From the sequence record MW248466.1: DNA of 64,000 nucleotides, one strand, 5' to 3'. Of this stretch, positions 1 through 64,000 are shown piece by piece (positions within the stretch are counted from its first letter, which is position 1; every line of letters begins with the position of its first letter). The notes beneath the pieces were generated by a model. The model was not told the origin of the DNA and did not search any database. It was given only the letters and a program-made list of their open reading frames with translations. A program made the translations under genes and the position numbers.

Positions 1-2
1 GT

Positions 3-125
3 GCTAAAGAAGAACTTTTATCTAAAGGATACCAATCATTACCTGTAATTGATTTTGGAACAGATGTAATTGTTGGTAATGATCCTGCTAAATTAACTCA
101 AATTTTATCTACAGTTACTGCTTAA
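3..125 (+). CDS. nrdH: NrdH-like glutaredoxin, C-terminal part (truncated by window edge)
   Basis: Manual translation AKEELLSKGYQSLPVIDFGTDVIVGNDPAKLTQILSTVTA*; GYQSLPVI resembles the NrdH cis-Pro loop; lies upstream of nrdI-nrdE-nrdF. Confidence 0.6.
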   Translation, partial: AKEELLSKGYQSLPVIDFGTDVIVGNDPAKLTQILSTVTA

Positions 126-150
126 TTAAATAATAAAGGAGATTATAATT

Positions 151-351
151 ATGCAAACTATTTTTAATAGTCCTGAAGAAGTAGATTTTAAAAAATTAGC
201 TGAGATGGCTAGAAACAATGATAATGTATTAAATACAAAAGCTGTTCATGAAGGAGAATACAATTACAATTTCAGTATTGAAGGTTGGAATTACTCATTC
301 AGTTCAGATGGAACTTATTGGAAATGGAATTATCAACAAGTTAATCAATAA
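151..351 (+). CDS. hypothetical protein (66 aa)
   Basis: ORF with RBS AAAGGGAG; no recognised motif. Confidence 0.6.
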   Translation: MQTIFNSPEEVDFKKLAEMARNNDNVLNTKAVHEGEYNYNFSIEGWNYSFSSDGTYWKWNYQQVNQ

Positions 352-369
352 TAATGATTAATAAAAAAC

Positions 370-407
370 GATCTATCACAGAGATAATCTGTGATGGATC
401 TATTTTT
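370..407 (+). terminator. intrinsic terminator-like hairpin
   Basis: GATCTATCACAGA-gataa-TCTGTGATGGATC followed by a T-tract. Confidence 0.6.
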
Positions 408-438
408 AACGAAAAATTTTATATTTGGAGAGATTTAA

Positions 439-843
439 ATGAAATTACTTTATTTCTCATTAACAGGAAATAGTAAAAAATTTGCTGAGAAATTAGATAG
501 CTCTATAGTAGGAGAACCTATTGAACTTAATAGAGATAATTGCGATGATATTAAAATGAATGAAGAGTATGTATTAGTATGTGGTTCTTACAATACTCCT
601 CACGCTATTTACAATCATGTAGAAAAATTTTTTAATAATGGTAATAATTTAGAATTATGTAAAGGTATAATTGGCTCAGGAAATAGAAACCTAAATTATC
701 AATTCTTAACTACACCTAAAAGATTATGTAGTGATTTTAATTTAGAATTGATTGCAGGAGTAGAGTTGTTTGGAATTAAAGATGAACATTTAGAAGTGAA
801 TAAAAAATTAAAAGAGTTATCTAACTCTAGTATTATAAATTAA
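439..843 (+). CDS. nrdI: NrdI flavodoxin (class Ib RNR)
   Basis: YFSLTGNSKKF, GIIGSGNRN, ELFG motifs; adjacent to nrdE. Confidence 0.9.
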   Translation: MKLLYFSLTGNSKKFAEKLDSSIVGEPIELNRDNCDDIKMNEEYVLVCGSYNTPHAIYNHVEKFFNNGNNLELCKGIIGSGNRNLNYQFLTTPKRLCSDFNLELIAGVELFGIKDEHLEVNKKLKELSNSSIIN

Positions 844-869
844 TATATCATAAGGAGACTTTTAATAAA

Positions 870-3071
870 ATGCCAAAAGAAATAGACTTAAATTCAGAAA
901 AATTTAAAGATTATTCATATAATGAATTAAACTCAAGAGGTTCACAATTAAAAGATGGTAATTTAGATTTAGAATTTGAATTAGCTTCAACTAACAAATA
1001 CTTTTTAGATAAAGTAAACAAAAATGTAAGATACTTCAAAACATATAAAGAAAAAATTAATTATTTAGTTGATAATGATTATATTGATGGAGATATGATC
1101 AATAATTATGATTTTGAATTTATTAAAGGATTAATGAAAGAATTAATGGCTTATAAACATAGATTCACTCGTTTATTAGGAGCTAAAAAATTCTATGAGC
1201 AATATGCAATGAAAGATGATGCAGGAGAAATCTTATTAGAACTATATGAAGATAGAATTTTATTTGTAGCTTTATATTTAGCTGATGGTGATGAAGAATT
1301 AGCTAGAAATATTGCTAATGAAATTATTACAGGTACATTCCAACCTGCTACGCCAACATTCCTTAATGCAGGTAGAGTACGTTCTGGGGAATTAGTAAGT
1401 TGTTTCTTATTAACTATGGAAGATTCTTTATCATCTATTTATAGAAATATCTCTAATGTAGCTCAATTGAGTAAACGTGGTGGAGGAATTGGAGTATCTT
1501 TAAGTAATCTACGTGCTGACAATGATCCAATTAAAGGTGTTGAAGGAGCAGCTTCAGGAGTAGTTCCAGTTATGAAAGTATTTGAAGACACATTATCATA
1601 TGTAAATCAATTGGGTCAACGTAATGGTGCAGGTGCACTTTACTTAAACATTTTCCATAAAGATGTAGTAAAATTCTTAGATACTAAGAAAGAAAATGCT
1701 GATGAGAAAGTAAGATTAAAAACTATTTCATTAGGTTTAACAGTTCCAGATAAATATTATCAATTAGTTAAAGAAAATAAATCATTATATACATTTAGTC
1801 CATATGATATTAAAAAATATTACGATTTAGATTTCGATAGTATTGACTTTAATACTTACTATGATATCTTTGTAGATGATAAACGTATCGGTAAAGAGAA
1901 AATGTATGCTCGTGATTTAGAAACTACTATTAGTAAATTACAACAAGAATCTGGTTATCCTTATATCATTAATATTGATACTGCTAATAGAGCTAATCCA
2001 ATTAGTCATGGTAAAATTAAAATGAGTAACTTATGTAGTGAAATTTTACAAGTACAATACCCTTCATTAGTTGACGATAATCAACAATACGTTAAAACAG
2101 GAACAGACGTTTCATGTAACTTAGCTTCAACTATTGTACCTGGTTTAATGAAATCAGAAGACTTTGGTAAATCAGTTGGAACTATGTTAAGAAGTTTAAA
2201 TTCAGTAGCAGAAAAATCTAATATTGAAGCTGTGCCTACAGTTAAGAAAGCTAATGATCTATTCCATACAGTTGGTTTAGGTGCAATGGGATTACACACT
2301 TATTTAGCTGAAAATCATATTCAATATGGATCAGAAGAATCTAAAGACTTTACTAATATTTATTTCATGTTATTAAACTATTGGACATTGGTTGAATCAA
2401 ATAAAATTGCTAAAGAAAAAGATGAGTCATTCTATTTATTTGATAAAACTGAATATGCTGATGGTTCTTACTTTGATAAACGTTACATTGGTAAAAATAT
2501 TCAACCACGTACTGAAAAAGTTAAAGAATTATTTGAAGATATCTTTATTCCATCTGATAGTGATTGGGAACAATTAAGAAATAATATCGTTATGGATGGT
2601 TTATACAATCAAAATAGATTAGCTGTAGCACCTAATGGTTCTATTGGTTATGTTAGAGAAGTATCACCTTCAATTCACCCTATTGTTGAATTAATTGAAG
2701 AACGTGTAGAAGGTAAAACAGGTACTACTTTCTATCCAGCACCAGGTATTACACCAGACAACTTCGAATACTTTAAGAAAAATGCATATCAATTGGATAT
2801 GAGAGATATGATTGATTTATATTCAGAAGCTCAATATCATGTAGATCAAGGTATTTCTATGAATATTTATTTAATGAATGAACTTGATCCAGATCTTTAT
2901 GAATGGAAAAAAGATTCTCTAGATAAAGAAACAACTACACGAGATATCAGTAGATTACGTAACTATGCTTATAGCAAAGGTATTAAATCTATGTATTATA
3001 CTCGTATTTATTCACCAGACCATGATGAAAACTCTCAAGGTATTGTTGAATGTGAATCATGTTCAATTTAA
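870..3071 (+). CDS. nrdE: ribonucleotide reductase class Ib alpha subunit
   Basis: FQPATPTFLNAGR, VSCFLL, SNLCSEILQ (radical Cys), AVAPNGS, C-terminal CESCSI. Confidence 0.95.
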   Translation: MPKEIDLNSEKFKDYSYNELNSRGSQLKDGNLDLEFELASTNKYFLDKVNKNVRYFKTYKEKINYLVDNDYIDGDMINNYDFEFIKGLMKELMAYKHRFTRLLGAKKFYEQYAMKDDAGEILLELYEDRILFVALYLADGDEELARNIANEIITGTFQPATPTFLNAGRVRSGELVSCFLLTMEDSLSSIYRNISNVAQLSKRGGGIGVSLSNLRADNDPIKGVEGAASGVVPVMKVFEDTLSYVNQLGQRNGAGALYLNIFHKDVVKFLDTKKENADEKVRLKTISLGLTVPDKYYQLVKENKSLYTFSPYDIKKYYDLDFDSIDFNTYYDIFVDDKRIGKEKMYARDLETTISKLQQESGYPYIINIDTANRANPISHGKIKMSNLCSEILQVQYPSLVDDNQQYVKTGTDVSCNLASTIVPGLMKSEDFGKSVGTMLRSLNSVAEKSNIEAVPTVKKANDLFHTVGLGAMGLHTYLAENHIQYGSEESKDFTNIYFMLLNYWTLVESNKIAKEKDESFYLFDKTEYADGSYFDKRYIGKNIQPRTEKVKELFEDIFIPSDSDWEQLRNNIVMDGLYNQNRLAVAPNGSIGYVREVSPSIHPIVELIEERVEGKTGTTFYPAPGITPDNFEYFKKNAYQLDMRDMIDLYSEAQYHVDQGISMNIYLMNELDPDLYEWKKDSLDKETTTRDISRLRNYAYSKGIKSMYYTRIYSPDHDENSQGIVECESCSI

Positions 3072-3087
3072 ACAGGGGGTATTTAAT

Positions 3088-3306
3088 ATGACATTAAAAG
3101 AAAAATTTGAAAGTAAATATAGAAATTTAAATAAAGAACCAGAAATTTTAATTGTAGTTATAAGTTTACCTAGTGGAGCTAAGGAAGTAATTTCCAATAG
3201 CTCCGATCTAGATAATAAAGTACATTATTATCTGGAAACATATGATAAATTTTTTAGACATAATAGAGATCATAATGTCAAAATAATTGATTTTATATTA
3301 GTATAG
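3088..3306 (+). CDS. small hypothetical protein (72 aa) between nrdE and nrdF
   Basis: Likely true start is ATG 3088 after RBS-like AGGGGGT; the track's longer 2965 start overlaps nrdE. Confidence 0.65.
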   Translation: MTLKEKFESKYRNLNKEPEILIVVISLPSGAKEVISNSSDLDNKVHYYLETYDKFFRHNRDHNVKIIDFILV

Positions 3307-3327
3307 AGAATAAGGAGAGTTAATTAG

Positions 3328-4395
3328 ATGACAGTAAAAGGAAGTTTTTTAACAAGTAATAAAGATGGGAACTATATTCCAATGAACTGGAATAATGTCG
3401 ATGATTATGTAGATATCATGACATTTGATACATTGGTATCACAATTCTGGACTTCAACACGTATCCCTGTTTCAAATGATATTAAAGCTTGGAATGGTTT
3501 AGACGATAATACAAGAGATGTAGTTAATAAAGTATTTTCAGAATTAACTATTCTTGATACACTTCAATCACGTGAAGGTGCAGATGCTTTAGTACATCAT
3601 GCTCTTACACCTATGGAAGAAGATGTTTTAAATAATATTAGATTTATGGAAACAATTCATGCTAGATCTTATTCTACTATCTTTACTACATTATGTAGTT
3701 CTAAACAAGTTGACGAGAATTTTAAATGGGCTAGAGAAAATAAATATGTACAAAAAAAGATTAAATTAATCAATGATGCATATCAATCTGATGATATTAT
3801 GAAAGTGCAAGCTGCTTCAGTATTCTTAGAATCATTCTTATTCTATTCAGGTTTCTATACTCCATTAAGATTAAAAGACAGTCTTAAATCAGTACTTGAA
3901 ATTATAAAACTTATTCTTAGAGATGAGTCAATGCATGGTACTTATATTGGATATAAATTTGGAAAACGTTTTGAAAGATTAGAAGAAAATGAACAACAAG
4001 AAATTAAAATGTGGGTTACTTCTTTATTATTTGAATTATATCAAGTAGAATGCGAATTTATTGAAGAAGTATACACTGAAATTGGATGGGCTGAAGATGT
4101 TAAAATCTTTGCTCAATATAACGCAAATAAAGCTTTATCAAATCTTAAATTAGATCCTATTTTTGAGACTACTGAAGAAGATGTAAATCCTATTGTAATG
4201 GCAGGACTGAAAACTTCTACAGGAAACCATGATTTCTTCTCTCAAGAAGGTAATGGTTATTTAATTGGTAAAGCAGAAAATACTAGAGAAGAAGATTATG
4301 ATTCAATTGATGTTAATGAACTTAATAAGAATATCATTGATTCATATAAAGATAAAGCAGACGATAGATTTAGTCATAGTTATTATATAGATTAA
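3328..4395 (+). CDS. nrdF: ribonucleotide reductase class Ib beta subunit
   Basis: FMETIHARSY, LESFLFYSGFY, RDESMHG di-metal ligands; NHDFFSQEGNGY C-terminal motif. Confidence 0.95.
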   Translation: MTVKGSFLTSNKDGNYIPMNWNNVDDYVDIMTFDTLVSQFWTSTRIPVSNDIKAWNGLDDNTRDVVNKVFSELTILDTLQSREGADALVHHALTPMEEDVLNNIRFMETIHARSYSTIFTTLCSSKQVDENFKWARENKYVQKKIKLINDAYQSDDIMKVQAASVFLESFLFYSGFYTPLRLKDSLKSVLEIIKLILRDESMHGTYIGYKFGKRFERLEENEQQEIKMWVTSLLFELYQVECEFIEEVYTEIGWAEDVKIFAQYNANKALSNLKLDPIFETTEEDVNPIVMAGLKTSTGNHDFFSQEGNGYLIGKAENTREEDYDSIDVNELNKNIIDSYKDKADDRFSHSYYID

Positions 4396-4478
4396 TAAAA
4401 ATTTTATTAAATGATTAACAAGTATAATATAATAAAAATATAAAAGGTAATTTTTTTATTATGATTAATTTGCATATA

Positions 4479-4516
4479 TTCCCTAACATTCTTAATTGAT
4501 TGTTAGGGGATTTTTT
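4479..4516 (+). terminator. terminator-like hairpin after nrdF
   Basis: TCCCTAACA...TGTTAGGGGA then T-tract. Confidence 0.55.
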
Positions 4517-4535
4517 ACGCCAAATTTTGATCTGT

Positions 4536-4547
4536 AACAAAGATATA
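4536..4547 (+). promoter_or_regulatory. putative late promoter AACA-N6-TA
   Basis: AACAaagataTA; same pattern as the AR9 late promoter; short motif, chance matches likely in AT-rich DNA. Confidence 0.4.
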
Positions 4548-4581
4548 TTAATTCAATTAATGGGAAAGGAGATAAAATGGA

Positions 4582-5328
4582 TTGAAACTTAAAGAACTTA
4601 AAAGAGATGGAAATTCTATTATATTCACTGGTGAAATATTAGACATTTACATTCCAAGAGAACAATTCAAAAAAGGTCTATCAGAACATCGTGGTGAGTA
4701 CATTAACACGTATGGAATGTTTCAATTTGAAATAAAAACTGAGAAGCAAGCTGAAGAAGGTAAACAAGGTGTTCTAAGAAAAATGAAATATCCTAACCCT
4801 ATCGATTTTAACTATGTAGAGAATTTTAAGTTTGATGGAAAACTGTCAGATAACATGGATTCAATACAGTATGAAGTCTTTAGATTAAGAACTGGATGTC
4901 AATTTGTAGCTAACGTTAATATAGAACAATCAGCTGAAACTGTTAAGAATTTCTTATTCTTATTCCATGCAGGTAAATTACCTACTTTTATAGATTATAA
5001 TGATATTATTAAACTTCATTATGATGTATTGGATAGTAATAAAGTAAACCTCAAATCTAATTCATTAACTTATGAATTGATTATTGCTGAATTATGTAGA
5101 TATAAAGAAAATGTAGAAACACCGTATAGAATAGCTTTAAATAAAAAACAGAATGTTGGTCCTTTGGATTATATTAATTACAATCTTAAAAAATTACCTA
5201 ACCTTAATTCTACATTTGCTTCATTTACATTTGAAGGCATGGATGATACTATTGTAACATCTATAGGTAGAACTGCTAAAGGTGGAACAGAAAAACGTTC
5301 ACCATTAGAAGACGTAATGAAATATTAA
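4582..5328 (+). CDS. probable RNA polymerase beta' C-terminal fragment (split phage RNAP subunit)
   Basis: YELIIAELCR ~ HIEVIVRQMLR; NSTFASFTFEGMDDTI ~ ESFISAASFQETTRVL; RSPLEDVM ~ RGLKENVI of bacterial RpoC C-terminus (alignment by eye). Confidence 0.55.
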   Translation: MKLKELKRDGNSIIFTGEILDIYIPREQFKKGLSEHRGEYINTYGMFQFEIKTEKQAEEGKQGVLRKMKYPNPIDFNYVENFKFDGKLSDNMDSIQYEVFRLRTGCQFVANVNIEQSAETVKNFLFLFHAGKLPTFIDYNDIIKLHYDVLDSNKVNLKSNSLTYELIIAELCRYKENVETPYRIALNKKQNVGPLDYINYNLKKLPNLNSTFASFTFEGMDDTIVTSIGRTAKGGTEKRSPLEDVMKY

Positions 5329-5351
5329 TAAGAAAGGATGAATCTAATAAA

Positions 5352-5546
5352 ATGTTCTGGAAAGTATCAAAGAATCTCTTAAAGTTATCTAGAAGTATTT
5401 TGACATTCATTGAACTTAATTCAAATAAAAAGAAATATCCACCCTATTTAGCTTTTTTAGTATTTCAGAATAGTATAACAATAGATCAAGTTCCTGATGA
5501 ATTTAAAGAAGAAGTTCAATATTTATTGGATGAAAGTTTTAAATAA
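5352..5546 (+). CDS. small phage protein, CD1375-like C-terminus
   Basis: ITIDQVPDEFKEEVQYLL resembles the CD1375 family motif. Confidence 0.45.
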   Translation: MFWKVSKNLLKLSRSILTFIELNSNKKKYPPYLAFLVFQNSITIDQVPDEFKEEVQYLLDESFK

Positions 5547-5584
5547 ATTATGATTGGTATCATTGTATATACTTTTCTAAATTA

Positions 5585-5596
5585 AACATACTATTA
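5585..5596 (+). promoter_or_regulatory. putative late promoter AACA-N6-TA upstream of sheath
   Basis: AACAtactatTA. Confidence 0.45.
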
Positions 5597-5674
5597 TAAA
5601 ATTTAATTATAATATAAAATCTATTGAAATTAATCACATAGATGTAAATATTCGAAAGGAAGGTTACAAAACAT

Positions 5675-8600
5675 ATGGCAGACTTTATGTATCTCCATCC
5701 TTCTGTACAAACACAAATCAACTCTTATCAAAATAATTACCCTACAGCTGAAGGTCCTGTAACATTATTTGCTGCAGACACTTTTGAAAAAGGTAAAGAT
5801 GGAGTTATTGATTTTGTTGGTACTGAAGAAGAATTTATTTTTAAATATGGTGAACCAAACTATACGAAATACGGTCAAGCCGCTTATAACGTCATGAACT
5901 GGTTACGTTCTGGTGGACAAGCTTATGTATTACGTGTATTACCTAAAAATGCAACTTACTCTCATGCTATATTAAACGTACAAAGTAGAGTACAAAAAGA
6001 TGGTAAAAAAGTTTTAACAGATGCAAATGAATTAGTTAAAATTGATGACGTTAAAATTCGTCCAACAATCGCATTTGTTAAGAAAAATAATAGAAATATC
6101 GAAGAATTAGTTAACGAAATCACTTTAGATCGTGGTAATGAACAAACAGTAGACGGTTATAATAATAACTTCTTACTTTTAGCTTATCCAAATGGTCGTG
6201 GTGAATCTTATAATGATTTAGGTATTCGTTTAACTTTAAATACTTCATATGACACTAGTGGTCGTACTGAACGTGTTTATAACTTAGAAGTACTTGAATT
6301 TGATGAATTCAGTAACGTTAATGTAATTGATGGACCATTCTTAGTTACATTTGATCCAGATTCAATTTCAGATACTGGTGAATCAATGTTCATTGAGGAA
6401 GTTGTTAATCGTTATTCTAAATACGTTAATATCAAATTTAATTTAGAAAACTTCCAAAATTTAGCTAAAGAAATTAACCCTAATGTACATCCTGCAAGTA
6501 TTGATGTTATCTCTGGTAAATCTAAAGTTAATATTGATGGAACTCCTGAAACTTTCTATTCAGAAAAAACTAAACAATCTGAAGATATTCATATCGCTTT
6601 ACACCGTTACAATAATAAAGGTGTACCAGTAACTATTAGTAGTAAACCTGTATTGAATAAGCCTGATTTTAACGATCCAGTTGAAAATGCATTAATCTCA
6701 TTAGATAATGGTATGCGTGAAAAAACTTTCGTTACAGATTCAGATCGTCTTTCTTACATGAGAGATCAATACAAAACTTTACGTTCTGATAGCTTTACAG
6801 AATTTAAATCATTATTAAATAAAATTATTGTGCCGGCTAATGGTTTATTTGAAGATGATGCAGGTGACTTGCCTAAAACTATTAAAGAAAATTTAGTTTC
6901 TGCAAAATTAACTCAAGAAGATGTAACTGCAGATATCAGTGATGAAGAAGCAGTTGAAGAAGAATTAGCTGGAAAATTCAAACCTTCTGAAATTAATTTT
7001 GGTGGTACACCTGCTGGAGCGGCTGAACGTTTAGTTCAAGATTATAACACTTATTTTGAAGATTCAAATGAAGAAAATCTTTCTGCAGTACTTTCAGGTA
7101 CAGAAGAAATTGGTTCTTTATTATTAAATGAATTTTTAGATAATGGTAATAGACTTAATGCTGCTTACGAATTAGTATATAAATCTAATTCAGGTATTTC
7201 TTCAAATCCTAAATATCAAGCTGATGTTAAAGAATTACGTGACGTATTGTCTCAAAAAGACCAAATCCGTATCTTTGGTATTCAACATAAATCTAATATC
7301 TTAGATATTACAAATGATATTGCTGAATTACGTATTGGTATGAAATCAGTTACTAATTTAGAAGGTATGTCTAAAGTATTAAATGATACTGAAACAGAAT
7401 TACGTTATGTAATTGATAACTTAATGCCAGCAGTTCGTGAAGGACTTCCTGAAGAAGCAGTTAACTTTATTAATACTGTTCCTGATGGTGACGATGAAGA
7501 CACAGAACGTGACTTAGTTTCTCCAGAAGCTATGTTAAACTCATTAGCTGACAAACAAATGTTAGTTGACGATATTAGCTTAGGATTAATGGAAGATAAT
7601 GCGGCTAACCGTGAAGAAGTATTTGTAGCTTGTAATGAAATAGCTAACCAATTAGTTGATTTAATTAACAGAGCTGTTTCAGTAGCTTCTGTATACAAAG
7701 TTGCTCGTGCAGTACGTATTGCAGCTAATACAATCTATTATGATATTTCTATCTTCCGTAAAAATATTGATGAAATGATTCAAACTCGTTCTAACTACAC
7801 AGAAAGAGATATTACATTGAATGCTCATCAAAATATTGAATTAGCTGTTGCTAACTTGAATAAAGCTAACTCTAAATACTTTAATACAAACCTTATTGAT
7901 GTATCTAGTCCAGTTAAATTCTTATTCGGTTCTGATGGCGACTTCTCATATGCTGAAGATATTTCATATAAAGATCGTAAAAATGCTGTTAACCGTGAAT
8001 TAATTAAAGCTTATAAAGGTTTAATTGATGAAGAAATTACTAACACTAAAGCTTTCCCATTTGATGTTGTTCTTGATGCTCGTTATTCTAACGAAGTTAA
8101 GTTCGCTATCTCTGAGTTAGCTAAAAGTGTTCGTAAAGACTTTGTATTCTTAGCTGATACTGTTACTGATCGTTACCCAGTTAGTCCTGAAGATGCAATT
8201 AGATGGAGAAAAGAAGAATTTGCAGTTTCTTCTGAGTATACAGCTATTTACTCTCAAGATTTAACTTACTATGATGAGTACACTGGTAGAGACATTCGTT
8301 TCACACCAACTTATCGTTTAGCTTCAATGATTCCTTATCAAGCTGTTAACTCTGGTTTACACTTCCCAATTGCAGGACCTAGACGTGGATTAGTTGAAGG
8401 ACATAAAGCTTTATCTTGGGCTCCTAATGAACCTTATAAAGAAAAACTTTATACTTCTAAAATTAACTACATTGAAAAAGATATTGATAGAACTAAATTT
8501 GGTGCACAAATGACTTCTATTAAATCTGATGGTCCTTTATCTAACTTGAACAACATCTTTACATTAAATCAAATTAAACGTGATGCAGAAACTCTTGTTT

Positions 8601-8827
8601 CTGATTACCAATTTGAATTAAATGATGATGAAACTCGTTCAATTATGGGTACAGAGTTGAATTCTTATCTTACTCGTTATGTATCTAACCGTAGCTGTGA
8701 AACTATTCAAGCTGAAGTTAGTGCAGATGAATATGATAAATCTCAACGTATTGTACGTGTTAAAATTTCTGTTAAATTCAACAATGTTATTGAACGTATC
8801 TTCATTGACATTAATGTTGAAAAATAA
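5675..8827 (+). CDS. contractile tail sheath protein (large, 1050 aa)
   Basis: N-terminal EEFIFKYGEP...GGQAYVLRV and C-terminal IAGPRRG...LVSDYQFELND...VRVKISVKF sheath domains; followed by tube gene. Confidence 0.85.
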   Translation: MADFMYLHPSVQTQINSYQNNYPTAEGPVTLFAADTFEKGKDGVIDFVGTEEEFIFKYGEPNYTKYGQAAYNVMNWLRSGGQAYVLRVLPKNATYSHAILNVQSRVQKDGKKVLTDANELVKIDDVKIRPTIAFVKKNNRNIEELVNEITLDRGNEQTVDGYNNNFLLLAYPNGRGESYNDLGIRLTLNTSYDTSGRTERVYNLEVLEFDEFSNVNVIDGPFLVTFDPDSISDTGESMFIEEVVNRYSKYVNIKFNLENFQNLAKEINPNVHPASIDVISGKSKVNIDGTPETFYSEKTKQSEDIHIALHRYNNKGVPVTISSKPVLNKPDFNDPVENALISLDNGMREKTFVTDSDRLSYMRDQYKTLRSDSFTEFKSLLNKIIVPANGLFEDDAGDLPKTIKENLVSAKLTQEDVTADISDEEAVEEELAGKFKPSEINFGGTPAGAAERLVQDYNTYFEDSNEENLSAVLSGTEEIGSLLLNEFLDNGNRLNAAYELVYKSNSGISSNPKYQADVKELRDVLSQKDQIRIFGIQHKSNILDITNDIAELRIGMKSVTNLEGMSKVLNDTETELRYVIDNLMPAVREGLPEEAVNFINTVPDGDDEDTERDLVSPEAMLNSLADKQMLVDDISLGLMEDNAANREEVFVACNEIANQLVDLINRAVSVASVYKVARAVRIAANTIYYDISIFRKNIDEMIQTRSNYTERDITLNAHQNIELAVANLNKANSKYFNTNLIDVSSPVKFLFGSDGDFSYAEDISYKDRKNAVNRELIKAYKGLIDEEITNTKAFPFDVVLDARYSNEVKFAISELAKSVRKDFVFLADTVTDRYPVSPEDAIRWRKEEFAVSSEYTAIYSQDLTYYDEYTGRDIRFTPTYRLASMIPYQAVNSGLHFPIAGPRRGLVEGHKALSWAPNEPYKEKLYTSKINYIEKDIDRTKFGAQMTSIKSDGPLSNLNNIFTLNQIKRDAETLVSDYQFELNDDETRSIMGTELNSYLTRYVSNRSCETIQAEVSADEYDKSQRIVRVKISVKFNNVIERIFIDINVEK

Positions 8828-8835
8828 TTAAATTT

Positions 8836-8873
8836 ATAGGATACGGCTTAATATAAAGTCGTATCCTATTTTA
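8836..8873 (+). terminator. hairpin between sheath and tube genes
   Basis: ATAGGATACGGCTT-aatata-AAGTCGTATCCTAT followed by TTT. Confidence 0.6.
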
Positions 8874-8981
8874 TTATATAAATAAAAGATCTTATATTAA
8901 ATTATGCTTATGGAGACAATATATAAACTTCTATAATATACATTTATGTAAATAAGATTAATGAAAAGGAGAAAATAATAT

Positions 8982-9788
8982 ATGATTTTACCAAGTAAAA
9001 ATCAGCGTGTGTTTGATAGTAACATCGCTAAGAATAAATGGTTCTATAATGGACATATGAACTTGCAAACTCTTGAATTTGATCCATTTGTAACTGGTTA
9101 TTCATTCATAGTATGGACTAAAGTTCCTTCTTGGGTTGAAAAGCAATTCCCTGGATTTAAATCTATGACTCAAAAGAACTTTAAATCATTCCAAGGTTTA
9201 GAAAACATTGAAATGACTACAAATGATTATATGCATACATTTAACGGTAATAACTATCGTACAGCTGCTAGTATTACAAAAGGAAACACTGGTTTCCAAA
9301 TGACTCACCAAGAATTCTCTGGTAGTCCAATTAAGAATATGTATCAATATTGGGTATCTGGTATCCGTGATCCTCGTACTGGTATTGCAACTTATCCTAA
9401 AATTCATAATTTAGAATATGCTGCTAAAAACCATACAGGTGAATTATTATACATTCAAACTCGTCCAGATGCTAATAATACATCTAAAAATAATATTGAA
9501 TTCGCTGCTTACTACACTGCAGTAATGCCTACTCGTATTTCTCTTGATCACCATAACTACACTATGGAAACTCATGAAGAAGCACAAATTGAGCAAGACT
9601 TTGCAGGTAATATGGAAATTTCAGCTCGTGTTAATGATTTCGCTAAATCTAAACTTAATGAAATTTACAGCTTTACTGAACAAGGTATGTTTGATCCATC
9701 TGCACCTAAAACTGCTGGTGACAACTTATCTGATTTCGACTATAATAAAGGTGGAATCACTGGTTCAGGTAACGGAGATCTTAAATAA
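8982..9788 (+). CDS. tail tube protein
   Basis: Directly after sheath; beta-rich; EFSGSPIKNMYQYWVSGIRDP resembles T4 gp19-like tube fold. Confidence 0.7.
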   Translation: MILPSKNQRVFDSNIAKNKWFYNGHMNLQTLEFDPFVTGYSFIVWTKVPSWVEKQFPGFKSMTQKNFKSFQGLENIEMTTNDYMHTFNGNNYRTAASITKGNTGFQMTHQEFSGSPIKNMYQYWVSGIRDPRTGIATYPKIHNLEYAAKNHTGELLYIQTRPDANNTSKNNIEFAAYYTAVMPTRISLDHHNYTMETHEEAQIEQDFAGNMEISARVNDFAKSKLNEIYSFTEQGMFDPSAPKTAGDNLSDFDYNKGGITGSGNGDLK

Positions 9789-9807
9789 TAGATTTTCTCA
9801 AATAAAA

Positions 9808-9839
9808 TCCCCTAATACTATTAATTTAGTATTAGGGGA
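9808..9839. terminator. bidirectional terminator between convergent genes
   Basis: TCCCCTAATACTA-ttaatt-TAGTATTAGGGGA. Confidence 0.6.
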
Positions 9840-9850
9840 ATATTTTTGAA

Positions 9851-12016
9851 TTATTTATTAATTCTACTGTATATATGGCAAAATGTTATGTCATCTAAAT
9901 TTACTGTTTCATTTAATAATCTTTCTTTCCAGTTCTCTCCAAGATCATATATCATTTCTGATAATAATTTCTCTGTGTAGTTCTGTAAAGGAACTAGTTT
10001 AGCATCATATTTACTGAATTTTTGTATATAGTTTTCATAACTTAAATCATCAGATACATATTTAATAGATTCAAATATATAAGGTTTAAATATCATATAT
10101 CTATCAAAGTCCATATCATCATGAATCATTAATAATTTAGGTAAATAATAAGATTCAATAGGTACTTTAATTTCTAATCCTTGAATATTATTTTTATAAT
10201 GAACTTCATATTTTAATTTTCTATCTTTCCAATCAAAATTATTAAGAGCATAATGTATAGGTTCTTCTTCAATATAATAATCAATTCCATCATTACTATA
10301 TAATTGAACACTATCAAATGATCTAGGATCATTATCTGAATCAATATTATTTAACTCATTATTTTCATTAGTCATTACATAATCTTCATATATAAAATAA
10401 TAATTTTTAATATTAGGATATACTAAAGCTTTTTTATTAACGTCTGAATGTTTCTTAACTGTATTTGAATTTATGATAAGGGAATCAAATAAGAAATTAT
10501 TTTCATCAGGTGTAGTTATTTGTATATCATTTTCTTTTCTAAGATATACTTCATTGATATACTCGTCTATATTCATTTCTGGAAATCTCTTATATAAACC
10601 TAATGTACATAAATTATTATGATCTTCATGAACTTTAGCAATATAATTTTTACCATTAATATTTACTACAGCTTCTTCTTGTTTAAAATTCTTTATTTGA
10701 TTGTTATTAAATTTTCTTCTAAATAATATTTTGAAATCATACATTCCAGATTCAGATAAAGAAACACTATTTTTAATAGTTCCTGTAGTTAAAGAAAACT
10801 TATCAGATAAACTACTAACTTCTTCTATATTTGTGACTCTATTATCTATTCTAAAGGTTTCTAAAGTTTTACCAGTTCCCTGATTGTAAGAATCATTATC
10901 TATATAGAAATCTTTAATAGGTACTATAGTTCTGGTTCCTACTTTGAAGTAATTTTCTTGTTTAGAATAGAAAGGATTTTTGGCTTCAGGAACTTCAACT
11001 TCTTCTAGTAATATAACGTTTATATCATTTTCTTTAGTAGAGAAGTTTTTATCATATTCAAATTTAAATGTATGAGTTCCTTCCTCCAAGTATATTGGTG
11101 GCTCTTCAAAATATTCATCTTTATCATCATCATATTTTTCTAATATAGATCTAAACCATAATAAACTTTTATTCGTAGGAGTTCTAAAATAACTTCCCAC
11201 ATTATCTATAAACACTTTATTCACTGTACCATTATTATAATGATTTCCAGCTTTAAATCTTACTTCATAATGGGATGATTTAGGAATATTAATTTTCATT
11301 TCTAATATTCCATCTTCTATAGTCACATATCCTTTTCCTAAGAATCTGTCATAACCTGAATCTCTCTTATAAGCTCCATCAAATTCACTTTCTCTAGTTC
11401 TATAAACATCACCTAAATATGCATCATAGAATATTCTTCCATCTTCTACTAATCCATTATATATAATACCATCTATTAATTCAGATTCTTTTAATATTTT
11501 TTGATTAAACGCATAGTCTTTAGGATAATTATTATTATCTTTATAGACTGGTGGATAAGGTTCAATTTTCACCTCACTTTCTACCAGATTGTTAAAATTT
11601 AAATCTTCATACTCAATATTACCTATATAATTGGTATCATATATTCTTTCCATTTTACCTAAATAATTATAATATATTGTAAATAGATCATACTTTAATT
11701 CACCAATTAATTCATAAGGTCTTTCTTCATATACTAAAACATCTTTAGTTAATTCATTTTGATTTAATATAGGATTTTCAATCCCATATTCTTTTTTAAT
11801 ATATGAAGCTGATTCAAATAAATTAACCTCACCATCTTCTTTAAAAGATAATTTATTATATTCATCAGAATCAAATTCTATTTTTAATAATAATTTTTCT
11901 TTCTTTTTAGTTTTAGTTGTAATTAATGGTCTATTTTCATTATCTTTAATTTTAGTAATGACAATTTCACCATTATTATTTTTATCAATTAATTCTTCTA
12001 TTCTATAAAGCTTCAT
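9851..12016 (-). CDS. virion-associated protein with putative CBM6/35-like beta-sandwich domains
   Basis: YEVRFKAGNHYNNG...VFIDN...LEEGTHTFKFEY and SGMYDFKILF...LRKENDIQIT resemble carbohydrate-binding modules; located in tail cluster. Confidence 0.45.
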   Translation of the reverse strand: MKLYRIEELIDKNNNGEIVITKIKDNENRPLITTKTKKKEKLLLKIEFDSDEYNKLSFKEDGEVNLFESASYIKKEYGIENPILNQNELTKDVLVYEERPYELIGELKYDLFTIYYNYLGKMERIYDTNYIGNIEYEDLNFNNLVESEVKIEPYPPVYKDNNNYPKDYAFNQKILKESELIDGIIYNGLVEDGRIFYDAYLGDVYRTRESEFDGAYKRDSGYDRFLGKGYVTIEDGILEMKINIPKSSHYEVRFKAGNHYNNGTVNKVFIDNVGSYFRTPTNKSLLWFRSILEKYDDDKDEYFEEPPIYLEEGTHTFKFEYDKNFSTKENDINVILLEEVEVPEAKNPFYSKQENYFKVGTRTIVPIKDFYIDNDSYNQGTGKTLETFRIDNRVTNIEEVSSLSDKFSLTTGTIKNSVSLSESGMYDFKILFRRKFNNNQIKNFKQEEAVVNINGKNYIAKVHEDHNNLCTLGLYKRFPEMNIDEYINEVYLRKENDIQITTPDENNFLFDSLIINSNTVKKHSDVNKKALVYPNIKNYYFIYEDYVMTNENNELNNIDSDNDPRSFDSVQLYSNDGIDYYIEEEPIHYALNNFDWKDRKLKYEVHYKNNIQGLEIKVPIESYYLPKLLMIHDDMDFDRYMIFKPYIFESIKYVSDDLSYENYIQKFSKYDAKLVPLQNYTEKLLSEMIYDLGENWKERLLNETVNLDDITFCHIYSRINK

Positions 12017-12046
12017 TGTAATAGCTCAACTCTCTTCTATAATATT

Positions 12047-13498
12047 TTATGATAATAAACTTCCAATAGGACTGTTAGGATGAGGGTTTGCTTTAGACTT
12101 ATAACCATAAATAGTATCATCTATTTGTTGTTTAAATACTCTTCCTTTTAATACTTGCATACTTCTTGAATATTGATTTTGCATATTAATTTGAGCTTTA
12201 TCTATAATTGATAGTTGATCTCTTCTAATACCTGCTAAACAATCAATGTAAGAGATTAAACCTGTATTAAATTTCATACGTTGGAATGATTTTGATGCCA
12301 TTAAGTTAGGATACATATCTCTTATATTTAGTGATATTGTTATTTCTCTAGGAAAACCATCAGCTGTCCATGTACCTTCTTCTCCACGAACTATATTCAT
12401 TGAAGTTATAATCCCTGTATGACATTCAAATCTGCCAGGACAATTTGCTCTAACAATGAATGGTTGTTTATATGAGAAAATAGAATCTTGTAAAGGTAAA
12501 GCTAATACTAATAATGACATGAATGGTAGATATACATTTTCAAAGATAGATTGAGGATCTCCATACGCACTGTAGAATTTAAATTCTAAATTATAAGTAC
12601 GATCAAAAGTTGAGTTCATCCAAACATCAGGGTAATACATTGATGCACCATCTAAATTTTCCATAAAGTTACCAACTATACCACCTAATACTGGCATACT
12701 TGAAACCATGTCATTAATACTATCTTTAATAGATCTTGTAATTTTACCTAAAATAGAAGCTCCTCCAATACGAGCCATTTCTTTTTCTTCACGTATTTCT
12801 TGGTTTTTATTATTAATTTGAGAAGCTATATCAGATTGATTATACTCATGCATTGCTGATTCAGATACACTAGTTGCCTTATCTGCATAATAAGCTAAAC
12901 CGTAGTTTTTATCATCTAAAGATCCACCCAGATCAAATGATCCTTTTAGTCCCATAGATGCGTGTAGTTGACTTCCCATAGTTTGTACATATTTATAGTA
13001 CTCACTCATTTTAGGTTCAAAACTAACCATACGTCCATCTTTAGTATTACCTATACCGACTAAACCAGCTGTAGTGTTTGCTAATTTATCTAAACCTTCT
13101 CCAAAACTCCATAGTTTACCTTCTCCCGGTTTACCAAATAGTTTACCATTTAGTTTAGGCATACCTGGCATTATAAATACTAAAGGTAAATCCAATTCAA
13201 ATGTTCTTTTATATATTCTTCTATTAGGATCATCTAAACTAGAATAATACATTGGCATTCCAAATACATCTAGTTCACCTTTAACATTTCTTAATTGAGT
13301 TTTATCAGAAGCTCCATATTCAGAAATATCACGAGTATTACCTGTGGCATCTTTAAATACACCTAAATCATTTTGACTAGGATCATATTCTTGAAAATCA
13401 TAATCGCCTTTAGTTTCATCGGGTTTAGGTATTAAAGCCATATCATCGTCACTAATATCTAATGGTTTCGTATCATTTTTTTCTTTTTCCTCTGCCAA
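12047..13498 (-). CDS. baseplate/tail-tube initiator-like protein (T4 gp48/54-like)
   Basis: FDRTYNLEFKF...LALP...PFIVR...IITSMNIVRG...DGFPREITISLNIRD pattern; TTG start. Confidence 0.5.
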   Translation of the reverse strand: MAEEKEKNDTKPLDISDDDMALIPKPDETKGDYDFQEYDPSQNDLGVFKDATGNTRDISEYGASDKTQLRNVKGELDVFGMPMYYSSLDDPNRRIYKRTFELDLPLVFIMPGMPKLNGKLFGKPGEGKLWSFGEGLDKLANTTAGLVGIGNTKDGRMVSFEPKMSEYYKYVQTMGSQLHASMGLKGSFDLGGSLDDKNYGLAYYADKATSVSESAMHEYNQSDIASQINNKNQEIREEKEMARIGGASILGKITRSIKDSINDMVSSMPVLGGIVGNFMENLDGASMYYPDVWMNSTFDRTYNLEFKFYSAYGDPQSIFENVYLPFMSLLVLALPLQDSIFSYKQPFIVRANCPGRFECHTGIITSMNIVRGEEGTWTADGFPREITISLNIRDMYPNLMASKSFQRMKFNTGLISYIDCLAGIRRDQLSIIDKAQINMQNQYSRSMQVLKGRVFKQQIDDTIYGYKSKANPHPNSPIGSLLS

Positions 13499-13539
13499 TA
13501 TTATTCACTTCCTTTAATTTCATTTATTTTGAAATAATA

Positions 13540-13579
13540 TATGCGGATATGACATATAATAAACTGTCATATCCGCATA
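13540..13579. terminator. perfect 15-bp stem hairpin between tail genes
   Basis: TATGCGGATATGACA...TGTCATATCCGCATA. Confidence 0.55.
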
Positions 13580-13629
13580 ATCTTTACTATATAAAAGAGA
13601 TGTTCTTCTATTTATTCAAATCATTAACT

Positions 13630-16600
13630 TTATTTACCTGAAAATACTGGTATAGCAGATCTCACGTCAATATTGAATTGATCTCCATAAGCTCTATTAA
13701 TAGCTTCTTGAAGATCAGAATCTCCTTGTGAAGGTCCATTATTATTACCAGGGTTGATAATAATAGTATCTCCATTTCCATTATTGTCACCTGTACCAGG
13801 ATTATATGGATCATTAGGATTAACAATGACATTTCCATTATTTCCGTTATTACCATTGTTTCCATTTTGTCCGTTATTACTATTATTGCCATTTTGTCCG
13901 TTATTACCGTTGCTACCATTATTTCCATTTGCACCATTGATAATATCTGGATTATTTTGTAAATTATCTTTAATGATTTTATCAATTTCTTTATTAATTT
14001 CTTTGATAATTACATTACCTTTAGAATCAACTAAGTCACCTTTATTATTGATAGTTGTGTTATTAAAGATATTGTCACCTTTATTAATAGTAGTGTTATT
14101 ACCTTTAAATGACATTTTTCTAAGTTGATCTAACATCTTAGCTGTATTCTTATCAATATTACTTGTATGCTTAGTAATTTCATCTAAATCCATACGTTTT
14201 TGCTTATCAACTTTCATAGGTCCATTTTTGTAAGATACTGTAGAGTTATTATAATTATTAGTAATATTATAAATATTTCTTACAGTATTATTATCACCTT
14301 GAATTGTTTGATGAGTAGTAGAATTGTTGGTTGTAGTTCCCGGTGAAGTATAGTTATTATTAACTATGGTAGAATTAGTATTCCCCCCATTATTAATTAC
14401 AGTACTTCCGCCAGAAGAACTTCCTGATCCTTGTTGTTGAGATTGACCTGGCATTGATGAAGATGATCCATCTTGACCAGTTGCACCAGATTGACCATCA
14501 GAACCACTAGATCCTGATGAACCAGAGTCTCCTGATTCACCATCTTCTCCATCAGATCCTGATGAACCTGATTCAGATTTCTTCTTACCAGCTTCAGATT
14601 TAAGCTTTTCTTGTTGTTCTTGATCTATTTTTTTGGCTTCTTCGTAATCAATACCATATATTTGAGCGTAACGTTTCATTAAACGATCATTTAATGCTTC
14701 TTGTTCTTCTTCATCCATACGGTTATCGTCACGTCCAGTAATGGATCCGTACCAAGTACCATTTTTGAAACTATATTCTGAAGCTCCTGGTGAACCTCCT
14801 GATTCTGAACCTTCATCACTTGAGCTTCCGCTATCAGAACCTCCTTCACCATATCTCATATATCCATCAATTCCCCATTTAGGGTTTTTATATTTATTAG
14901 CGCTGTTAATAACAACACCATCAACGCCATTAGCTTCTACTTGTTTACCTCCACCAATGTACATTGTAACGTGTTCTATATTATCACATAAAATAATGTC
15001 ACCTGGTTTAAGGTCTTTGGGACTTTTAGCTTTAATTTTTTCAAAAGGCGTATCTCCATTCCAGAATGAATGAGTAGTGGCGTTTTTATCCATATCTAAA
15101 CCAGCTTTTACATAAGCTCTAGCTATCAAACTAGAACAGTCAAAAGAATTAGCTCCTTGTCTGTTAGGTTGTGAATATTTTGCACCAACCTGTTTCTTAG
15201 CCCATGCAACAGCTTTATCAATTTTGGCTTTTTGACTTCCGCCACCGCCACCGCCTCTTTGTATAGGTGGATTGCCTTTAATTATTCCTGTTCTACGTGA
15301 GCTTTTGTTTTTTCCTGATGTAGATGAAACCATGTTAGAAAATTTACTAATATCATTTGTATCAGCTATAACTGAACCGGCTCCACCTCCACCAGCTCCT
15401 CCACCTTTTTTCTTAGTAGATTTTTTACCAGAACCACTGAATTGTTTGATAAAAGCATTACCAGAAGAAATACGTGACCCTAAAGCAGGAACACCAGCTC
15501 TTTCATATTTACTTACCCAAGAAGCAGCTGCTTGTTCTACTGTTTTAGTAGTTTTAAGGTGAGATAAGGCAGCACTTTCTGATCCACTTAATTCTTTCCA
15601 TAAATAATCTAATTGTAAGTCTAAATCAGACCATTTTTTACCTTTTTCTTTAGCATATTTCATTAAACCTTGTCTACGAGTATTATCCCATTGAGCAATA
15701 CCAATACCATAACCAGAAATAGCACTATTAGCTTTTGCTTCATCAAATTTGGCATCTCCTTGAACACGATCAGCTTTCATTCCAGATTCATGTGCAAAGT
15801 TACCTAAAACACCAGCAGTTTGTTCATCAGAAAGTCCTTTATCTTTAAGGAAATTCCAAATTTTCTCTGCACCTTCACCTTCAATTCCGGCTGCATCACT
15901 TCCTGAAGATGATGCTGAACTTGATGAAGATGATCCAGAGCCAGCCATAAAACCAGCCATGATATCATTCATCATTCCTCCGAGCTTGTCAAACCAGTCT
16001 CCAATAGTGTTAACTACTTCTCCACCTGGTTCATTTATATCTAATTTAGATTTTTTCTTTTTCTTCTTACTTAGTAGAGAATAAAAAGGAGACATACGCA
16101 TCATAGTTTCTGCTAATTTCTTAGGAGCCTTTTTAAGTTTACTCATAAGATTTTTAGGCATTAATTTATTCATTTGATGACCAATTCTACCCATTACTGA
16201 TAATGGTGAATTTTTCATAGCTCCGTCTACATCTTTTTTAATGTCGTCTCTAGTTTTTCCTGCTGATTCTTCTACTTGTTTCTTAGCATCTTTGTTAGCT
16301 TTATCTGACATACCTTGCATTTCTGCTATTTCTTTTTTAGCTCTATCAGATGCTTCACTTTCAATACCTTCTTGATATGAACCTAATTCTTCTTTACTAG
16401 CTTCAGTCATTTCTTTACTCATATTTCCCATTTCTTCTTCATGACTAGAGAATTTATCTTTTAACCATCCCCAACCAGATTTAATTAATCCAGTTCCTCC
16501 TTGAAGAAGCATAGAAGTCATACCAGTTAAATTACTTAAACCTTTACCGGCTAATGCTAAAGGAGCCATCATTAACATGGAAGCTCCACCAACAACTTTC

Positions 16601-19512
16601 TTAATTAATCCACCAAAGCCGCTTGATTTTTCTTCCATAGCCATATCAGTTTGATCTCCAAAACTTTTAGCCATACCAGTAGTTTTCTGAACCATATTCA
16701 TACCTAAACCAAATGCTGGTTTTACAATTGATTTATATAATCCCACACCAGCCAATCCTAATAAAGGAGTAGAAGCTAATAATGGATTATCTTTGATAAA
16801 TCCTCCTATAATTGAAGATTTATCTGTAGAACCATTCATTTTAGTATCAACTGAAGGATCAACTGCAAAGTTTTCTCCACCAGGTTGAGTTGAATCTAAT
16901 TTTTCTTGTTCCTTTTTAGTTTTAGAAGGATGATCATTGAATCCAATAATACTACCTAATGTTTTAATTGGATGTTTTAATGAGTCTATAGGATTAGTTA
17001 TTGTTCTAATAATATCTGGACCAGCTAATGCCAATGATGCAATCTGTCCAATTCCAGGGATAGCATTTACTCCAACACGAGCACCTACTTTAGCTCCTGC
17101 TTTAAGTAATCCTTTACCTACAGCTTTTTTAGCACCTTTTCCAGCAGCCATTTTAGCAGCTCTAGCTTTAAGTTTTCCTTTAAGTTTACTACCTGCACCG
17201 GCCATTAAGGCACCGCCAGCAGCAAATTTACCAGTTAAAGAACCACCTGCACTAGTTATTTTACTACCTAATTTAGTATTAGATAATTTCCCTATTTTTT
17301 CTTTAGCAAAGTCTTTACCTTTGTTTTTATATTTATCAAATTTTTCTTTGACATGTTTATTACTATCAATAAGATCTTGAGCATCTTCCATTCTATCTAC
17401 AAGATCTTTATCATCTGAATTGTCAGAAGGTTTTGCTTGTCCATTTTCTAAAGTTTGTTCATTAGGAATAATAGTAGATCTATTATCATCATCTTTAATA
17501 TTATCATTTCTTGTATTATCAGATTGTCTACTTTGATTTGGACTAGAAGATGTTGTAGAAGTATTTTTATTTAAAGTTTGTTCTCTAGGATCTATTTCTC
17601 TAGAAATATTATCATTAGGTTGATTTACATCACTAATAATACCACTTGAATTACTATCACTAGAATTTCCGCTATATCTTCTCTCAGGTATTTTATTATT
17701 TATTCTAGATACAATTTCTTTAATTTCACTTATATCTTTATTAACGATATTAAAGTTAATATTATCGTATAATGCATCTTTGTTAGTGCTAAGAATACCA
17801 CTTCTATTTTCATTATTTAATTTAGAAGTAATGTTTTTAGAAGTGCCTTTTCTTTCATTTTCATCATTAAGAGCATTTATAGAACTACTAGATAATTTTT
17901 TCTTAATATCTTTAGATTCTTTATTTAATTGCATTCTAGTTTTAGTTAAACTAGTTTTAGCTTCTTTATCATTAAATAATTTATCTAAAAGAATATTAAA
18001 TGGATCATTCGGATCATTTGATTTAACTTGATCAAGTTCATTACTGTTATTAATATTTTTAGAAATGATTTCTTTAATTTTAGATGTAGCTTTATTTTTA
18101 TTATTTTCATTACTAAAAAGATCAATACCTATTTCAGAAGCTATATTTTCAAATTCTTTAGTAAAACTAGATTCCTTAATAGTTTTACTAACTTTTTCTT
18201 CTATATCATCTTTAATTGACTTAGAAGTTTTAAATGAACCTGAATCATAGTCATAATGAATTTCTTGTCCATCTTCTGAAGTTAAACCAACTATTTTAGA
18301 TAAATAACCAGGTATAACTGTATTAAGTGTATTATGAGTTTCTACATCAAAAGCAACTTTTTGATGTCTATCTTTTCTGTTAGCAGTTGATATACCACCA
18401 GTTACACTATCAAATATTTTATCAATTAATTTACTTTTACCTGATTTAACATCTTCAAGAAGATCATCTCTTCTTTTATCTCTTTTTATTTGTTTATCTT
18501 TATCGTTTCCATCACTAAAAGGATTAAATTTTTTATTAGCAAATTTACCGACTGCTTTTTCTATGAAAGTATTTTCATTATTAAGAAAATCAAAAGCTTT
18601 ACCTTTAGCTACATCAACTAATCCTAAACTTTTAATTCCTTGTTTTTTAGAACCAATAACTTCTTTAAGCAATTCAGTTCCTTGTGTTTTAATAAAGTCT
18701 TTAGCTTTATCTTTAAATCCTTCTTCTTGAGATCCTTCCAATATATTTGATAAAGTTATATTAGATAGGAATAAATCTTCTAATGAATTACTATTTTTAA
18801 TTTCAGATATATTTTTAATTTTAGTATTCTGTCTAATAGCATTACTAGTTTGAATTAAACCATTTAAGTTCTGGAACATACTTTCTCTAATACTATCATT
18901 AGCTTCTCTCATTAAATTAAGATTATCAATCATAGAAGTAAATCCGGTAGTATTTATTTGAGAAAGATTAGACACAGAAGAAGTTAATAAAGCTGTAGAT
19001 TTAGCAGAAGAACCACCATCATTAATAACAGTTGTAGAAGATACTATTTTAGATTTATTATTATCTTCTTCATCAAAGTCATCAAATTCAAAATCTCCAT
19101 CTAAAGAATCATCCATTTCAGAGTCCATATCTGAAAAACTATCGTCAAAACCAAAATCTTCAAAATCACCACCGACATCCATACCCATGTTATTGAAGTC
19201 TTTTAATGATCCTTTATCTTGAATTGTTTCTCCAGTTTTAAAGGTATTTTTAGTAGATTCTAAAGCTTCTTTAGATAAATCTTTAGTAGATTCACTTATC
19301 TTTTGTAATTGTTTTTTCTTTTTATTCTTTAATTCTTTAACATCTTTTAATGGATTATTTTGATCCATAATGCGTTTCATGTCATTAGACTTCATGTTAT
19401 TTAAATTTTTATTAAATTCATTATCTATATATTTTCTAGAAGATTTAGAGAAGGAGTTATTTCTAAACTCCTTCTCTATCTTGCTAGTACTAAATTTATT
19501 ATCTTTAGCCAA
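13630..19512 (-). CDS. tape-measure-like tail protein A with phage lysozyme and NlpC/P60 domains
   Basis: AGVLGNFAHESGM...GIGIAQWD (phage lysozyme 2 type, ~15490-15870); FDCSSLIARAY...EHVTMYIGGG (NlpC/P60 Cys-His, ~14860-15230); G/A-rich helical middle; S/G/N low-complexity tail. Confidence 0.8.
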   Translation of the reverse strand: MAKDNKFSTSKIEKEFRNNSFSKSSRKYIDNEFNKNLNNMKSNDMKRIMDQNNPLKDVKELKNKKKKQLQKISESTKDLSKEALESTKNTFKTGETIQDKGSLKDFNNMGMDVGGDFEDFGFDDSFSDMDSEMDDSLDGDFEFDDFDEEDNNKSKIVSSTTVINDGGSSAKSTALLTSSVSNLSQINTTGFTSMIDNLNLMREANDSIRESMFQNLNGLIQTSNAIRQNTKIKNISEIKNSNSLEDLFLSNITLSNILEGSQEEGFKDKAKDFIKTQGTELLKEVIGSKKQGIKSLGLVDVAKGKAFDFLNNENTFIEKAVGKFANKKFNPFSDGNDKDKQIKRDKRRDDLLEDVKSGKSKLIDKIFDSVTGGISTANRKDRHQKVAFDVETHNTLNTVIPGYLSKIVGLTSEDGQEIHYDYDSGSFKTSKSIKDDIEEKVSKTIKESSFTKEFENIASEIGIDLFSNENNKNKATSKIKEIISKNINNSNELDQVKSNDPNDPFNILLDKLFNDKEAKTSLTKTRMQLNKESKDIKKKLSSSSINALNDENERKGTSKNITSKLNNENRSGILSTNKDALYDNINFNIVNKDISEIKEIVSRINNKIPERRYSGNSSDSNSSGIISDVNQPNDNISREIDPREQTLNKNTSTTSSSPNQSRQSDNTRNDNIKDDDNRSTIIPNEQTLENGQAKPSDNSDDKDLVDRMEDAQDLIDSNKHVKEKFDKYKNKGKDFAKEKIGKLSNTKLGSKITSAGGSLTGKFAAGGALMAGAGSKLKGKLKARAAKMAAGKGAKKAVGKGLLKAGAKVGARVGVNAIPGIGQIASLALAGPDIIRTITNPIDSLKHPIKTLGSIIGFNDHPSKTKKEQEKLDSTQPGGENFAVDPSVDTKMNGSTDKSSIIGGFIKDNPLLASTPLLGLAGVGLYKSIVKPAFGLGMNMVQKTTGMAKSFGDQTDMAMEEKSSGFGGLIKKVVGGASMLMMAPLALAGKGLSNLTGMTSMLLQGGTGLIKSGWGWLKDKFSSHEEEMGNMSKEMTEASKEELGSYQEGIESEASDRAKKEIAEMQGMSDKANKDAKKQVEESAGKTRDDIKKDVDGAMKNSPLSVMGRIGHQMNKLMPKNLMSKLKKAPKKLAETMMRMSPFYSLLSKKKKKKSKLDINEPGGEVVNTIGDWFDKLGGMMNDIMAGFMAGSGSSSSSSASSSGSDAAGIEGEGAEKIWNFLKDKGLSDEQTAGVLGNFAHESGMKADRVQGDAKFDEAKANSAISGYGIGIAQWDNTRRQGLMKYAKEKGKKWSDLDLQLDYLWKELSGSESAALSHLKTTKTVEQAAASWVSKYERAGVPALGSRISSGNAFIKQFSGSGKKSTKKKGGGAGGGGAGSVIADTNDISKFSNMVSSTSGKNKSSRRTGIIKGNPPIQRGGGGGGSQKAKIDKAVAWAKKQVGAKYSQPNRQGANSFDCSSLIARAYVKAGLDMDKNATTHSFWNGDTPFEKIKAKSPKDLKPGDIILCDNIEHVTMYIGGGKQVEANGVDGVVINSANKYKNPKWGIDGYMRYGEGGSDSGSSSDEGSESGGSPGASEYSFKNGTWYGSITGRDDNRMDEEEQEALNDRLMKRYAQIYGIDYEEAKKIDQEQQEKLKSEAGKKKSESGSSGSDGEDGESGDSGSSGSSGSDGQSGATGQDGSSSSMPGQSQQQGSGSSSGGSTVINNGGNTNSTIVNNNYTSPGTTTNNSTTHQTIQGDNNTVRNIYNITNNYNNSTVSYKNGPMKVDKQKRMDLDEITKHTSNIDKNTAKMLDQLRKMSFKGNNTTINKGDNIFNNTTINNKGDLVDSKGNVIIKEINKEIDKIIKDNLQNNPDIINGANGNNGSNGNNGQNGNNSNNGQNGNNGNNGNNGNVIVNPNDPYNPGTGDNNGNGDTIIINPGNNNGPSQGDSDLQEAINRAYGDQFNIDVRSAIPVFSGK
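14589..14790 (-). repeat. copy 1 of ~200-bp segment shared by the two tape-measure-like genes
   Basis: Encodes PGASEYSFKNGTWYGSITGRDDNRMDEEEQEALNDRLMKRYAQIYGIDYEEAKKIDQEQQEK. Confidence 0.9.
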
Positions 19513-19535
19513 TTATTAGTTCCACCTCCTGCTAT

Positions 19536-22500
19536 CTATTTCAATTCTTCTAATAAACGGTCTAATTCTTTAGTAGATGCTAATGTATTTCTATCTATAT
19601 TAGCTAACATTCTTACTAAATCATCTGAATACCATAATTTTTCATAATCATAAGTATAACCAGAGTTACCATTTTCAATTTTAGAATTTTTATAATTGTT
19701 TACAATTTTATTATAATGGTTAGTTACTCGGTTTTTACCTTTTATAAATTCTTTATTCACATTTTCATTATTAATGACATTACTTTGTCCATTTTGATAG
19801 TTGTTATTAACTGTTTGAGTATTTTTACTACCTTGATTATTGACATTGTTATTACCTTTATTAATATTAGAGAAATCACTATTATTTAATGTTGGTAATT
19901 GGAATACCGGAGGATTTCCGATATTCTTATTATTAGTTATTTGAGAACTTGATTCTTGTGGTTTAGATGGCGATGCTGAAGAATCAGAACTATCTGAAGA
20001 TTCTTTATCTCCAGAATCTTCACTTCCAGATCCTGATGAACCTGATCCGGCTTCAGATTTTTTCTTTTCTTGTTGTTCTTGATCGATCTTTTTAGCTTCT
20101 TCATAGTCAATACCGTATATCTGAGCATAACGTTTCATTAATCTATCATTTAATTCTTCTTGCTCGTCTTCATCCATACGATTATCATCACGACCAGTTA
20201 TTGAACCGTACCAAGTACCATTTTTGAAACTATATTCTGAAGCTCCTGGACCTGATTCACTATTTCCTTCTTGCTCGTCTTCATCACTTTTAGAAGCAGA
20301 AGAACTAGATCCTCCTCCGCCAATAGTCTCTTTAATTGTACTTGCTAAAGCTTTCTTACCTTTACTATTCGGATGAACACCTAAACCATCATTTTCAATC
20401 ATATCAGAACTGGCTTTACTATTCCAGTCTATTACTTTTGAATCTGAACTTTCAATAGCTTTGTTAGTTGCTTCAATAATATCAGAAATATCAGATCCTT
20501 TTCTCTTTTCAGGATCTACATACGTATTAACAAAGTATACATCTGCTTTGTCATACATATCTTCTATTTCTTTAACATTACCTGTAGTTAATCCTCCATT
20601 AGTACCTAATTGTACTATAATTGCATTTTTATCTTTATTGTATTTCTTTTTGTTGGATTCTAATACATTTTTACCATTAGGCGAAGGACCTCCACTTGAA
20701 TAAGTTCTTGAAGGAACTGCATTAATTTGAATTTTACTAACTGATTTTCTTATTTCAGAAGCAGCTCCTGCACCTATGGAGTCACCTACCATAAATACTT
20801 TATTGTAGGATTTACCTCCACCGCCTCCACCAGTTACTGTTTTAGCTATTTTTCTAATGGCTTCAGGAGTATTACTGAATGGAAATCTATCTTTAACAAA
20901 ATTATCAACTCGTTTTTTAATCTTCTTAATATTGTATATATCTGAATTGTAAATCTTAGTTTTTTCTTTTTCTGCCTTTTCTTCAGTTTTCTTCTGATTA
21001 TTTTCTAATTTATTTAAAAGAGCTCTATCATTTCTTACTTCTTTAGCTCTTTGTCTTTTAGCTTCTTTGACTTCTTGTGATTTATAACCACCGTCTACCA
21101 TTTTTACAGTAGGATCAAATGCAGCTCCACCTTTTTTACCTTTTTTAGATTTTCCAGCTTTACTACCTTTGTCTTCATCACTACCGCCTTTAGAACCTTT
21201 TAAAGGAGCTTTAATCCAAGGTGATGGATCTACAGAGTTTTTCTCCATAGCCCAACCGCCTGGTTTACCTTTATTTATTTGGAAGTGAAGGTGACCTGAA
21301 CCAGCAGTATTAGCACCAGTGTTACCTGAGATTGCTATAACTTGTCCAATTTTAACTTTATCGCCCTTTTTAACTAATTGTTTAGATAAATGCATATACG
21401 TACTATAGATGTTACCAGGTGATTTAACTTGAACAACATTACCTCCACCCGGATCGGTGTCTGATCTAATAACTGTACCTTCTACCATACATTTAACTTT
21501 TTGACCTGGAAGCATACCTATATCAATACCATAGTGCTTTCCTCCGTTAAATGATAAACCAGAGTAGTTACCATATGGTTGCCAAATCGCAGCACTTGGT
21601 ATTTTTTTCATCCAAGCACCAACTGTACCATCTGGTATTTGATTAATAGAACCAGGTACAATTTTCTTAGTATTCATATCTACTTCGCCAGCTTCACCTG
21701 AAACTTCAGGTTCACCGTCTCCACCAGAATCGCCACCACTAGAATTTTTCATTTTAGACATTGCAACAACCATTTCTTCCATTTTAACTAAGAAACGACT
21801 GAACCAGTCTCCAATTTCACCTTTACCATATTTAGAGAAATCAATTCCACCCTTAGCTATCTGATACAAACTACCTAGAGGTGTACTCATGAACATATCT
21901 TTTTGAATATTTTCTTCAGCCTTCGGTCCTGATTTCATTTTATTATCGGTAACTGTTTTAAACATATCTCCGCCAACTTTAGCTAGTGGGAACATAGGAG
22001 ATGCTCTAAACATTAGTTTAGAAGTACTTAATATTAATCTACCTAGACCTGTTTCATCTTCAGTATGTTTTTCTTCTTTACTTTTAGCTTCATCCTCTAT
22101 TTTATCACCGGGATGCTCTCCAATTCCAAAGAAGCTACCTAATGTTTTAATTGGATGTTTTAATGATTCTATAGGATGTTTAATAGTCTTAATAATATCA
22201 GGAGCCCACAATGCTGCACCAATTACTGGTCCAACGAATGGTATGAATGGTAATGCTGTTTTCAATCCTGCTTTTAATGCAAATTTTCCTCCAGCTTTCG
22301 CTGCACCTTTACCAAATAATTTATTTTTAGCTTTACCTATAGCACCAAAAGCTTTTCCTCCAAGTTTCTTAGCTCCGCCAAATAAACCTTTACCGATAGA
22401 TTTAACTCTGTTAAAGCCATTAGAAGCAAATTTACTTAATCCCTTAGTAGCAGCTGAAGCATTCTTTTTATTAAATATTTTAGATATACCACTTTTAGCT

Positions 22501-25493
22501 ACGTTCCCTATAGTTTTACCAACACTTAATCCTTTTTTGACTAATCCTGCACCTTTACCGATAACCATTTTGCCTAAAGCTTTAACAGTAGGTATTTTAC
22601 CTTTAGCAAATTTCCCAATACCTTTAAATACGTTACCTATCTTTTTAGGAACACCTGTAATACCTTTAAATAATTTTCCTAATCCAAATTTTCCAGCTAT
22701 ATTTTTAATTCCGCCACCTATTTTACCTAACATTCCAGGCATACCAGTAAAGAATTTACCTATTCCACCCGGTAATAATTTAGATAATAATTTAGGTCCA
22801 AATTTAGCAGCTAAGAACCCTCCAGCACCTAGCATAGCAGCGTTACCTAAGAACCCTCCAGCAGATGACAAGAATCCTTTTTTACCAGTTTCTGGACCGT
22901 TCTTACCATTTATACCTTTCATTAATGATCCTAATACAGCTGCAGAAGTTCCAGCAAATAAAACTGGTCCCATTTTACTAAAATCAAGCATACCACTCAT
23001 CATCTTTTTAGTACCAATGGATTTCTCAGCTTCTCCGCCTTTTCCAAAGTTTATATTACCTCTAATAGACTCAGCAATTTCTTTCTTACTAGATCCAGTC
23101 ATTGTAGACATAACATTTTCTCCAAGTTTTCCAGTATCAGCAGTTGAAAGACCTTGTTTCATTCTTTCTAAAGCTCCAGCATCTTGAGAATCTTCCATAT
23201 CTTTTTTAATAGTTGGATCGTTACCAAAAGCAGTTTTAACTAAATCAATTATTGTACTCTTAGCTTTCTTTTCTTTTTCTTCTCTAGTTAAATCATCTAT
23301 AGTTTTACTTGGTTCTTTAGTGTAAGCATCTTTATTAGCTTCATTATTATTAATTGATAATTTATTTAAACCAGGAATATTCTTCATTAAATCCGTTAAT
23401 GGATTATTGTCTATAATACTAGATTGATTTATATTCTGGTAAGGATGTTCATCATCTTGAACTGGTTGAATATTTTCTTGAGATGAATCAACTCTATTAG
23501 ATGCAGAAGAAACCATATCTTTAATAGCACTTGTAGGATTTTCTTTGTATTCTTTAGCTTTACTAACTGCATTAGAAAGACTATTTAATTTATCCATTAC
23601 AGAAGCATGAGCTTCATTACTTCCATTATTTCCACTTAGAATAGGGAAACTTTTACCTTTATCTATGATATTATTGATTGTATTAACTTTATTATTAATA
23701 AATTCTTTATTATCATTAATATTACCACTACTGAAATTATTGTCTAATTTTCTTTCTATTTCTAAGAAAATATTTTTAATTTCTTCTAAATCACTATTTT
23801 CCCAGTTAATATTACCAAAATCTTTAATCTGATTAATATTATCATTATTATTAGATCTAGAATATGTTGAATTAGATTTATTTAAACCTTCAATTTCAGT
23901 AAATGCCATTATTCTTGAATTATCTTTTTTATCAAGTGTTTTTGAAACGGATTTTTTAATATTGAATAAATCAGTATTGAATTTAGCCGAGTCTTTTTCA
24001 AATACTTCAGATAATGATTCAGTATTAACATTTATATTTTTCTGATTGATTATTTCTTTAAGTTTAGAAGTCTTTTTAATAGGTTTGTCTATTTTAGTTA
24101 ATTCAGTTAAAACTTCTTTAGTTCTTTCTTCATCATTATCCAATTTAGATAATAGTTCTTTACCTAAATAAGTGTCTTTAAAGTTAAATAATGAGTCTGA
24201 TTTAATTTTATCTAAGTCTTTTTCCTTAGCAGAACCTCGACTTTCCCAAACACCTTTTCGGTAGTTATAAATACTACCTAATTCAGCATTATCTGCTAGT
24301 CCACCTGAACGTCCTTCTTTTTTAGCTATCAAATTACCTTGAAGCCTAGATAAGAAATCTGGTATAACTTTATTAATAGACGTATGAGATTCCATATCAA
24401 ATTCAACAGGAGTATCTTTTTTACGTTTATTTTTTAGAGAAATACCACCTTTACCATCGCCTAATAATTCTTCTTTAAATTGATCTAGTCTACCTGAAAG
24501 AGCGTTTCCTAAATTAGATATATACTTATTATCATTGCCAGTTAATCTTTCTAAACCTTTATTAAGTTTACTATCTTCATCAAGATTTCTATTAATAAGC
24601 ATAGACCCTATATTCTGTGGATCAAATCTTTTATTCAATCTATTAAATATATTTTTATTATCGCCTTCAGGATCATAACCACCAATATCACCGTATAGAA
24701 GTTTATTAAAAGCAATTTTAGCTCCTTGAGTTGCAGCAAATTCAATAGGATTCTTAGCTACACCCATTAACATTGATTTAAGTTGATCACCGGACATCAT
24801 ACCCATTAATAAATTTTCAGGATTAGTTTTCTCGTCCAAATATTTTAATAAACTAACATTTCCATTTAATATGGAATGTAATTTATTTTGTTTATTTCTT
24901 TTGGTATTTTCTTCCATTATCGTATTCTGGTATATACCATCTTGTATTGTACTTAAATTTGATAAAGCTGAATCTACGAGACTGTTAGTTGCTTGCATTG
25001 ATAAAGAATAATTATTCAGTGCAATATTTGTTCCAACAAATCCTCTTTGATTTATCTCAGCTAAATTATTCATTGCTACTAGAGGTGAATTTGTTATTCT
25101 AGATTTCTTTTTATCTGATAAACTAACAATTTCAGATTTAGTTCCATCAGGATTATCGATATATTCTGTTACTGATTTATATTCAGGTTTTTCATTAGAT
25201 AATTTTTCATTACTACTTGAAAAAAGATCATTTTCATTAGATTTATTTTTTAGTGTTTTTAATAAATCATTAGTAGAACCTTTAACTTCAGAAAATTTCT
25301 TTAATCTTCTTTCATCATTGTTGAATAATTTTAAACCTGAATCTCCCACTATAGCATCTAATGATGGATTAGATTTTATAAACGCATTAAAAAGAATACG
25401 ACCAGTATTTTTAGAAGCATTTTTAATGACAGTTGATTTATTATTATTTTCTAATTGTCTAATATTCTTTTTATTTCTATTATTTTTAGCCAA
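19536..25493 (-). CDS. tape-measure-like tail protein B with M23 peptidase and SGNH hydrolase domains
   Basis: HYGIDIG...GHLHFQI (M23 Zn ligands, ~21240-21580); VGDS...QLGTNG...DGLGVHP (SGNH, ~20320-20810); paralogous to 13630-19512. Confidence 0.8.
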   Translation of the reverse strand: MAKNNRNKKNIRQLENNNKSTVIKNASKNTGRILFNAFIKSNPSLDAIVGDSGLKLFNNDERRLKKFSEVKGSTNDLLKTLKNKSNENDLFSSSNEKLSNEKPEYKSVTEYIDNPDGTKSEIVSLSDKKKSRITNSPLVAMNNLAEINQRGFVGTNIALNNYSLSMQATNSLVDSALSNLSTIQDGIYQNTIMEENTKRNKQNKLHSILNGNVSLLKYLDEKTNPENLLMGMMSGDQLKSMLMGVAKNPIEFAATQGAKIAFNKLLYGDIGGYDPEGDNKNIFNRLNKRFDPQNIGSMLINRNLDEDSKLNKGLERLTGNDNKYISNLGNALSGRLDQFKEELLGDGKGGISLKNKRKKDTPVEFDMESHTSINKVIPDFLSRLQGNLIAKKEGRSGGLADNAELGSIYNYRKGVWESRGSAKEKDLDKIKSDSLFNFKDTYLGKELLSKLDNDEERTKEVLTELTKIDKPIKKTSKLKEIINQKNINVNTESLSEVFEKDSAKFNTDLFNIKKSVSKTLDKKDNSRIMAFTEIEGLNKSNSTYSRSNNNDNINQIKDFGNINWENSDLEEIKNIFLEIERKLDNNFSSGNINDNKEFINNKVNTINNIIDKGKSFPILSGNNGSNEAHASVMDKLNSLSNAVSKAKEYKENPTSAIKDMVSSASNRVDSSQENIQPVQDDEHPYQNINQSSIIDNNPLTDLMKNIPGLNKLSINNNEANKDAYTKEPSKTIDDLTREEKEKKAKSTIIDLVKTAFGNDPTIKKDMEDSQDAGALERMKQGLSTADTGKLGENVMSTMTGSSKKEIAESIRGNINFGKGGEAEKSIGTKKMMSGMLDFSKMGPVLFAGTSAAVLGSLMKGINGKNGPETGKKGFLSSAGGFLGNAAMLGAGGFLAAKFGPKLLSKLLPGGIGKFFTGMPGMLGKIGGGIKNIAGKFGLGKLFKGITGVPKKIGNVFKGIGKFAKGKIPTVKALGKMVIGKGAGLVKKGLSVGKTIGNVAKSGISKIFNKKNASAATKGLSKFASNGFNRVKSIGKGLFGGAKKLGGKAFGAIGKAKNKLFGKGAAKAGGKFALKAGLKTALPFIPFVGPVIGAALWAPDIIKTIKHPIESLKHPIKTLGSFFGIGEHPGDKIEDEAKSKEEKHTEDETGLGRLILSTSKLMFRASPMFPLAKVGGDMFKTVTDNKMKSGPKAEENIQKDMFMSTPLGSLYQIAKGGIDFSKYGKGEIGDWFSRFLVKMEEMVVAMSKMKNSSGGDSGGDGEPEVSGEAGEVDMNTKKIVPGSINQIPDGTVGAWMKKIPSAAIWQPYGNYSGLSFNGGKHYGIDIGMLPGQKVKCMVEGTVIRSDTDPGGGNVVQVKSPGNIYSTYMHLSKQLVKKGDKVKIGQVIAISGNTGANTAGSGHLHFQINKGKPGGWAMEKNSVDPSPWIKAPLKGSKGGSDEDKGSKAGKSKKGKKGGAAFDPTVKMVDGGYKSQEVKEAKRQRAKEVRNDRALLNKLENNQKKTEEKAEKEKTKIYNSDIYNIKKIKKRVDNFVKDRFPFSNTPEAIRKIAKTVTGGGGGGKSYNKVFMVGDSIGAGAASEIRKSVSKIQINAVPSRTYSSGGPSPNGKNVLESNKKKYNKDKNAIIVQLGTNGGLTTGNVKEIEDMYDKADVYFVNTYVDPEKRKGSDISDIIEATNKAIESSDSKVIDWNSKASSDMIENDGLGVHPNSKGKKALASTIKETIGGGGSSSSASKSDEDEQEGNSESGPGASEYSFKNGTWYGSITGRDDNRMDEDEQEELNDRLMKRYAQIYGIDYEEAKKIDQEQQEKKKSEAGSGSSGSGSEDSGDKESSDSSDSSASPSKPQESSSQITNNKNIGNPPVFQLPTLNNSDFSNINKGNNNVNNQGSKNTQTVNNNYQNGQSNVINNENVNKEFIKGKNRVTNHYNKIVNNYKNSKIENGNSGYTYDYEKLWYSDDLVRMLANIDRNTLASTKELDRLLEELK
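20049..20249 (-). repeat. copy 2 of ~200-bp shared segment
   Basis: Encodes PGASEYSFKNGTWYGSITGRDDNRMDEDEQEELNDRLMKRYAQIYGIDYEEAKKIDQEQQEK. Confidence 0.9.
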
Positions 25494-25526
25494 ACTTCAA
25501 ATTCACCCCTAACATGATTTTCTTAA

Positions 25527-25538
25527 TACATATATGTT
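25527..25538 (-). promoter_or_regulatory. putative late promoter AACA-N6-TA
   Basis: Minus strand AACAtatatgTA upstream of the tail operon starting at 25493. Confidence 0.45.
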
Positions 25539-25571
25539 TCTATCAGATTCATATAGATTAAATTAAAGGAT

Positions 25572-25639
25572 AAAAAAAAAATAAAATATTCACCCTAACA
25601 CAAATAATCCAATTAAGGACTAAATGTGTTAGGGTGAAT
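25572..25639 (-). terminator. terminator for minus-strand gene 25645-26313
   Basis: ATTCACCCTAACACA...TGTGTTAGGGTGAAT stem with an A10 tract on the + strand (U-tract on -). Confidence 0.6.
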
Positions 25640-25644
25640 TAATA

Positions 25645-26313
25645 TTATTTATTCTTGACTACATCTTGTATTTTATTCAATACACTATCTAAATTTTTAG
25701 TATAAACTAAATTATTAAATAATACATCTAATAAAAGCACTATCGTTCTATGAATGATATAAAATAAATTATTAACTATTTTATTTTGTTCTTCTTCACT
25801 AATTTCTTCTTTATCTTGATGATATTTTCTATTAGGTAATGAACGTCTACTTAATCCCATACACTCAACTAAACCTTCATTTAATTTTGTTTTAATATAA
25901 TTAAGTCTATCATAATCATTAATGCTTTTATCGTTAGCTAAAAGAAGAGTTCTGTTATAATTGATATTACTTGTTTGAGGAAATTCATTATCCATATATT
26001 TATCCAATAATGTTGAATTAATAGATATTAAGTAAAGAATAATATCTAACAATTCTTTTGATGCATTACTAATGTATCCAAACTTTTCAGTCTGATTATA
26101 TTCAGGATTATTAGTAACTTGATTTATTTCATAATTGAATTCATGAATTTCTTCAACTATTTGAGGTATGAATCTATCTAGCATTTGATGTACTTCCTCG
26201 TCACCAAAATCGTAACGAGAAATTACACTTATATGATTTGCATACATAGCTTTTATATCTAATTCAATAGATTCTCTTTTCTTATAAAAATGTTGCATTG
26301 ACAATTCCTCCAT
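25645..26313 (-). CDS. putative all-alpha NTP pyrophosphatase (MazG/dimeric dUTPase-like)
   Basis: VEEIHEF and KELLDIILY resemble the EExxE / ExxD acidic motifs. Confidence 0.45.
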   Translation of the reverse strand: MEELSMQHFYKKRESIELDIKAMYANHISVISRYDFGDEEVHQMLDRFIPQIVEEIHEFNYEINQVTNNPEYNQTEKFGYISNASKELLDIILYLISINSTLLDKYMDNEFPQTSNINYNRTLLLANDKSINDYDRLNYIKTKLNEGLVECMGLSRRSLPNRKYHQDKEEISEEEQNKIVNNLFYIIHRTIVLLLDVLFNNLVYTKNLDSVLNKIQDVVKNK

Positions 26314-26327
26314 ATTTCTAATTGGTC

Positions 26328-27245
26328 TTATCTAAAACGTTTTTTGTATTCTTCTTCATATTTAGCATTGACATCTGAAACTTTAATATCTTTACCATCA
26401 TCCGTTTTAAAGTTATCTTTATCAATTTCTTCACCTTTAATTACTTCTTTATCTTCATTTTCTACTTTAGCTACCATAGCAATATGAGGTGGTACAAATG
26501 ATGCTTGTTTAATTGTTTCCATTTTAGCATTATGAATACGTCCTTTAATTAATTTACGAGAGAAATGTACATTTTTCATAGTTATTGTTTTACCTTTAAC
26601 TAATGCATTTTCTCTAAGTTCATCAATTTTATTAATAATATCACTTAATTCTTTTTTAGAATATTCATTCTCTTCTAGATTTATTACTAAGTCATTAACA
26701 AGTTCTTCTTTAGTATAAGATTTCTCACTGAATTTTTTAACATTTTTCTTTTTATTAGTCATTTTCTTTTTACCAACCTTCTGATTTGATTTAGTTTTTG
26801 TACTTTGTTTTTTCTCTTTTAATACTGGATTCTTAACTTCTTCTTTAACCTCTTCTTGCTTAGTTTCTTCTTTAACCTCTTCTGGCTCAGTTTCTTTTTG
26901 CTTAATCTCTTTTGCTTTTTCTGGATTTATACCTGAAGCTGTTACAGTTACTTTATCATAAGAACTTTCTGTTGGAATATCTTTAAGATTAATTTCAACA
27001 TCTTTAAGTTCATCTGAATTGATGAAAATTTCTTTTTTATCATAATTAATCTTAATAACATTATCATCTTCAGGAATTAAAACTAAATTCTTTCTGTCAT
27101 ATTTCTCTGGGATAGTTTCAATATCAAATGTAATTGTATCTCCTTCATATCCTTGTTCTTCTGATAATTTAATCTTAGCTGACTCTAATACAGTTAAATC
27201 CTCTTTTTCTTTTGTAACTTTCTTTCTTGTAATTGCCATATCCAA
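26328..27245 (-). CDS. protein with C-terminal HU/IHF-like DNA-binding domain
   Basis: YTKEELVNDLV...SKKELSDII...NALVKGKTITMKNVHF matches the HU helix1-helix2-beta pattern; central E/K-rich linker. Confidence 0.5.
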   Translation of the reverse strand: MDMAITRKKVTKEKEDLTVLESAKIKLSEEQGYEGDTITFDIETIPEKYDRKNLVLIPEDDNVIKINYDKKEIFINSDELKDVEINLKDIPTESSYDKVTVTASGINPEKAKEIKQKETEPEEVKEETKQEEVKEEVKNPVLKEKKQSTKTKSNQKVGKKKMTNKKKNVKKFSEKSYTKEELVNDLVINLEENEYSKKELSDIINKIDELRENALVKGKTITMKNVHFSRKLIKGRIHNAKMETIKQASFVPPHIAMVAKVENEDKEVIKGEEIDKDNFKTDDGKDIKVSDVNAKYEEEYKKRFR

Positions 27246-27299
27246 ATCTCTCCTTATATAAAATGATTTGAAGTTAATATTCTTACTAACTTCATTAAA

Positions 27300-27312
27300 A
27301 TAATATATATTT
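27300..27312 (-). promoter_or_regulatory. AAATATATATTAT motif (putative early promoter)
   Basis: Exact 13-mer on minus strand upstream of 27245 gene; one of 7 intergenic copies. Confidence 0.6.
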
Positions 27313-27585
27313 ATATTATTAATTGAAGTTTATAAATTTTTATTATTAGAGTTTTTCTATGATCCAAAGTATTAATATATTTTATTAATTAAGAATATAT
27401 TTATTAATAATATTTATATTAATTATTAAATTTATAATTACTTACTAATATAAGTAATATATTAATACAGAATTTTAAAAATTTATAAGTAAAAATTTTA
27501 TAAAATCTGAATAACCAATTTATATTAATTAAAAAATCAATGACGTTTAAAAATATAATAAATTTGATCGAGGTGTATTGAGATA

Positions 27586-28794
27586 ATGGGTTTAAATAAA
27601 AAACAAGAAGAAGGATTAAGATTATCTAAAGAATGGTATAATAATGATAGTCATAGACCTTTTGTATTATCAGGTATTGCTGGAAGCGGGAAGTCATTTA
27701 CAATGACTAAAATAATTGATTCTTTAGGTTTACATGAAGCTAATGTTTCTTTTATAGCATATACAGGAATGGCTGCAGGTGTATTAGTTAAAAGAGGTTT
27801 GAATGCTACTACAATTCATAGAACTATTTATAATCATTTTATGGATGAAAAAACTGGTAAAGTGAATTTTAGACTAAAAGATGAATTACCGAGAGATATT
27901 AAATTAATAATTATAGACGAAGTTTCAATGGTTCCTATGAAGATGATAGAAGAAATTCAAAGTTTTGGAATACCTATACTATGTTTAGGAGATCCAGCAC
28001 AGCTTAAAAGTTTATCAGGAAGAAATGAATTATTAGATAAACCTGATATATTTTTAGATGAACCAGTAAGACAATCATTAGATAATCCTATACTCGTTGC
28101 AGCTAATTTAGTTCGTAATGGTAAAGATTTAGAATATGGTTCATATGGAGATAATGTACATGTAATTACTTCAGATGAATTGACTTTAGATATGTATCAG
28201 AATGCAGATCAAGTTCTAATGAGCTATAATAGAACAGTGGATCAATTTAATAGATTCTATAGAAGCCAAATATTAAATATTGATGTTGAAAATAATCCAT
28301 TTCCTAAAGAAGATGAAAAAATTATTTGTCTAAAAAATAATTGGTCTAAAGTAGTTAATGAAGGTAATATAACTCAATACTTAACTAATGGTTTGATTGG
28401 TAATATAACTAGATCTGGTAAAAAGAAACCTATGACTAAATCAACTCAGTTGGATTTTAAACCTAAAGGTTTTGAAATGGAAAGATTTAGTAGAATATAT
28501 TACGATGATTTAATCTTTGAAGGTACTATTGGAGATCAACAAGAACTATTTGATTTAAGATTCAAAGATAATGAAATTAATAAAATATTTAAGAAACGTT
28601 ATGTAACTGAAATGTCTGATTTTGGTATGAAAGTAAATCCATTTAATTTTGCATACGGAATTACTATTCATAAATCTCAAGGTTCTGAATTTGATAATGT
28701 AATAGTATTTAGTGAAAATATGAGTAAAGATAGATTTAAGTCATTGTATACAGCTATTACTCGTGCTAAAAAGAATTTGATTGTAGTTCAATAA
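27586..28794 (+). CDS. RecD/Dda-like SF1B DNA helicase
   Basis: GIAGSGKS (Walker A), IIIDEVSM, LGDPAQL, YGITIHKSQGSEF, YTAITRAK. Confidence 0.9.
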   Translation: MGLNKKQEEGLRLSKEWYNNDSHRPFVLSGIAGSGKSFTMTKIIDSLGLHEANVSFIAYTGMAAGVLVKRGLNATTIHRTIYNHFMDEKTGKVNFRLKDELPRDIKLIIIDEVSMVPMKMIEEIQSFGIPILCLGDPAQLKSLSGRNELLDKPDIFLDEPVRQSLDNPILVAANLVRNGKDLEYGSYGDNVHVITSDELTLDMYQNADQVLMSYNRTVDQFNRFYRSQILNIDVENNPFPKEDEKIICLKNNWSKVVNEGNITQYLTNGLIGNITRSGKKKPMTKSTQLDFKPKGFEMERFSRIYYDDLIFEGTIGDQQELFDLRFKDNEINKIFKKRYVTEMSDFGMKVNPFNFAYGITIHKSQGSEFDNVIVFSENMSKDRFKSLYTAITRAKKNLIVVQ

Positions 28795-28805
28795 TATGTA
28801 TAAGG

Positions 28806-29066
28806 ATGATACAAGTGAATAATAATAATGTAAGTAGTAAAATCAATAAAAATCAATTACAAACAGCAATGAATAATATGACTAAAAATATAAATGATAT
28901 AAGTAGAAAGATGACTGGACAAGATAGAATTGATGAAATTAATAGACTTAAAAGAGAAAATGAAGAATTACATCGTTTTCTCTTTAAGATATATCAAGAT
29001 GATGATTTTGATAGAAGAGAATTGAAGAAAATTATATTTAAAGATGTAAATAAAAAATTTAAATAA
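28806..29066 (+). CDS. small coiled-coil paralog
   Basis: LKRENEELHRFL motif shared with neighbours. Confidence 0.7.
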   Translation: MIQVNNNNVSSKINKNQLQTAMNNMTKNINDISRKMTGQDRIDEINRLKRENEELHRFLFKIYQDDDFDRRELKKIIFKDVNKKFK

Positions 29067-29068
29067 GG

Positions 29069-29275
29069 GTGATTAAGTTGAATTCAGATATACAAATAGA
29101 TAGAAGCGGACTTCGTATAAAAACTAATGATGTATATGCAAATGAGTTAAGTAAAATTAGAGAAGAAAATAAAAAATTAAAAGATTTTATTATTGGTATT
29201 AAAAATAATGGCGGTTATAATGAAAAGGAATTAAATAAAATAGTAAATGAAATTGTTAAGGAGAATTTAAAATAA
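29069..29275 (+). CDS. small coiled-coil paralog with C-terminal KENLK tag
   Basis: IREENKKLKDFI; ends EIVKENLK. Confidence 0.7.
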   Translation: MIKLNSDIQIDRSGLRIKTNDVYANELSKIREENKKLKDFIIGIKNNGGYNEKELNKIVNEIVKENLK

Positions 29276-29730
29276 TGTCAAATGAAAAAATTATTGCTAA
29301 AGAATTAACTTTAGATCAAAAAATTAAAATGTTAGAACCAAAGATAGATGAAGAAGCATATTTAAGACCATTAAGTCAAGTGGATGAATCTTTTTATAAT
29401 GAAGTTATTAAAGATGAATTAATTGAGAAAATTAATAATGAAGACCATAAATTTGAAAGTAATTTTGATTATCATATATTTAAAAACGGACCAGTACAAT
29501 TATTAGGTTTCATTTATAAATTTGAATTTAATGAAAATGCAGTAAAGGTTAAAAAAGAGAAACCTAATGAAGGTAATATCTATTTTGGAAGTTTTATATT
29601 AAATAATAAAAATAAAAAAGATGATTCAATATATTTACTTAGAGTTGATAGTAGTTTAGTTGATTTCAGTATATTAGAAAATAAAAAGTATAAAGAATTT
29701 GGGCGTAATTTATTTAAATTGATTAAATAA
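29275..29730 (+). CDS. hypothetical protein
   Basis: ORF with stop/start overlap (TAATG). Confidence 0.7.
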   Translation: MSNEKIIAKELTLDQKIKMLEPKIDEEAYLRPLSQVDESFYNEVIKDELIEKINNEDHKFESNFDYHIFKNGPVQLLGFIYKFEFNENAVKVKKEKPNEGNIYFGSFILNNKNKKDDSIYLLRVDSSLVDFSILENKKYKEFGRNLFKLIK

Positions 29731-29743
29731 GGGTGATTTAAAA

Positions 29744-30022
29744 ATGAATGAAGAAATCGAAGATTTAGCAGGAGGAATAAACAATCTAGAAGTTGACCTT
29801 AAAGATATGACTCATAGATTATCTAATGATAGATCAATTATTAATTTTGAAATTGAAAAATTAAATAAAGCTGTAAATGATCTTTATGCATATAATGAAA
29901 ATCTTAAAAAAGAAAATGAACTTCTTAAAGAAGCAATAGTGTCTATTTCTAAGCATACAGGATTTAAGAATGATTATATAAATAAATTGTCTAAAGAAAT
30001 TGTTAAAGAAAATTTTAAATAA
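29744..30022 (+). CDS. small coiled-coil paralog with C-terminal KENFK tag
   Basis: LKKENELLKEAI; ends EIVKENFK. Confidence 0.7.
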   Translation: MNEEIEDLAGGINNLEVDLKDMTHRLSNDRSIINFEIEKLNKAVNDLYAYNENLKKENELLKEAIVSISKHTGFKNDYINKLSKEIVKENFK

Positions 30023-30042
30023 TAAAGAGATGTGATTTTATT

Positions 30043-30318
30043 TTGAATAATGAAAAAAGTTTAATTAATCGTGTGGAAGAATTAGAAGAACGTACTAGAA
30101 TGAATGAAATTAAATTAAATACTATGAAAGATAATTATCATTATTTAAATGACATTATAGGTACATTAATTAATAGAATAGAAAATTCCAATCAAACTAA
30201 TGAAAAGAAATTGGATGAAGTAAGATTAGAATTAGTTCGTCTTTCTAACGAATTAAATTCACATTCTGAAGTAACTAAAAAGTATCTAAAGAATTTTATC
30301 AGAGATAATCTTAAATAA
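30043..30318 (+). CDS. small coiled-coil protein, tag-like C-terminus
   Basis: Heptad pattern; ends KNFIRDNLK. Confidence 0.65.
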   Translation: MNNEKSLINRVEELEERTRMNEIKLNTMKDNYHYLNDIIGTLINRIENSNQTNEKKLDEVRLELVRLSNELNSHSEVTKKYLKNFIRDNLK

Positions 30319-30322
30319 AGGA

Positions 30323-30604
30323 ATGAAGTGTATGAATGCTATTAAAAGAATAATTGGTTCAGATGAATTTATTAATACTGTAAAGAAAACTATAGCTAGA
30401 ACTAAGAAAGCAGAAGAGAAATTTTATGATTTAAATAATAGAGTTGATAAAGCTTTATCTTTGGCTAATAAAGTTGTTGAAGATAATAAAGAAAAAGAAA
30501 GACAAATTAAAGAACTAAAAGAAGCTTTATCTAAAGAGAAAATTAATAACAGAAGTATAAAATCTCGATATAATAATCTACTATATAAAAATGGAGGAAA
30601 GTAA
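30323..30604 (+). CDS. small coiled-coil protein
   Basis: Heptad-rich ORF within tightly packed operon. Confidence 0.65.
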   Translation: MKCMNAIKRIIGSDEFINTVKKTIARTKKAEEKFYDLNNRVDKALSLANKVVEDNKEKERQIKELKEALSKEKINNRSIKSRYNNLLYKNGGK

Positions 30605-30609
30605 TAATT

Positions 30610-30837
30610 ATGAATCCAAATATTAGTTTTAATGACAATGGTAAATCTATGGATGAACTATATTCAAGGATACAACTTAGAGCAGCTAAACAAGTAGAAA
30701 AAGATATATTGAAAGATAATGAAGAATATTTTCTAGAAAAAGAAGTAAAAGAACTTAGAGAGCTTGTTTTTGAAGTAGCTAAAAAATATGACGTTAAAGA
30801 AATAAAAGATTATTTAGTTAGAAAAAATATGAAATAA
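30610..30837 (+). CDS. small coiled-coil paralog, tag-like C-terminus
   Basis: EKEVKELRELV; ends KEIKDYLVRKNMK. Confidence 0.7.
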   Translation: MNPNISFNDNGKSMDELYSRIQLRAAKQVEKDILKDNEEYFLEKEVKELRELVFEVAKKYDVKEIKDYLVRKNMK

Positions 30838-30863
30838 AGATTTAAGAAAAGAGTTGAATAAAA

Positions 30864-31055
30864 ATGGCTGAAAACGAACCTGATATTCTTAAAACAATTG
30901 AGAAAGTAACCAATGAAATTCTAGATAAAAATAAAGAATTAAAAAATGAGAATTTGGAACTTAAAGAATTGATATTGGATATTTCTAAAGATCATAATAT
31001 AGTAGACAAACGTATAACTGAAATAAAAGTTGATCTAGCAAAAAATATGAGGTAA
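30864..31055 (+). CDS. small coiled-coil paralog
   Basis: LKNENLELKELI; ends DLAKNMR. Confidence 0.7.
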   Translation: MAENEPDILKTIEKVTNEILDKNKELKNENLELKELILDISKDHNIVDKRITEIKVDLAKNMR

Positions 31056-31079
31056 TGACATTAATTTGTCATTACCTCA
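31048..31079. terminator. bidirectional terminator hairpin
   Basis: TGAGGTAATGACA-ttaatt-TGTCATTACCTCA between convergent genes. Confidence 0.6.
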
Positions 31080-31091
31080 ATTATACTGCTT

Positions 31092-33320
31092 TTAGTTATC
31101 ATATTTATCTTTGTATTCATAGTAGCTATCAAATTGAACTTCTAAACCTGAGAAAGCTGAAATGAATCCCATTCTACCTTCCATATTGATGTTTTCAATA
31201 TCTTTAAAATCAACATCTGGTTTACGATAATTGAAATTCTTATTTTTGTCTATAAATATTCTAATTCTATTTTCATTCTTAATAATCTTAATATACTTGT
31301 TATTAATATCTAATGGAACATGATTAGTTAAGAATAATTGTTTTTCTGATTCATCTTGGAATATTTCTTTAGGTTTCCCAAATACTTTATCAATTTCATA
31401 GAATCCAGTTTTCATGATACGGTCAGGATCTGTCATTACATCTTCATCATTCAAATCAAAGTAAGGAACATCCCAATTTTCTTGTTGAGAGGCTATCCAA
31501 AGCATATAACCTGAATTGAGTTGAGTGTTATAATCGAATACGATTCCCGCTCCACCAGTTTTATTTTTATTAATTACTTTAAATGTCATAATGTAATTTT
31601 TAGGGAATTTAAAGTTCTGGCTATAAACATAGTTCAATGCATCGTCATCAAATTTAGTTGTTCCTTCTATGAAGCTAATATAACCATAATTACCTAACGA
31701 TTGTTTAGATAAAGTTTTATTATAAAATCCGGTATAAGTTTGAGTTTCCACAGGAAACGTACCGTATGATCTTAATGCAACTATCATAGGATTAAAGTAT
31801 ATTCCTGATCTACTTTCATCATAGAAATAATCAGAACCATCTGGATTTTTAAGTGAATAATTGTATTCTAACTCAACTGTATACCAATCTTCTTTAGTCA
31901 CAATAAATGTATTATCAAATTCTTCATGACTAATTCCAGCTATTTCAAATTCATCTAAACTAACTTGAATTATTTCATTTGGATCAACGTCATCAACAAA
32001 ATTTGTTAATTTGACTTCTATTTCCATTTTCTTAATATTCTTCATATTGTACATCATATGTTTAAGATATGATTTTTGACCTTGAGTATTATAATTTTTA
32101 TTATTTGAAGGGAATATATTCTCTACTTTTTTGACTTTACCTGTATTTGATGTTAATGTGATATCATAAACTAATTTAGCTGTAGGATGATTATTATCTT
32201 TAAAGTTAGTTGAGTATCCCATATTAAACGCAAAGAAATCATAATTTAATAAACGTTTAATATTCATTCTAGGATTTTCATTTTCATCATCTAAAGTTAT
32301 CTTAACAAATGATGCAGAATTCTCATCTTCTTTATCAGATTTACTTAAAATATCTCCTTTAACTTCATATAAGCCAGTTTCTTGATTAAAGCTTACTGAA
32401 GATAATCTTGTTGATTCAAGATTAGAATGACTTACATCTTCATCATTAGCTTTTCTCAAGTCAAATATAGCTGTAGGTGCTTTAAATTGATAGTTCTCTG
32501 TAGCATTGATTATATTAAAACCTTTTCTGTCTGTTATTTTTAATTTAGATGTACCATTTTGTAAAGGTGCAAATAAATATTTCTCTCCTGGTTTAAAGTA
32601 CATTTTACCCTGAAATTTACGTGAAAAACCTTTTTTGTAAAATAAGTGTGGTAGAGTTTTCAAGCCATCATTATTAAGTGTAAATGGTTCTACTAAATCT
32701 TTATTATCTGTATCAGGTCTATAGAATTTATGCTCATGAACTTCATGTCTTTCTCTTAGATATCTATCAGAAGTGATATTCTCTAATTTATCTTCAAAAT
32801 CTGTTTCAGGTACAAATGGTATAATTCTAGGATCGTTATATCCCGGAGTAACTCTACCTGATTTTTCTTCAGTACTTTTCATCATGTGTTTAAAAATAGG
32901 TTTAGGGTTATTTTCAGTACCTAATATTTCATTTTCTTCATTAATAATCTTATTTAAATCATTAATGACAGTCTCTGGAAAAATTTTTACAGTATCTGTA
33001 TTAAATTGATCCGCTGTTTGCATATCATTAACAAAAAGTAAAAGATACCAAAGGTCAGTAGTACCATATAGTTCATTAGATAGATATTCAGGTCTATAGT
33101 GATATGATTTTGATAAGTCATAATCTATTAAATCTCTTTTAAGTACATTTTCATATTTTTTTAGTAATGGTAAACTAAAGACAGCTTGTTTTTCAAATAA
33201 ATACCATTCTGATATATTATTAAGTAATATTTTATTCGTCTTGGAGTATTCTATTTCATCAGACATTTCAGGTACATCATTTCTACCCATATTGTTATTT
33301 CCTACGTCACGAATAAGCAA
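31092..33320 (-). CDS. baseplate wedge (T4 gp53/LysM-like N-terminus) fused to long beta-rich extension
   Basis: YHYRPEYLSNELYGTTDLWYLLLFVN is the gp53-like motif; C-terminus (GAGIVFDY...YIKIIKNENRIRIFID...EGRMGFIS) resembles a lectin/DUF1080-type sandwich. Confidence 0.6.
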   Translation of the reverse strand: MLIRDVGNNNMGRNDVPEMSDEIEYSKTNKILLNNISEWYLFEKQAVFSLPLLKKYENVLKRDLIDYDLSKSYHYRPEYLSNELYGTTDLWYLLLFVNDMQTADQFNTDTVKIFPETVINDLNKIINEENEILGTENNPKPIFKHMMKSTEEKSGRVTPGYNDPRIIPFVPETDFEDKLENITSDRYLRERHEVHEHKFYRPDTDNKDLVEPFTLNNDGLKTLPHLFYKKGFSRKFQGKMYFKPGEKYLFAPLQNGTSKLKITDRKGFNIINATENYQFKAPTAIFDLRKANDEDVSHSNLESTRLSSVSFNQETGLYEVKGDILSKSDKEDENSASFVKITLDDENENPRMNIKRLLNYDFFAFNMGYSTNFKDNNHPTAKLVYDITLTSNTGKVKKVENIFPSNNKNYNTQGQKSYLKHMMYNMKNIKKMEIEVKLTNFVDDVDPNEIIQVSLDEFEIAGISHEEFDNTFIVTKEDWYTVELEYNYSLKNPDGSDYFYDESRSGIYFNPMIVALRSYGTFPVETQTYTGFYNKTLSKQSLGNYGYISFIEGTTKFDDDALNYVYSQNFKFPKNYIMTFKVINKNKTGGAGIVFDYNTQLNSGYMLWIASQQENWDVPYFDLNDEDVMTDPDRIMKTGFYEIDKVFGKPKEIFQDESEKQLFLTNHVPLDINNKYIKIIKNENRIRIFIDKNKNFNYRKPDVDFKDIENINMEGRMGFISAFSGLEVQFDSYYEYKDKYDN

Positions 33321-33353
33321 AATTATTTCACTTCCATTCTTATTTTGTTATAA

Positions 33354-33365
33354 TAAATGCATGTT
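33354..33365 (-). promoter_or_regulatory. putative late promoter AACA-N6-TA
   Basis: Minus strand AACAtgcattTA upstream of 33320. Confidence 0.45.
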
Positions 33366-33417
33366 AAAGTTCGAATGAGCATATTAATAAAAAACTAAAA
33401 ATTTCAACTAATATTTT

Positions 33418-33430
33418 AAATATATATTAT
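33418..33430 (+). promoter_or_regulatory. AAATATATATTAT motif (putative early promoter)
   Basis: Exact 13-mer upstream of the MoxR gene. Confidence 0.6.
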
Positions 33431-33498
33431 TTTAATGAGATTGAGATGGAATTAATCTTAATACTCAAAAATAAAAATTTTTAATTACAAGGAGAGAT

Positions 33499-35049
33499 TT
33501 GGATATGGCAAAAGTAAAATACTCACAAACAAAATTATTGGTAAGAGGAGCATTTAGAGCAGATGAAATTATCAACGTAGTTGGTGATGGCGGAATTGGT
33601 AAAACACAAATGATGAGAGATATTGCAGAAGAAGATAATATGAACTTCATTACAATTGCTGCGAATAACTTAAAAGAAGGGGAATTATCTTTACCAATGT
33701 TATCACAGAAAGATAATGAAGTTATCTATGCTCCAATGGATAAAATTAAATTAGCTAATAATCTTTTTGATAGTTATAAAGAATATCAAAGAGAAGGTGG
33801 AAAACAATATTCACGTAAAGACCTTTCTTTAAAATCTGTTGATGAATTAAAAGAAATTTATGTGAAATTGACTGGTAAAGATATTGTTGATTATTATGAG
33901 GATACTCATGAAAACTATGTTAATAAAGTATTTAACAAAGCTAGAGTTAAAAATGTTAAATATAGTAAAAATGATTTAATGAAAAAATCATTTGACGAGT
34001 TAGATGAAATTTATACAGAATTAACAGGTAAAGAATTAAGAGATAAAATTGGTAAAGGTTTCTATATCAAAGAAATTTTAGAAGCAGTTCCAAGACCTTA
34101 TACTCTATTATTCATTGATGAGATTGGTCGTACAGACCAACAAGTACAATCAGAGTTAATGAACTTCTTATTAGAACGTCAAGTAAACGGTTATCATTTA
34201 CCACCTAATGTTAAAATCGCACTAGCACAAAACCCATCTTCAGATATGCCGGGATTTGAAGATTCAGAATATGCAGCAACTTCTATGGATAACGCTGTAA
34301 GTTCACGTATCACATTTGTGCACATGATTCCAGATATTGAAAGTTGGGTAGACTTTGCTACTAAATATAAAGATGGTTCAGAAAAGCAAAATATTCATCC
34401 ATCTATTGTTGAGTTTGTAACTGAAAAAGAGAGTACTGAATACTTATTCAGACCTCAAAAAGAAGCTGGTAAAGATTTCAATGATACGAATCCACGTTCT
34501 TGGGAAATGATCTCTAACATGCTATATGTATTAGAAGAAGATGACATGTTTAAATTCTCTAATAGAGAAGAAGAGAAACGTAAGAAGAAAGATACTTTAC
34601 AATTCTTCACTGAAGGTAAAATTAATAGTGATTTAGCAAACTTATTTGTTAAATTCTATATTGAGAAACAAGCTAAATTACCTCGTCCAAGTGATATTCT
34701 ATTTGAATATGATAAAGGTAAAATGGTTCCTCGTAAAGAATTAGCTAAACAGCATATTGAAGTTATTGAAAGTCAATCAACTATTAGACAGTTAACATTG
34801 AAAACTTCAATGATTAACTACTTAAAAAATAATCCTGATTTAGCTGAAGAGCAAGTTATTCAAATTGCTGTAGAAGCTTTATTATTAGGTAAAGTTGAAA
34901 CTAATGCTACACCAATTAGATTAATTTCTAGACTTTCAGAATCTACTGAAGAGTCAGACCAAGAATTATATGAGAAATTCACTGATAACGAACTATACAG
35001 TGACAAAGCATTTGCACTATACGAACAAATGGTAGGAAGTTTAGGATAA
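33499..35049 (+). CDS. MoxR-like AAA+ ATPase with internal repeat insertion
   Basis: GDGGIGKT, LLFIDEIGR, AQNP, MDNAVSSR, TNPRSWE. Confidence 0.85.
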   Translation: MDMAKVKYSQTKLLVRGAFRADEIINVVGDGGIGKTQMMRDIAEEDNMNFITIAANNLKEGELSLPMLSQKDNEVIYAPMDKIKLANNLFDSYKEYQREGGKQYSRKDLSLKSVDELKEIYVKLTGKDIVDYYEDTHENYVNKVFNKARVKNVKYSKNDLMKKSFDELDEIYTELTGKELRDKIGKGFYIKEILEAVPRPYTLLFIDEIGRTDQQVQSELMNFLLERQVNGYHLPPNVKIALAQNPSSDMPGFEDSEYAATSMDNAVSSRITFVHMIPDIESWVDFATKYKDGSEKQNIHPSIVEFVTEKESTEYLFRPQKEAGKDFNDTNPRSWEMISNMLYVLEEDDMFKFSNREEEKRKKKDTLQFFTEGKINSDLANLFVKFYIEKQAKLPRPSDILFEYDKGKMVPRKELAKQHIEVIESQSTIRQLTLKTSMINYLKNNPDLAEEQVIQIAVEALLLGKVETNATPIRLISRLSESTEESDQELYEKFTDNELYSDKAFALYEQMVGSLG

Positions 35050-35113
35050 CAATTATAGATAATGGAGATTATTAGTCTCCATTATCTTCATTTATTTTTT
35101 TATAATTAGGAGA

Positions 35114-37051
35114 GTGAATTTGATAATGAATGATAATAGAACAATTAAAGTAATTAGAAAAGAAATATTAGATGAGGTACAGGAATCAATTGTAAATGAT
35201 AGACAATTAGATAAAAAGAAATTAACGAAGCTTGGAGAAGAATTAATTGAAAATAGTATTTTTGTTTTGTATACTTCTGATGTTGATATTTATGGAGTAA
35301 TGTTAATGACTGTAGAAAAGATCATTGATATTGAAATTCCAGAACCAACTTTCTCAGTATTTGATGAAGAAAAAGGTTATAAGATTGGTATTAATCCAGT
35401 ATTATTAGCTACTATGGTTGATAAAGATGAAGAAATAGTTTCTATGTTCCTGCATGAAGTTATACATGTAGCTCATGGACATTTAATTGAATTTAGAATG
35501 TTAAGAAATAAAGAAGACTCACAATTAAAAATGTTAAGTCACTTAGGAATGGATTTATCAGTATTTGAAATTGAAGAAGACTTCCAATTAGGTAAACGTG
35601 AAGCTAATACAAGTAAAAAAGTTTTACCTGAAATTGCACCTAATGTAGATAAGATTGAAAAGTATATTCAAGATAAATTTAATAAAACAGACTTTAAATT
35701 AAATCATAATGATGCTTCTCACTATTATATTAAACAATTAGTAGATATCTACAAAGAGAATAATGAAGAAGATATGTTTGATTCTATGGGTGAATCTATG
35801 CAAAATATGATTCAAGAGGCTTCAGAAAAACAAAATGAACGTGATGAAGATTCATTGAATGAAGAAAACGAAATGTTGAAAGGTATGTTAGAAGATTTAA
35901 AAGATATTGAAGATAAAAATGATTTATCTAGTAAATTAGAAGATAACAAACTAGAAGAAAATAAAGTTGATGATTTTGAAAATAAAGCTCAAGAGTATAT
36001 CAATAAATTAGATGAAATGAATCAAAATGATGAAGATAACAGTAATGATACTCAAAATCAAAAAGATATAGAAGAGAAAATGAACGATTTACTAGATTCA
36101 ATGAGAAATAATACCTCAGATAATAAATTTGATAGTAAAGATAATAGTGATTTATCTGATAAAATACAAGAAATGAAATCAGATATACTAAATCAAATGA
36201 TTCAGAATAATATGCAACAAGGTTCTCAAGGCATGCAAGGTGAAGATGGAGGTATGCAAGGAGGACAAAATGTCTCTGATATGGGAAGTAATATGACTAT
36301 GTCATCTTCTTTAGATGGAAATTCTAAACATGCAGATAAATTTGATTCTAATCCTCTTGAAGGAGATGCTACAGAGGAAAGAATGAAAGACCAATTGTAC
36401 GATTTATTAGAAAGTGCTAGTAGTAATAGTCGTGGTGACACACCTGCTCATATTAAAGAACAAATTGAAATTCTAAAACGTAAACCTAAGATTAAATGGC
36501 AAGATTATCTTAAAGCTAAAGTAGGTAAAAAACGTTCTTCTAGTACGAAAACTATTTTAAGAAGAAATAGAAGACAACCTTATCGTAGTGATGTACGTGG
36601 AACTTTACCTGGTAGAAAATTAGGTAAAGTATTTGCAGCTATTGATACTTCAGGGTCAATGGGTAGAAATGAAATTGAAGAAATTATCGCTGAATTATAT
36701 TATATTAGTAGTGATATGAAAATTGATTTAGTTTTATTATTCTTCTCAACTGATGTTGAAGAAGTAGTTGAAATAAATAGACCAAATCAATTTAATGATT
36801 ATGTAATGGGTCGTGGTGGAACTTACTTCAGTTCTGTATTTAGTTTCTTAAATGAAAAAGATAATAAACGTAAATATTCAGTATCGAAAGATGATACACT
36901 ATTATTCTTCTCAGACGGTTTTGGAGAACCTGAAGTAGAATACGGTGTATTAACTGATGTTATTTGGGTTATCACTGAAGATGAAGATAATCTTTCAGTT
37001 AGAGATCCAAAAGGTAAAGTATTAAAATTAGAAGTAGATAATAATAGATAA
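35114..37051 (+). CDS. metallopeptidase-like (HEXXH) + vWA domain protein, partner of MoxR
   Basis: FLHEVIHV; AAIDTSGSM (MIDAS), GRGGTYF, FFSDGFG; true start possibly TTG 35120 or ATG 35126. Confidence 0.8.
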   Translation: MNLIMNDNRTIKVIRKEILDEVQESIVNDRQLDKKKLTKLGEELIENSIFVLYTSDVDIYGVMLMTVEKIIDIEIPEPTFSVFDEEKGYKIGINPVLLATMVDKDEEIVSMFLHEVIHVAHGHLIEFRMLRNKEDSQLKMLSHLGMDLSVFEIEEDFQLGKREANTSKKVLPEIAPNVDKIEKYIQDKFNKTDFKLNHNDASHYYIKQLVDIYKENNEEDMFDSMGESMQNMIQEASEKQNERDEDSLNEENEMLKGMLEDLKDIEDKNDLSSKLEDNKLEENKVDDFENKAQEYINKLDEMNQNDEDNSNDTQNQKDIEEKMNDLLDSMRNNTSDNKFDSKDNSDLSDKIQEMKSDILNQMIQNNMQQGSQGMQGEDGGMQGGQNVSDMGSNMTMSSSLDGNSKHADKFDSNPLEGDATEERMKDQLYDLLESASSNSRGDTPAHIKEQIEILKRKPKIKWQDYLKAKVGKKRSSSTKTILRRNRRQPYRSDVRGTLPGRKLGKVFAAIDTSGSMGRNEIEEIIAELYYISSDMKIDLVLLFFSTDVEEVVEINRPNQFNDYVMGRGGTYFSSVFSFLNEKDNKRKYSVSKDDTLLFFSDGFGEPEVEYGVLTDVIWVITEDEDNLSVRDPKGKVLKLEVDNNR

Positions 37052-37059
37052 TTTAAATT

Positions 37060-37091
37060 ACGTCAATGGATATTAATTTATCCATTGACGT
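37060..37091 (+). terminator. terminator-like hairpin
   Basis: ACGTCAATGGATA...TATCCATTGACGT. Confidence 0.55.
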
Positions 37092-37128
37092 TTATATTTA
37101 AAATTTTTTACTTAAAGGAGATTAAACA

Positions 37129-39198
37129 ATGTTAAACAAGACTACAGAAAATGAATTAGAAAAGTTATTTAATGTCACTATTTATAATGAAGAATTTTCT
37201 AATTTAAAACCTATGTATAATAGAAAAGATACTGAAACTAGAACTAAATTAAATGACAATCAGAACTCTAGAGTGTATGAGAATTTAATAAATTTCATTA
37301 ATTATTCTAAATTAGGAATGACTCATATGTTTTTAACTCGTTCTAATAAATATAAAGGTAAATATATTGATTTTCTAAAAAATAGACTTGGCAAAGAAGA
37401 TTTATTAGATAAGAATGAATATGACTATACAGATAGATTTTTCAGATCTTTTATATACAATGTAGATATAATTAGAAGAAGTGAATATCAAACACATCAA
37501 TCTATAGAAAATGACTCTAAATTAGAAGATTCTTTCTTATTAAGAAATGGAAATGCAAATATTGACAGTTTTAAAACAGATAATGGATTATCTATAGAAT
37601 TTTTAGATAAAGATGTAAAGAAAGATTTCTTAGACAAAAACAAGCAAATTAGTTTAGAATCTTTACTAGCTATTGATACAATGGTATCTAATTCATTAAG
37701 AAAGAAATGGATAAAATCAATTGAACGTGAAGAATTACCTGATATGAATATTATATTTAAAGAAGTTCCAGAAGTAGTAATTATATTAGCTAATATTATA
37801 TATGAAGGATCAGACTTTAGATTATCACACATAGATAGAAGTGTTATTAATATAAATGAAGATGTTTCAGATGTTTTAAAACGAATATTAACTTTAACAT
37901 CTAATATCAATTATAAATTAATATTGGATTTAATGAATAAAGATTATTTAGACGAAAAATCAAAACATTTAAAAAATAATGAATTTTGTTTATTTGACGA
38001 TGATGATATTGATGCCGCATTTACTATAATCGGAAATATTAAAAGACAAACAGATCACATTAATAATTTTATAGAAGAAGGTAAATCAGATAATCTAGAA
38101 GATAATATTAATTTAATAATTAAAGAAAATGAAAATGAAGTAGATGATAATTTTGGAGAAATAATAAAAGTTTATATTGATAGAGTATTATCTAAATTTA
38201 GAGAATATGTTAAAGATGATACCGATATATTAAAAAATTCATCTAAGATTTTAATAGGTGAAGATTTATTTGATTTCCTTATGAAATTAGATGACCTCGA
38301 AATTTTGATGGTTAGAAATATATACAGAGTTTTAGATAATAATTTATATAATCCTGTAATCAGAGATGTTAGAGAATCAAAAGAAGAAGTTATGAATGAA
38401 ATAACAGATTATTTTAAAAATAACACTAAGAAATTATATTTAGATTTATCTAATATCGATATAAGTAAATTGAAAGATAGTTCTTTTGCATTATTAAATG
38501 ATTTCATAACAAATGGAGAAGTAAATAATCTTCGTATGAAACCTAATGAAGCTAATATGGAGTATTTCTATAAATTAAGTGTGGATAAAGAATTAAACCG
38601 TGATATATTAAATGATAATATAAAATATATGAAGCAAGAATTATTAGAAAATTTTAATGCTGAATCTAAAGCAACTTCCAACGCTATTATTGAATTTGAT
38701 AACTTTAATATTAATTTTTCTGTAATAGAAAATAATTCATATAATAATGAAATAGAAATAATGATGCAAGGAGTTACTTTTAAGAAAAAATTAACTGATG
38801 AAGATATTGCTACTATCTTTTTATATTCACATAAAGAAGTTAGTTTATATCAAGACAAAAAATTAGTTATCATAGATAAAAATTATTTCTCTAGAAGAGG
38901 TATAAATAAATTTATAAATAATATGAATAATATCTTTACTGATTTAGATGGTGAAAGTTTATCTAAATATATGTCTTTAATTTATGATTTGTTATCCTTA
39001 TCAGATAGCTCTTTTGAAGAAAATAAAGAAATTTATAATACTTTATATTATAATAAATTTGAATATACTAATGAAGAAAATGAGTTAAAAATCGATAGTT
39101 ATATTAATATAATTAATAATAAAGATATAACATCTGATTTTAAAAAGAAATTTAAAAAGGTAAGATCTAAGTATTTAGTTTCTAGAATATTTATTTAA
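37129..39198 (+). CDS. hypothetical protein (689 aa)
   Basis: Long ORF with RBS AAAGGAG; ends KYLVSRIFI (weak tag-like end). Confidence 0.7.
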   Translation: MLNKTTENELEKLFNVTIYNEEFSNLKPMYNRKDTETRTKLNDNQNSRVYENLINFINYSKLGMTHMFLTRSNKYKGKYIDFLKNRLGKEDLLDKNEYDYTDRFFRSFIYNVDIIRRSEYQTHQSIENDSKLEDSFLLRNGNANIDSFKTDNGLSIEFLDKDVKKDFLDKNKQISLESLLAIDTMVSNSLRKKWIKSIEREELPDMNIIFKEVPEVVIILANIIYEGSDFRLSHIDRSVININEDVSDVLKRILTLTSNINYKLILDLMNKDYLDEKSKHLKNNEFCLFDDDDIDAAFTIIGNIKRQTDHINNFIEEGKSDNLEDNINLIIKENENEVDDNFGEIIKVYIDRVLSKFREYVKDDTDILKNSSKILIGEDLFDFLMKLDDLEILMVRNIYRVLDNNLYNPVIRDVRESKEEVMNEITDYFKNNTKKLYLDLSNIDISKLKDSSFALLNDFITNGEVNNLRMKPNEANMEYFYKLSVDKELNRDILNDNIKYMKQELLENFNAESKATSNAIIEFDNFNINFSVIENNSYNNEIEIMMQGVTFKKKLTDEDIATIFLYSHKEVSLYQDKKLVIIDKNYFSRRGINKFINNMNNIFTDLDGESLSKYMSLIYDLLSLSDSSFEENKEIYNTLYYNKFEYTNEENELKIDSYINIINNKDITSDFKKKFKKVRSKYLVSRIFI

Positions 39199-39209
39199 AT
39201 ATATATTAT
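39197..39209 (+). promoter_or_regulatory. AAATATATATTAT motif (putative early promoter)
   Basis: Exact 13-mer. Confidence 0.6.
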
Positions 39210-39271
39210 ATAATTGAGTTGGTAATTTAACTTATCAACTCAATTTAATTTTTAATTAATAGGAGAGTGAA

Positions 39272-40459
39272 ATGGATATGAGTAAATCAATAAAAGATTT
39301 ATTTATCAATTACAATATATGTTATATTGAAGTTAATGAAAATCATGAACTTAACGAAATTGATAAAGAAGAATTATTAAAAGTATTAGATTTTGATATT
39401 AAATTTGAAAGGGAAGAAATTTTAATAAGTGATAATATTAAATTGAATAATTTTAACGGTAATAAGTTAATAAATCTTATATTTAATTATTACTATACAA
39501 ATAATGAATCACTAAAAGTATTTTTAAAAGATGTTATCAAAGATATTATTATGTATGGATATAAAGAAGATAGAAAAATAAGTCTAAATATAAATCAATT
39601 ACCTTTAATATTCTATATAAATAAATTTTGTAAAGATAATGGTATTAAAAATATTAAATTCTTTTATACTTTTAAAAATTCATATGGAAATTTTTCATTT
39701 GGTTTATTAAAAGAAGAACATCTAGATGAATTTATCAACGATATGGATGAAATAAGTAATAATAAATTTTTCAATTTAAATAGAGAATTTTTAGATACTA
39801 AATTATTGATTAATGGAAATAAAAAGAAATTTATGAAACTAATGTCTAGTTTAATAGATTTGGATATGTCACATAAGAGTAATATATTTAAATTAACAAT
39901 GATAAATTATTTTTATAAATTATTCAATAGACATATTGATAGTAAAGAAGATTTGGAATATGCAGATGAATTAATGAAGTCTAAAATAGATAGCGTTAAA
40001 TATGATGAATTTAATAAATACTATCTATTTGAAAGATCCATAATTGGTATAGATACATTATATGAAAATGAACTCCTAGGATACAATAAGATAACAAATT
40101 ATAATTATTTTACTGAAAAAATACAAAGAGTTGAAGATGAAGATAAAGTTAAACACCTTTCAAAAATCAATTTCTTTAAATCAATAGATGATATTTATAA
40201 GGAAGTATCATTCTTGTTATCCTTTGAAACAGCCAATGAATATACAGACATTGCAGTTAAAGAAATATTAAGATTAATTGAAAATAATTTTACAGAAAAT
40301 CAGAAAAAACAATTTGTTAAAACATATATGAGTATCAAAGATAGTTCATTTAACATTTCAAATGATAAATATAATCAAACATCTACACTTGTTAAAATGT
40401 CTAAAGGAAAATTAAAGAAATTAATTATGAATGAAACAGTTAAAAAGACATTTATTTAA
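39272..40459 (+). CDS. hypothetical protein (395 aa)
   Basis: ORF with RBS AGGAG; ends ETVKKTFI. Confidence 0.7.
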   Translation: MDMSKSIKDLFINYNICYIEVNENHELNEIDKEELLKVLDFDIKFEREEILISDNIKLNNFNGNKLINLIFNYYYTNNESLKVFLKDVIKDIIMYGYKEDRKISLNINQLPLIFYINKFCKDNGIKNIKFFYTFKNSYGNFSFGLLKEEHLDEFINDMDEISNNKFFNLNREFLDTKLLINGNKKKFMKLMSSLIDLDMSHKSNIFKLTMINYFYKLFNRHIDSKEDLEYADELMKSKIDSVKYDEFNKYYLFERSIIGIDTLYENELLGYNKITNYNYFTEKIQRVEDEDKVKHLSKINFFKSIDDIYKEVSFLLSFETANEYTDIAVKEILRLIENNFTENQKKQFVKTYMSIKDSSFNISNDKYNQTSTLVKMSKGKLKKLIMNETVKKTFI

Positions 40460-40473
40460 AGGAGAATCCACTT

Positions 40474-41187
40474 ATGTTAGTTAAAAAAGAAAAATTAAAG
40501 AATAGAAATGATATTAGAATAGATCATATTATAAGTATTAATTTAGATGATCCTTCTTCACTTAATATGGTTTCTTTTCAATTATTAATAGAAAGTAATA
40601 TTCTGAGTTGTTATATTAATAACAACTTGGATACTACTTTATTTACTAAAAAAGAATTAGATAAATATAATAAATTCATAGATTTTGCTATTGATAATTT
40701 TGAATCAAATGGTTTATTTATAAATAAAAAACCAGATGAATTTCTAACTGGTTTAATAAGAAAAGCTTCTATTTCTAGATTATTTAAAATGATTGACCCA
40801 ATTGATAAAACTATCAGTAATGAAAATTTATTTATTACTAGATTAAAAAATATTAGATATAATATAAATGAGACTGATAGTAAAGATTTAGCTTACTTCT
40901 TATATACTAATTTTAGAGAAGATATACCATTAGATAGATTAAAAGGTTTAATGTATAATCCACATTTAACATCATTATTTGAGTATTTAATGAATGGTAA
41001 TTTAATAATGGAGATTGATGAGCAATTATTAAATAAATGGATTATGTTTATTGATTATGAAATAGATGCTATTAAGGGACCTAATTATTATAGATTAAGA
41101 CATAGTTTAGTTAATGTAATTAATAAGTATAATAATATACAAGAAGCTAAAGGTTATTTAGGATATGAAAGATTAGAATTAGAATAA
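40474..41187 (+). CDS. hypothetical protein (237 aa)
   Basis: ORF with RBS AAGGAG. Confidence 0.7.
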   Translation: MLVKKEKLKNRNDIRIDHIISINLDDPSSLNMVSFQLLIESNILSCYINNNLDTTLFTKKELDKYNKFIDFAIDNFESNGLFINKKPDEFLTGLIRKASISRLFKMIDPIDKTISNENLFITRLKNIRYNINETDSKDLAYFLYTNFREDIPLDRLKGLMYNPHLTSLFEYLMNGNLIMEIDEQLLNKWIMFIDYEIDAIKGPNYYRLRHSLVNVINKYNNIQEAKGYLGYERLELE

Positions 41188-41216
41188 ACTTGAAGTTTAG
41201 TGAAGGGAAATTTTGA

Positions 41217-41876
41217 ATGGAGAAATTTAGAAATGAATTAATAAACCATTATACTGATTTGCTAAGATTTAAAGATGATTCTTATTATTATTATAGATTA
41301 AAAATTAATTATTTGAATTTCGATTTTTCTAAAAATGTAAATTTAAGAAAAAGTAATGTGTTTAAATTAAATGATAAAATCAGCTTTTTCTTATATTTTA
41401 AAATTTTAATCCAAGATTTTATTTCAAATAGTTTAGATGAAAGTAGCGTGTCATTAATATTTTCAAGTGATTTTGATAATAATAATTTTATTTCTATATT
41501 ATTCACTAAGTATGGTTCTGATATTGAATTGAAATTAGATTTAGGTGTATATTATGATTTACATGCAACTAAAATAGCTTTAATAGATTTAAATGAAGAG
41601 TTTCATACAGAATATTCGGACGATAGTGTTATAATTCATACAGATGAAGATAATTTTGAAAATGTAGTTTATTCTCTTCTAAACAAAATTAAATTCATTT
41701 TAGGAAATATATATTTATTTAATTTATCTTTATTTAAAAATGGAGTGATAGAAGATAGTAATATATTTTATTTAGAAGAGATCGAAAATGTATTTAATGT
41801 CAGAAAGAATAGTATAATTGAAGAACTTTCTGAAAGTGAAGTTAAAAAATATAAAATCAAAGAAGGGTTTAAATAA
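41217..41876 (+). CDS. C-terminal-tag family protein
   Basis: Ends EELSESEVKKYKIKEGFK. Confidence 0.75.
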   Translation: MEKFRNELINHYTDLLRFKDDSYYYYRLKINYLNFDFSKNVNLRKSNVFKLNDKISFFLYFKILIQDFISNSLDESSVSLIFSSDFDNNNFISILFTKYGSDIELKLDLGVYYDLHATKIALIDLNEEFHTEYSDDSVIIHTDEDNFENVVYSLLNKIKFILGNIYLFNLSLFKNGVIEDSNIFYLEEIENVFNVRKNSIIEELSESEVKKYKIKEGFK

Positions 41877-41935
41877 AATATAATAGACTAAAAGTTATTT
41901 AGCTTACAAAAGATTAGAAATGGAGTGATATTTTA

Positions 41936-42580
41936 ATGGAAGAGAGTTATCTTGATAAAAGATTTGATAGTGAATATTTTAAAATAAAAACTAGAGATAT
42001 GATAAACACTGCAAGATTTACTAAAGAACCAAACTTTGATTTAATTATAAATAACCGTAAAGAAGAAAAATTTTTATATACTAAAAATGACAGTATTAGA
42101 AATTTATTTATTGAATCTTTTATCTTATATTTAAAAAATAATATTACAGACGTTTATACATTTAGTATATCAAGCAGTGATATTAAGTTAATTTTTAGTT
42201 TAAGATACAATCATACGAATAACGATACCAAATTTTTAATTTATATAATAGAAAATGATAAATTTAATTATGAAAAAGATGTATCTGAATTAGAAAAAAT
42301 ATTAAATGACATATCTTCTTTAGTAAATAAAGAATACTATATATCTAAAGGTAGTTTTATAATAGACTATTTAGATATTGAAAAAATTGATAAAATATTG
42401 TATTACATTAATAAATTAGATGATCTTTATATACTATTAGATAATTCAGAAAAAGAAGGAAAATCGTATTTAAGTTACAATTCTTTTCTTAAAGAACTTT
42501 ATTTAAAAAGAAACCTATATTCTAAAAGTATTACTAAAAAGGAATATACTGATAATTTAGTTAAAGAAAATTTCAAATAA
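41936..42580 (+). CDS. C-terminal-tag family protein
   Basis: Ends ITKKEYTDNLVKENFK. Confidence 0.75.
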   Translation: MEESYLDKRFDSEYFKIKTRDMINTARFTKEPNFDLIINNRKEEKFLYTKNDSIRNLFIESFILYLKNNITDVYTFSISSSDIKLIFSLRYNHTNNDTKFLIYIIENDKFNYEKDVSELEKILNDISSLVNKEYYISKGSFIIDYLDIEKIDKILYYINKLDDLYILLDNSEKEGKSYLSYNSFLKELYLKRNLYSKSITKKEYTDNLVKENFK

Positions 42581-42584
42581 TATA

Positions 42585-42619
42585 ATCCCAATACCTATTA
42601 ACTCAATAGGTATTGGGAT
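42585..42619. terminator. bidirectional terminator hairpin
   Basis: ATCCCAATACCTAT...ATAGGTATTGGGAT between convergent genes. Confidence 0.6.
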
Positions 42620-42635
42620 AAATTTAAATTATTTT

Positions 42636-42932
42636 TTATTTCTTACTGTCTAATTCAGCTAATTTTAATTTAGCTTTAGTTGCATATTTTTGACGAATTA
42701 TTTCACGCCATTTTTTACGAGCACGAGCAGCTTTTTGATATTTAAAGTAAATTGGATCTTGAGCTTCTTTAGCTGCAACTAATGCTAATTGGTTCAATCT
42801 ACGTTTACGTTTAGTACGTTCATCTAAACGCATGATATTTTGTTCACGTAAAAGAGCTTCATCAGTTGCTTGCATAATTTGCTCTTCTAGTGGAGTAATA
42901 TTATTTTTCATAATGGAAGATCTTCCTTTCAA
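42636..42932 (-). CDS. small basic hypothetical protein
   Basis: K/R-rich 98-aa ORF with codon usage like the structural genes. Confidence 0.65.
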   Translation of the reverse strand: MKGRSSIMKNNITPLEEQIMQATDEALLREQNIMRLDERTKRKRRLNQLALVAAKEAQDPIYFKYQKAARARKKWREIIRQKYATKAKLKLAELDSKK

Positions 42933-43060
42933 AATTATTTTTGTTATTCATTATAATGATTATAAGAAATATGTTTTATTTAAGAAATGTGAAAAAATTA
43001 TTGAATCATAATAACTTATCTTATATAAGTATGATTTTATAAGGAGATGAGAATTTATTT

Positions 43061-44294
43061 ATGTCTAATCAAGATAATAAATATGAACGTAAAAGAGCTA
43101 TAACAGGTTATTTAGAGAATTTAATCAAATTAATTAAAATAAGAAAACCTGATATTGATAATGAAAAATTAATTAATGCTTGTAGAGAGTATATTAAAAA
43201 ACATGTAGATCCAGCTTTAATAGAAATATCTGGACAAAAAATGAATGTGGATACAACCTTAAGACAAATTATTGATAATAATTTAATTGTAACTGGGTCT
43301 GGTTCTATTTATCAACCTCAATCACAAAGAAAAAATTTAAATGCAGATATGTTAAAAGACTTTATAGATTCTCGTAAAGTAGCTAAGCACAATATGTTTA
43401 TTTATAAAGGTAAAGATGATGTTTTACATGATAAATATATGAATGAACAAAAAACAATTAAGATCTTAGCTAATAGTTATTACGGTGCTATGATTCAGAA
43501 GAATAGTACATTCTATGATTCTAATTCAGGTCCAGCAACTACTTATAGTGGTGTTGATATTGTAACTACTTCAGCAATAGCTTTAGAAAGATTTATTGGT
43601 GGTAAAATCTTCTTTATGAATATTGCTGAAATATATCATTATATATTAAGAATAATTAATGAGAAATATGAAGATCATGATATTAAGATAAAATCAATTC
43701 CGACTGATAGAAAAATTCTAGAAGATTTAGTTTCTAATATTGAAGAAGATTATAGTGAAGAAGAGTTTCTTAAATTAGAAGATGTATTTAGTAAATTAAG
43801 TCAAGAAGATAAAAATAAAGTATATTTCAAAAATAATTTATCTGGATTAATTGATCATACCGATATATTTGAGAATAAAATTAGCAAAATGACTGGTAGA
43901 GAAGATTTCTTAGATCCAAACGAACCACCTGAAGATTTGATTCCATTATTAGATGAATTATTTGAGATATTAAAAGATTGGGTTATATATAATTATCAAG
44001 ATTACAATAGAATGTATAGAATGAATTACAAGAAACGTAGAAGTGTTCTCACAATTGACACAGATTCAAATTTCGTTCACTTAGATCCATTATATGAAAA
44101 AATGAAATCATTAAAACCTGAAGATTTCCCTATTGCAGAAAATGGTTTAGAAGATAAATTAGAACAACGTGTAGGTAATATATCTATTATTAACTATCAA
44201 ATAACTAAATTATTAGAATTATCTTACTATAGATTCTGTAAAGATGTAGGATTAGAAGAAGAACATTTAGGTTTAATATCAATGAAAAATGAGT
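43061..44294 (+). CDS. family B DNA polymerase (polymerase domain), exon 1
   Basis: KILANSYYGA (motif B), TIDTDSNFV (motif C), MKNE at the exon end; spliced to 44481-45181 gives 644 aa. Confidence 0.85.
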
Positions 44295-44480
44295 ATTATC
44301 AAGTTAATGCTCCGTTGTATAGTGATATACAGAAAGACAAATTTATTAATTGCTGGGATAATTCATTAATTAAATCAGCATCTTAAGAAATTAAGTTCAA
44401 CGACTAAATATAAATATACTTAATATAAAGTATAAGATATAGTCTAATCTTTATTAAATTAATAAAGACTAATAAAAATG
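44295..44480 (+). ncRNA. ORF-less group I intron (186 nt) in DNA polymerase
   Basis: P1 GAGU|AUUA/UAAUGCUC with U44294-G44309 wobble; AAUUGCUGGG (P4), AAUCAGCA, GUUCAACGACUA (P7), AAGAUAUAGUC; ends in G44480; splicing restores MKNEFLLDKQLTTDKKKTYA. Confidence 0.9.
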
Positions 44481-45181
44481 TTTTACTTGATAAACAATTA
44501 ACAACTGATAAAAAGAAAACTTATGCATCATCAGTAATTCAACAAGAAGGTAATTTAGTTCAACCACCAGATTTAGATGTTAAAGGTATGGCTATCAGAA
44601 AAGTAAATACTAATAAACGTATTAGAGAATTATTTACTGAAATATTACAAAAAGATATTTTAGAAAATAAAACTGGTGTAGATCGTATTAAGATAATACG
44701 TAAATTTAAAGATATTGAAGAAATGATTAAGAAATCATTAGATAATGGAGAAATTGAATTCTTAAAACCATTTAAGGCTAATAATGCTGAGGTATATAAA
44801 GATCCTTACTCTCAAATGGCATATAGAGCTGCTTTAGCATGGAATATAATGTACCCAGAAAAAGAAATAGCACTACCTGCTAAGATATTAGCAGTTAAAT
44901 TAAATATTAGTACATTTGGAGATATTAAAAATAAGATAACTGATGAAGATACTTTAAATAGATTTAGAGAAGTATTTAAGAATGAAAGTTTAGTTAAAAA
45001 TGGTTTAAATGTAATTGCAGTTGAAGGTAATACAATTCCTGAAGAGTTTAGACCTTTTATTGACTATGATAGTATGATTGAAGATCATATTAAACCAGGT
45101 AAAGATATTATTGAATCTATAGGAGTTAGAGTATTGGAATCTTCAAATAGCTCATTTGTATCTAATATGATTAAATTCTAA
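44481..45181 (+). CDS. family B DNA polymerase, exon 2
   Basis: KKKTYA...EG...LDVKGM polB thumb-region motifs lie upstream of the track's ATG 44588 and are in frame after splicing. Confidence 0.85.
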
Positions 45182-45204
45182 ATAATTAATCGAGGTATTT
45201 AATT

Positions 45205-45780
45205 ATGGAAAAATACTATAAATTTAATTTATTTGAATGCATACTGAAAAGTATTGGTATGCATTCAGATGAATATGAAAATGTGATAAGAAATATAAAT
45301 AAAAATTTTACATCTTTATATTTTTATGACTATGAAGTTAATAATAGCAATATAGATGAGTTGATATATAACAATATACATGAACAATTAATTGACAACG
45401 GATATTTTTTATTTGAAGTTAATGAAGAAGAAAAAATATTAATTGATTTTGAAAATAATCTTTTATATGATAAATATAATGAGAAAATAGGAATGGTTTC
45501 TTTAAATAGAATTACTTCTTCTAGAGTAAATTTATTTTCAGATTTTGAGAATAAATATAGAGATCTAATATTTATGGAGAAAGAAGATATAAAATATGAA
45601 AATCTAATTGATATGGGTTTTAATATTGTTCCTACTTTTGAAACTTCTATTGTATGTAAAAATAAAATAAATAATTTTGGTTTTTATAGTTTTGATATTA
45701 AAAATATTAAATATAAACTATTAATTGAATGTGATGAAAAAGAATTCAAGCTTAATAAGATTAAAGATAATTTTATATAA
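45205..45780 (+). CDS. C-terminal-tag family protein
   Basis: Ends CDEKEFKLNKIKDNFI. Confidence 0.7.
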   Translation: MEKYYKFNLFECILKSIGMHSDEYENVIRNINKNFTSLYFYDYEVNNSNIDELIYNNIHEQLIDNGYFLFEVNEEEKILIDFENNLLYDKYNEKIGMVSLNRITSSRVNLFSDFENKYRDLIFMEKEDIKYENLIDMGFNIVPTFETSIVCKNKINNFGFYSFDIKNIKYKLLIECDEKEFKLNKIKDNFI

Positions 45781-45839
45781 TTAGAAAAATCTACCAACTT
45801 TTATGTAAAATTTCTTGCATAAATTTTTAATTTGCGTTA

Positions 45840-45852
45840 AAATATATATTAT
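45840..45852 (+). promoter_or_regulatory. AAATATATATTAT motif (putative early promoter)
   Basis: Exact 13-mer. Confidence 0.6.
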
Positions 45853-45904
45853 AGAATTGTGATAGAAGTGTATCTTTTTTAAGATACATTTTTAAATAAA
45901 TGAA

Positions 45905-47227
45905 ATGGAGTATATTAACACTATGGCAAAACAATCAGATGTAAAAGGACAAAATGAAAATTTGTACCGAAAAAATGGCAGAAAAATACCGGCAAAACAA
46001 AGGAAAATGGATGATAATGGTACATGGTTTTACAGATTTGACCAAAATAGATTTATAATTGATAATATTATGAGATTCAATGAAGATAAAGAATTAGTGA
46101 AGCTATTAAAAGAATATAGAAAAAATAATAAAGATTACTTTAATAACAATGCTTATTTCTTTAAATTTAATAGAGATGTAACTATTTTTAATGATTATCA
46201 AATTTCAATATTTTTAAGTGATATTATTAAAGAACATGTTGGAAAAGACTTCTTAAAAGATATTACTTTAAGTGATAATTCTAAATTAATGATAAAAGAT
46301 ACAGGTGATATGGAAGTATGGGCAAGAGAACCTGAAACTAAAAATTTGTATGATCCACATAAACTTGATTTGGATTTATATAAAATAATATCATATGTGG
46401 ACTATGAAAGAGATTTAATTATTATTAATATGATTGAAAATGAAAGTCCTAAGATGTTTAGCTTAGTTATTAAATCTTTAGATCGTATTGATGAAGAAGA
46501 TATTAGATATAATGAAGAAGAGAAAGAAATTCAAATCAAATTCACAAAGTCTAATTTAAGAAAAGTATTGACTAGATGTAATAGTAAAACTTTTAAGACT
46601 ATTTTACCTTTTACGTATAATTATGAAGGGTTTGACGAAGAACATTCTATCGTATTAGATAAATTTAGTAAAACATATATTAAACAGATTGAAAAAGAAG
46701 AATATGATACAAGACAAAAAATTGGTGGTCAACCATATCATTTAAGACCTGAAAATAGACCTTATTTTGCTAAACGTAGAAAAATAAAAGATTGGGAAGT
46801 ACTTGAAGTATTTGATGAAAATAAAGACGGTTATAAATTGTTTAGTGTTAAAGATAAATCCAGTGGAGTTATTTATTTAGTTTATTATACTGGTAAGGAT
46901 TATCATGGTAAAGGTATTTTAAAACAAGGTAAGGATGTGCCAAGATTACAAGATCCTTCCAATTATAGAAAAGCAGTAAAAATAAAAGATATTTATTATT
47001 CTGTATTAATGACACAAGCAAAATATAATTTAATGAAGAAGAATAAATTTGATTTGTATACATCATTTGATTCATCAAAATTAAAATACTTAACTGTGGT
47101 TGATGAAGATAATAATGACTCAACAGATTTTCTAGATAATTCTACAGTATTTAAAATAAGACAGATTACTTTTGATGAAAATAAATTAGAACCATTAAAA
47201 GATAAATTTATCAAGGATTATGAATAA
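45905..47227 (+). CDS. hypothetical protein (440 aa)
   Basis: Long ORF; no motif recognised. Confidence 0.7.
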   Translation: MEYINTMAKQSDVKGQNENLYRKNGRKIPAKQRKMDDNGTWFYRFDQNRFIIDNIMRFNEDKELVKLLKEYRKNNKDYFNNNAYFFKFNRDVTIFNDYQISIFLSDIIKEHVGKDFLKDITLSDNSKLMIKDTGDMEVWAREPETKNLYDPHKLDLDLYKIISYVDYERDLIIINMIENESPKMFSLVIKSLDRIDEEDIRYNEEEKEIQIKFTKSNLRKVLTRCNSKTFKTILPFTYNYEGFDEEHSIVLDKFSKTYIKQIEKEEYDTRQKIGGQPYHLRPENRPYFAKRRKIKDWEVLEVFDENKDGYKLFSVKDKSSGVIYLVYYTGKDYHGKGILKQGKDVPRLQDPSNYRKAVKIKDIYYSVLMTQAKYNLMKKNKFDLYTSFDSSKLKYLTVVDEDNNDSTDFLDNSTVFKIRQITFDENKLEPLKDKFIKDYE

Positions 47228-47963
47228 GGAGACTTTGAATTTTATGTATAAAGAAGATGAAATGAATACAGGTCATATAGTTGCTGATTGTGATGAAGTT
47301 TTAGTAAATATTTCCCCTAAGATAGTTCAATTAATGCATGAAGATTTTGATTATTACAATCAATTCTTCAGACTATCTCCAGAATATAATTATAGCAATC
47401 ATTATAATACAGTTCTTAATCGTCCTGAATATTATATTGACCAATGGTTAGTAAGAAAAGATGTTTATGAAAAATTTTCTGAAGACGAAGTTAATGAGGC
47501 TAGAAATAGATTACAAAATGAAATTATATTTAAAAAAGATTTATACGATACATTAGAACCAACAAATTTAGCTAAAAGTTTGTCATATACAATTAATACA
47601 CCTTTAATGAATAAATTATCAATTGTAACTAAAACTTCTGATAATAACTTAAAATCTAAAGAGAAATTTTTGAAAACTTTATTTAGAGGAAGTATGGAAA
47701 AGGTTGATATTTATTATCTTGAATCAGATGAGAAGAAATCAGATGTAATCAATACACTAGGATATGTTACTAGAATATATGAGGATGAAGTTAGTAATAT
47801 TAAAGACATTATTATGAATTGTGATAATGTTATGCAAACTGGCATCGATATTCCTTCATTAGGATATAACCAAAAATTAGATGAAGCAACTATTATGAAA
47901 GCTAAAGAAAAAGAGATAGACTTAAATTATTTCAGTTATATGAGTAATAGTTTAGTTAATTAA
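47220..47963 (+). CDS. HAD-family 5'(3')-deoxyribonucleotidase-like protein
   Basis: IVADCDEVLVN (DxD motif I), SIVT (motif II), K...YEDE (motifs III/IV). Confidence 0.65.
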   Translation: MNKETLNFMYKEDEMNTGHIVADCDEVLVNISPKIVQLMHEDFDYYNQFFRLSPEYNYSNHYNTVLNRPEYYIDQWLVRKDVYEKFSEDEVNEARNRLQNEIIFKKDLYDTLEPTNLAKSLSYTINTPLMNKLSIVTKTSDNNLKSKEKFLKTLFRGSMEKVDIYYLESDEKKSDVINTLGYVTRIYEDEVSNIKDIIMNCDNVMQTGIDIPSLGYNQKLDEATIMKAKEKEIDLNYFSYMSNSLVN

Positions 47964-47971
47964 TAATTATT

Positions 47972-48005
47972 GCCATGTTAAGTTTATAGCTTAACATGGC
48001 TTTTA
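47972..48005 (+). terminator. intrinsic terminator-like hairpin
   Basis: GCCATGTTAAG...CTTAACATGGC + TTTT. Confidence 0.6.
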
Positions 48006-48054
48006 TATATTTATTTTTTTTTTTTATAAAATAAGATTGGAAGTGAAATGTTAG

Positions 48055-49216
48055 ATGAAAATAGATATGATCAACGTTGATCAAATTATTACAGCTTATG
48101 AAGCTAAAGAAGTTACAAACCCTATTTTCTTTGATTCAGGAACTTTACCTAAAGAAGACGGTTTATTCTCATATGAAATATTTGGTTTAATAGGTACTGA
48201 TGAAAGAAAGAATAATGTAGGTTGGATTAATCTAGGCGGTAAATACCTAAATCCTGTAGCTTATAAATCTATGAAAGAATTAGATAAAAATGTCGATTTA
48301 TGTATTCAGGGATCTGATTACTTTAAAATTGAAAAAGGGCAATTAGTTCCAGATGAAAATGGAGAAACTGGGTTAAATTTCTTATACGATAATTATGAAA
48401 ATCTTAAATTTAGAAAAAATGATTCTCGTATCCGAAATGAAAAAATTGATATGCTTAAAAATACTCCTAAAGATAGAATATTTACAGATAAATGGCCTGT
48501 AATACCTGCTTTCTATCGTGACTTTAACCCTAATGAAACTTCAGGAGAAATTCAGGATACTGAAGAAATAAATGATATGTATGCAAGTATCTTAAGATCT
48601 GTAGATTCAATTAGTTTTAATTCATTTGAATTTGTAGCTAATACGACTAAATATAATATTCAAAATAAATTATTTGAAATATATGTTAAATTAACTTCAG
48701 GTGAACTATCAGGTAAAACTGGTATGATGCAAAGAAATATTTTAGGTAAAACAGTAGATAATAGTACTCGTTCAGTTATTTCTTCACCTAAAATTAATTC
48801 AAATAAATGGAATGAAATGCAAATTGAATTCGGTCAATTAGGTGTTCCGTTAACTCAATTAATAACATTATTCTTACCTTTCTTTAGCAAATATATTATA
48901 GACTTTATTGAAATTCATAAAGATGCTTTCCAAACTGCTACTGGAACTGATGAAAAAGAATTATCGCTAGAAGAAGTATATGAACAATTTGATGATAAAT
49001 CTATTAAGAATATGTTAGAATTCTTTATTAAAGATCCTAATGAAAGATTTAGTCCTATATATGTAAATGACAGACAAGGTAAACGTCATAAAGTTAAATT
49101 ATTTGAAAATACTTTAGGCAGAACTTTTACTGTAATTGATTTACTTTATATAGCTGCTACAGAGATATGTGAAGATAAGCATGTAGTTTATTCGAGGTAC
49201 CCGATTGAAAATTTCC
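48055..49216 (+). CDS. rpoC: RNA polymerase beta' N-terminal subunit, exon 1
   Basis: DGLFSYEIFG, GWINL, PVIPAFYR, GKTGMMQRNILGKTVDNSTRSVIS, RYP; four exons join to 503 aa. Confidence 0.9.
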
Positions 49217-50692
49217 GTGCGAAGTGTTTCCCTATAAGTGCTTAAAGCATGAAATGGGATAGTTTTTATTTTATATAAAAATGAAACTTTAATAGAGATG
49301 ACTGGTAACGGTCACATAGACACCTACATGCATTGTGAGTAATTACTTTGTATGAAGCTAGGTAATATGGGTCATATATGGTGACGAATAGGAACTTCTT
49401 ATGATGTCCTTTAAAATGAAGAGAGTAGTTTGGAATGGTGAAATCTTCTTTAAGTGTTTTAAAGGGTAGAGGGAGCACCTAAGTATGATATACTATCTAT
49501 TAAGGAACGCTTGAGATCCAATAATTGTTTTAATATTGGAAGTCAGCAGACCATAGTAGCGTTGAAGCTTTGTAATAAAAGTGGAGCGAAGGGTCATAGT
49601 CAATAAAAGAAAACTTTTTTAATAGAAAACTTTTTTAATGAACAATAAGCTATTAAGATATAAAGGAATGATAGCTTATGAATATTAAAAAAATGAATCA
49701 AGATCAAAAAAATGAATGGTTTCAAAATAAATTAGATGAAAAATATGATTCTGATAATAGATTATTATTATTAAGTGATTATAAAACTACTCATGAAAAA
49801 GTTAAAATAAAGTGTTTAAAATGTGGTCATGAAGATATTAGGAGACCTGCAGTCTTAATTCAAGGAAATAGATGTTCTAGTTGTGGAAATAGAAAAAGAT
49901 ATACAACTAAAACACTACAAGAAAGATTTGATGAAGTTTATCCTAATGAATATGAAATTTTAGAAGAATATAATGGTCATATAAGAGATAAAATGAGAAT
50001 AAAACATATTCCTTGTGGGGAAATTCTTCATAAATCTCCCAATTCTATTTTAAATACTGGAAGAAAATGTCTAAAATGTTCTAAACTCAAAAAGAAATCT
50101 ATACAGGAAACACAAAATTTAATTGATAGTAAATTTAAGGAAAGAGAATTTACAATTGTTTCTGAAGAATATATTAATAAAGATACTCCATTAAATATTA
50201 AACATGAAAAATGTGGAAATATAATAAATATTTCATATACAAATATACGAAATGATGTTTTTTATTGTAAATATTGTAATAGAAGTAATGGAGAACTATT
50301 GGTAGCTAATATATTAGATGAGTTAGGCATTGATTATGAGATAGAATATAATCACGAAAAAGTTAAAAGTTTAAAAAATAGATATATGCCTTTTGATTTC
50401 TTCTTTAAAATTAATGGTAAAGAATGTGCAATTGAGTATGATGGAAGACAACATTTTGAAAAAGATTACATTGGTTTTAAAGATGAAAAATCATTTGAAG
50501 AAAGAGTCAAAAAAGATTTACTTAAAAATAAACTTTGTGAAGAAAATAATATTAATCTATTGAGAATCCGTTTTGATCAAAATAAAACTATTAGAAAAGA
50601 TATTTTTGAATTTATTGATGGAACGCTGTATGCGATGAAAGTCGCACGTACAGTGTGAAGCGGGGGAAAATCGTAAGATTACCTATCGCTAT
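49217..50692 (+). mobile_element. group II intron (1476 nt, no RT) in RNAP beta' gene
   Basis: 5' GUGCGA at 49217; 34-nt domain V ACGCUGUAUGCGAU-GAAA-GUCGCACGUACAGUGU (50623-50656); domain VI with bulged A50685; 3' ...AU; removal restores RYPIENFLNVAPAKIKILT. Confidence 0.9.
49678..50658 (+). CDS. intron-encoded putative homing endonuclease (Zn-ribbon repeats + Vsr-like/EDxHD-type nuclease)
   Basis: Three repeated CxxCG/HxxCG...CxxC units; C-terminal GE..VANIL...PFDFF...AIEYDGRQHF...DLLKN...NINLLRI; RBS AAAGGA. Confidence 0.8.
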   Translation: MNIKKMNQDQKNEWFQNKLDEKYDSDNRLLLLSDYKTTHEKVKIKCLKCGHEDIRRPAVLIQGNRCSSCGNRKRYTTKTLQERFDEVYPNEYEILEEYNGHIRDKMRIKHIPCGEILHKSPNSILNTGRKCLKCSKLKKKSIQETQNLIDSKFKEREFTIVSEEYINKDTPLNIKHEKCGNIINISYTNIRNDVFYCKYCNRSNGELLVANILDELGIDYEIEYNHEKVKSLKNRYMPFDFFFKINGKECAIEYDGRQHFEKDYIGFKDEKSFEERVKKDLLKNKLCEENNINLLRIRFDQNKTIRKDIFEFIDGTLYAMKVARTV

Positions 50693-50883
50693 TAAATGTC
50701 GCACCTGCTAAAATTAAAATACTAACTACCGTTGATACAATTCCAGAAATTACTTTAGATGATATTGTACTTAAAGATTATCCTAAAGTTGTTCATGAAT
50801 ATCCTGTTGATGAAGATGTATTTATAGATACTGCCATTATACACAATTCATATGCTGGAGCACTCGGTGCAGATTTTGACGGT
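50693..50883 (+). CDS. rpoC: RNAP beta' exon 2
   Basis: LNVAPAKIKILT...HNSYAGALGADFDG. Confidence 0.9.
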
Positions 50884-51041
50884 AAGTTATATTGCCGTAT
50901 TTAAATATTATTAATTGCTGGGAGAGATTATCATCTTAATCAGCATCACTACAAATAGTGTTCAACGACTAAATATAATATGCTTATTTAAAGTAAAGAT
51001 ATAGTCTGATCTATATTATCTTAATATAGATAACATAAATG
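50884..51041 (+). ncRNA. ORF-less group I intron (158 nt) inside the catalytic DFDG|D motif
   Basis: P1 ACGGU|AA/UUGCCGU with U-G wobble; AAUUGCUGGG, AAUCAGCA, UUCAACGACUA, AAGAUAUAGUC; terminal G51041. Confidence 0.9.
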
Positions 51042-51167
51042 GATATGATCTCTATAAGATCTCTTTGGACAGTAGAGGCTAATAAAGAAGCTAATAAACT
51101 TCTTAATAAGAAAACCAACTATCTAAACTACACTGGTAATTCAGTACGTAATTTGGGTAATGAGAGT
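51042..51167 (+). CDS. rpoC: RNAP beta' exon 3
   Basis: DMISIRSLWTVEANKEA...GNSVRNLGNES completes GADFDGDM. Confidence 0.9.
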
Positions 51168-51307
51168 AACATGCTTGTATGCTCTCAATAAATAATATTA
51201 ATTGCTGGAAAAATCTAATTAGATCAATCAGCATCAACTTCATATAAGTTGTTCAACGACTAAATATATTACTAAGAAGATATAGTCTAATTATCATAAA
51301 TAATATG
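51168..51307 (+). ncRNA. ORF-less group I intron (140 nt)
   Basis: P1 UGAGAGU|A/UGCUCUCA with U-G wobble; AAUUGCUGG, AAUCAGCA, UUCAACGACUA, AAGAUAUAGUC; P9 AUUAU/AUAAU; terminal G51307. Confidence 0.85.
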
Positions 51308-51340
51308 GTACAAGCTTTATACTCTTTAACTAAAGAATAA
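51308..51340 (+). CDS. rpoC: RNAP beta' exon 4
   Basis: VQALYSLTKE*; spliced GNESVQALYSLT resembles bacterial SQDVVLGLYYMT. Confidence 0.8.
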   Translation, partial: VQALYSLTKE

Positions 51341-51350
51341 TTTAAAAAAC

Positions 51351-51383
51351 AGAGGTAACGGACAATTATAGTTCGTTACCTCT
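51351..51383 (+). terminator. hairpin after beta' gene
   Basis: AGAGGTAACGGAC...GTTCGTTACCTCT. Confidence 0.55.
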
Positions 51384-51416
51384 ATTATATTGCAAAAATG
51401 CATTCAATAATATTTT

Positions 51417-51429
51417 AAATATATATTAT
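51417..51429 (+). promoter_or_regulatory. AAATATATATTAT motif (putative early promoter)
   Basis: Exact 13-mer. Confidence 0.6.
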
Positions 51430-51485
51430 AATTATGAAGTTGATAATTATTAATCAACTAATATAATAAAAAAGGATGGATTTAA

Positions 51486-51785
51486 ATGAATACAATCAAA
51501 ATAATGGATACAGAAATTCTACAGGAAGCTGTAGAAGGAAAAGAGAATAACGGTGGAGGTTACGAACATACTCGTACCGTTTTCGAATTCCAAGGAAAAC
51601 AAGGAGTTTTCGAAGACACTTCTTGTGGTGATTTCGGTAGCAGATTCTTCATGGAATGGGATGGAAAAATGACTATGTGGGGAAGTATGTTTGATAGTGA
51701 AGTCGAATACAGTGAATTCGATGAACAAGAACAATCAGAACTTCTAAACCATTTTAGAGTTCCTGTTTTTGAAGAAACAATCTAG
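51486..51785 (+). CDS. acidic hypothetical protein (99 aa), monocistronic
   Basis: Own promoter motif, RBS AAGGA, and terminator TCTAGGACATT/AATGTCCTAGA at 51781-51802. Confidence 0.75.
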   Translation: MNTIKIMDTEILQEAVEGKENNGGGYEHTRTVFEFQGKQGVFEDTSCGDFGSRFFMEWDGKMTMWGSMFDSEVEYSEFDEQEQSELLNHFRVPVFEETI

Positions 51786-51847
51786 GACATTAATGTCCTA
51801 GATTTCTTTTTATTTTTTTTTTTCTAAAAATATTTGATTTTGTATGT

Positions 51848-51860
51848 AAATATATATTAT
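51848..51860 (+). promoter_or_regulatory. AAATATATATTAT motif (putative early promoter) heading the tag-family array
   Basis: Exact 13-mer. Confidence 0.6.
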
Positions 51861-51925
51861 AAAAATAGATGTAATTAAGAATTACTTAATTAAAGAAGAA
51901 TTTAAATAAGGAAGTGTAAAAGGAT

Positions 51926-52408
51926 ATGATATACTATAAAAATAAAATAAATAATGAAATATATGAAGTTAATAATATTCATAGAAAGGATGATGCTTTT
52001 TATTATGTGTTTGGTAATGAATTTAAAAAAGAAAGAATGGAATTATATGAATCAGTGGGTAAAAAAATTGATTTATTTGATAAAGATAAAGGACATAAAG
52101 AATTAAACTTCCAATTAAATTATGACTCATCTAGATTATTTTTAGTTACACATATGAAATATGATAATAATAATCCTTTTGCACCTAAAGTAGTAGATTT
52201 AAAGAATCAAAATCTTGTCTCATCTGATTCTTCAGAAGATCTTTACTATATATTATATAAAAGAATGTGTAATGCAATAGATATACCTTTATTAAATTAT
52301 AATATATTATTAAAAGAATTTAATTTTGATAATGAAGACATATTTAAAATAATACCAGAAGATTGTAAAGAAGTAAAAGATTTTAAAATTAGAAATCTTT
52401 TTAAATAA
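51926..52408 (+). CDS. tag-family protein (paralog of 53136)
   Basis: Starts MIYYKNKINNEIYEV; ends EDCKEVKDFKIRNLFK. Confidence 0.8.
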   Translation: MIYYKNKINNEIYEVNNIHRKDDAFYYVFGNEFKKERMELYESVGKKIDLFDKDKGHKELNFQLNYDSSRLFLVTHMKYDNNNPFAPKVVDLKNQNLVSSDSSEDLYYILYKRMCNAIDIPLLNYNILLKEFNFDNEDIFKIIPEDCKEVKDFKIRNLFK

Positions 52409-52423
52409 AAGGAGAAATTTTAA

Positions 52424-53125
52424 ATGGAAAATATTAAATTGTATAAAAATCTAGAAAATGGTAATAAATTTACTTTATCTAAAGATGAAATTAATAATGG
52501 TAGATTTCTTTATAAAGTCATGAAACAAATAAAAAGTAATTTTTACCCATTTTATAATTATGAAGACCATCCCATTACAATCAATGAAAACTCTTATTTA
52601 ATTAATGAACAAATGAATTTTCATTTTTATACACGTTCAGATATTATTATAAATTTTAAAAATTTAATTGGAGTAGACGAAGATATAATAATTAAAATTA
52701 ATGAAAATGAAGAAAGAAATAATTCAGCTTCAATTGTTTGTTTCTCTGATTCCAATACAGATAATGATGGAATTTATGAAAATATATTTCAAATTGTTTT
52801 AAATACAAAAAAGGCTAAGAAAATAAATCGTATGCTAAATAAATATGAAAGTGATAAATATAAAATATCTTCTCATACAATGGATAAAAATGAAGTAAAT
52901 TTTAAAGTCAAATTTAAACAAGATTATTTGTCTGATAAGAATAATGACTTTTATGATTCTCTAGATGAATTGATATATTATATATTAAAGGACCTTAGAA
53001 TTAAGATCGATAATTCGTATATGTATTTTATGGATTATCTAAGATGGAATTTGGAATTTATTGCTGAAGAAATTACTGATGAGGAAGAAATTAAAAAATA
53101 CTTAATTAAAGAAAAATTTAAATAA
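52424..53125 (+). CDS. tag-family protein
   Basis: Ends EEITDEEEIKKYLIKEKFK. Confidence 0.8.
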   Translation: MENIKLYKNLENGNKFTLSKDEINNGRFLYKVMKQIKSNFYPFYNYEDHPITINENSYLINEQMNFHFYTRSDIIINFKNLIGVDEDIIIKINENEERNNSASIVCFSDSNTDNDGIYENIFQIVLNTKKAKKINRMLNKYESDKYKISSHTMDKNEVNFKVKFKQDYLSDKNNDFYDSLDELIYYILKDLRIKIDNSYMYFMDYLRWNLEFIAEEITDEEEIKKYLIKEKFK

Positions 53126-53135
53126 GGAAGTGTAA

Positions 53136-53627
53136 ATGGATATGATATATTACAAAAATAAAGTAAATGATGAAATATATGAAGTTAATAATATTCATAG
53201 AAAAGATGATGCATTTTATTATGTATTCAATAATGAATTTAAAAAAGAGAATTCGTCTTTTTATAAATCTTATGGTAAAAAGATTGATTTATATGATGAA
53301 GATGTAGGAAGTATAAAATTGGAGTTTTTCTTAATTTATGATTCTATTAATCTTCATTTAACTACACACTTTTCTTGGGATTTTAATAATATTCCTTTTA
53401 TACCTAAAAATATAGAATTAACAAACCAAAATCTTGTCATATCAGACTCTTCAATTGATCTTTATTATTTATTCTATAAAGGAATATGTGATGTGATAGA
53501 TATAAATATGGCACATTATAATATTCCATTAGAAAAATTTAATTTTGATAATGGAGATATATTTGAAATAATTTCAGAAGATTGCAAAGAAGTAAAAGAT
53601 TTTAAAGTTAAAAATCATTTTAAATAA
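53136..53627 (+). CDS. tag-family protein (paralog of 51926)
   Basis: Ends EDCKEVKDFKVKNHFK. Confidence 0.8.
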   Translation: MDMIYYKNKVNDEIYEVNNIHRKDDAFYYVFNNEFKKENSSFYKSYGKKIDLYDEDVGSIKLEFFLIYDSINLHLTTHFSWDFNNIPFIPKNIELTNQNLVISDSSIDLYYLFYKGICDVIDINMAHYNIPLEKFNFDNGDIFEIISEDCKEVKDFKVKNHFK

Positions 53628-53641
53628 GGAGATAGATAAAT

Positions 53642-53818
53642 ATGAGAAAAGAAATTAGAAAAAATGAAAGTAAACAATTGACTTTACAAGAAAAATGGGA
53701 AATTGATGTAGAATTATACAGAGAGAAAAATAAAGACAAGAAAAAAATAAAAGGTCCAATTATAGGAAAGAAAGTTTCTAAAGAAGAAATGAAAAGAATC
53801 TTAAAAGGAGAAGAATAA
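53642..53818 (+). CDS. small basic hypothetical protein (58 aa, not in ORF track)
   Basis: RBS AAGGAG; MRKEIRKNESKQLTLQEKWE...KRILKGEE*; stop overlaps next ATG. Confidence 0.6.
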   Translation: MRKEIRKNESKQLTLQEKWEIDVELYREKNKDKKKIKGPIIGKKVSKEEMKRILKGEE

Positions 53819-54489
53819 TGAAAAATTATGATTTTGATTTATATATGATAAATAAAGATACAAAAGATAATTATTTTATGAAAATAAATAAAGATAAATA
53901 TAATAATGATAGAGAGTATATTGAAAAAGTAAATACTATTAATATGATAAAATTATTAACTGATAACGCTGATCCTGATTTTGAAAATATAACAGAATTT
54001 GAAGTTGATTGTAAACTTAAATTAAGAGATTATGATGATTATAAAGATATTAAGTTATCTTATTATCAAAATATGAATGAACTTACAAACAATTTTGCTG
54101 GAATAACATATGTATCAACTAAATTAAAATTTATAAGTAAAGAAAAAGATAATAGTTATCTAATAGATGAAATATTATATGAGTATAAAATGATGAATGG
54201 AAATGTAGATTTGAATAATAAACGTAATACAGTTAAAGTAAAAAGAAATGAAACTGTTACTTTGAAAGATGTTAGTGAAAGATGTCCTAAATTCTACTTA
54301 TCACTTGAGAAGTTTACAAAAGAATTCATGAAGATGATAACTGAATTAAATAAATATGAAGACATACAGTTTTTAATTGATGGAACATACTATAGTTTAA
54401 AAGATATCAATTTACACAATAAAGATTTATTTAGAACTGCTACTAATAAAGAATTTAAGAATTATTTAGTTAAAAAGGGATTTAGATAA
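53818..54489 (+). CDS. tag-family protein
   Basis: Ends TNKEFKNYLVKKGFR. Confidence 0.8.
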   Translation: MKNYDFDLYMINKDTKDNYFMKINKDKYNNDREYIEKVNTINMIKLLTDNADPDFENITEFEVDCKLKLRDYDDYKDIKLSYYQNMNELTNNFAGITYVSTKLKFISKEKDNSYLIDEILYEYKMMNGNVDLNNKRNTVKVKRNETVTLKDVSERCPKFYLSLEKFTKEFMKMITELNKYEDIQFLIDGTYYSLKDINLHNKDLFRTATNKEFKNYLVKKGFR

Positions 54490-54556
54490 AAATGAGATAA
54501 TGAATTAATATAATTCATTATCTATATATTAATTTAATTAGGAGAGTGGAAAAGGT

Positions 54557-55165
54557 ATGATTTTAAAAGAGAATGAATTCTATTATAATAAAGATATTAA
54601 TGAACTTTTTATAATTAGTAAAGATGAAAGTGATATTAACGATAAGATAAATAAATTCTATTATAAAAAATTAATAGAAAGAAATTTAGATTATCATGAT
54701 TTAAATGATACTTTTTACCATAATGGAAATGTAGTTTTTGATTTAATGGATAATGATAAAATATTCTTCAGTGACATATATGATGGAACTAGAAAATACA
54801 TTCCTGTAGGATACGTAGAATTTTTATATTCAGAAATTGAAAATGACGAATCAACATTACAATTAGATATTTTTATTAGCAAAGATAATGATGTACACTT
54901 TTTAGAAATTGATGATCATTCACAAGGTGTTTCTATAACAATGATGAAAGACTTTTGTGAAAAAGATCTTATAAATTATAATAAATATGAAAATGATTTA
55001 AATGCATTACCTAATTTATTTGACATAATGCTTAAAGAAAATAATAATGGAAATATTAAAATCTTTATAAATGGTATTGATATATTTGAACCTCATGCAT
55101 ATTTTAGAAAATTAGAAGACGAAAAAGAAATTAAAAATACACTAGTCAATAAAAATTTTATATAA
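54557..55165 (+). CDS. tag-family protein
   Basis: Ends KLEDEKEIKNTLVNKNFI. Confidence 0.8.
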   Translation: MILKENEFYYNKDINELFIISKDESDINDKINKFYYKKLIERNLDYHDLNDTFYHNGNVVFDLMDNDKIFFSDIYDGTRKYIPVGYVEFLYSEIENDESTLQLDIFISKDNDVHFLEIDDHSQGVSITMMKDFCEKDLINYNKYENDLNALPNLFDIMLKENNNGNIKIFINGIDIFEPHAYFRKLEDEKEIKNTLVNKNFI

Positions 55166-55179
55166 AGGAGATAAATATA

Positions 55180-55800
55180 ATGAATGTAAATGAATATATA
55201 ACTAATCATGATTTTTATAGAGTTGGGAATGAAGGTCAAGTATTTGTATTTAATAAAGATATATCAAAGGATGAATTAAATTCTAAAATATTTACTAAAT
55301 TATTTGCATGCGAAAATATACACATATTATTGCCTGAATATGGATATTATGTAATAGAAGAAAAAAATGTATTCTTAAGAAATAATGATAAAATATTATT
55401 AGTCGAAAATATTACTATTGACATAAGTTTAATTAAGGACGATCTAATTGAATTAAATTTTATATTAAATATTGAATCTGATCTTTATTCAAAAATTGGC
55501 CCTTTTGAAAAAGATAATCATGATCCTTTTTATTATTATAATACTATTATTCAAATAGAAAATAAAGATAACTTTCAACATGAATTAATTTCTCATATAA
55601 CAAATCATTTTAATAAAATGAGTGATGTTGATTTAATGCTTTTAACTACTAAAAATGAAATTAAATTTAATAAAGATCATAGCGTTAATAAAAAATGTAT
55701 TGATTTTAAATGTAATTTTAATGAAATTTATAAAATACTTAATAAATTAGAAGATGAGAAAGAAATTAAAAAATATCTAACTAAAGAAAATTTTAAATAG
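55180..55800 (+). CDS. tag-family protein
   Basis: Ends KLEDEKEIKKYLTKENFK. Confidence 0.8.
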   Translation: MNVNEYITNHDFYRVGNEGQVFVFNKDISKDELNSKIFTKLFACENIHILLPEYGYYVIEEKNVFLRNNDKILLVENITIDISLIKDDLIELNFILNIESDLYSKIGPFEKDNHDPFYYYNTIIQIENKDNFQHELISHITNHFNKMSDVDLMLLTTKNEIKFNKDHSVNKKCIDFKCNFNEIYKILNKLEDEKEIKKYLTKENFK

Positions 55801-55813
55801 GAGAAGATCAATA

Positions 55814-56485
55814 ATGTATAATTTCGAACTATATAAAAATATCGATACAGGTATTTACACAGAAATGAAAGATATGGAAAATAAAAAATATATTAAAGGT
55901 TTTTCTCTTATAAATTGTTTAGATGATCGAGTATATATAGTATTAGAAGGTGAAGATGGAAAACCTACATTAAGACATCAAGGTATGACAAGAAATTTTA
56001 TTGCAATAAGACAAGGAGATATTATTTATAAAGTAAAGGAAATTGAATTTATTGTAAAATTTAAAAATGATAAAATGGAAGTTCATTCTAAATTAACGCC
56101 AAAAGCTTCAACTCTTAATAAATTAGAAAAAATAGGAAATTTTTATAAAATAAGAAATTTATTCTATTACAAAAAGACTTTTCATAAAGATAATGAAATA
56201 AATAACTCTTATAGACGAGATGATAAAAATCAGGTTATTATTAGCGAAGTATTTGAAAAATTATTAAATGAAATTAAAAATGACACTATTGATTTCTATT
56301 TAACTGATTACGATATGATAGAGGAATTAGAAAACAATAAAAATAAAATGAATATAAAAGATTTTTCTAAATATAAAGATGGTACATTGGAAGATTTTAA
56401 TATATTGAATATAGGAAAACAGTTAAAGATAGTTACAGATGAAAGAGAAATTAAGAAATATATAATAAGAGAAAATTTTAAATAA
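55814..56485 (+). CDS. tag-family protein
   Basis: Ends VTDEREIKKYIIRENFK. Confidence 0.8.
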   Translation: MYNFELYKNIDTGIYTEMKDMENKKYIKGFSLINCLDDRVYIVLEGEDGKPTLRHQGMTRNFIAIRQGDIIYKVKEIEFIVKFKNDKMEVHSKLTPKASTLNKLEKIGNFYKIRNLFYYKKTFHKDNEINNSYRRDDKNQVIISEVFEKLLNEIKNDTIDFYLTDYDMIEELENNKNKMNIKDFSKYKDGTLEDFNILNIGKQLKIVTDEREIKKYIIRENFK

Positions 56486-56498
56486 GGATAAGATAAAT

Positions 56499-57053
56499 AT
56501 GAATTTAGATAATATTGTAATATTAAAAAAGAAAAATGATGGTGAATTTAGCAATAATGGATTTGTAGAATTTAATCATAATAGTATTAATAATGATGAT
56601 ATATTGAGTCTTTCATTAATTACTTTATACACAAATTTGTATATAAAGAGTGACATGAAATATGATAATTTTGTTGATCATTTAAGTAATTTTTATTTAG
56701 AAATAGATGGACATTTAAAAGGACCATTAGTTATAACATACGATGAGAATAATCGTATACTTATATTTCATAACAGTAGATTGAACTCAGATATTTTTGA
56801 GCTTAGAGAATTTAATGTAAATACTAAATTATATTCATATTTAATTAAAGATATTGAATATGATGTAGTAGAAGAAGATTTAATAAAATCAGTAATTAAT
56901 GGATCAGAATATATAATAAATAGTGAAAGAATTAAACCAAAAATTATTATTGATGGATTATATAAGGATATTACAAATGTATTAAATTATTTTGAAAAAC
57001 TTACCGATGAAAGAGAAATTAAAAATTTCTTAGTTCAGAAAGGATTTAAATAA
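56499..57053 (+). CDS. tag-family protein
   Basis: Ends KLTDEREIKNFLVQKGFK. Confidence 0.8.
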   Translation: MNLDNIVILKKKNDGEFSNNGFVEFNHNSINNDDILSLSLITLYTNLYIKSDMKYDNFVDHLSNFYLEIDGHLKGPLVITYDENNRILIFHNSRLNSDIFELREFNVNTKLYSYLIKDIEYDVVEEDLIKSVINGSEYIINSERIKPKIIIDGLYKDITNVLNYFEKLTDEREIKNFLVQKGFK

Positions 57054-57072
57054 AATATAAGGAGGAATAAAT

Positions 57073-57696
57073 TTGGATAAGACATTATATGTATCAGATA
57101 TATTAGATGAAAAAATTATAGGAAGAAAGGATCTTAATAAAGATGAACTTTTTGATTTGTCATTTAATACAATTTTAAATAATTCTGATGACAATAGATT
57201 TAATAAAGAAGGATTTAGTTTAATGTTAACGTTTTCAAAAGGATTAATTTTAAAATTTGATTATACAGACAAATATTTTTATGTGAAAGATTTTATATTT
57301 TTAATAGAAAAAGTTGATGGCAACTATGAATTTAATTTTACATTAAGTATTCCAGAATTTACAGACAGTAAAATTGAAATTGGATTAGGAATTTTTGAAT
57401 CTGAAAAAGGTCATAGAGAATTTTATTTTAATGATTTTTCTTGTTATAAAGAAGGAAAAACTTTATTAGAAAGAGCTAAAGAATATTTAACGGATGATAT
57501 TTTTAATAATTATGGATTAAGTATCAATATTTTTACATTGAAAGATAAAAATAGAATTTTGTCAGATTATGATTTTGTCATAAATAATAATGATATAGAT
57601 GAGATTTACAGTTTAAAAAATATAGACAAATTATTTAAAGAAATAACAAATGAGAAAGAAATTAAGAAATATCTAACTAAAGAAAATTTTAAGTAG
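57073..57696 (+). CDS. tag-family protein
   Basis: Ends EITNEKEIKKYLTKENFK. Confidence 0.8.
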   Translation: MDKTLYVSDILDEKIIGRKDLNKDELFDLSFNTILNNSDDNRFNKEGFSLMLTFSKGLILKFDYTDKYFYVKDFIFLIEKVDGNYEFNFTLSIPEFTDSKIEIGLGIFESEKGHREFYFNDFSCYKEGKTLLERAKEYLTDDIFNNYGLSINIFTLKDKNRILSDYDFVINNNDIDEIYSLKNIDKLFKEITNEKEIKKYLTKENFK

Positions 57697-57741
57697 AGTG
57701 GAGTAAAAATAATTATTTAATTCAGGAAGGGTTTAGGTAAT

Positions 57742-58344
57742 ATGGAAATGAATTTAGATTCTTATGAATATTATTATAATGATGATGAAAAAGTTTTAGC
57801 TAAAACACCAGTTGATATATCAAAAGAAACTACTAATAAAAAGATTTCAATTGAATACTATAAAAATATATTTAAAAAAGATTTTTATCTGTTTCGTAAA
57901 CAAATTATTGGAACTCATGTAATATTCGACAGTGATTCTTTGCATAAAATAATTAATAAGAGTGATGGAACATCTGTACCAGGATTTAATTTATTATTAG
58001 ATTTTGAAGTTCTTAGTGTTTCAAGAGAAATTATCTTGAAACTAAGTTTTTCAATTAATGATTCTAAATTCTTTAAAACATTTGATAAAAGTAAAGATAT
58101 TTTAGAATTTTCAAAAATGAGTTCTATATATTACGATCATGTAGAGGATAACCTTGAAGATAAAATGGCATATTTATTAGCTAAACTATTCTTTGATATG
58201 CATGTGAATGAGAATGAAGATATCGAAATTTATTTAGAGGATAAATTTAATGAAATGTTAGATATATCTAAACCGTATAAATACTTTAGATTGTTAAATG
58301 AAAAAGAAGTTAAAAAACACTTAACAAGAGAAGGATTTAAATAA
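57742..58344 (+). CDS. tag-family protein
   Basis: Ends LLNEKEVKKHLTREGFK. Confidence 0.8.
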   Translation: MEMNLDSYEYYYNDDEKVLAKTPVDISKETTNKKISIEYYKNIFKKDFYLFRKQIIGTHVIFDSDSLHKIINKSDGTSVPGFNLLLDFEVLSVSREIILKLSFSINDSKFFKTFDKSKDILEFSKMSSIYYDHVEDNLEDKMAYLLAKLFFDMHVNENEDIEIYLEDKFNEMLDISKPYKYFRLLNEKEVKKHLTREGFK

Positions 58345-58415
58345 ACATTTTTAATGAATTTAATTAACTTTCTTTTATATTAATAAATATAATGAAAGAG
58401 AGTTGAATAAGATAA

Positions 58416-59195
58416 ATGTCTGAAACTAATGAAATTGATTTAATATCACAAATCAATGATATGATGGATGAGTATAAAATGTTAGTTAAATTTAAAGATA
58501 AAATGGAAAATAAAGAAATTCAATTAGAAAATCGTATACAGGATTTAACTAAGAATCTGAAATATCCTAAACATACATTCGTATCTAATATGGAAGCTAA
58601 TATTATCAGTGTAGAAAAAGAAATTAAAGATACTATTATGCAAATGAAAAATGTTAAAAAAGATATTATTGACTTAACTATGAAAGCTCAGAAAATGGCT
58701 GAAGATGATGAATCTGAAGATAATTACAAAACTCTTGCTAAAAATGTACTTAATGAGCTTAATAATATGTCTAATAAAGATATTCTAAACAGTATGATGG
58801 AACCTGAAGAAGTAAATGATGAAGATACTGATTTTAGTGAAGAATTGGATGCGAAATTATCACAATTAGATGAAGAAGAGAAATCTATTAATAAAGAAGT
58901 AGATCAAAAAGAAGAATTAAGCGAAGAAATTAATGAACTAGACCAACAAGATTTATCTTCTATATTAAAAGTCTATAAAGGCACATTACAATTCTTTGTT
59001 ATAGGAGATTCTCCTGAAGAATATGAATTAGTAGTTGCTGATATGGATATGAATATTATTGAAGAAGATGAAATGAAAGATGAATACCCAGAGTTATTTA
59101 CTATGACTAGAGATCTATTATTTGAAGATGTTGAAGGTAATGATGAAATAGTTACAGATGATTTTGGAAATATTTATCAAAAAGCAGAATTTTAA
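58416..59195 (+). CDS. acidic coiled-coil hypothetical protein
   Basis: N-terminal heptads, very D/E-rich C-half; lacks the tag. Confidence 0.7.
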   Translation: MSETNEIDLISQINDMMDEYKMLVKFKDKMENKEIQLENRIQDLTKNLKYPKHTFVSNMEANIISVEKEIKDTIMQMKNVKKDIIDLTMKAQKMAEDDESEDNYKTLAKNVLNELNNMSNKDILNSMMEPEEVNDEDTDFSEELDAKLSQLDEEEKSINKEVDQKEELSEEINELDQQDLSSILKVYKGTLQFFVIGDSPEEYELVVADMDMNIIEEDEMKDEYPELFTMTRDLLFEDVEGNDEIVTDDFGNIYQKAEF

Positions 59196-59265
59196 ATTAT
59201 TTTACCCCATAATATATTAATACAATATATTATGGGTATTTATTATATAGGAGAGTGAAATAGAT

Positions 59266-59391
59266 ATGTTAAAAAGATTATACAATTTATTAACTAAGAA
59301 AAAATTTGAAAAGAGATTATACGACTTTAGATTTAATTATCAAGATCATGAACATCTAAATCAAGTTCATAGAGATTCAAATAATATATAA
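59266..59391 (+). CDS. possible small protein (41 aa, not in ORF track)
   Basis: RBS AGGAG upstream; MLKRLYNLLTKKKFEKRLY... Confidence 0.4.
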   Translation: MLKRLYNLLTKKKFEKRLYDFRFNYQDHEHLNQVHRDSNNI

Positions 59392-59410
59392 TATGAAAGG
59401 ATGATTATTA

Positions 59411-59812
59411 ATGTTATCAGAATATAGATTAAATTCAAGTAAAGAAAATATTAAACAGCTATTAAGAGATTATGGTTTTAAAAAGGACTCTTATACTAAA
59501 GCTTTATTATATAGAAAACGTGTAACTGATCCAAATGATATTTTATTCATAGTAGCTGAAGTAGTTATTGAAACTAATTCAGATCTAGTTAAATTAAATT
59601 ACTATGATAGTAAACATAATAGATTTAATCCTTCTAATGAATCACCAGAAGTTCAAAAGGGATTAAGTATATTAGAAGATATGAAAGAAAAAGAATTATT
59701 AATTGAACCAGAATTAACTCGAAATGAAGAAGAAAAAGAAGTTCTTGATAAACTTAAAAAACAACGTGAAGAAATGGAAAATGGTCAAGTATCACCCAAT
59801 TCTGAAAATTAG
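59411..59812 (+). CDS. hypothetical protein (133 aa)
   Basis: ORF with RBS AAAGGA. Confidence 0.7.
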   Translation: MLSEYRLNSSKENIKQLLRDYGFKKDSYTKALLYRKRVTDPNDILFIVAEVVIETNSDLVKLNYYDSKHNRFNPSNESPEVQKGLSILEDMKEKELLIEPELTRNEEEKEVLDKLKKQREEMENGQVSPNSEN

Positions 59813-59815
59813 AAT

Positions 59816-59828
59816 AAATATATATTAT
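59816..59828 (+). promoter_or_regulatory. AAATATATATTAT motif (putative early promoter)
   Basis: Exact 13-mer upstream of second block of tag genes; followed by hairpin 59838-59867. Confidence 0.6.
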
Positions 59829-59880
59829 AAAAATGTTATCCCAATACTATTAAATTAGTATTGGGATTATTATACTAAAA

Positions 59881-60699
59881 TTGGAGATGAAATGGATAAT
59901 GACAAAATATTTTATAGATAAAGAGAAAGATGAATTAATTGAAATTGATAGGAATTATCTTAACCGATATGAATATATTGCATATGTATTAACTACTATG
60001 GATATTAATAATCTTTTAAGTAGTAAAGGATATGCTAAATCTTTCATAGATAATATTTCTAAAGAAGAAGATTATATGAATTTTCATTATAAAGAAATTG
60101 ATAATGATATTTATTTTATAGACAAACATAATAAAAATGATGCTTTTAAAAGATTTAATACTAATTTTCATATTAATTTTAATACTAGTAGAATGGATAA
60201 AATTGAAAGTGGAGAATTTAAATTAGATTTTTATTTTGAAAATTCATTATATAAAAAATATTTCAATGTAATTACTAATGGTTTAGTAAATAAAAATAAT
60301 TTAGTTAATGAAGGAATAAATGAAAAAACGAGAGCTTTTATACATGTTAAATCATTTGAAAAAGGTTTATATGATATCAAATATAGTGATGAATTATTTA
60401 CGGACGTAAATTTTCCAATACCTGCATTTGAGAAAAATCCTATTATTAAATTTATAGAAGATTTTAAGGATTTATTCTTTATCATATTATATCAGAATAA
60501 TCTTAGTGTATTAATGTCTCTTTATGAGATTAAATATATGTATAAAGATGATATAGAATTTTATATTAGTTTCTCCAGTAAGGGTGGCGGTTTAATTAAT
60601 TTATTAGATCTAATAGAAAGTGATGAAAATGATTTATTTAAAGAAATTAAAACCGAAAAAGAAATGAAAGCTTTTAAAGTTAGAAAAGGATTCAAATAA
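59881..60699 (+). CDS. tag-family protein
   Basis: Ends EIKTEKEMKAFKVRKGFK. Confidence 0.8.
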   Translation: MEMKWIMTKYFIDKEKDELIEIDRNYLNRYEYIAYVLTTMDINNLLSSKGYAKSFIDNISKEEDYMNFHYKEIDNDIYFIDKHNKNDAFKRFNTNFHINFNTSRMDKIESGEFKLDFYFENSLYKKYFNVITNGLVNKNNLVNEGINEKTRAFIHVKSFEKGLYDIKYSDELFTDVNFPIPAFEKNPIIKFIEDFKDLFFIILYQNNLSVLMSLYEIKYMYKDDIEFYISFSSKGGGLINLLDLIESDENDLFKEIKTEKEMKAFKVRKGFK

Positions 60700-60720
60700 T
60701 ATAAAGAAAGGATTTTCATA

Positions 60721-61461
60721 ATGGAATACAATAATTATTATAGATATAAATTAGATGGAAAAATACTTCACTTTGATATGGATAGAACTGATTTACGTAG
60801 AGATAAATTGGCTGAAATATTTACTAAAGTTAAGATGGAATATATTTATAAAGATGAAAAAATGATTAAAGAACCAAGAAACTTTATTTACCGATCTAAT
60901 CTTTCTTTAGAGTATTCTCATTTTAAAGATAAGGTATGTGAAATCAGACAAATTTCTAAAATAATGGGTAAAAACTATTTAAAAGATTTATTAATTTACG
61001 ATACAGATATTAGTTTAAGTTTTAATTCTATTTTAGATGGAGCTATATTTAAAAAAGATTTTCCAGAAGGATCTTTTCATGACAAAATAGAAAGTAATAT
61101 GAATAGAAAATATTTAATTTTAAGTGATAATATAAGTCATACTAGTGAAAATTTTGTTGATTTAAATGATAAAGATTATATTTTAAATTTTGAAGAAGTA
61201 GAATTGCTGATCAAAGAATTTAATAGAACTCTTTTAAATTATCTTATGGATTTAATGAGCTATGGAGATTTAAAATTAAATGTTAGGAAATCAGATTTAG
61301 CATATTTTATGACAGGAATATATACAAAAATGGAAGAACACGAAGATAAATTATTCCCTATATTTGATTATAAATTTTTACTTAATGAATCTGGATTATT
61401 TGAAGAGATTACAGATGAGAAAGTTATTAAAGAATATTTAGTGAAAAATAATTTTAAATAA
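60721..61461 (+). CDS. tag-family protein
   Basis: Ends FEEITDEKVIKEYLVKNNFK. Confidence 0.8.
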   Translation: MEYNNYYRYKLDGKILHFDMDRTDLRRDKLAEIFTKVKMEYIYKDEKMIKEPRNFIYRSNLSLEYSHFKDKVCEIRQISKIMGKNYLKDLLIYDTDISLSFNSILDGAIFKKDFPEGSFHDKIESNMNRKYLILSDNISHTSENFVDLNDKDYILNFEEVELLIKEFNRTLLNYLMDLMSYGDLKLNVRKSDLAYFMTGIYTKMEEHEDKLFPIFDYKFLLNESGLFEEITDEKVIKEYLVKNNFK

Positions 61462-61477
61462 AAGGAGAAATAATATA

Positions 61478-62257
61478 ATGAGTATAAATAAAAGTTATAC
61501 AAAATATTTTTTAAGCAAAATGACAGACGAATTATTTTCAGTCACTAATTTATCCAGATATGGTATAAATGAAGATCATTTATATCTACCTTATTTACTT
61601 CCTAACTTACAAATAAAAAGTGAAGAAATAACTATATCGTCTGAAGAGATTGTTGATAAAGGTGGCAATGGAAAGAATTTATATTCAGGAACTATATCAA
61701 TTGGATATATTTTCCCAATTATCAAATATAGTGTTAATAATAAAAATTCAATGAATATGCTTATTATTGATTTTGATATTATTTTCAACGAAGAAATAGA
61801 AAATGAAAACTATTTAAAAGTTAAAATTGAAAGCCCATATGATTCAGATATAAATTCAATATTTTTTAATAACGTTATTGGTAATATATTAGACGAATCC
61901 AATTCTTTAAAAATACCTTTTAGATTGCATATAAATAGTATGGAAGACTTAATATCAGATTTTAATAATAGTAAAGAAAATAATTTTAAAAATAATAAAG
62001 ATTTATATCAAATATTAGTTAAAGTGAATAGTTCTATATTGGAAATTTTATCACAAATTAGAGATCATTTTAATATAGAATTCTTTGTTTCAGATTCCTG
62101 TTTCTCACATATACCAATAATTGATAAGAGAAATAATAAGGATATGGATGATAAATATTATAATTTATTTGATGAGTATAGAATATCTGGTGTATTTGAA
62201 GAAATTACGGATGAAAGAGTCATTAAAAAATACTTAGTGAAAAATAATTTTAAATAA
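61478..62257 (+). CDS. tag-family protein (paralog of 62272)
   Basis: Ends FEEITDERVIKKYLVKNNFK. Confidence 0.8.
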   Translation: MSINKSYTKYFLSKMTDELFSVTNLSRYGINEDHLYLPYLLPNLQIKSEEITISSEEIVDKGGNGKNLYSGTISIGYIFPIIKYSVNNKNSMNMLIIDFDIIFNEEIENENYLKVKIESPYDSDINSIFFNNVIGNILDESNSLKIPFRLHINSMEDLISDFNNSKENNFKNNKDLYQILVKVNSSILEILSQIRDHFNIEFFVSDSCFSHIPIIDKRNNKDMDDKYYNLFDEYRISGVFEEITDERVIKKYLVKNNFK

Positions 62258-62271
62258 AGGAGATCAATATA

Positions 62272-63099
62272 ATGAGTGCAATTAAAAGTGATAAAAAGTA
62301 TTTCTTATGTAAAATAAATGATGAATTATTTGAAGTTGATAATAAAAATAATAGAGGGTCATTAGTTGATAATAAAAATAATAGATGGCCATTTTTATAT
62401 GATTATTTACCTTTAATAATAGCTGAAAAAATAATTAATTCAGATGAAAAAGACTCATATGAAACTAGTGCATTAGATGTGCATTATAAAAAAGAAGATA
62501 ATGTGATTACAGGAAATTTAAGATTTTTATCAAGATGTTTACCTCCTGTCCTTTACAATGTTAATGATAAAAATTCATTTGAAACAATTATAACTCTTGC
62601 AGATTTTAAGTTTAAAAGAGATATCACTAAATCTCCATTTAGCATAGATAAGAATAGTGCTATTGACAAAATACTATTTACAATGGAACCTATACAAAAT
62701 GAAATTGATGCAGCTTTATTTAATAGTATTATAAAAGATATTTTAAACGAAGAAGATGAAATAGAATTAGAAAGATTTATATTAGTTGATAATATTGAAA
62801 AATTATTAAATGAAATTCAAGAACAGAATATAAAACATCATGATGAATTTAGAGGTTTAATTTCAGATATATTCAATAATTATCTTAATATATTAAAATC
62901 ATTAAGACATCATTTTAATATTGAATTTTTCTTTGCTAAAACTTCTTTTTTAGATATGCTAAATATCTATGATTATGATGCCATTATTAATGATAGCTAT
63001 AAAATAAATATTTTTGAAGGCGATTTAGATGTTATATTTGAAGAGATTACGGATGAGAAAGTTATTAAAAAATACTTAGTGAAAAATAATTTTAAATAA
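62272..63099 (+). CDS. tag-family protein
   Basis: Ends FEEITDEKVIKKYLVKNNFK. Confidence 0.8.
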   Translation: MSAIKSDKKYFLCKINDELFEVDNKNNRGSLVDNKNNRWPFLYDYLPLIIAEKIINSDEKDSYETSALDVHYKKEDNVITGNLRFLSRCLPPVLYNVNDKNSFETIITLADFKFKRDITKSPFSIDKNSAIDKILFTMEPIQNEIDAALFNSIIKDILNEEDEIELERFILVDNIEKLLNEIQEQNIKHHDEFRGLISDIFNNYLNILKSLRHHFNIEFFFAKTSFLDMLNIYDYDAIINDSYKINIFEGDLDVIFEEITDEKVIKKYLVKNNFK

Positions 63100-63155
63100 A
63101 ATTAAAAATTTATAGTAACGGAATTATATTTACCAATAGGAGTTGAAACTGGATA

Positions 63156-64000
63156 ATGAAGATTAAAAGATTAAAGTTAAAGAATTTTATCGGTATTTAT
63201 GCTGGTATGGGGTTAAAAGAAGTTGAAATTGATTTTAGTAAAAGTAAAAATAATATGATAATGCTTCTTGGAGATAACGCTTCAGGTAAAACAACTATTA
63301 TGTCTAACCTTAATCCGTACAGAGAAACTAATGATCAACGTAAAACTATAGTATTAGAAGATGAAAAAGGATTAAAAGAAATTGAGTATATTAAAGATAA
63401 TGATGTTTATGAAATTAAACATCATTATGGAAAAAATAGTTCTCAAAATAAATCATTCATCAAGAAGAATGGTGAAGAACTTAATGAAAATGGCGGTATT
63501 AAATTATTCAATGAAATAGTGGATAAAGAATTAGGTGTATCTAAAGATTACTTTACTGTGGGACGTTTAGGTGATAATGTATCAAACTTTATCGATTATA
63601 CTACAGGTGATCGTAAATCATACATTAATAAATTTGTACCTAATATTGATAGATATTTAGAAGCTTATAAAGTAGCTAATGAGAAATTAAAAATCATTAC
63701 TAAAGATTTAAAATCACTTAGGTTTGATTTAGATAAATATAAAGAATTTGATGAAATTAAAAAAGAAAAAGAGAATTTAGAAACTTTAATTGATCAATTA
63801 CAAAATGAGCTTGATGAAGCTAATAAAGATAAAACAACTCATGAAACTAAAATGAACTCTATCATGGAAGATAAATACAAAGAGATTCATCCAACTGAAT
63901 ATAAAAATCAATTAATTAATGAAGTTAATGAACTTAATCAAGAATTAGAAAAAGAAAGAAAGTTAAAAGAAGATAATGAGAATTTAAATAAATATACTAT
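63156..64000 (+). CDS. SbcC/Rad50-like SMC ATPase, N-terminal part (runs off window)
   Basis: Manual translation MKIKRLKLKNFIG...MLLGDNASGKTTIMS (Walker A) followed by coiled coil; RBS AGGAG. Confidence 0.85.
   Translation, partial: MKIKRLKLKNFIGIYAGMGLKEVEIDFSKSKNNMIMLLGDNASGKTTIMSNLNPYRETNDQRKTIVLEDEKGLKEIEYIKDNDVYEIKHHYGKNSSQNKSFIKKNGEELNENGGIKLFNEIVDKELGVSKDYFTVGRLGDNVSNFIDYTTGDRKSYINKFVPNIDRYLEAYKVANEKLKIITKDLKSLRFDLDKYKEFDEIKKEKENLETLIDQLQNELDEANKDKTTHETKMNSIMEDKYKEIHPTEYKNQLINEVNELNQELEKERKLKEDNENLNKYT

Follow-up and report, generated by a model that had tools for sequence, protein, structure and literature searches.

Organization of the β′-N gene of MarsHill

The window analyzed in this study is a stretch of 64,000 nucleotides with 100% identity to Staphylococcus phage MarsHill (MW248466.1), and a window coordinate is obtained by subtracting 62000 from the record coordinate. 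The gene that starts at position 48055 on the plus strand codes for the N-terminal portion (β′-N) of the β′ subunit of the virion RNA polymerase (RNAP), an enzyme that is packaged. Its structure was deduced from four colinear blocks against the intronless gene of UFV_DC4, which were obtained by BLAST and direct inspection, and from the end sequences typical of the two classes of intron. As shown in Table 1, the gene possesses three introns within 2.1 kb. The first is a group II intron carrying an endonuclease ORF; a group II intron class with a non-RT homing endonuclease is described in PMC12350094. The second and third are small group I introns, and the third is the subject of this work.

Table 1. 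Coordinates of the β′-N exons and introns, of the elements of the 140-nt intron, and of two further MarsHill introns (window coordinates unless the record is named).
Feature	Position	Strand	Remarks
Exon 1, β′-N	48055–49216	+	Colinear with the UFV_DC4 allele
Group II intron, GUGCG...CUAU	49217–50692	+	Rfam Intron_gpII, 57.1 bits on 50621–50692; weaker match to domains 1–4
Non-RT homing-endonuclease ORF in the β′-N group II intron	49678–50658	+	
Exon 2, β′-N	50693–50883	+	
Sibling group I intron, 158 nt	50884–51041	+	Splits the catalytic DFDGD motif after DFDG; 4-bp P8 kept
Exon 3, β′-N (DMISIR...NLGNES)	51042–51167	+	
P1, 5′-exon strand GAGAGU	51162–51167	+	Six contiguous pairs with GCUCUC 51181–51186
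Third β′-N intron, group I, 140 nt	51168–51307	+	ORF-less, unannotated in GenBank; empty sites, U(−1), last G, model match
Internal guide sequence	51175–51186	+	P10 strand UUGUAU 51175–51180, then P1 strand GCUCUC 51181–51186
In-frame UAA, stop of the GenBank CDS	51189–51191	+	Inside the 140-nt intron, just past the guide sequence
P3, 5′ strand UAAUAU	51193–51198	+	Pairs with AUAUUA 51266–51271; J3/4 UAAU
P4–P5 arm	51203–51233	+	P4 UGCUGG 51203–51208 / UCAGCA 51228–51233; P5 AUCU 51213–51216 / AGAU 51221–51224
P6 hairpin, CAACUU / AAGUUG, loop CAUAU	51235–51251	+	Covariation; MFE fold
P7, 5′ strand A[C]GACU, bulged C	51256–51261	+	Pairs with AGUCU 51284–51288; J6/7 UUCA before, J7/3 AAAU after
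P3, 3′ strand AUAUUA	51266–51271	+	Closes the P3/P7 pseudoknot
P8 vestige CUAAG	51272–51276	+	At most one C-G pair
J8/7 AAGAUAU	51277–51283	+	Nearly invariant in the family
P9 AUUAU / AUAAU, loop CAUAA, then AUG and omega-G (51307)	51290–51307	+	MFE fold, coordinate check
Last exon, VQALYSLTKE and stop	51308–51340	+	33 nt; colinear with intronless alleles; first six bases are the P10 strand
DNA polymerase gene intron, group I, 186 nt	44295–44480	+	R1 57.7 bits; gap against intronless UFV_DC4
terL intron, 127 nt	record 58269–58395		P8 present, no P9, P6 only 3 bp

When the three introns are removed, the β′-N ORF has 503 amino acids plus a stop codon and ends with ...NLGNESVQALYSLTKE, like the UFV_DC4 protein. 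The GenBank β′-N CDS is a three-piece join, the end of which lies at record position 113191 (window position 51191), at the UAA codon inside the third intron. The two readings differ in their C-termini: the spliced reading gives ...GNESVQALYSLTK with the junction peptide NLGNESVQALYSLTK, whereas the GenBank reading gives ...GNESNMLVCSQ. An in-frame stop codon soon after the guide sequence was found in 10 of the 10 seed introns, as read by eye rather than by a scripted count.

In the last exon, the frame and the stop codon are kept among six phages, and the differences are synonymous only. When the protein of the intronless allele was compared with bacterial β′, the matches extended into the last-exon segment, to residue 501–503 of 503. 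The corresponding bacterial chain residues are about 514–517, which we take to be the conserved stretch that follows NADFDGD. Since the last exon is conserved and the β′ alignment reaches into it, the annotated truncated β′-N product is disfavored. If the 140 nt were left unspliced, the protein would end at the UAA codon, as in the GenBank join, and the downstream 33 nt, just 10 codons beyond the intron, would be non-coding. We consider this extremely unlikely, because in addition to the synonymous changes and the alignment, two empty-site alleles exist, and all of the group I signatures are present, including the P10 pairing to the last exon. The GenBank C-terminus of the MarsHill virion RNAP β′-N protein is then wrong.

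Empty sites and boundaries of the 140-nt intron

The β′-N gene of UFV_DC4 (L002) is uninterrupted. It aligns with the MarsHill gene up to position 51167 and resumes at the 3′ exon, with exactly 140 nt absent. An empty site was also found in Madawaska, a phage that is about 92% identical to MarsHill genome-wide according to its describers. The exon context of this site is identical, with AATGAGAGT joined directly to GTACAAGC. Both alleles read ...GNES/VQALYSLTKE followed by the stop codon, and the frame is intact. Such an exact absence from an intronless allele, with the frame preserved, is expected of a group I intron.

When a U at position −1 and a terminal G are required, only one placement of the intron is possible, namely 51168–51307, with a length of 140 nt. 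The sequence-only reading had proposed a group I intron with these ends and a GNES/VQAL junction. Its ends agree to the base with the empty sites, U(−1) and the terminal G, and its junction is exactly that of the UFV_DC4 and Madawaska alleles.

The presence or absence of the 140-nt intron varies among close relatives. This polymorphism implies mobility, or loss by other means. A homing endonuclease of its own is absent from the intron, which at 140 nt is too short to hold an ORF.

Structural elements of the 140-nt intron

Splice sites: At the 5′ splice site, U51167 and G51181 form the U•G wobble that is usual for group I introns. In the guide sequence, the P10 strand directly adjoins the P1 strand, and it pairs at six of six positions with the start of the 3′ exon, GUACAA. 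This pairing had not been mentioned in the sequence-only reading. Among 18 family introns, the mean number of P10 pairs was 4.0 of 6, as compared with 2.49 for random 6-mers. The omega-G at 51307, together with P10, gives the intron the 3′ end of a group I intron.

Core: The joints of the P4–P5 arm are J4/5 AAAA, L5 AAUU and J5/4 CAA; in the 158-nt sibling intron the P5 strands are swapped (AGAU/AUCU). The P7 G-C pair with its bulged base, J8/7, J4/5 and J6/7 are canonical and vary little or not at all within the family, and their roles are assigned here by sequence. The P7 G-C pair is presumed to be the guanosine-binding site. An unconstrained MFE fold recovered P1, P4/P5, P6, P7 and P9 at −29.3 kcal/mol (z = −2.98). 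The GC content of the intron is 24%, and P3 consists of six A-U pairs.

Periphery: P2 is absent from the intron, in which 6 nt separate the guide sequence from P3. No P8 helix was found, and only CUAAG lies between the 3′ strand of P3 and J8/7. This remnant aligns with both ends of the P8 hairpin in the sibling intron. GNRA loops or receptors were not evident in the 140 nt. Since no catalytic or splice-site feature is lacking and P8-less relatives recur, we treat P8 as a usual, not a defining, feature of group I introns. Each of the helices that had been listed from the letters of the DNA (P1 with U-G, P3, P4, P5, P6, P7 and P9) was located at the checked coordinates, and the description of the intron as having no P2 and almost no P8 was borne out.

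Covariance model search and covariation

The covariance model R1 was built from 33 IMG/VR introns only, with the Staphylococcus-phage sequences left out. It was searched at E≤1 against both strands of 286 kb, which comprised the MarsHill genome (267 kb) and three related loci. The 140-nt intron was matched at 51193–51287 with 65.2 bits (E about 5e-8). In total, 18 matches were obtained, and exactly ten of them lie in MarsHill. These ten are all on the coding strand and inside genes known as split: DNA polymerase (one), β′-N (two), terL (three), gyrB (one) and non-virion RNAP β (three). The P7 and J8/7 strings are present in many jumbo-phage contigs.

Covariation was analyzed with an alignment of 150 model-based matches (75 distinct sequences), and the P3 pseudoknot was added to the structure scored. 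Among the 75 distinct sequences, 95.2% of the cells were paired, as compared with 28–44% when the partners were slid, and none of 500 shuffles reached the observed value. P3, P6 and P8 showed changes on both sides at six of six pairs each. Since P3 lies outside the R1 model structure, its covariation is not an artefact of the alignment fit. In P4 one covarying pair was found; the fifth pair changes from G-C to A-U in 13 of the 75 sequences. P7 is invariant in all 75. In an anchor-based parse, 12 of the 13 distinct P3 variants were fully complementary. The P3/P7 pseudoknot and the P4-P5-P6 domain are therefore present in the canonical order of a group I intron and with covariation. The LY01 copy of the 140-nt intron departs from that of MarsHill at five positions, all of which are unpaired.

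With the Rfam model Intron_gpI (RF00028), which had been proposed as a check from the sequence, no match was obtained even at E≤10; the regions covered were that of the window, the remaining MarsHill pieces and the loci L003–L005, L016 and L020. RF00028 misses every Staphylococcus-phage mini-intron both at the gathering threshold and at E≤10, and it also misses the gut-phage minis. The same model matches relatives in L071 that have the common P7 and J8/7 strings, spanning 155–262 nt. We read the miss as a gap in the sensitivity of the model and not as a structural failure of the introns. As the Rfam group I model misses the MarsHill family, similar introns are probably unseen in many phage genomes.

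Ten mini-introns in the MarsHill genome

The ten MarsHill introns are 127, 140, 155, 157, 158, 159, 162, 174, 177 and 186 nt long, and every one of them is thus smaller than the Azoarcus intron of about 205 nt. These sizes were determined by comparison with the intronless UFV_DC4 alleles, with U(−1) and omega-G marking the intron ends. The boundaries of the last β′-N exon and of a 14-nt micro-exon in terL were set by hand and verified by translation. When U(−1), omega-G, P1, P10 and frame restoration were combined in a script, only MH_s2 and terL T1 were recovered among the 13 boundaries already known, and the script was not used for the sizes of the IMG/VR introns.

Thus, the 140-nt intron is neither unique nor the smallest within the MarsHill genome. 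The smallest, of 127 nt, is one of three siblings in terL, the gene that carries the micro-exon. In the MarsHill genome paper, introns were predicted by protein alignment only, and TerL could not be rebuilt. When the three siblings are removed, an intact TerL of 677 amino acids is obtained, which is equal to the intronless protein over the region compared. The large terminase that the original authors did not reconstruct is therefore an intact ORF after removal of three mini-introns. At the other end of the size range, the 186-nt intron of the DNA polymerase gene possesses a P2 hairpin with a GUGA loop and a full P8, and its excision gives one continuous ORF of 645 amino acids.

Comparison of the family members suggests that the peripheral helices P2, P5, P8 and P9 were trimmed independently in different introns. 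Members related to this ten-copy family occur in further Staphylococcus jumbo phages and in jumbo phages of the human gut. In LY01, Machias, AH12 and PB50, 20–27 BLAST matches were obtained per genome. The sequence-only reading took the 140-nt intron for a stripped-down ribozyme. With regard to the lack of P2 and the vestigial P8 this description stands, whereas the intron is no lone oddity, since it belongs to a family of ten and P8-less cores occur in several gut lineages. The family is a natural deletion series, with members lacking P2, P5, P8 or P9 in essential genes, and it reveals how far the trimming of such a ribozyme can go.

Loss of P8 in related introns

Among 51 parsed cores, the segment between the 3′ strand of P3 and J8/7 was 5–6 nt in four Staphylococcus-phage cores and at least 13 nt in the 47 others. 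The P8-less Staphylococcus-phage cores all have the P3 pair UAAUAU/AUAUUA, and they were found at three sites: β′ site 3 (MarsHill and LY01), β′ site 2 (Machias and PB50) and gyrB (MarsHill and Madawaska). Since these are three different sites in essential genes, the trimmed core has persisted or spread. The Machias/PB50 ortholog at the same site as the 140-nt intron is 142 nt long; it keeps a 5-bp P8 and has lost P5.

In a wider scan, P8-less cores with other P3 sequences were detected in many gut jumbo-phage contigs. The scan gave 109 stretches, and the distinct cores among them add at least 13 to those described above. One of these gut introns was delimited by hand and is about 167 nt long. 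This example is longer because P2 and a long P9 are retained.

Two explanations of the helix pattern were examined. The idea that P8 is lost simply as a consequence of P2 loss, with the L2–P8 contact gone, was only partly consistent with the data: a GUGA-capped P2 occurs in three introns, and these have the longest P8, while the gyrB intron has a small P2 and no P8. The idea that tandem introns carry distinct P3 sequences to avoid cross-pairing was rejected, since two LY01 introns only 9 nt apart both have UAUUAU/AUAAUA.

Comparison with known introns

The Azoarcus pre-tRNAIle intron belongs to subgroup IC3, and at about 205 nt it is compact and has no large peripheral domains. It is usually cited as the smallest well-studied self-splicing group I intron. 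It possesses P2, P8, P9 and two GNRA-receptor contacts (L2–P8 and L9–P5), and it is G+C-rich and very stable. In contrast, the intron of MarsHill is smaller by 65 nt, its GC content is 24%, and it is without P2, P8 and GNRA loops. The Tetrahymena LSU intron is 413 nt long and has P2/P2.1, P5abc, a long P8 and P9.1/9.2. The P7-region strings of its core (IC1; ..ACxGACU AAAU..P3′..P8..AAGAUAUAGUC) presumably match those of the MarsHill intron, which we regard as a lead only.

Closer relatives are found in phages. The introns of the gut 'Jug' and IMG/VR jumbo phages belong to the R1 family, and they have the same order of elements and matching or near-matching P7, P4 and J8/7. They are likewise multi-copy and ORF-less, reside in RNAP, terL and polymerase genes, and include P8-less variants. 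However, MarsHill differs from the 'Jug' phages in host clade and in phage lineage, being AR9-like. The sizes also differ: for 2513 group I introns of jumbo phages, a mean of about 206 nt is reported (Sci Adv 2026, PMC12880540), as compared with the 140 and 127 nt of the MarsHill examples.

Smaller group I derivatives are known from fungal nuclear rDNA. In Phialophora and lichen fungi, putative group I introns of 56–81 nt are described as degenerate, and about 300 nt of flanking rRNA was needed for their splicing in vitro (PMC3160393). Like the MarsHill introns, they derive from group I introns, occur naturally and are much shorter than 200 nt; for the fungal ones a reliance on flanking RNA or other help is discussed. 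Unlike them, the MarsHill intron has P3, P4, P5, P6, P7, J8/7 and P9 intact. The proposal that the size of the 140-nt intron falls below the usual natural minimum is thus only partly upheld. It lies below the Azoarcus intron and the jumbo-phage mean, but it is no record in view of the 127-nt terL sibling and the fungal introns.

A 2025 paper on phage group II introns (PMC12350094) concerns the same host gene, with several self-splicing introns per gene, and the MarsHill group II intron is of the type published there, with a CapR/Vsr-like endonuclease. In its text, which deals with group II introns and endonucleases, miniature ORF-less group I introns, their size and P8 loss are not discussed. 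When the literature was searched for the smallest group I introns and for P8-less introns, the degenerate introns of fungi were the only relevant cases. The MarsHill intron is a 140-nt group I intron without P2 and P8 in a natural trimmed series of 127–186 nt.

Proposed splicing pathway and possible requirement for additional factors

Based on the empty sites, the structure and the covariation, we consider it highly probable that 51168–51307 is a genuine ORF-less miniature group I intron of the β′-N gene that follows the standard group I pathway. In this pathway, P1 would form between the guide sequence and the last six bases of exon 3, the U•G pair marking the point of cleavage, and P10 would form between the guide sequence and the six bases that open the last exon. 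Free guanosine bound at the P7 G-C pair would attack after U51167, and the freed 3′-OH of the exon would then attack after the terminal G51307. Ligation would join ...GNES to VQALYSLTKE, by which the conserved β′ segment would be restored. The parts presumably used for catalysis, namely the P3/P7 pseudoknot, P4-P5-P6, J4/5, J6/7, J8/7 and P9, have been kept. On the other side of the account, it counts against this reading that P8 is missing, that RF00028 is silent, that autonomous folding may be weak, and that the GenBank gene is closed at an in-frame stop.

Splicing of the 140-nt intron in vivo is very likely, given that it interrupts an essential gene of a viable phage. For related gut-phage introns, metatranscriptome data supported splicing of 37 of 76 predicted introns (PMC12880540). 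We infer that the intron RNA itself is the catalyst. Its autonomous folding may be weak, since P3 consists of A-U pairs and GNRA loops or receptors are not evident. Because of the low-stability all-A-U P3 and the absent periphery, the intron probably relies on support from RNA chaperones of a general kind, from Mg2+ or from the low temperature at which the phage grows.

A stronger form of dependence is that the chemistry is of group I type in vivo while the stripped RNA needs a specific phage or host cofactor, such as a maturase-like or CYT-18-like scaffold, for the P3-P7 and P4-P6 domains. The lack of P2, P8 and GNRA-receptor pairs, the A-U-only P3 and the 24% GC would fit such a need, as would the fact that these phages grow only at about 30 °C and fail to do so at 37 °C. 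In most group I introns, peripheral RNA elements or recruited proteins stabilize the active fold (PMC2813881), and the 56–81-nt fungal introns required long flanking rRNA in vitro (PMC3160393). However, the catalytic junctions of the MarsHill intron are fully canonical, and no candidate cofactor was found. Furthermore, the family spans unrelated hosts, those of the Staphylococcus phages and those of the gut phages (predicted to be Bacteroides), which argues against a host-specific factor. The temperature argument is also weakened by phage S6, which is likewise temperature-sensitive, yet its record LC680885 is without these β′ introns. Taken together, we regard a specific cofactor as a serious but rather unlikely requirement.

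Help from the neighboring introns, which had been suggested by the sequence-only reading, found little favor. The mini-intron might be completed in cis or in trans, for example by the 158-nt sibling lending its P8 or a scaffold. The three introns are clustered, and the P4, P7 and J8/7 strands of the siblings are near-identical, so that cross-pairing is possible in principle; no inter-intron complementarity was found beyond these common core strands. In gyrB, however, the P8-less core is the sole intron annotated or detected, as judged by the two-piece CDS joins in MarsHill and Madawaska and by the single R1 match in MarsHill. Moreover, the Machias/PB50 ortholog has P8 and has lost P5, and thus there is no consistent part for a neighbor to supply. 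Since the P8-less core stands alone in gyrB, we consider neighbor help very unlikely.

As for splicing by the RNA without any protein, we suggest only tentatively, and with some doubt, that autonomous ribozymes are formed by the 140-nt intron and by its sibling of 127 nt in terL, which would make these two the smallest natural protein-free group I self-splicers with a complete catalytic center. If they are autonomous, P2, P8 or P9 would be individually dispensable, and the minimal natural core would be redefined. The family offers test cases for ribozyme biochemistry well below the classical minimal intron size. If they self-splice, the introns of 127–140 nt would also be compact parts for RNA circularization by permuted introns and scaffolds for ribozyme engineering.

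We also considered whether unstable mini-ribozymes cause the failure of these phages to grow at 37 °C. This idea is weakened by the same case of S6, in which temperature sensitivity occurs without these β′ introns in the record.

The C-terminus of the MarsHill beta'-N protein

In GenBank, the beta'-N protein of MarsHill (QQM18075.1, CDS CPT_MarsHill_113) ends with ...GNESNMLVCSQ at a stop codon (window 51189-51191) that lies within the 140-nt intron. The true C-terminus of the protein is very probably ...GNESVQALYSLTKE. A group II intron was also found in this gene. Its ORF (window 49678-50658, 326 aa) is of the zinc-ribbon/endonuclease type and takes the place of a reverse transcriptase. The ORF fits a class of CapR/Vsr-like endonucleases reported from group II introns of phages (PMC12350094).

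Sibling introns in the DNA polymerase and terL genes

When the 186-nt sibling intron was excised from the DNA polymerase gene, the ORFs at window 43061-44386 and 44588-45181 were joined into a single polymerase of 645 aa. In terL, a micro-exon of 14 nt (CGTGGTTCTACTGT) and an exon of 70 nt separate the three mini-introns. Removal of all three yielded an intact large terminase of 677 aa, which equals the protein of the intronless UFV_DC4 allele over the region compared. The reconstruction of this gene had not been achieved by the original genome authors.

Features analyzed in MarsHill and related phages (LY01, L003; Machias, L004; Madawaska, L145; IMG/VR contig, L071; MarsHill record pieces, L138, L139 and L141)
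Feature	Location	Context or score
186-nt sibling intron	window 44295-44480	DNA polymerase gene; GUGA-capped P2 hairpin; full P8
Group II intron	window 49217-50692	same gene as 140-nt intron; Rfam domains V/VI 57 bits; domain 1-4 matches weaker
Tandem terL mini group I introns (127, 157, 159 nt)	L138 8470-8996 (MarsHill record 58269-58795)	terL
gyrB and beta' introns (two beta' sites)	L005 2974-3128; L003 2070-2242, 2820-3000; L004 2464-2646	5' exon CCGAU; guide sequence GUCGC
LY01 beta'-N mini-intron pair (181 and 157 nt)	L003 2820-3166	within ADFDG catalytic-motif codons
Large group I intron, Madawaska DFDG|D site	L145 1705-3176	endonuclease ORF 1771-2907 in P1 loop
Weaker RF00028 match, 155 nt	L071 6545-6699	45.6 bits
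Weaker RF00028 match, 159 nt	L071 3175-3333	26.6 bits
Larger group I-like cores (three)	MarsHill record 51468-51552(-), 155967-156093(-), 239679-239795(+)	L138, L139, L141

Introns at the beta' sites of related phages

In LY01, the beta'-N gene has four or more mini group I introns. The micro-exon between the 181- and 157-nt introns is just 9 nt (TTTGACGGT). Upstream of the 181-nt intron, the sequence suggests one more mini-intron.

The DFDG|D site is occupied by a 158-nt mini-intron in MarsHill, whereas a large, different group I intron is present in Madawaska; the guide sequence AUAUUGCCGU is common to both. With the P8-less intron at this site in Machias (L004 2849-2998) and PB50 (L146), the preceding base is C, not U (GAUGGC|), and it faces an A of the guide sequence. 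A C•A pair would here replace the near-universal U•G wobble at the 5' splice site.

The gyrB and beta' introns grouped in one row of the table, the beta' ones at two sites, are all preceded by CCGAU and contain the guide sequence GUCGC. Such a recurrence is what site choice by guide pairing (reverse splicing), or the exchange of modules between introns, would be expected to produce.

Other group I cores

In L071 (IMG/VR contig 3300045993_001216, a phage contig of 255 kb), eight RF00028 matches above the gathering score and three weaker ones were found, all in one 12.6-kb stretch. As with the mini-introns, the three larger MarsHill group I-like cores were not detected by the Rfam search. They lie in introns that contain an endonuclease and interrupt the prohead protease gene and two genes for virion RNAP beta. 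The P7-to-P7' spacing in these cores is 85-127 nt, and this segment looks like P7.1/P7.2.

Follow-up and report, generated by a model that had tools for sequence, protein, structure and literature searches.

Large phages carry multigene families of early 'ORFan' genes that are specific to their lineage; AR9/PBS1-like and phiKZ-like phages, for example, have such arrays behind promoters of the virion RNAP. The window analysed here, a stretch of 64,000 nt that corresponds to positions 62001-126000 of the Staphylococcus jumbo phage MarsHill (MW248466.1), contains a comparable locus. At 51926-63099 of the window, 14 paralogues lie in tandem within gp117-134, and a C-terminal tail is common to all of them. 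As in the early ORFan families of large phages, the paralogues are both tandem and dispersed, have no known function and lie behind early-promoter motifs; they are fast-evolving, often lost between relatives, and encode small soluble proteins. Neither the family nor its termini are described in the papers that we searched, and the tailed family makes up about one-seventh of MarsHill genes. The explanation that we favor, and regard as reasonably probable, is that the 14 array genes and approximately 20 other tailed MarsHill genes constitute one lineage-specific, rapidly diverging family with a single alpha/beta architecture.

The gp117-134 array and its distribution

All of the array genes are on the plus strand. 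The array begins with gp117 (51926..52408, 160 aa), which is 67% identical to gp119 (53136..53627, 163 aa); the N-terminal hairpin motif of gp117 is IYYKNKINNEIYEV (residues 2-15, 51929-51970), and the corresponding stretch of gp119 is IYYKNKVNDEIYEV (residues 4-17). Between them lies gp118 (52424..53125, 233 aa; KLYKNLENGNKF at residues 5-16), whose N-terminus is closest to that of gp124 (score 43; 55814..56485, 223 aa; ELYKNIDTGIY at residues 5-15). The start of gp121 (53818..54489, 223 aa) is degenerate, with a putative hairpin, DLYMINKDTKDNYFMKI (residues 7-23), that we read off the residue pattern alone, and gp123 (55180..55800, 206 aa) has the hairpin-like DFYRVGNEGQVFVF (residues 11-24). 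The gene between these two, gp122 (54557..55165, 202 aa), is one of the two members modeled below. The product of gp125 (56499..57053, 184 aa) lacks the aromatic pair and may instead begin with a hairpin of the form IVILKK..GFVEF; its last 36 residues match gp122 (E=6e-5). Likewise, gp126 (57073..57696, 207 aa), which has a weak hairpin-like TLYVSDILDEKIIG, is 35% identical to gp123 across the C-terminal 120 residues. The first half of the array ends with gp127 (57742..58344, 200 aa; YYYNDDEKVLA at residues 10-20) and is followed by an interruption (58416..59812) that holds the untailed, acidic gp128 (58416-59195, 259 aa), the small gp129, and the untailed gp130 (59411-59812, 133 aa); neither the tail, the N-terminal motif nor a family match was found in the gp128/gp130 region. 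The second half comprises gp131 (59881..60699, 272 aa as annotated, with a real start that is probably the ATG at 59899; KYFIDKEKDELIEI at residues 9-22), gp132 (60721..61461, 246 aa; YYRYKLDGKILHF at residues 6-18), which aligns over its full length with gp131, gp133 and gp134, the modeled gp133 (61478..62257, 259 aa), and gp134 (62272..63099, 275 aa; KYFLCKINDELFEV at residues 9-22).

An exact 19-nt early-promoter-like motif lies ahead of each half of the array. The first copy, AAATATATATTATAAAAAT, is located on the plus strand at 51848..51866, between a terminator hairpin (51779-51804), which it closely follows, and gp117, 60 nt further downstream. The second copy, also on the plus strand, is located at 59816..59834, 47 nt upstream of gp131, and is followed by a hairpin at 59838-59867. 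The core of the motif, TATATTAT, fits the published AR9/MarsHill early-promoter consensus (preprint 10.1101/2020.12.14.422802). Judging from this promoter motif, the array genes appear to be transcribed early.

The family is restricted to Staphylococcus jumbo phages. A HMMER profile built on the last 60 residues, when compared with 1.84 billion representatives, yielded 13 matches, all of which are orthologues of the array, and word searches yielded 8-11 matches each; the homologous-protein search covers only 0.55-1.75 times the query length, and its blanks are uninformative on fusions and fragments. No related locus was found in IMG/VR, nothing reached the cut-off in Pfam-A, and the best PHROGs matches (E-values of 0.001-0.005) cover short stretches of families of unknown function. 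The family also evolves faster than the remaining proteome: the median orthologue identity is 85% for the family versus 96% for the rest of the proteome in PALS_2, 44% versus 76% in Machias, and 37% versus 83% in SA1.

Predicted structures and the C-terminal tail

AlphaFold2 models were obtained for two members, gp133 (alignment A2; pLDDT 72.1, pTM 0.76) and gp122 (alignment A3; pLDDT 75.7, pTM 0.75), both of which are of moderate confidence and built from shallow alignments (13-17 sequences). The gp133 model contains an N-terminal hairpin with strands at residues 8-13 and 19-23 (61499-61546, plus strand) and ends in a strand at residues 240-243 and a tail helix at residues 246-257 (62189-62254, plus strand). 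Likewise, the gp122 model contains hairpin strands at residues 6-11 and 16-21 (54572-54619, plus strand) and a strand plus tail helix within residues 183-202 (55103-55162, plus strand), the helix spanning residues 189-198. Between the hairpin and the tail, a helix, a beta-meander, a long helix and strands follow one another in identical order in both models, and pLDDT peaks at both termini of each.

These models suggest an architecture that the members would share, in which an N-terminal beta-hairpin leads via a helix into an antiparallel beta-meander of 5-6 strands; a long helix comes next, then two or three short strands and a final amphipathic helix. The N-terminal motif would be the hairpin itself, whose strand 1 carries an aromatic pair and whose strand 2 has a hydrophobic-x-hydrophobic pattern, joined by a turn rich in D/N/G/K. 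The 'tag' would consist of the last strand and the last helix, the latter capped by T/S-D-E, with [NG]-F-[KRI] as the terminus. Members are predicted to be soluble, mostly acidic, early-transcribed proteins of about 150-280 aa. Both ends would be framework elements kept by descent, and the beta-meander and its flanks would have diverged beyond sequence recognition.

The tail occupies approximately the final 16 residues of the protein, with a consensus close to TDEKEIKKYLVKxNFK. Tail-matrix scores are 33-45 bits for 14 of 14 array ORFs, with a genome median of -33, and HMMER profile matches to the tail module always lie at the extreme C-terminus and end on the last residue. The tail also terminates short helical proteins of 75-93 aa and long proteins of 395-689 aa, neither of which have the hairpin, indicating that it has no need of the hairpin; some of these tail carriers may be non-homologous to the family. 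Where tail residues are identical, the same codon is used at a frequency of 0.75, versus 0.68 expected. The tail codons thus differ synonymously, indicating that selection acts on the protein. The tail bears a resemblance to the SAP/HeH helix-extended-helix motif. This resemblance was not borne out: there is no such Pfam match at E up to 1 and the second helix is absent, gp122 and gp133 ending directly after the first helix of the tail in their models. A membrane-targeting amphipathic helix was also set aside, since, as we read their helical spacing, the hydrophobic residues form no single clean face; contrary to such a role, the tail helix packs on the domain in the models.

The conserved ends, or the tail alone, could instead serve as a docking or sorting signal for one partner that they all bind, for example a hub of virion packaging, injection or chaperone activity; they would then be kept for this reason while the proteins otherwise evolve freely. 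A signal of this kind would fit the hairpin-less tail carriers, which are probably of different architecture, and the greater conservation of the tail than of the remaining protein within orthologue groups (0.75 versus 0.63, p=7e-6). However, the tail is modeled as an integral strand and capped helix with the highest pLDDT and not as a free peptide, and no partner is known. Furthermore, the shallow virion proteome of phage DC4 detected 15 proteins, none of which was matched to the array, and the gp133 orthologue, UFVDC4_00040, is absent from that list (PMC10638138). We consider a docking signal unlikely.

The variable middle

The sequence-only reading had described the region between the two motifs as hypervariable and had proposed that the two ends form a constant module, possibly a display scaffold with a swapped middle domain. 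Hypervariability was confirmed between paralogues: hhalign comparison of the trimmed middles gave a probability of at least 90 in only 2 of 325 pairs (gp133-gp134 and one out-of-array pair), although the orthologue profiles are shallow and the comparison is consequently of low power. It does not extend to orthologues, which are collinear and align over their full length with 36-96% identity. Thus, the 'hypervariability' is divergence between paralogues. A diversity-generating (DGR-type) region would instead show variation concentrated in one gene among close relatives, together with a template repeat and a reverse transcriptase in the vicinity.

Stronger conservation of the two ends is apparent in part of the family. 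Among gp122 orthologues and among gp131-134, the ends are the best conserved and most confidently modeled parts. Mean pairwise identity among the gp122 orthologues falls from 0.88 in the hairpin and 0.87 in b9-b10 to 0.79 in the tail and 0.58 in the meander; among gp131-134 it is higher in the tail (0.67) and hairpin (0.51) than in the meander (0.33). Over the orthologue groups as a whole, the first 20 residues show no excess conservation relative to the middle (0.65 versus 0.63, p=0.2). Across the full-length alignment of gp131-134, positions without variation fall in the hairpin, in one helix of the middle and in the tail; those that are invariant in gp131-134 and their orthologues, as given for gp133, are Y10, K14, F130, N131, L191, F240 and E246.

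Structural comparisons bear on whether the middles are related. Among the best 50 PDB analogues that VIA-align found for each of gp122 and gp133, 21 are common to both; these are weak matches and align on the middle (residues 31-201 of gp133 and 25-175 of gp122). In Foldseek searches of BFVD, the paralogues of each model were retrieved by the other with a probability of 1.0 and TM of 0.42-0.62, and the top 11-13 matches of both models are consistent in length and identity with Staphylococcus jumbo-phage paralogues. With BFVD accessions assigned to paralogues by length and identity only, the gp122 model matches entries taken as gp123 (PALS_2 orthologue; TM 0.62), gp127 (TM 0.52) and the gp133/134 group (TM 0.42-0.49), as well as a 152-aa out-of-array member (TMt 0.46); many of the cross-paralogue matches have TM <0.5 and an rmsd of 7-13 Å. 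Support for a shared fold spans gp122, gp123, gp127 and gp131-134. In the PDB, Foldseek found no match with an E of 0.001 or less, and sequence-profile searches yielded no meaningful match; the ESM Atlas offered no usable lead and contains no model of either protein. Since the fold is without a convincing solved relative, a structure would be informative.

If the hairpin and tail formed a small constant clasp, with unrelated middles swapped in as in a modular display scaffold, one would point to the high conservation and model confidence of the termini, to the missing profile-profile similarity of the middles, and to gp119 and gp134, whose N-termini are very alike (score 53) and whose middles measure approximately 110 and 210 aa. 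The PDB analogues also span the middle only, leaving the hairpin and tail outside. Nevertheless, two distant subfamilies without detectable similarity in their middles agree in element order, in PDB analogues and in BFVD matches, and synonymous sites of the tail bear no sign of recombination or gene conversion. A swap of middles is therefore quite improbable in our estimation. As far as the gp122 and gp133 models reach, the middles appear to have one fold; the shared PDB analogues and mutual paralogue matches argue that they have diverged and were not exchanged.

The N-terminal motif, the family and its known counterparts

The eight N-terminal strings that had been quoted from the sequence are all present within the first 22 residues of their ORFs, which start at 51926, 54557, 59881, 61478, 62272, 55814, 52424 and 57742. 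The motif that they were thought to share is neither universal nor one sequence motif, but an aromatic pair is tied to the tail. Using patterns composed after inspection of the data, we found [KRNT]Y[FY] within the first 15 residues of 44 of 143 tailed versus 15 of 1025 untailed proteins of five phages, and two adjacent aromatics in 64 of 143 versus 115 of 1025; [KRNT]Y[FY] occurs at other positions in just 2-5% of the tailed proteins. Outside of the array in MarsHill, the counts for [KRNT]Y[FY] are 5 of 23 tailed versus 3 of 199 untailed (p=3.5e-4). A regex-free Smith-Waterman comparison of residues 2-28 showed a smaller effect, with mean scores of 20.1 for tailed-tailed, 17.5 for tailed-untailed and 19.1 for shuffled sequences. 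The aromatic pair is found in 9 of 14 array proteins and in 6 of 23 other tailed MarsHill proteins and is missing in gp125/126-type starts, and the N-terminal feature is missing from tailed proteins of <100 aa or >320 aa. A strict motif is confined to gp117, gp119, gp131, gp133 and gp134, with a degenerate hairpin pattern elsewhere; apart from obvious paralogue pairs, only gp119-gp134 and gp131-gp134 exceed the family-wise shuffle null. An HMM trained on the eight examples did not separate out-of-array tailed from untailed proteins (p=0.30), and because it failed to generalize outside the array, we rejected a single strict motif. N-terminal similarity co-varies weakly with tail similarity (Mantel r=0.16, p=0.013). 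The N-terminal motif alone is an ordinary result of family membership and represents no new mechanism.

Could the N-terminal resemblance be a by-product of the 20% G+C composition, or of a preference for A/T-rich codons after the start? Much of the similarity is indeed compositional, as the shuffled and observed scores show, and the failure of the HMM is in keeping with this. However, the feature is 20-fold rarer in untailed proteins of the same genomes (1.5% versus 31%), and it is missing from the interior of tailed proteins. Four paralogue groups have Y10 and K14 without exception, and in both models the motif coincides with a confidently predicted hairpin. A compositional origin is largely refuted by the untailed and internal-position controls, and we hold it to be very improbable. 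Also very improbable is a conserved unit of DNA (tail codons, RBS and the next first codons) acting in gene conversion, recombination or translational coupling: the intergenic spacing of 10-21 nt does make the tail, RBS and next N-terminus contiguous, but motif and tail are also paired in dispersed genes (18-24 kb and 253-264 kb of the MarsHill genome), and the codon sameness given above indicates little homogenization, on which evidence gene conversion of the tail or junction was rejected. A role as an inhibitor of uracil-DNA glycosylase was rejected as well, as nothing connects the array to it; published screens for such an inhibitor report none in MarsHill (PMC10303552).

Within the favored explanation of one diverging family, the hairpin would pack against the C-terminal strands and helix, and the family may act early on host or defence targets via its variable sheet surface. 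We would extend this only tentatively, and with considerable doubt, to a clasp of hairpin and C-terminal strands and helix that holds a diversifying beta-meander, giving approximately 35 early 'binders' of one new fold with different host or defence targets. The carriers of the family are Staphylococcus jumbo phages under consideration for therapy. Treating the ends as the first hairpin and last strand-helix of one fold permits rational annotation of these ORFans, and knowing that the ends are parts of a fold aids the design of truncations and the search for common and paralogue-specific partners.

Two groups of known folds resemble the predicted architecture. The alpha+beta sheets of Type III secretion chaperone/YbjN-like and actin-capping-protein-like folds likewise combine an antiparallel beta-meander with two helices, one before it and a long one crossing the sheet, and 1xkp_B, 3kxy_A, 1jyo_A, 4h5b_B, 4akr_D and 7a0h_B were retrieved with the middle parts of both models. 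The coat protein fold of leviviruses (ssRNA phages) likewise places a hairpin at the N-terminus and helices at the C-terminus, with an antiparallel sheet; several levivirus coat proteins rank just under the family's own matches for the gp122 model, for which VIA-align also lists the coat proteins 6yfb, 6yfa and 6yfu. Unlike the early ORFan families of large phages, the MarsHill paralogues keep a recognizable N-terminal hairpin and a strand-helix tail of 16-20 aa, the remainder having diverged beyond profile detection.

The tailed protein array

The RNA polymerase and array proteins encoded in the window match those of Staphylococcus phage MarsHill at 100%, and the window corresponds exactly to record positions 62001-126000 of MW248466.1. 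MarsHill belongs to the AR9/PBS1-like jumbo phages, and its G+C content in the window region is approximately 20%. The array, gp117-gp134 (51926-63099), consists of 14 ORFs of 160-275 aa whose products end in the shared C-terminal tail, two untailed genes, and two small annotated ORFs, all of them annotated as hypothetical. Membrane segments are absent from the array proteins, which are soluble and mostly acidic, and neither gp117-gp134 nor ten tailed proteins from elsewhere in MarsHill gave a significant Pfam or PHROGs match. The untailed genes at 58416-59195 (encoding an acidic protein of 259 aa) and 59411-59812 (133 aa) interrupt the array, and terminator-like hairpins (59206-59236 and 59838-59867) bracket them; the array therefore probably forms two operons.

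Using a matrix built from the 14 array tails, we scored every ORF end in the whole MarsHill genome and in those of its relatives PALS_2, SA1, Machias, and LY01. We found 37-39 tail-like ORFs across the MarsHill genome, exclusively on the + strand, with clusters at 18-24 kb, 90-108 kb, 114-125 kb, and 253-264 kb. Outside the window, at record positions 262241-262687, lies a 148-aa ORF with MNYYKLTDEGIAEIF at its start and a degenerate tail (..TEKEFNYRKF) at its end, probably a family member overlooked by the tail matrix.

The N-terminal hairpin

The sequence-only reading proposed that tailed proteins also share an N-terminal motif. All eight of the strings it quoted are present, inside the first 22 residues of their respective proteins. 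Across the five phages, an adjacent pair of aromatic residues falls within the N-terminal 15 aa in 64/143 tailed and 115/1025 untailed proteins, and the pattern [KRNT]Y[FY] falls within the same interval in 44/143 and 15/1025, respectively. Further along the chain of the tailed proteins, both patterns are at background frequency (2-5%). For tailed proteins outside the array in MarsHill alone, the comparison is 5/23 vs 3/199 (p=3.5e-4). The aromatic pair is most common in tailed members of 100-170 aa (86%), and the N-terminal feature is absent among tailed proteins shorter than 100 aa or longer than 320 aa.

Given that both patterns were defined after inspection of the sequences, pattern-independent tests were also run. 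An HMM made from the eight quoted examples did not rank tailed proteins from outside the array above untailed ones (p=0.30). Smith-Waterman comparison of residues 2-28 gave a mean score of 20.1 for pairs of tailed proteins, with 5.9% of pairs scoring at least 30, vs a mean of 17.5 and 1.9% for tailed-untailed pairs; the controls gave means of 17.9 for internal segments and 19.1 for shuffled N-termini, the latter with 3.4% at or above 30. Obvious paralogue pairs aside, only gp119-gp134 and gp131-gp134 exceeded the family-wise shuffle null. In our reading, the N-terminal feature is real, non-random, and tied to the tail, but a strict sequence motif is confined to gp117, gp119, gp131, gp133, and gp134; gp122 comes near the strict motif, and the remaining members show a degenerate hairpin pattern.

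Structures were predicted for gp122 (54557-55165, 202 aa) and gp133 (61478-62257, 259 aa) from alignments of window proteins and protein-search matches comprising 13 and 17 sequences, respectively. The gp122 model has a pLDDT of 75.7 and a pTM of 0.75, and the gp133 model has a pLDDT of 72.1 and a pTM of 0.76; in both, pLDDT peaks at the two ends, over the first 40 and the final ~50 residues. The N-terminal motif is modeled in both as a beta-hairpin, with strands at residues 6-11 (NEFYYN) and 16-21 (ELFIIS) of gp122 and residues 8-13 (TKYFLS) and 19-23 (LFSVT) of gp133. The tail is modeled as a short strand, a T-D-E cap, an amphipathic helix (residues 189-198 of gp122 and 246-257 of gp133), and an [NG]-F-K/I end.

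The annotated start of gp131 is a TTG, giving a protein that begins MEMKWIM (59881-59905). There is a GGAG at 59883-59886, and an ATG at 59899 would give a start of MTKYF, right at the hairpin. Two further MarsHill ORFs (record positions 227157 and 215077) begin MKWIM, which suggests that their start calls may be over-extended in the same way. In MarsHill gp134, a 10-residue insertion relative to the Madawaska orthologue repeats an NKNNR.. segment (about 62338-62370) and has the appearance of a 30-nt tandem duplication immediately following the hairpin.

The middle region

BLASTP alignments between paralogues are mostly confined to the last 20-60 residues, and hhalign comparison of trimmed orthologue profiles gave a probability of at least 90 for 2/325 pairs. 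The orthologues of each paralogue are collinear and 36-96% identical, indicating that the hypervariability described from sequence holds between paralogues as old divergence but not within genes as ongoing diversification.

Swapping of the middle domain, by which constant termini would display unrelated inserts, is not supported. Although the gp122 and gp133 subfamilies lack middle sequence similarity, the two models have a common order of elements: hairpin, helix, 5-6-strand meander, long helix, 2-3 short strands, and tail helix, with an additional helix-strand-helix in gp133. When the models were compared with 48,161 PDB representatives using VIA-align, 21 of the 50 listed entries were common to both, including ornithine-cyclodeaminase N-domains, actin-capping proteins, type III secretion chaperones, and DR_1245. 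All of the shared entries align to the middle (residues 25-175 of gp122 and 31-201 of gp133). In Foldseek searches of BFVD, the top 11-13 matches per model fit Staphylococcus jumbo-phage paralogues, the assignment of accessions being inferred from lengths and identities. The gp122 model matched the entries so assigned to the gp123 orthologue with a TM of 0.62, to gp127 with 0.52, to the gp133/134 group with 0.42-0.49 (probability 1.0), and to a 152-aa out-of-array member with a TMt of 0.46; many of the cross-paralogue TM scores are below 0.5, and the models come from two members. Finally, gp131, gp132, gp133, and gp134 can be aligned over their full length, with invariant residues in the hairpin (Y10, K14), middle helix (F130, N131), long helix (L191), and tail (F240, E246). 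The two models, VIA-align, BFVD, and the gp131-134 alignment all point to one diverged fold in the middles, with coverage of gp122, gp123, gp127, and gp131-134. A single alpha/beta fold, without a convincing solved relative, is most likely common to the family.

Conserved ends, distribution, and early-promoter-like motifs

The other half of the proposed scaffold, a clasp formed by both termini, is compatible with the data, although unproven. The best-conserved elements are the hairpin, strand b9, and the tail, with mean pairwise identities of 0.88, 0.87, and 0.79 vs 0.58 for the meander among gp122 orthologues, and 0.51, 0.52, and 0.67 vs 0.33 among gp131-134. Among paralogues, similarity at the N-terminus shows weak covariation with similarity at the tail (Mantel r=0.16, p=0.013). 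These observations are compatible with hairpin-tail contact, but not decisively so. Against a necessary clasp, the tail is present at the end of short helical proteins and long proteins without the hairpin, and, over the full set of orthologue groups, conservation of the first 20 residues does not exceed that of the middle (0.65 vs 0.63, p=0.2), whereas conservation of the tail does (0.75 vs 0.63, p=7e-6). Identical tail residues use the same codon at a frequency of 0.75 vs 0.68 expected, indicating that the tail is maintained at the protein level.

When the C-terminal 60 aa were searched as a HMMER profile against 1.84 billion representatives, 13 proteins matched; each was an orthologue of an array member, with the match invariably at the extreme C-terminus. 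With gp122, gp133, and gp134 as queries, word-based searches returned 8-11 proteins apiece, which came from Staphylococcus jumbo phages and a small number of metagenome contigs, and an IMG/VR search found no relatives. None of the 15 proteins in the shallow virion proteome of the related phage DC4 (PMC10638138) was matched to the array. Between 5 and 25% of words sampled from parts of 54557-58344 were found in metagenome contigs from food fermentation, clothing, indoor, soil, and bird or chicken gut sources, indicating that relatives of the phage clade are environmentally widespread. The Madawaska orthologue of gp122 shares only 68% identity with it, and the closer matches (87%) come from metagenome contigs, which looks like allele replacement at this locus; the MarsHill and Madawaska genomes share ~92% DNA identity (preprint 10.1101/2020.12.14.422802).

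Compared with the remaining proteome, the tailed proteins are evolving much faster, with median orthologue identities of 85% vs 96% for other proteins in PALS_2, 44% vs 76% in Machias, and 37% vs 83% in SA1, and they are lost more often.

An exact 19-mer, AAATATATATTATAAAAAT, lies on the + strand at 51848-51866, where it follows a terminator hairpin and precedes gp117 by 60 nt, and again at 59816-59834, 47 nt upstream of gp131. With as many as 2 mismatches allowed, the MarsHill genome contains 28 sites, 27 of them intergenic and nearly all 45-65 nt upstream of a start codon. The 19-mer extends the published AR9/MarsHill early-promoter consensus, TATATTAT (preprint 10.1101/2020.12.14.422802), which forms its core. 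Its presence before both halves of the array suggests that they are probably two early transcription units; a search for RNA sequencing runs returned none. As modeled, the N-terminal motif corresponds to the opening hairpin in a family that is restricted to one clade, evolves fast, and is probably early.
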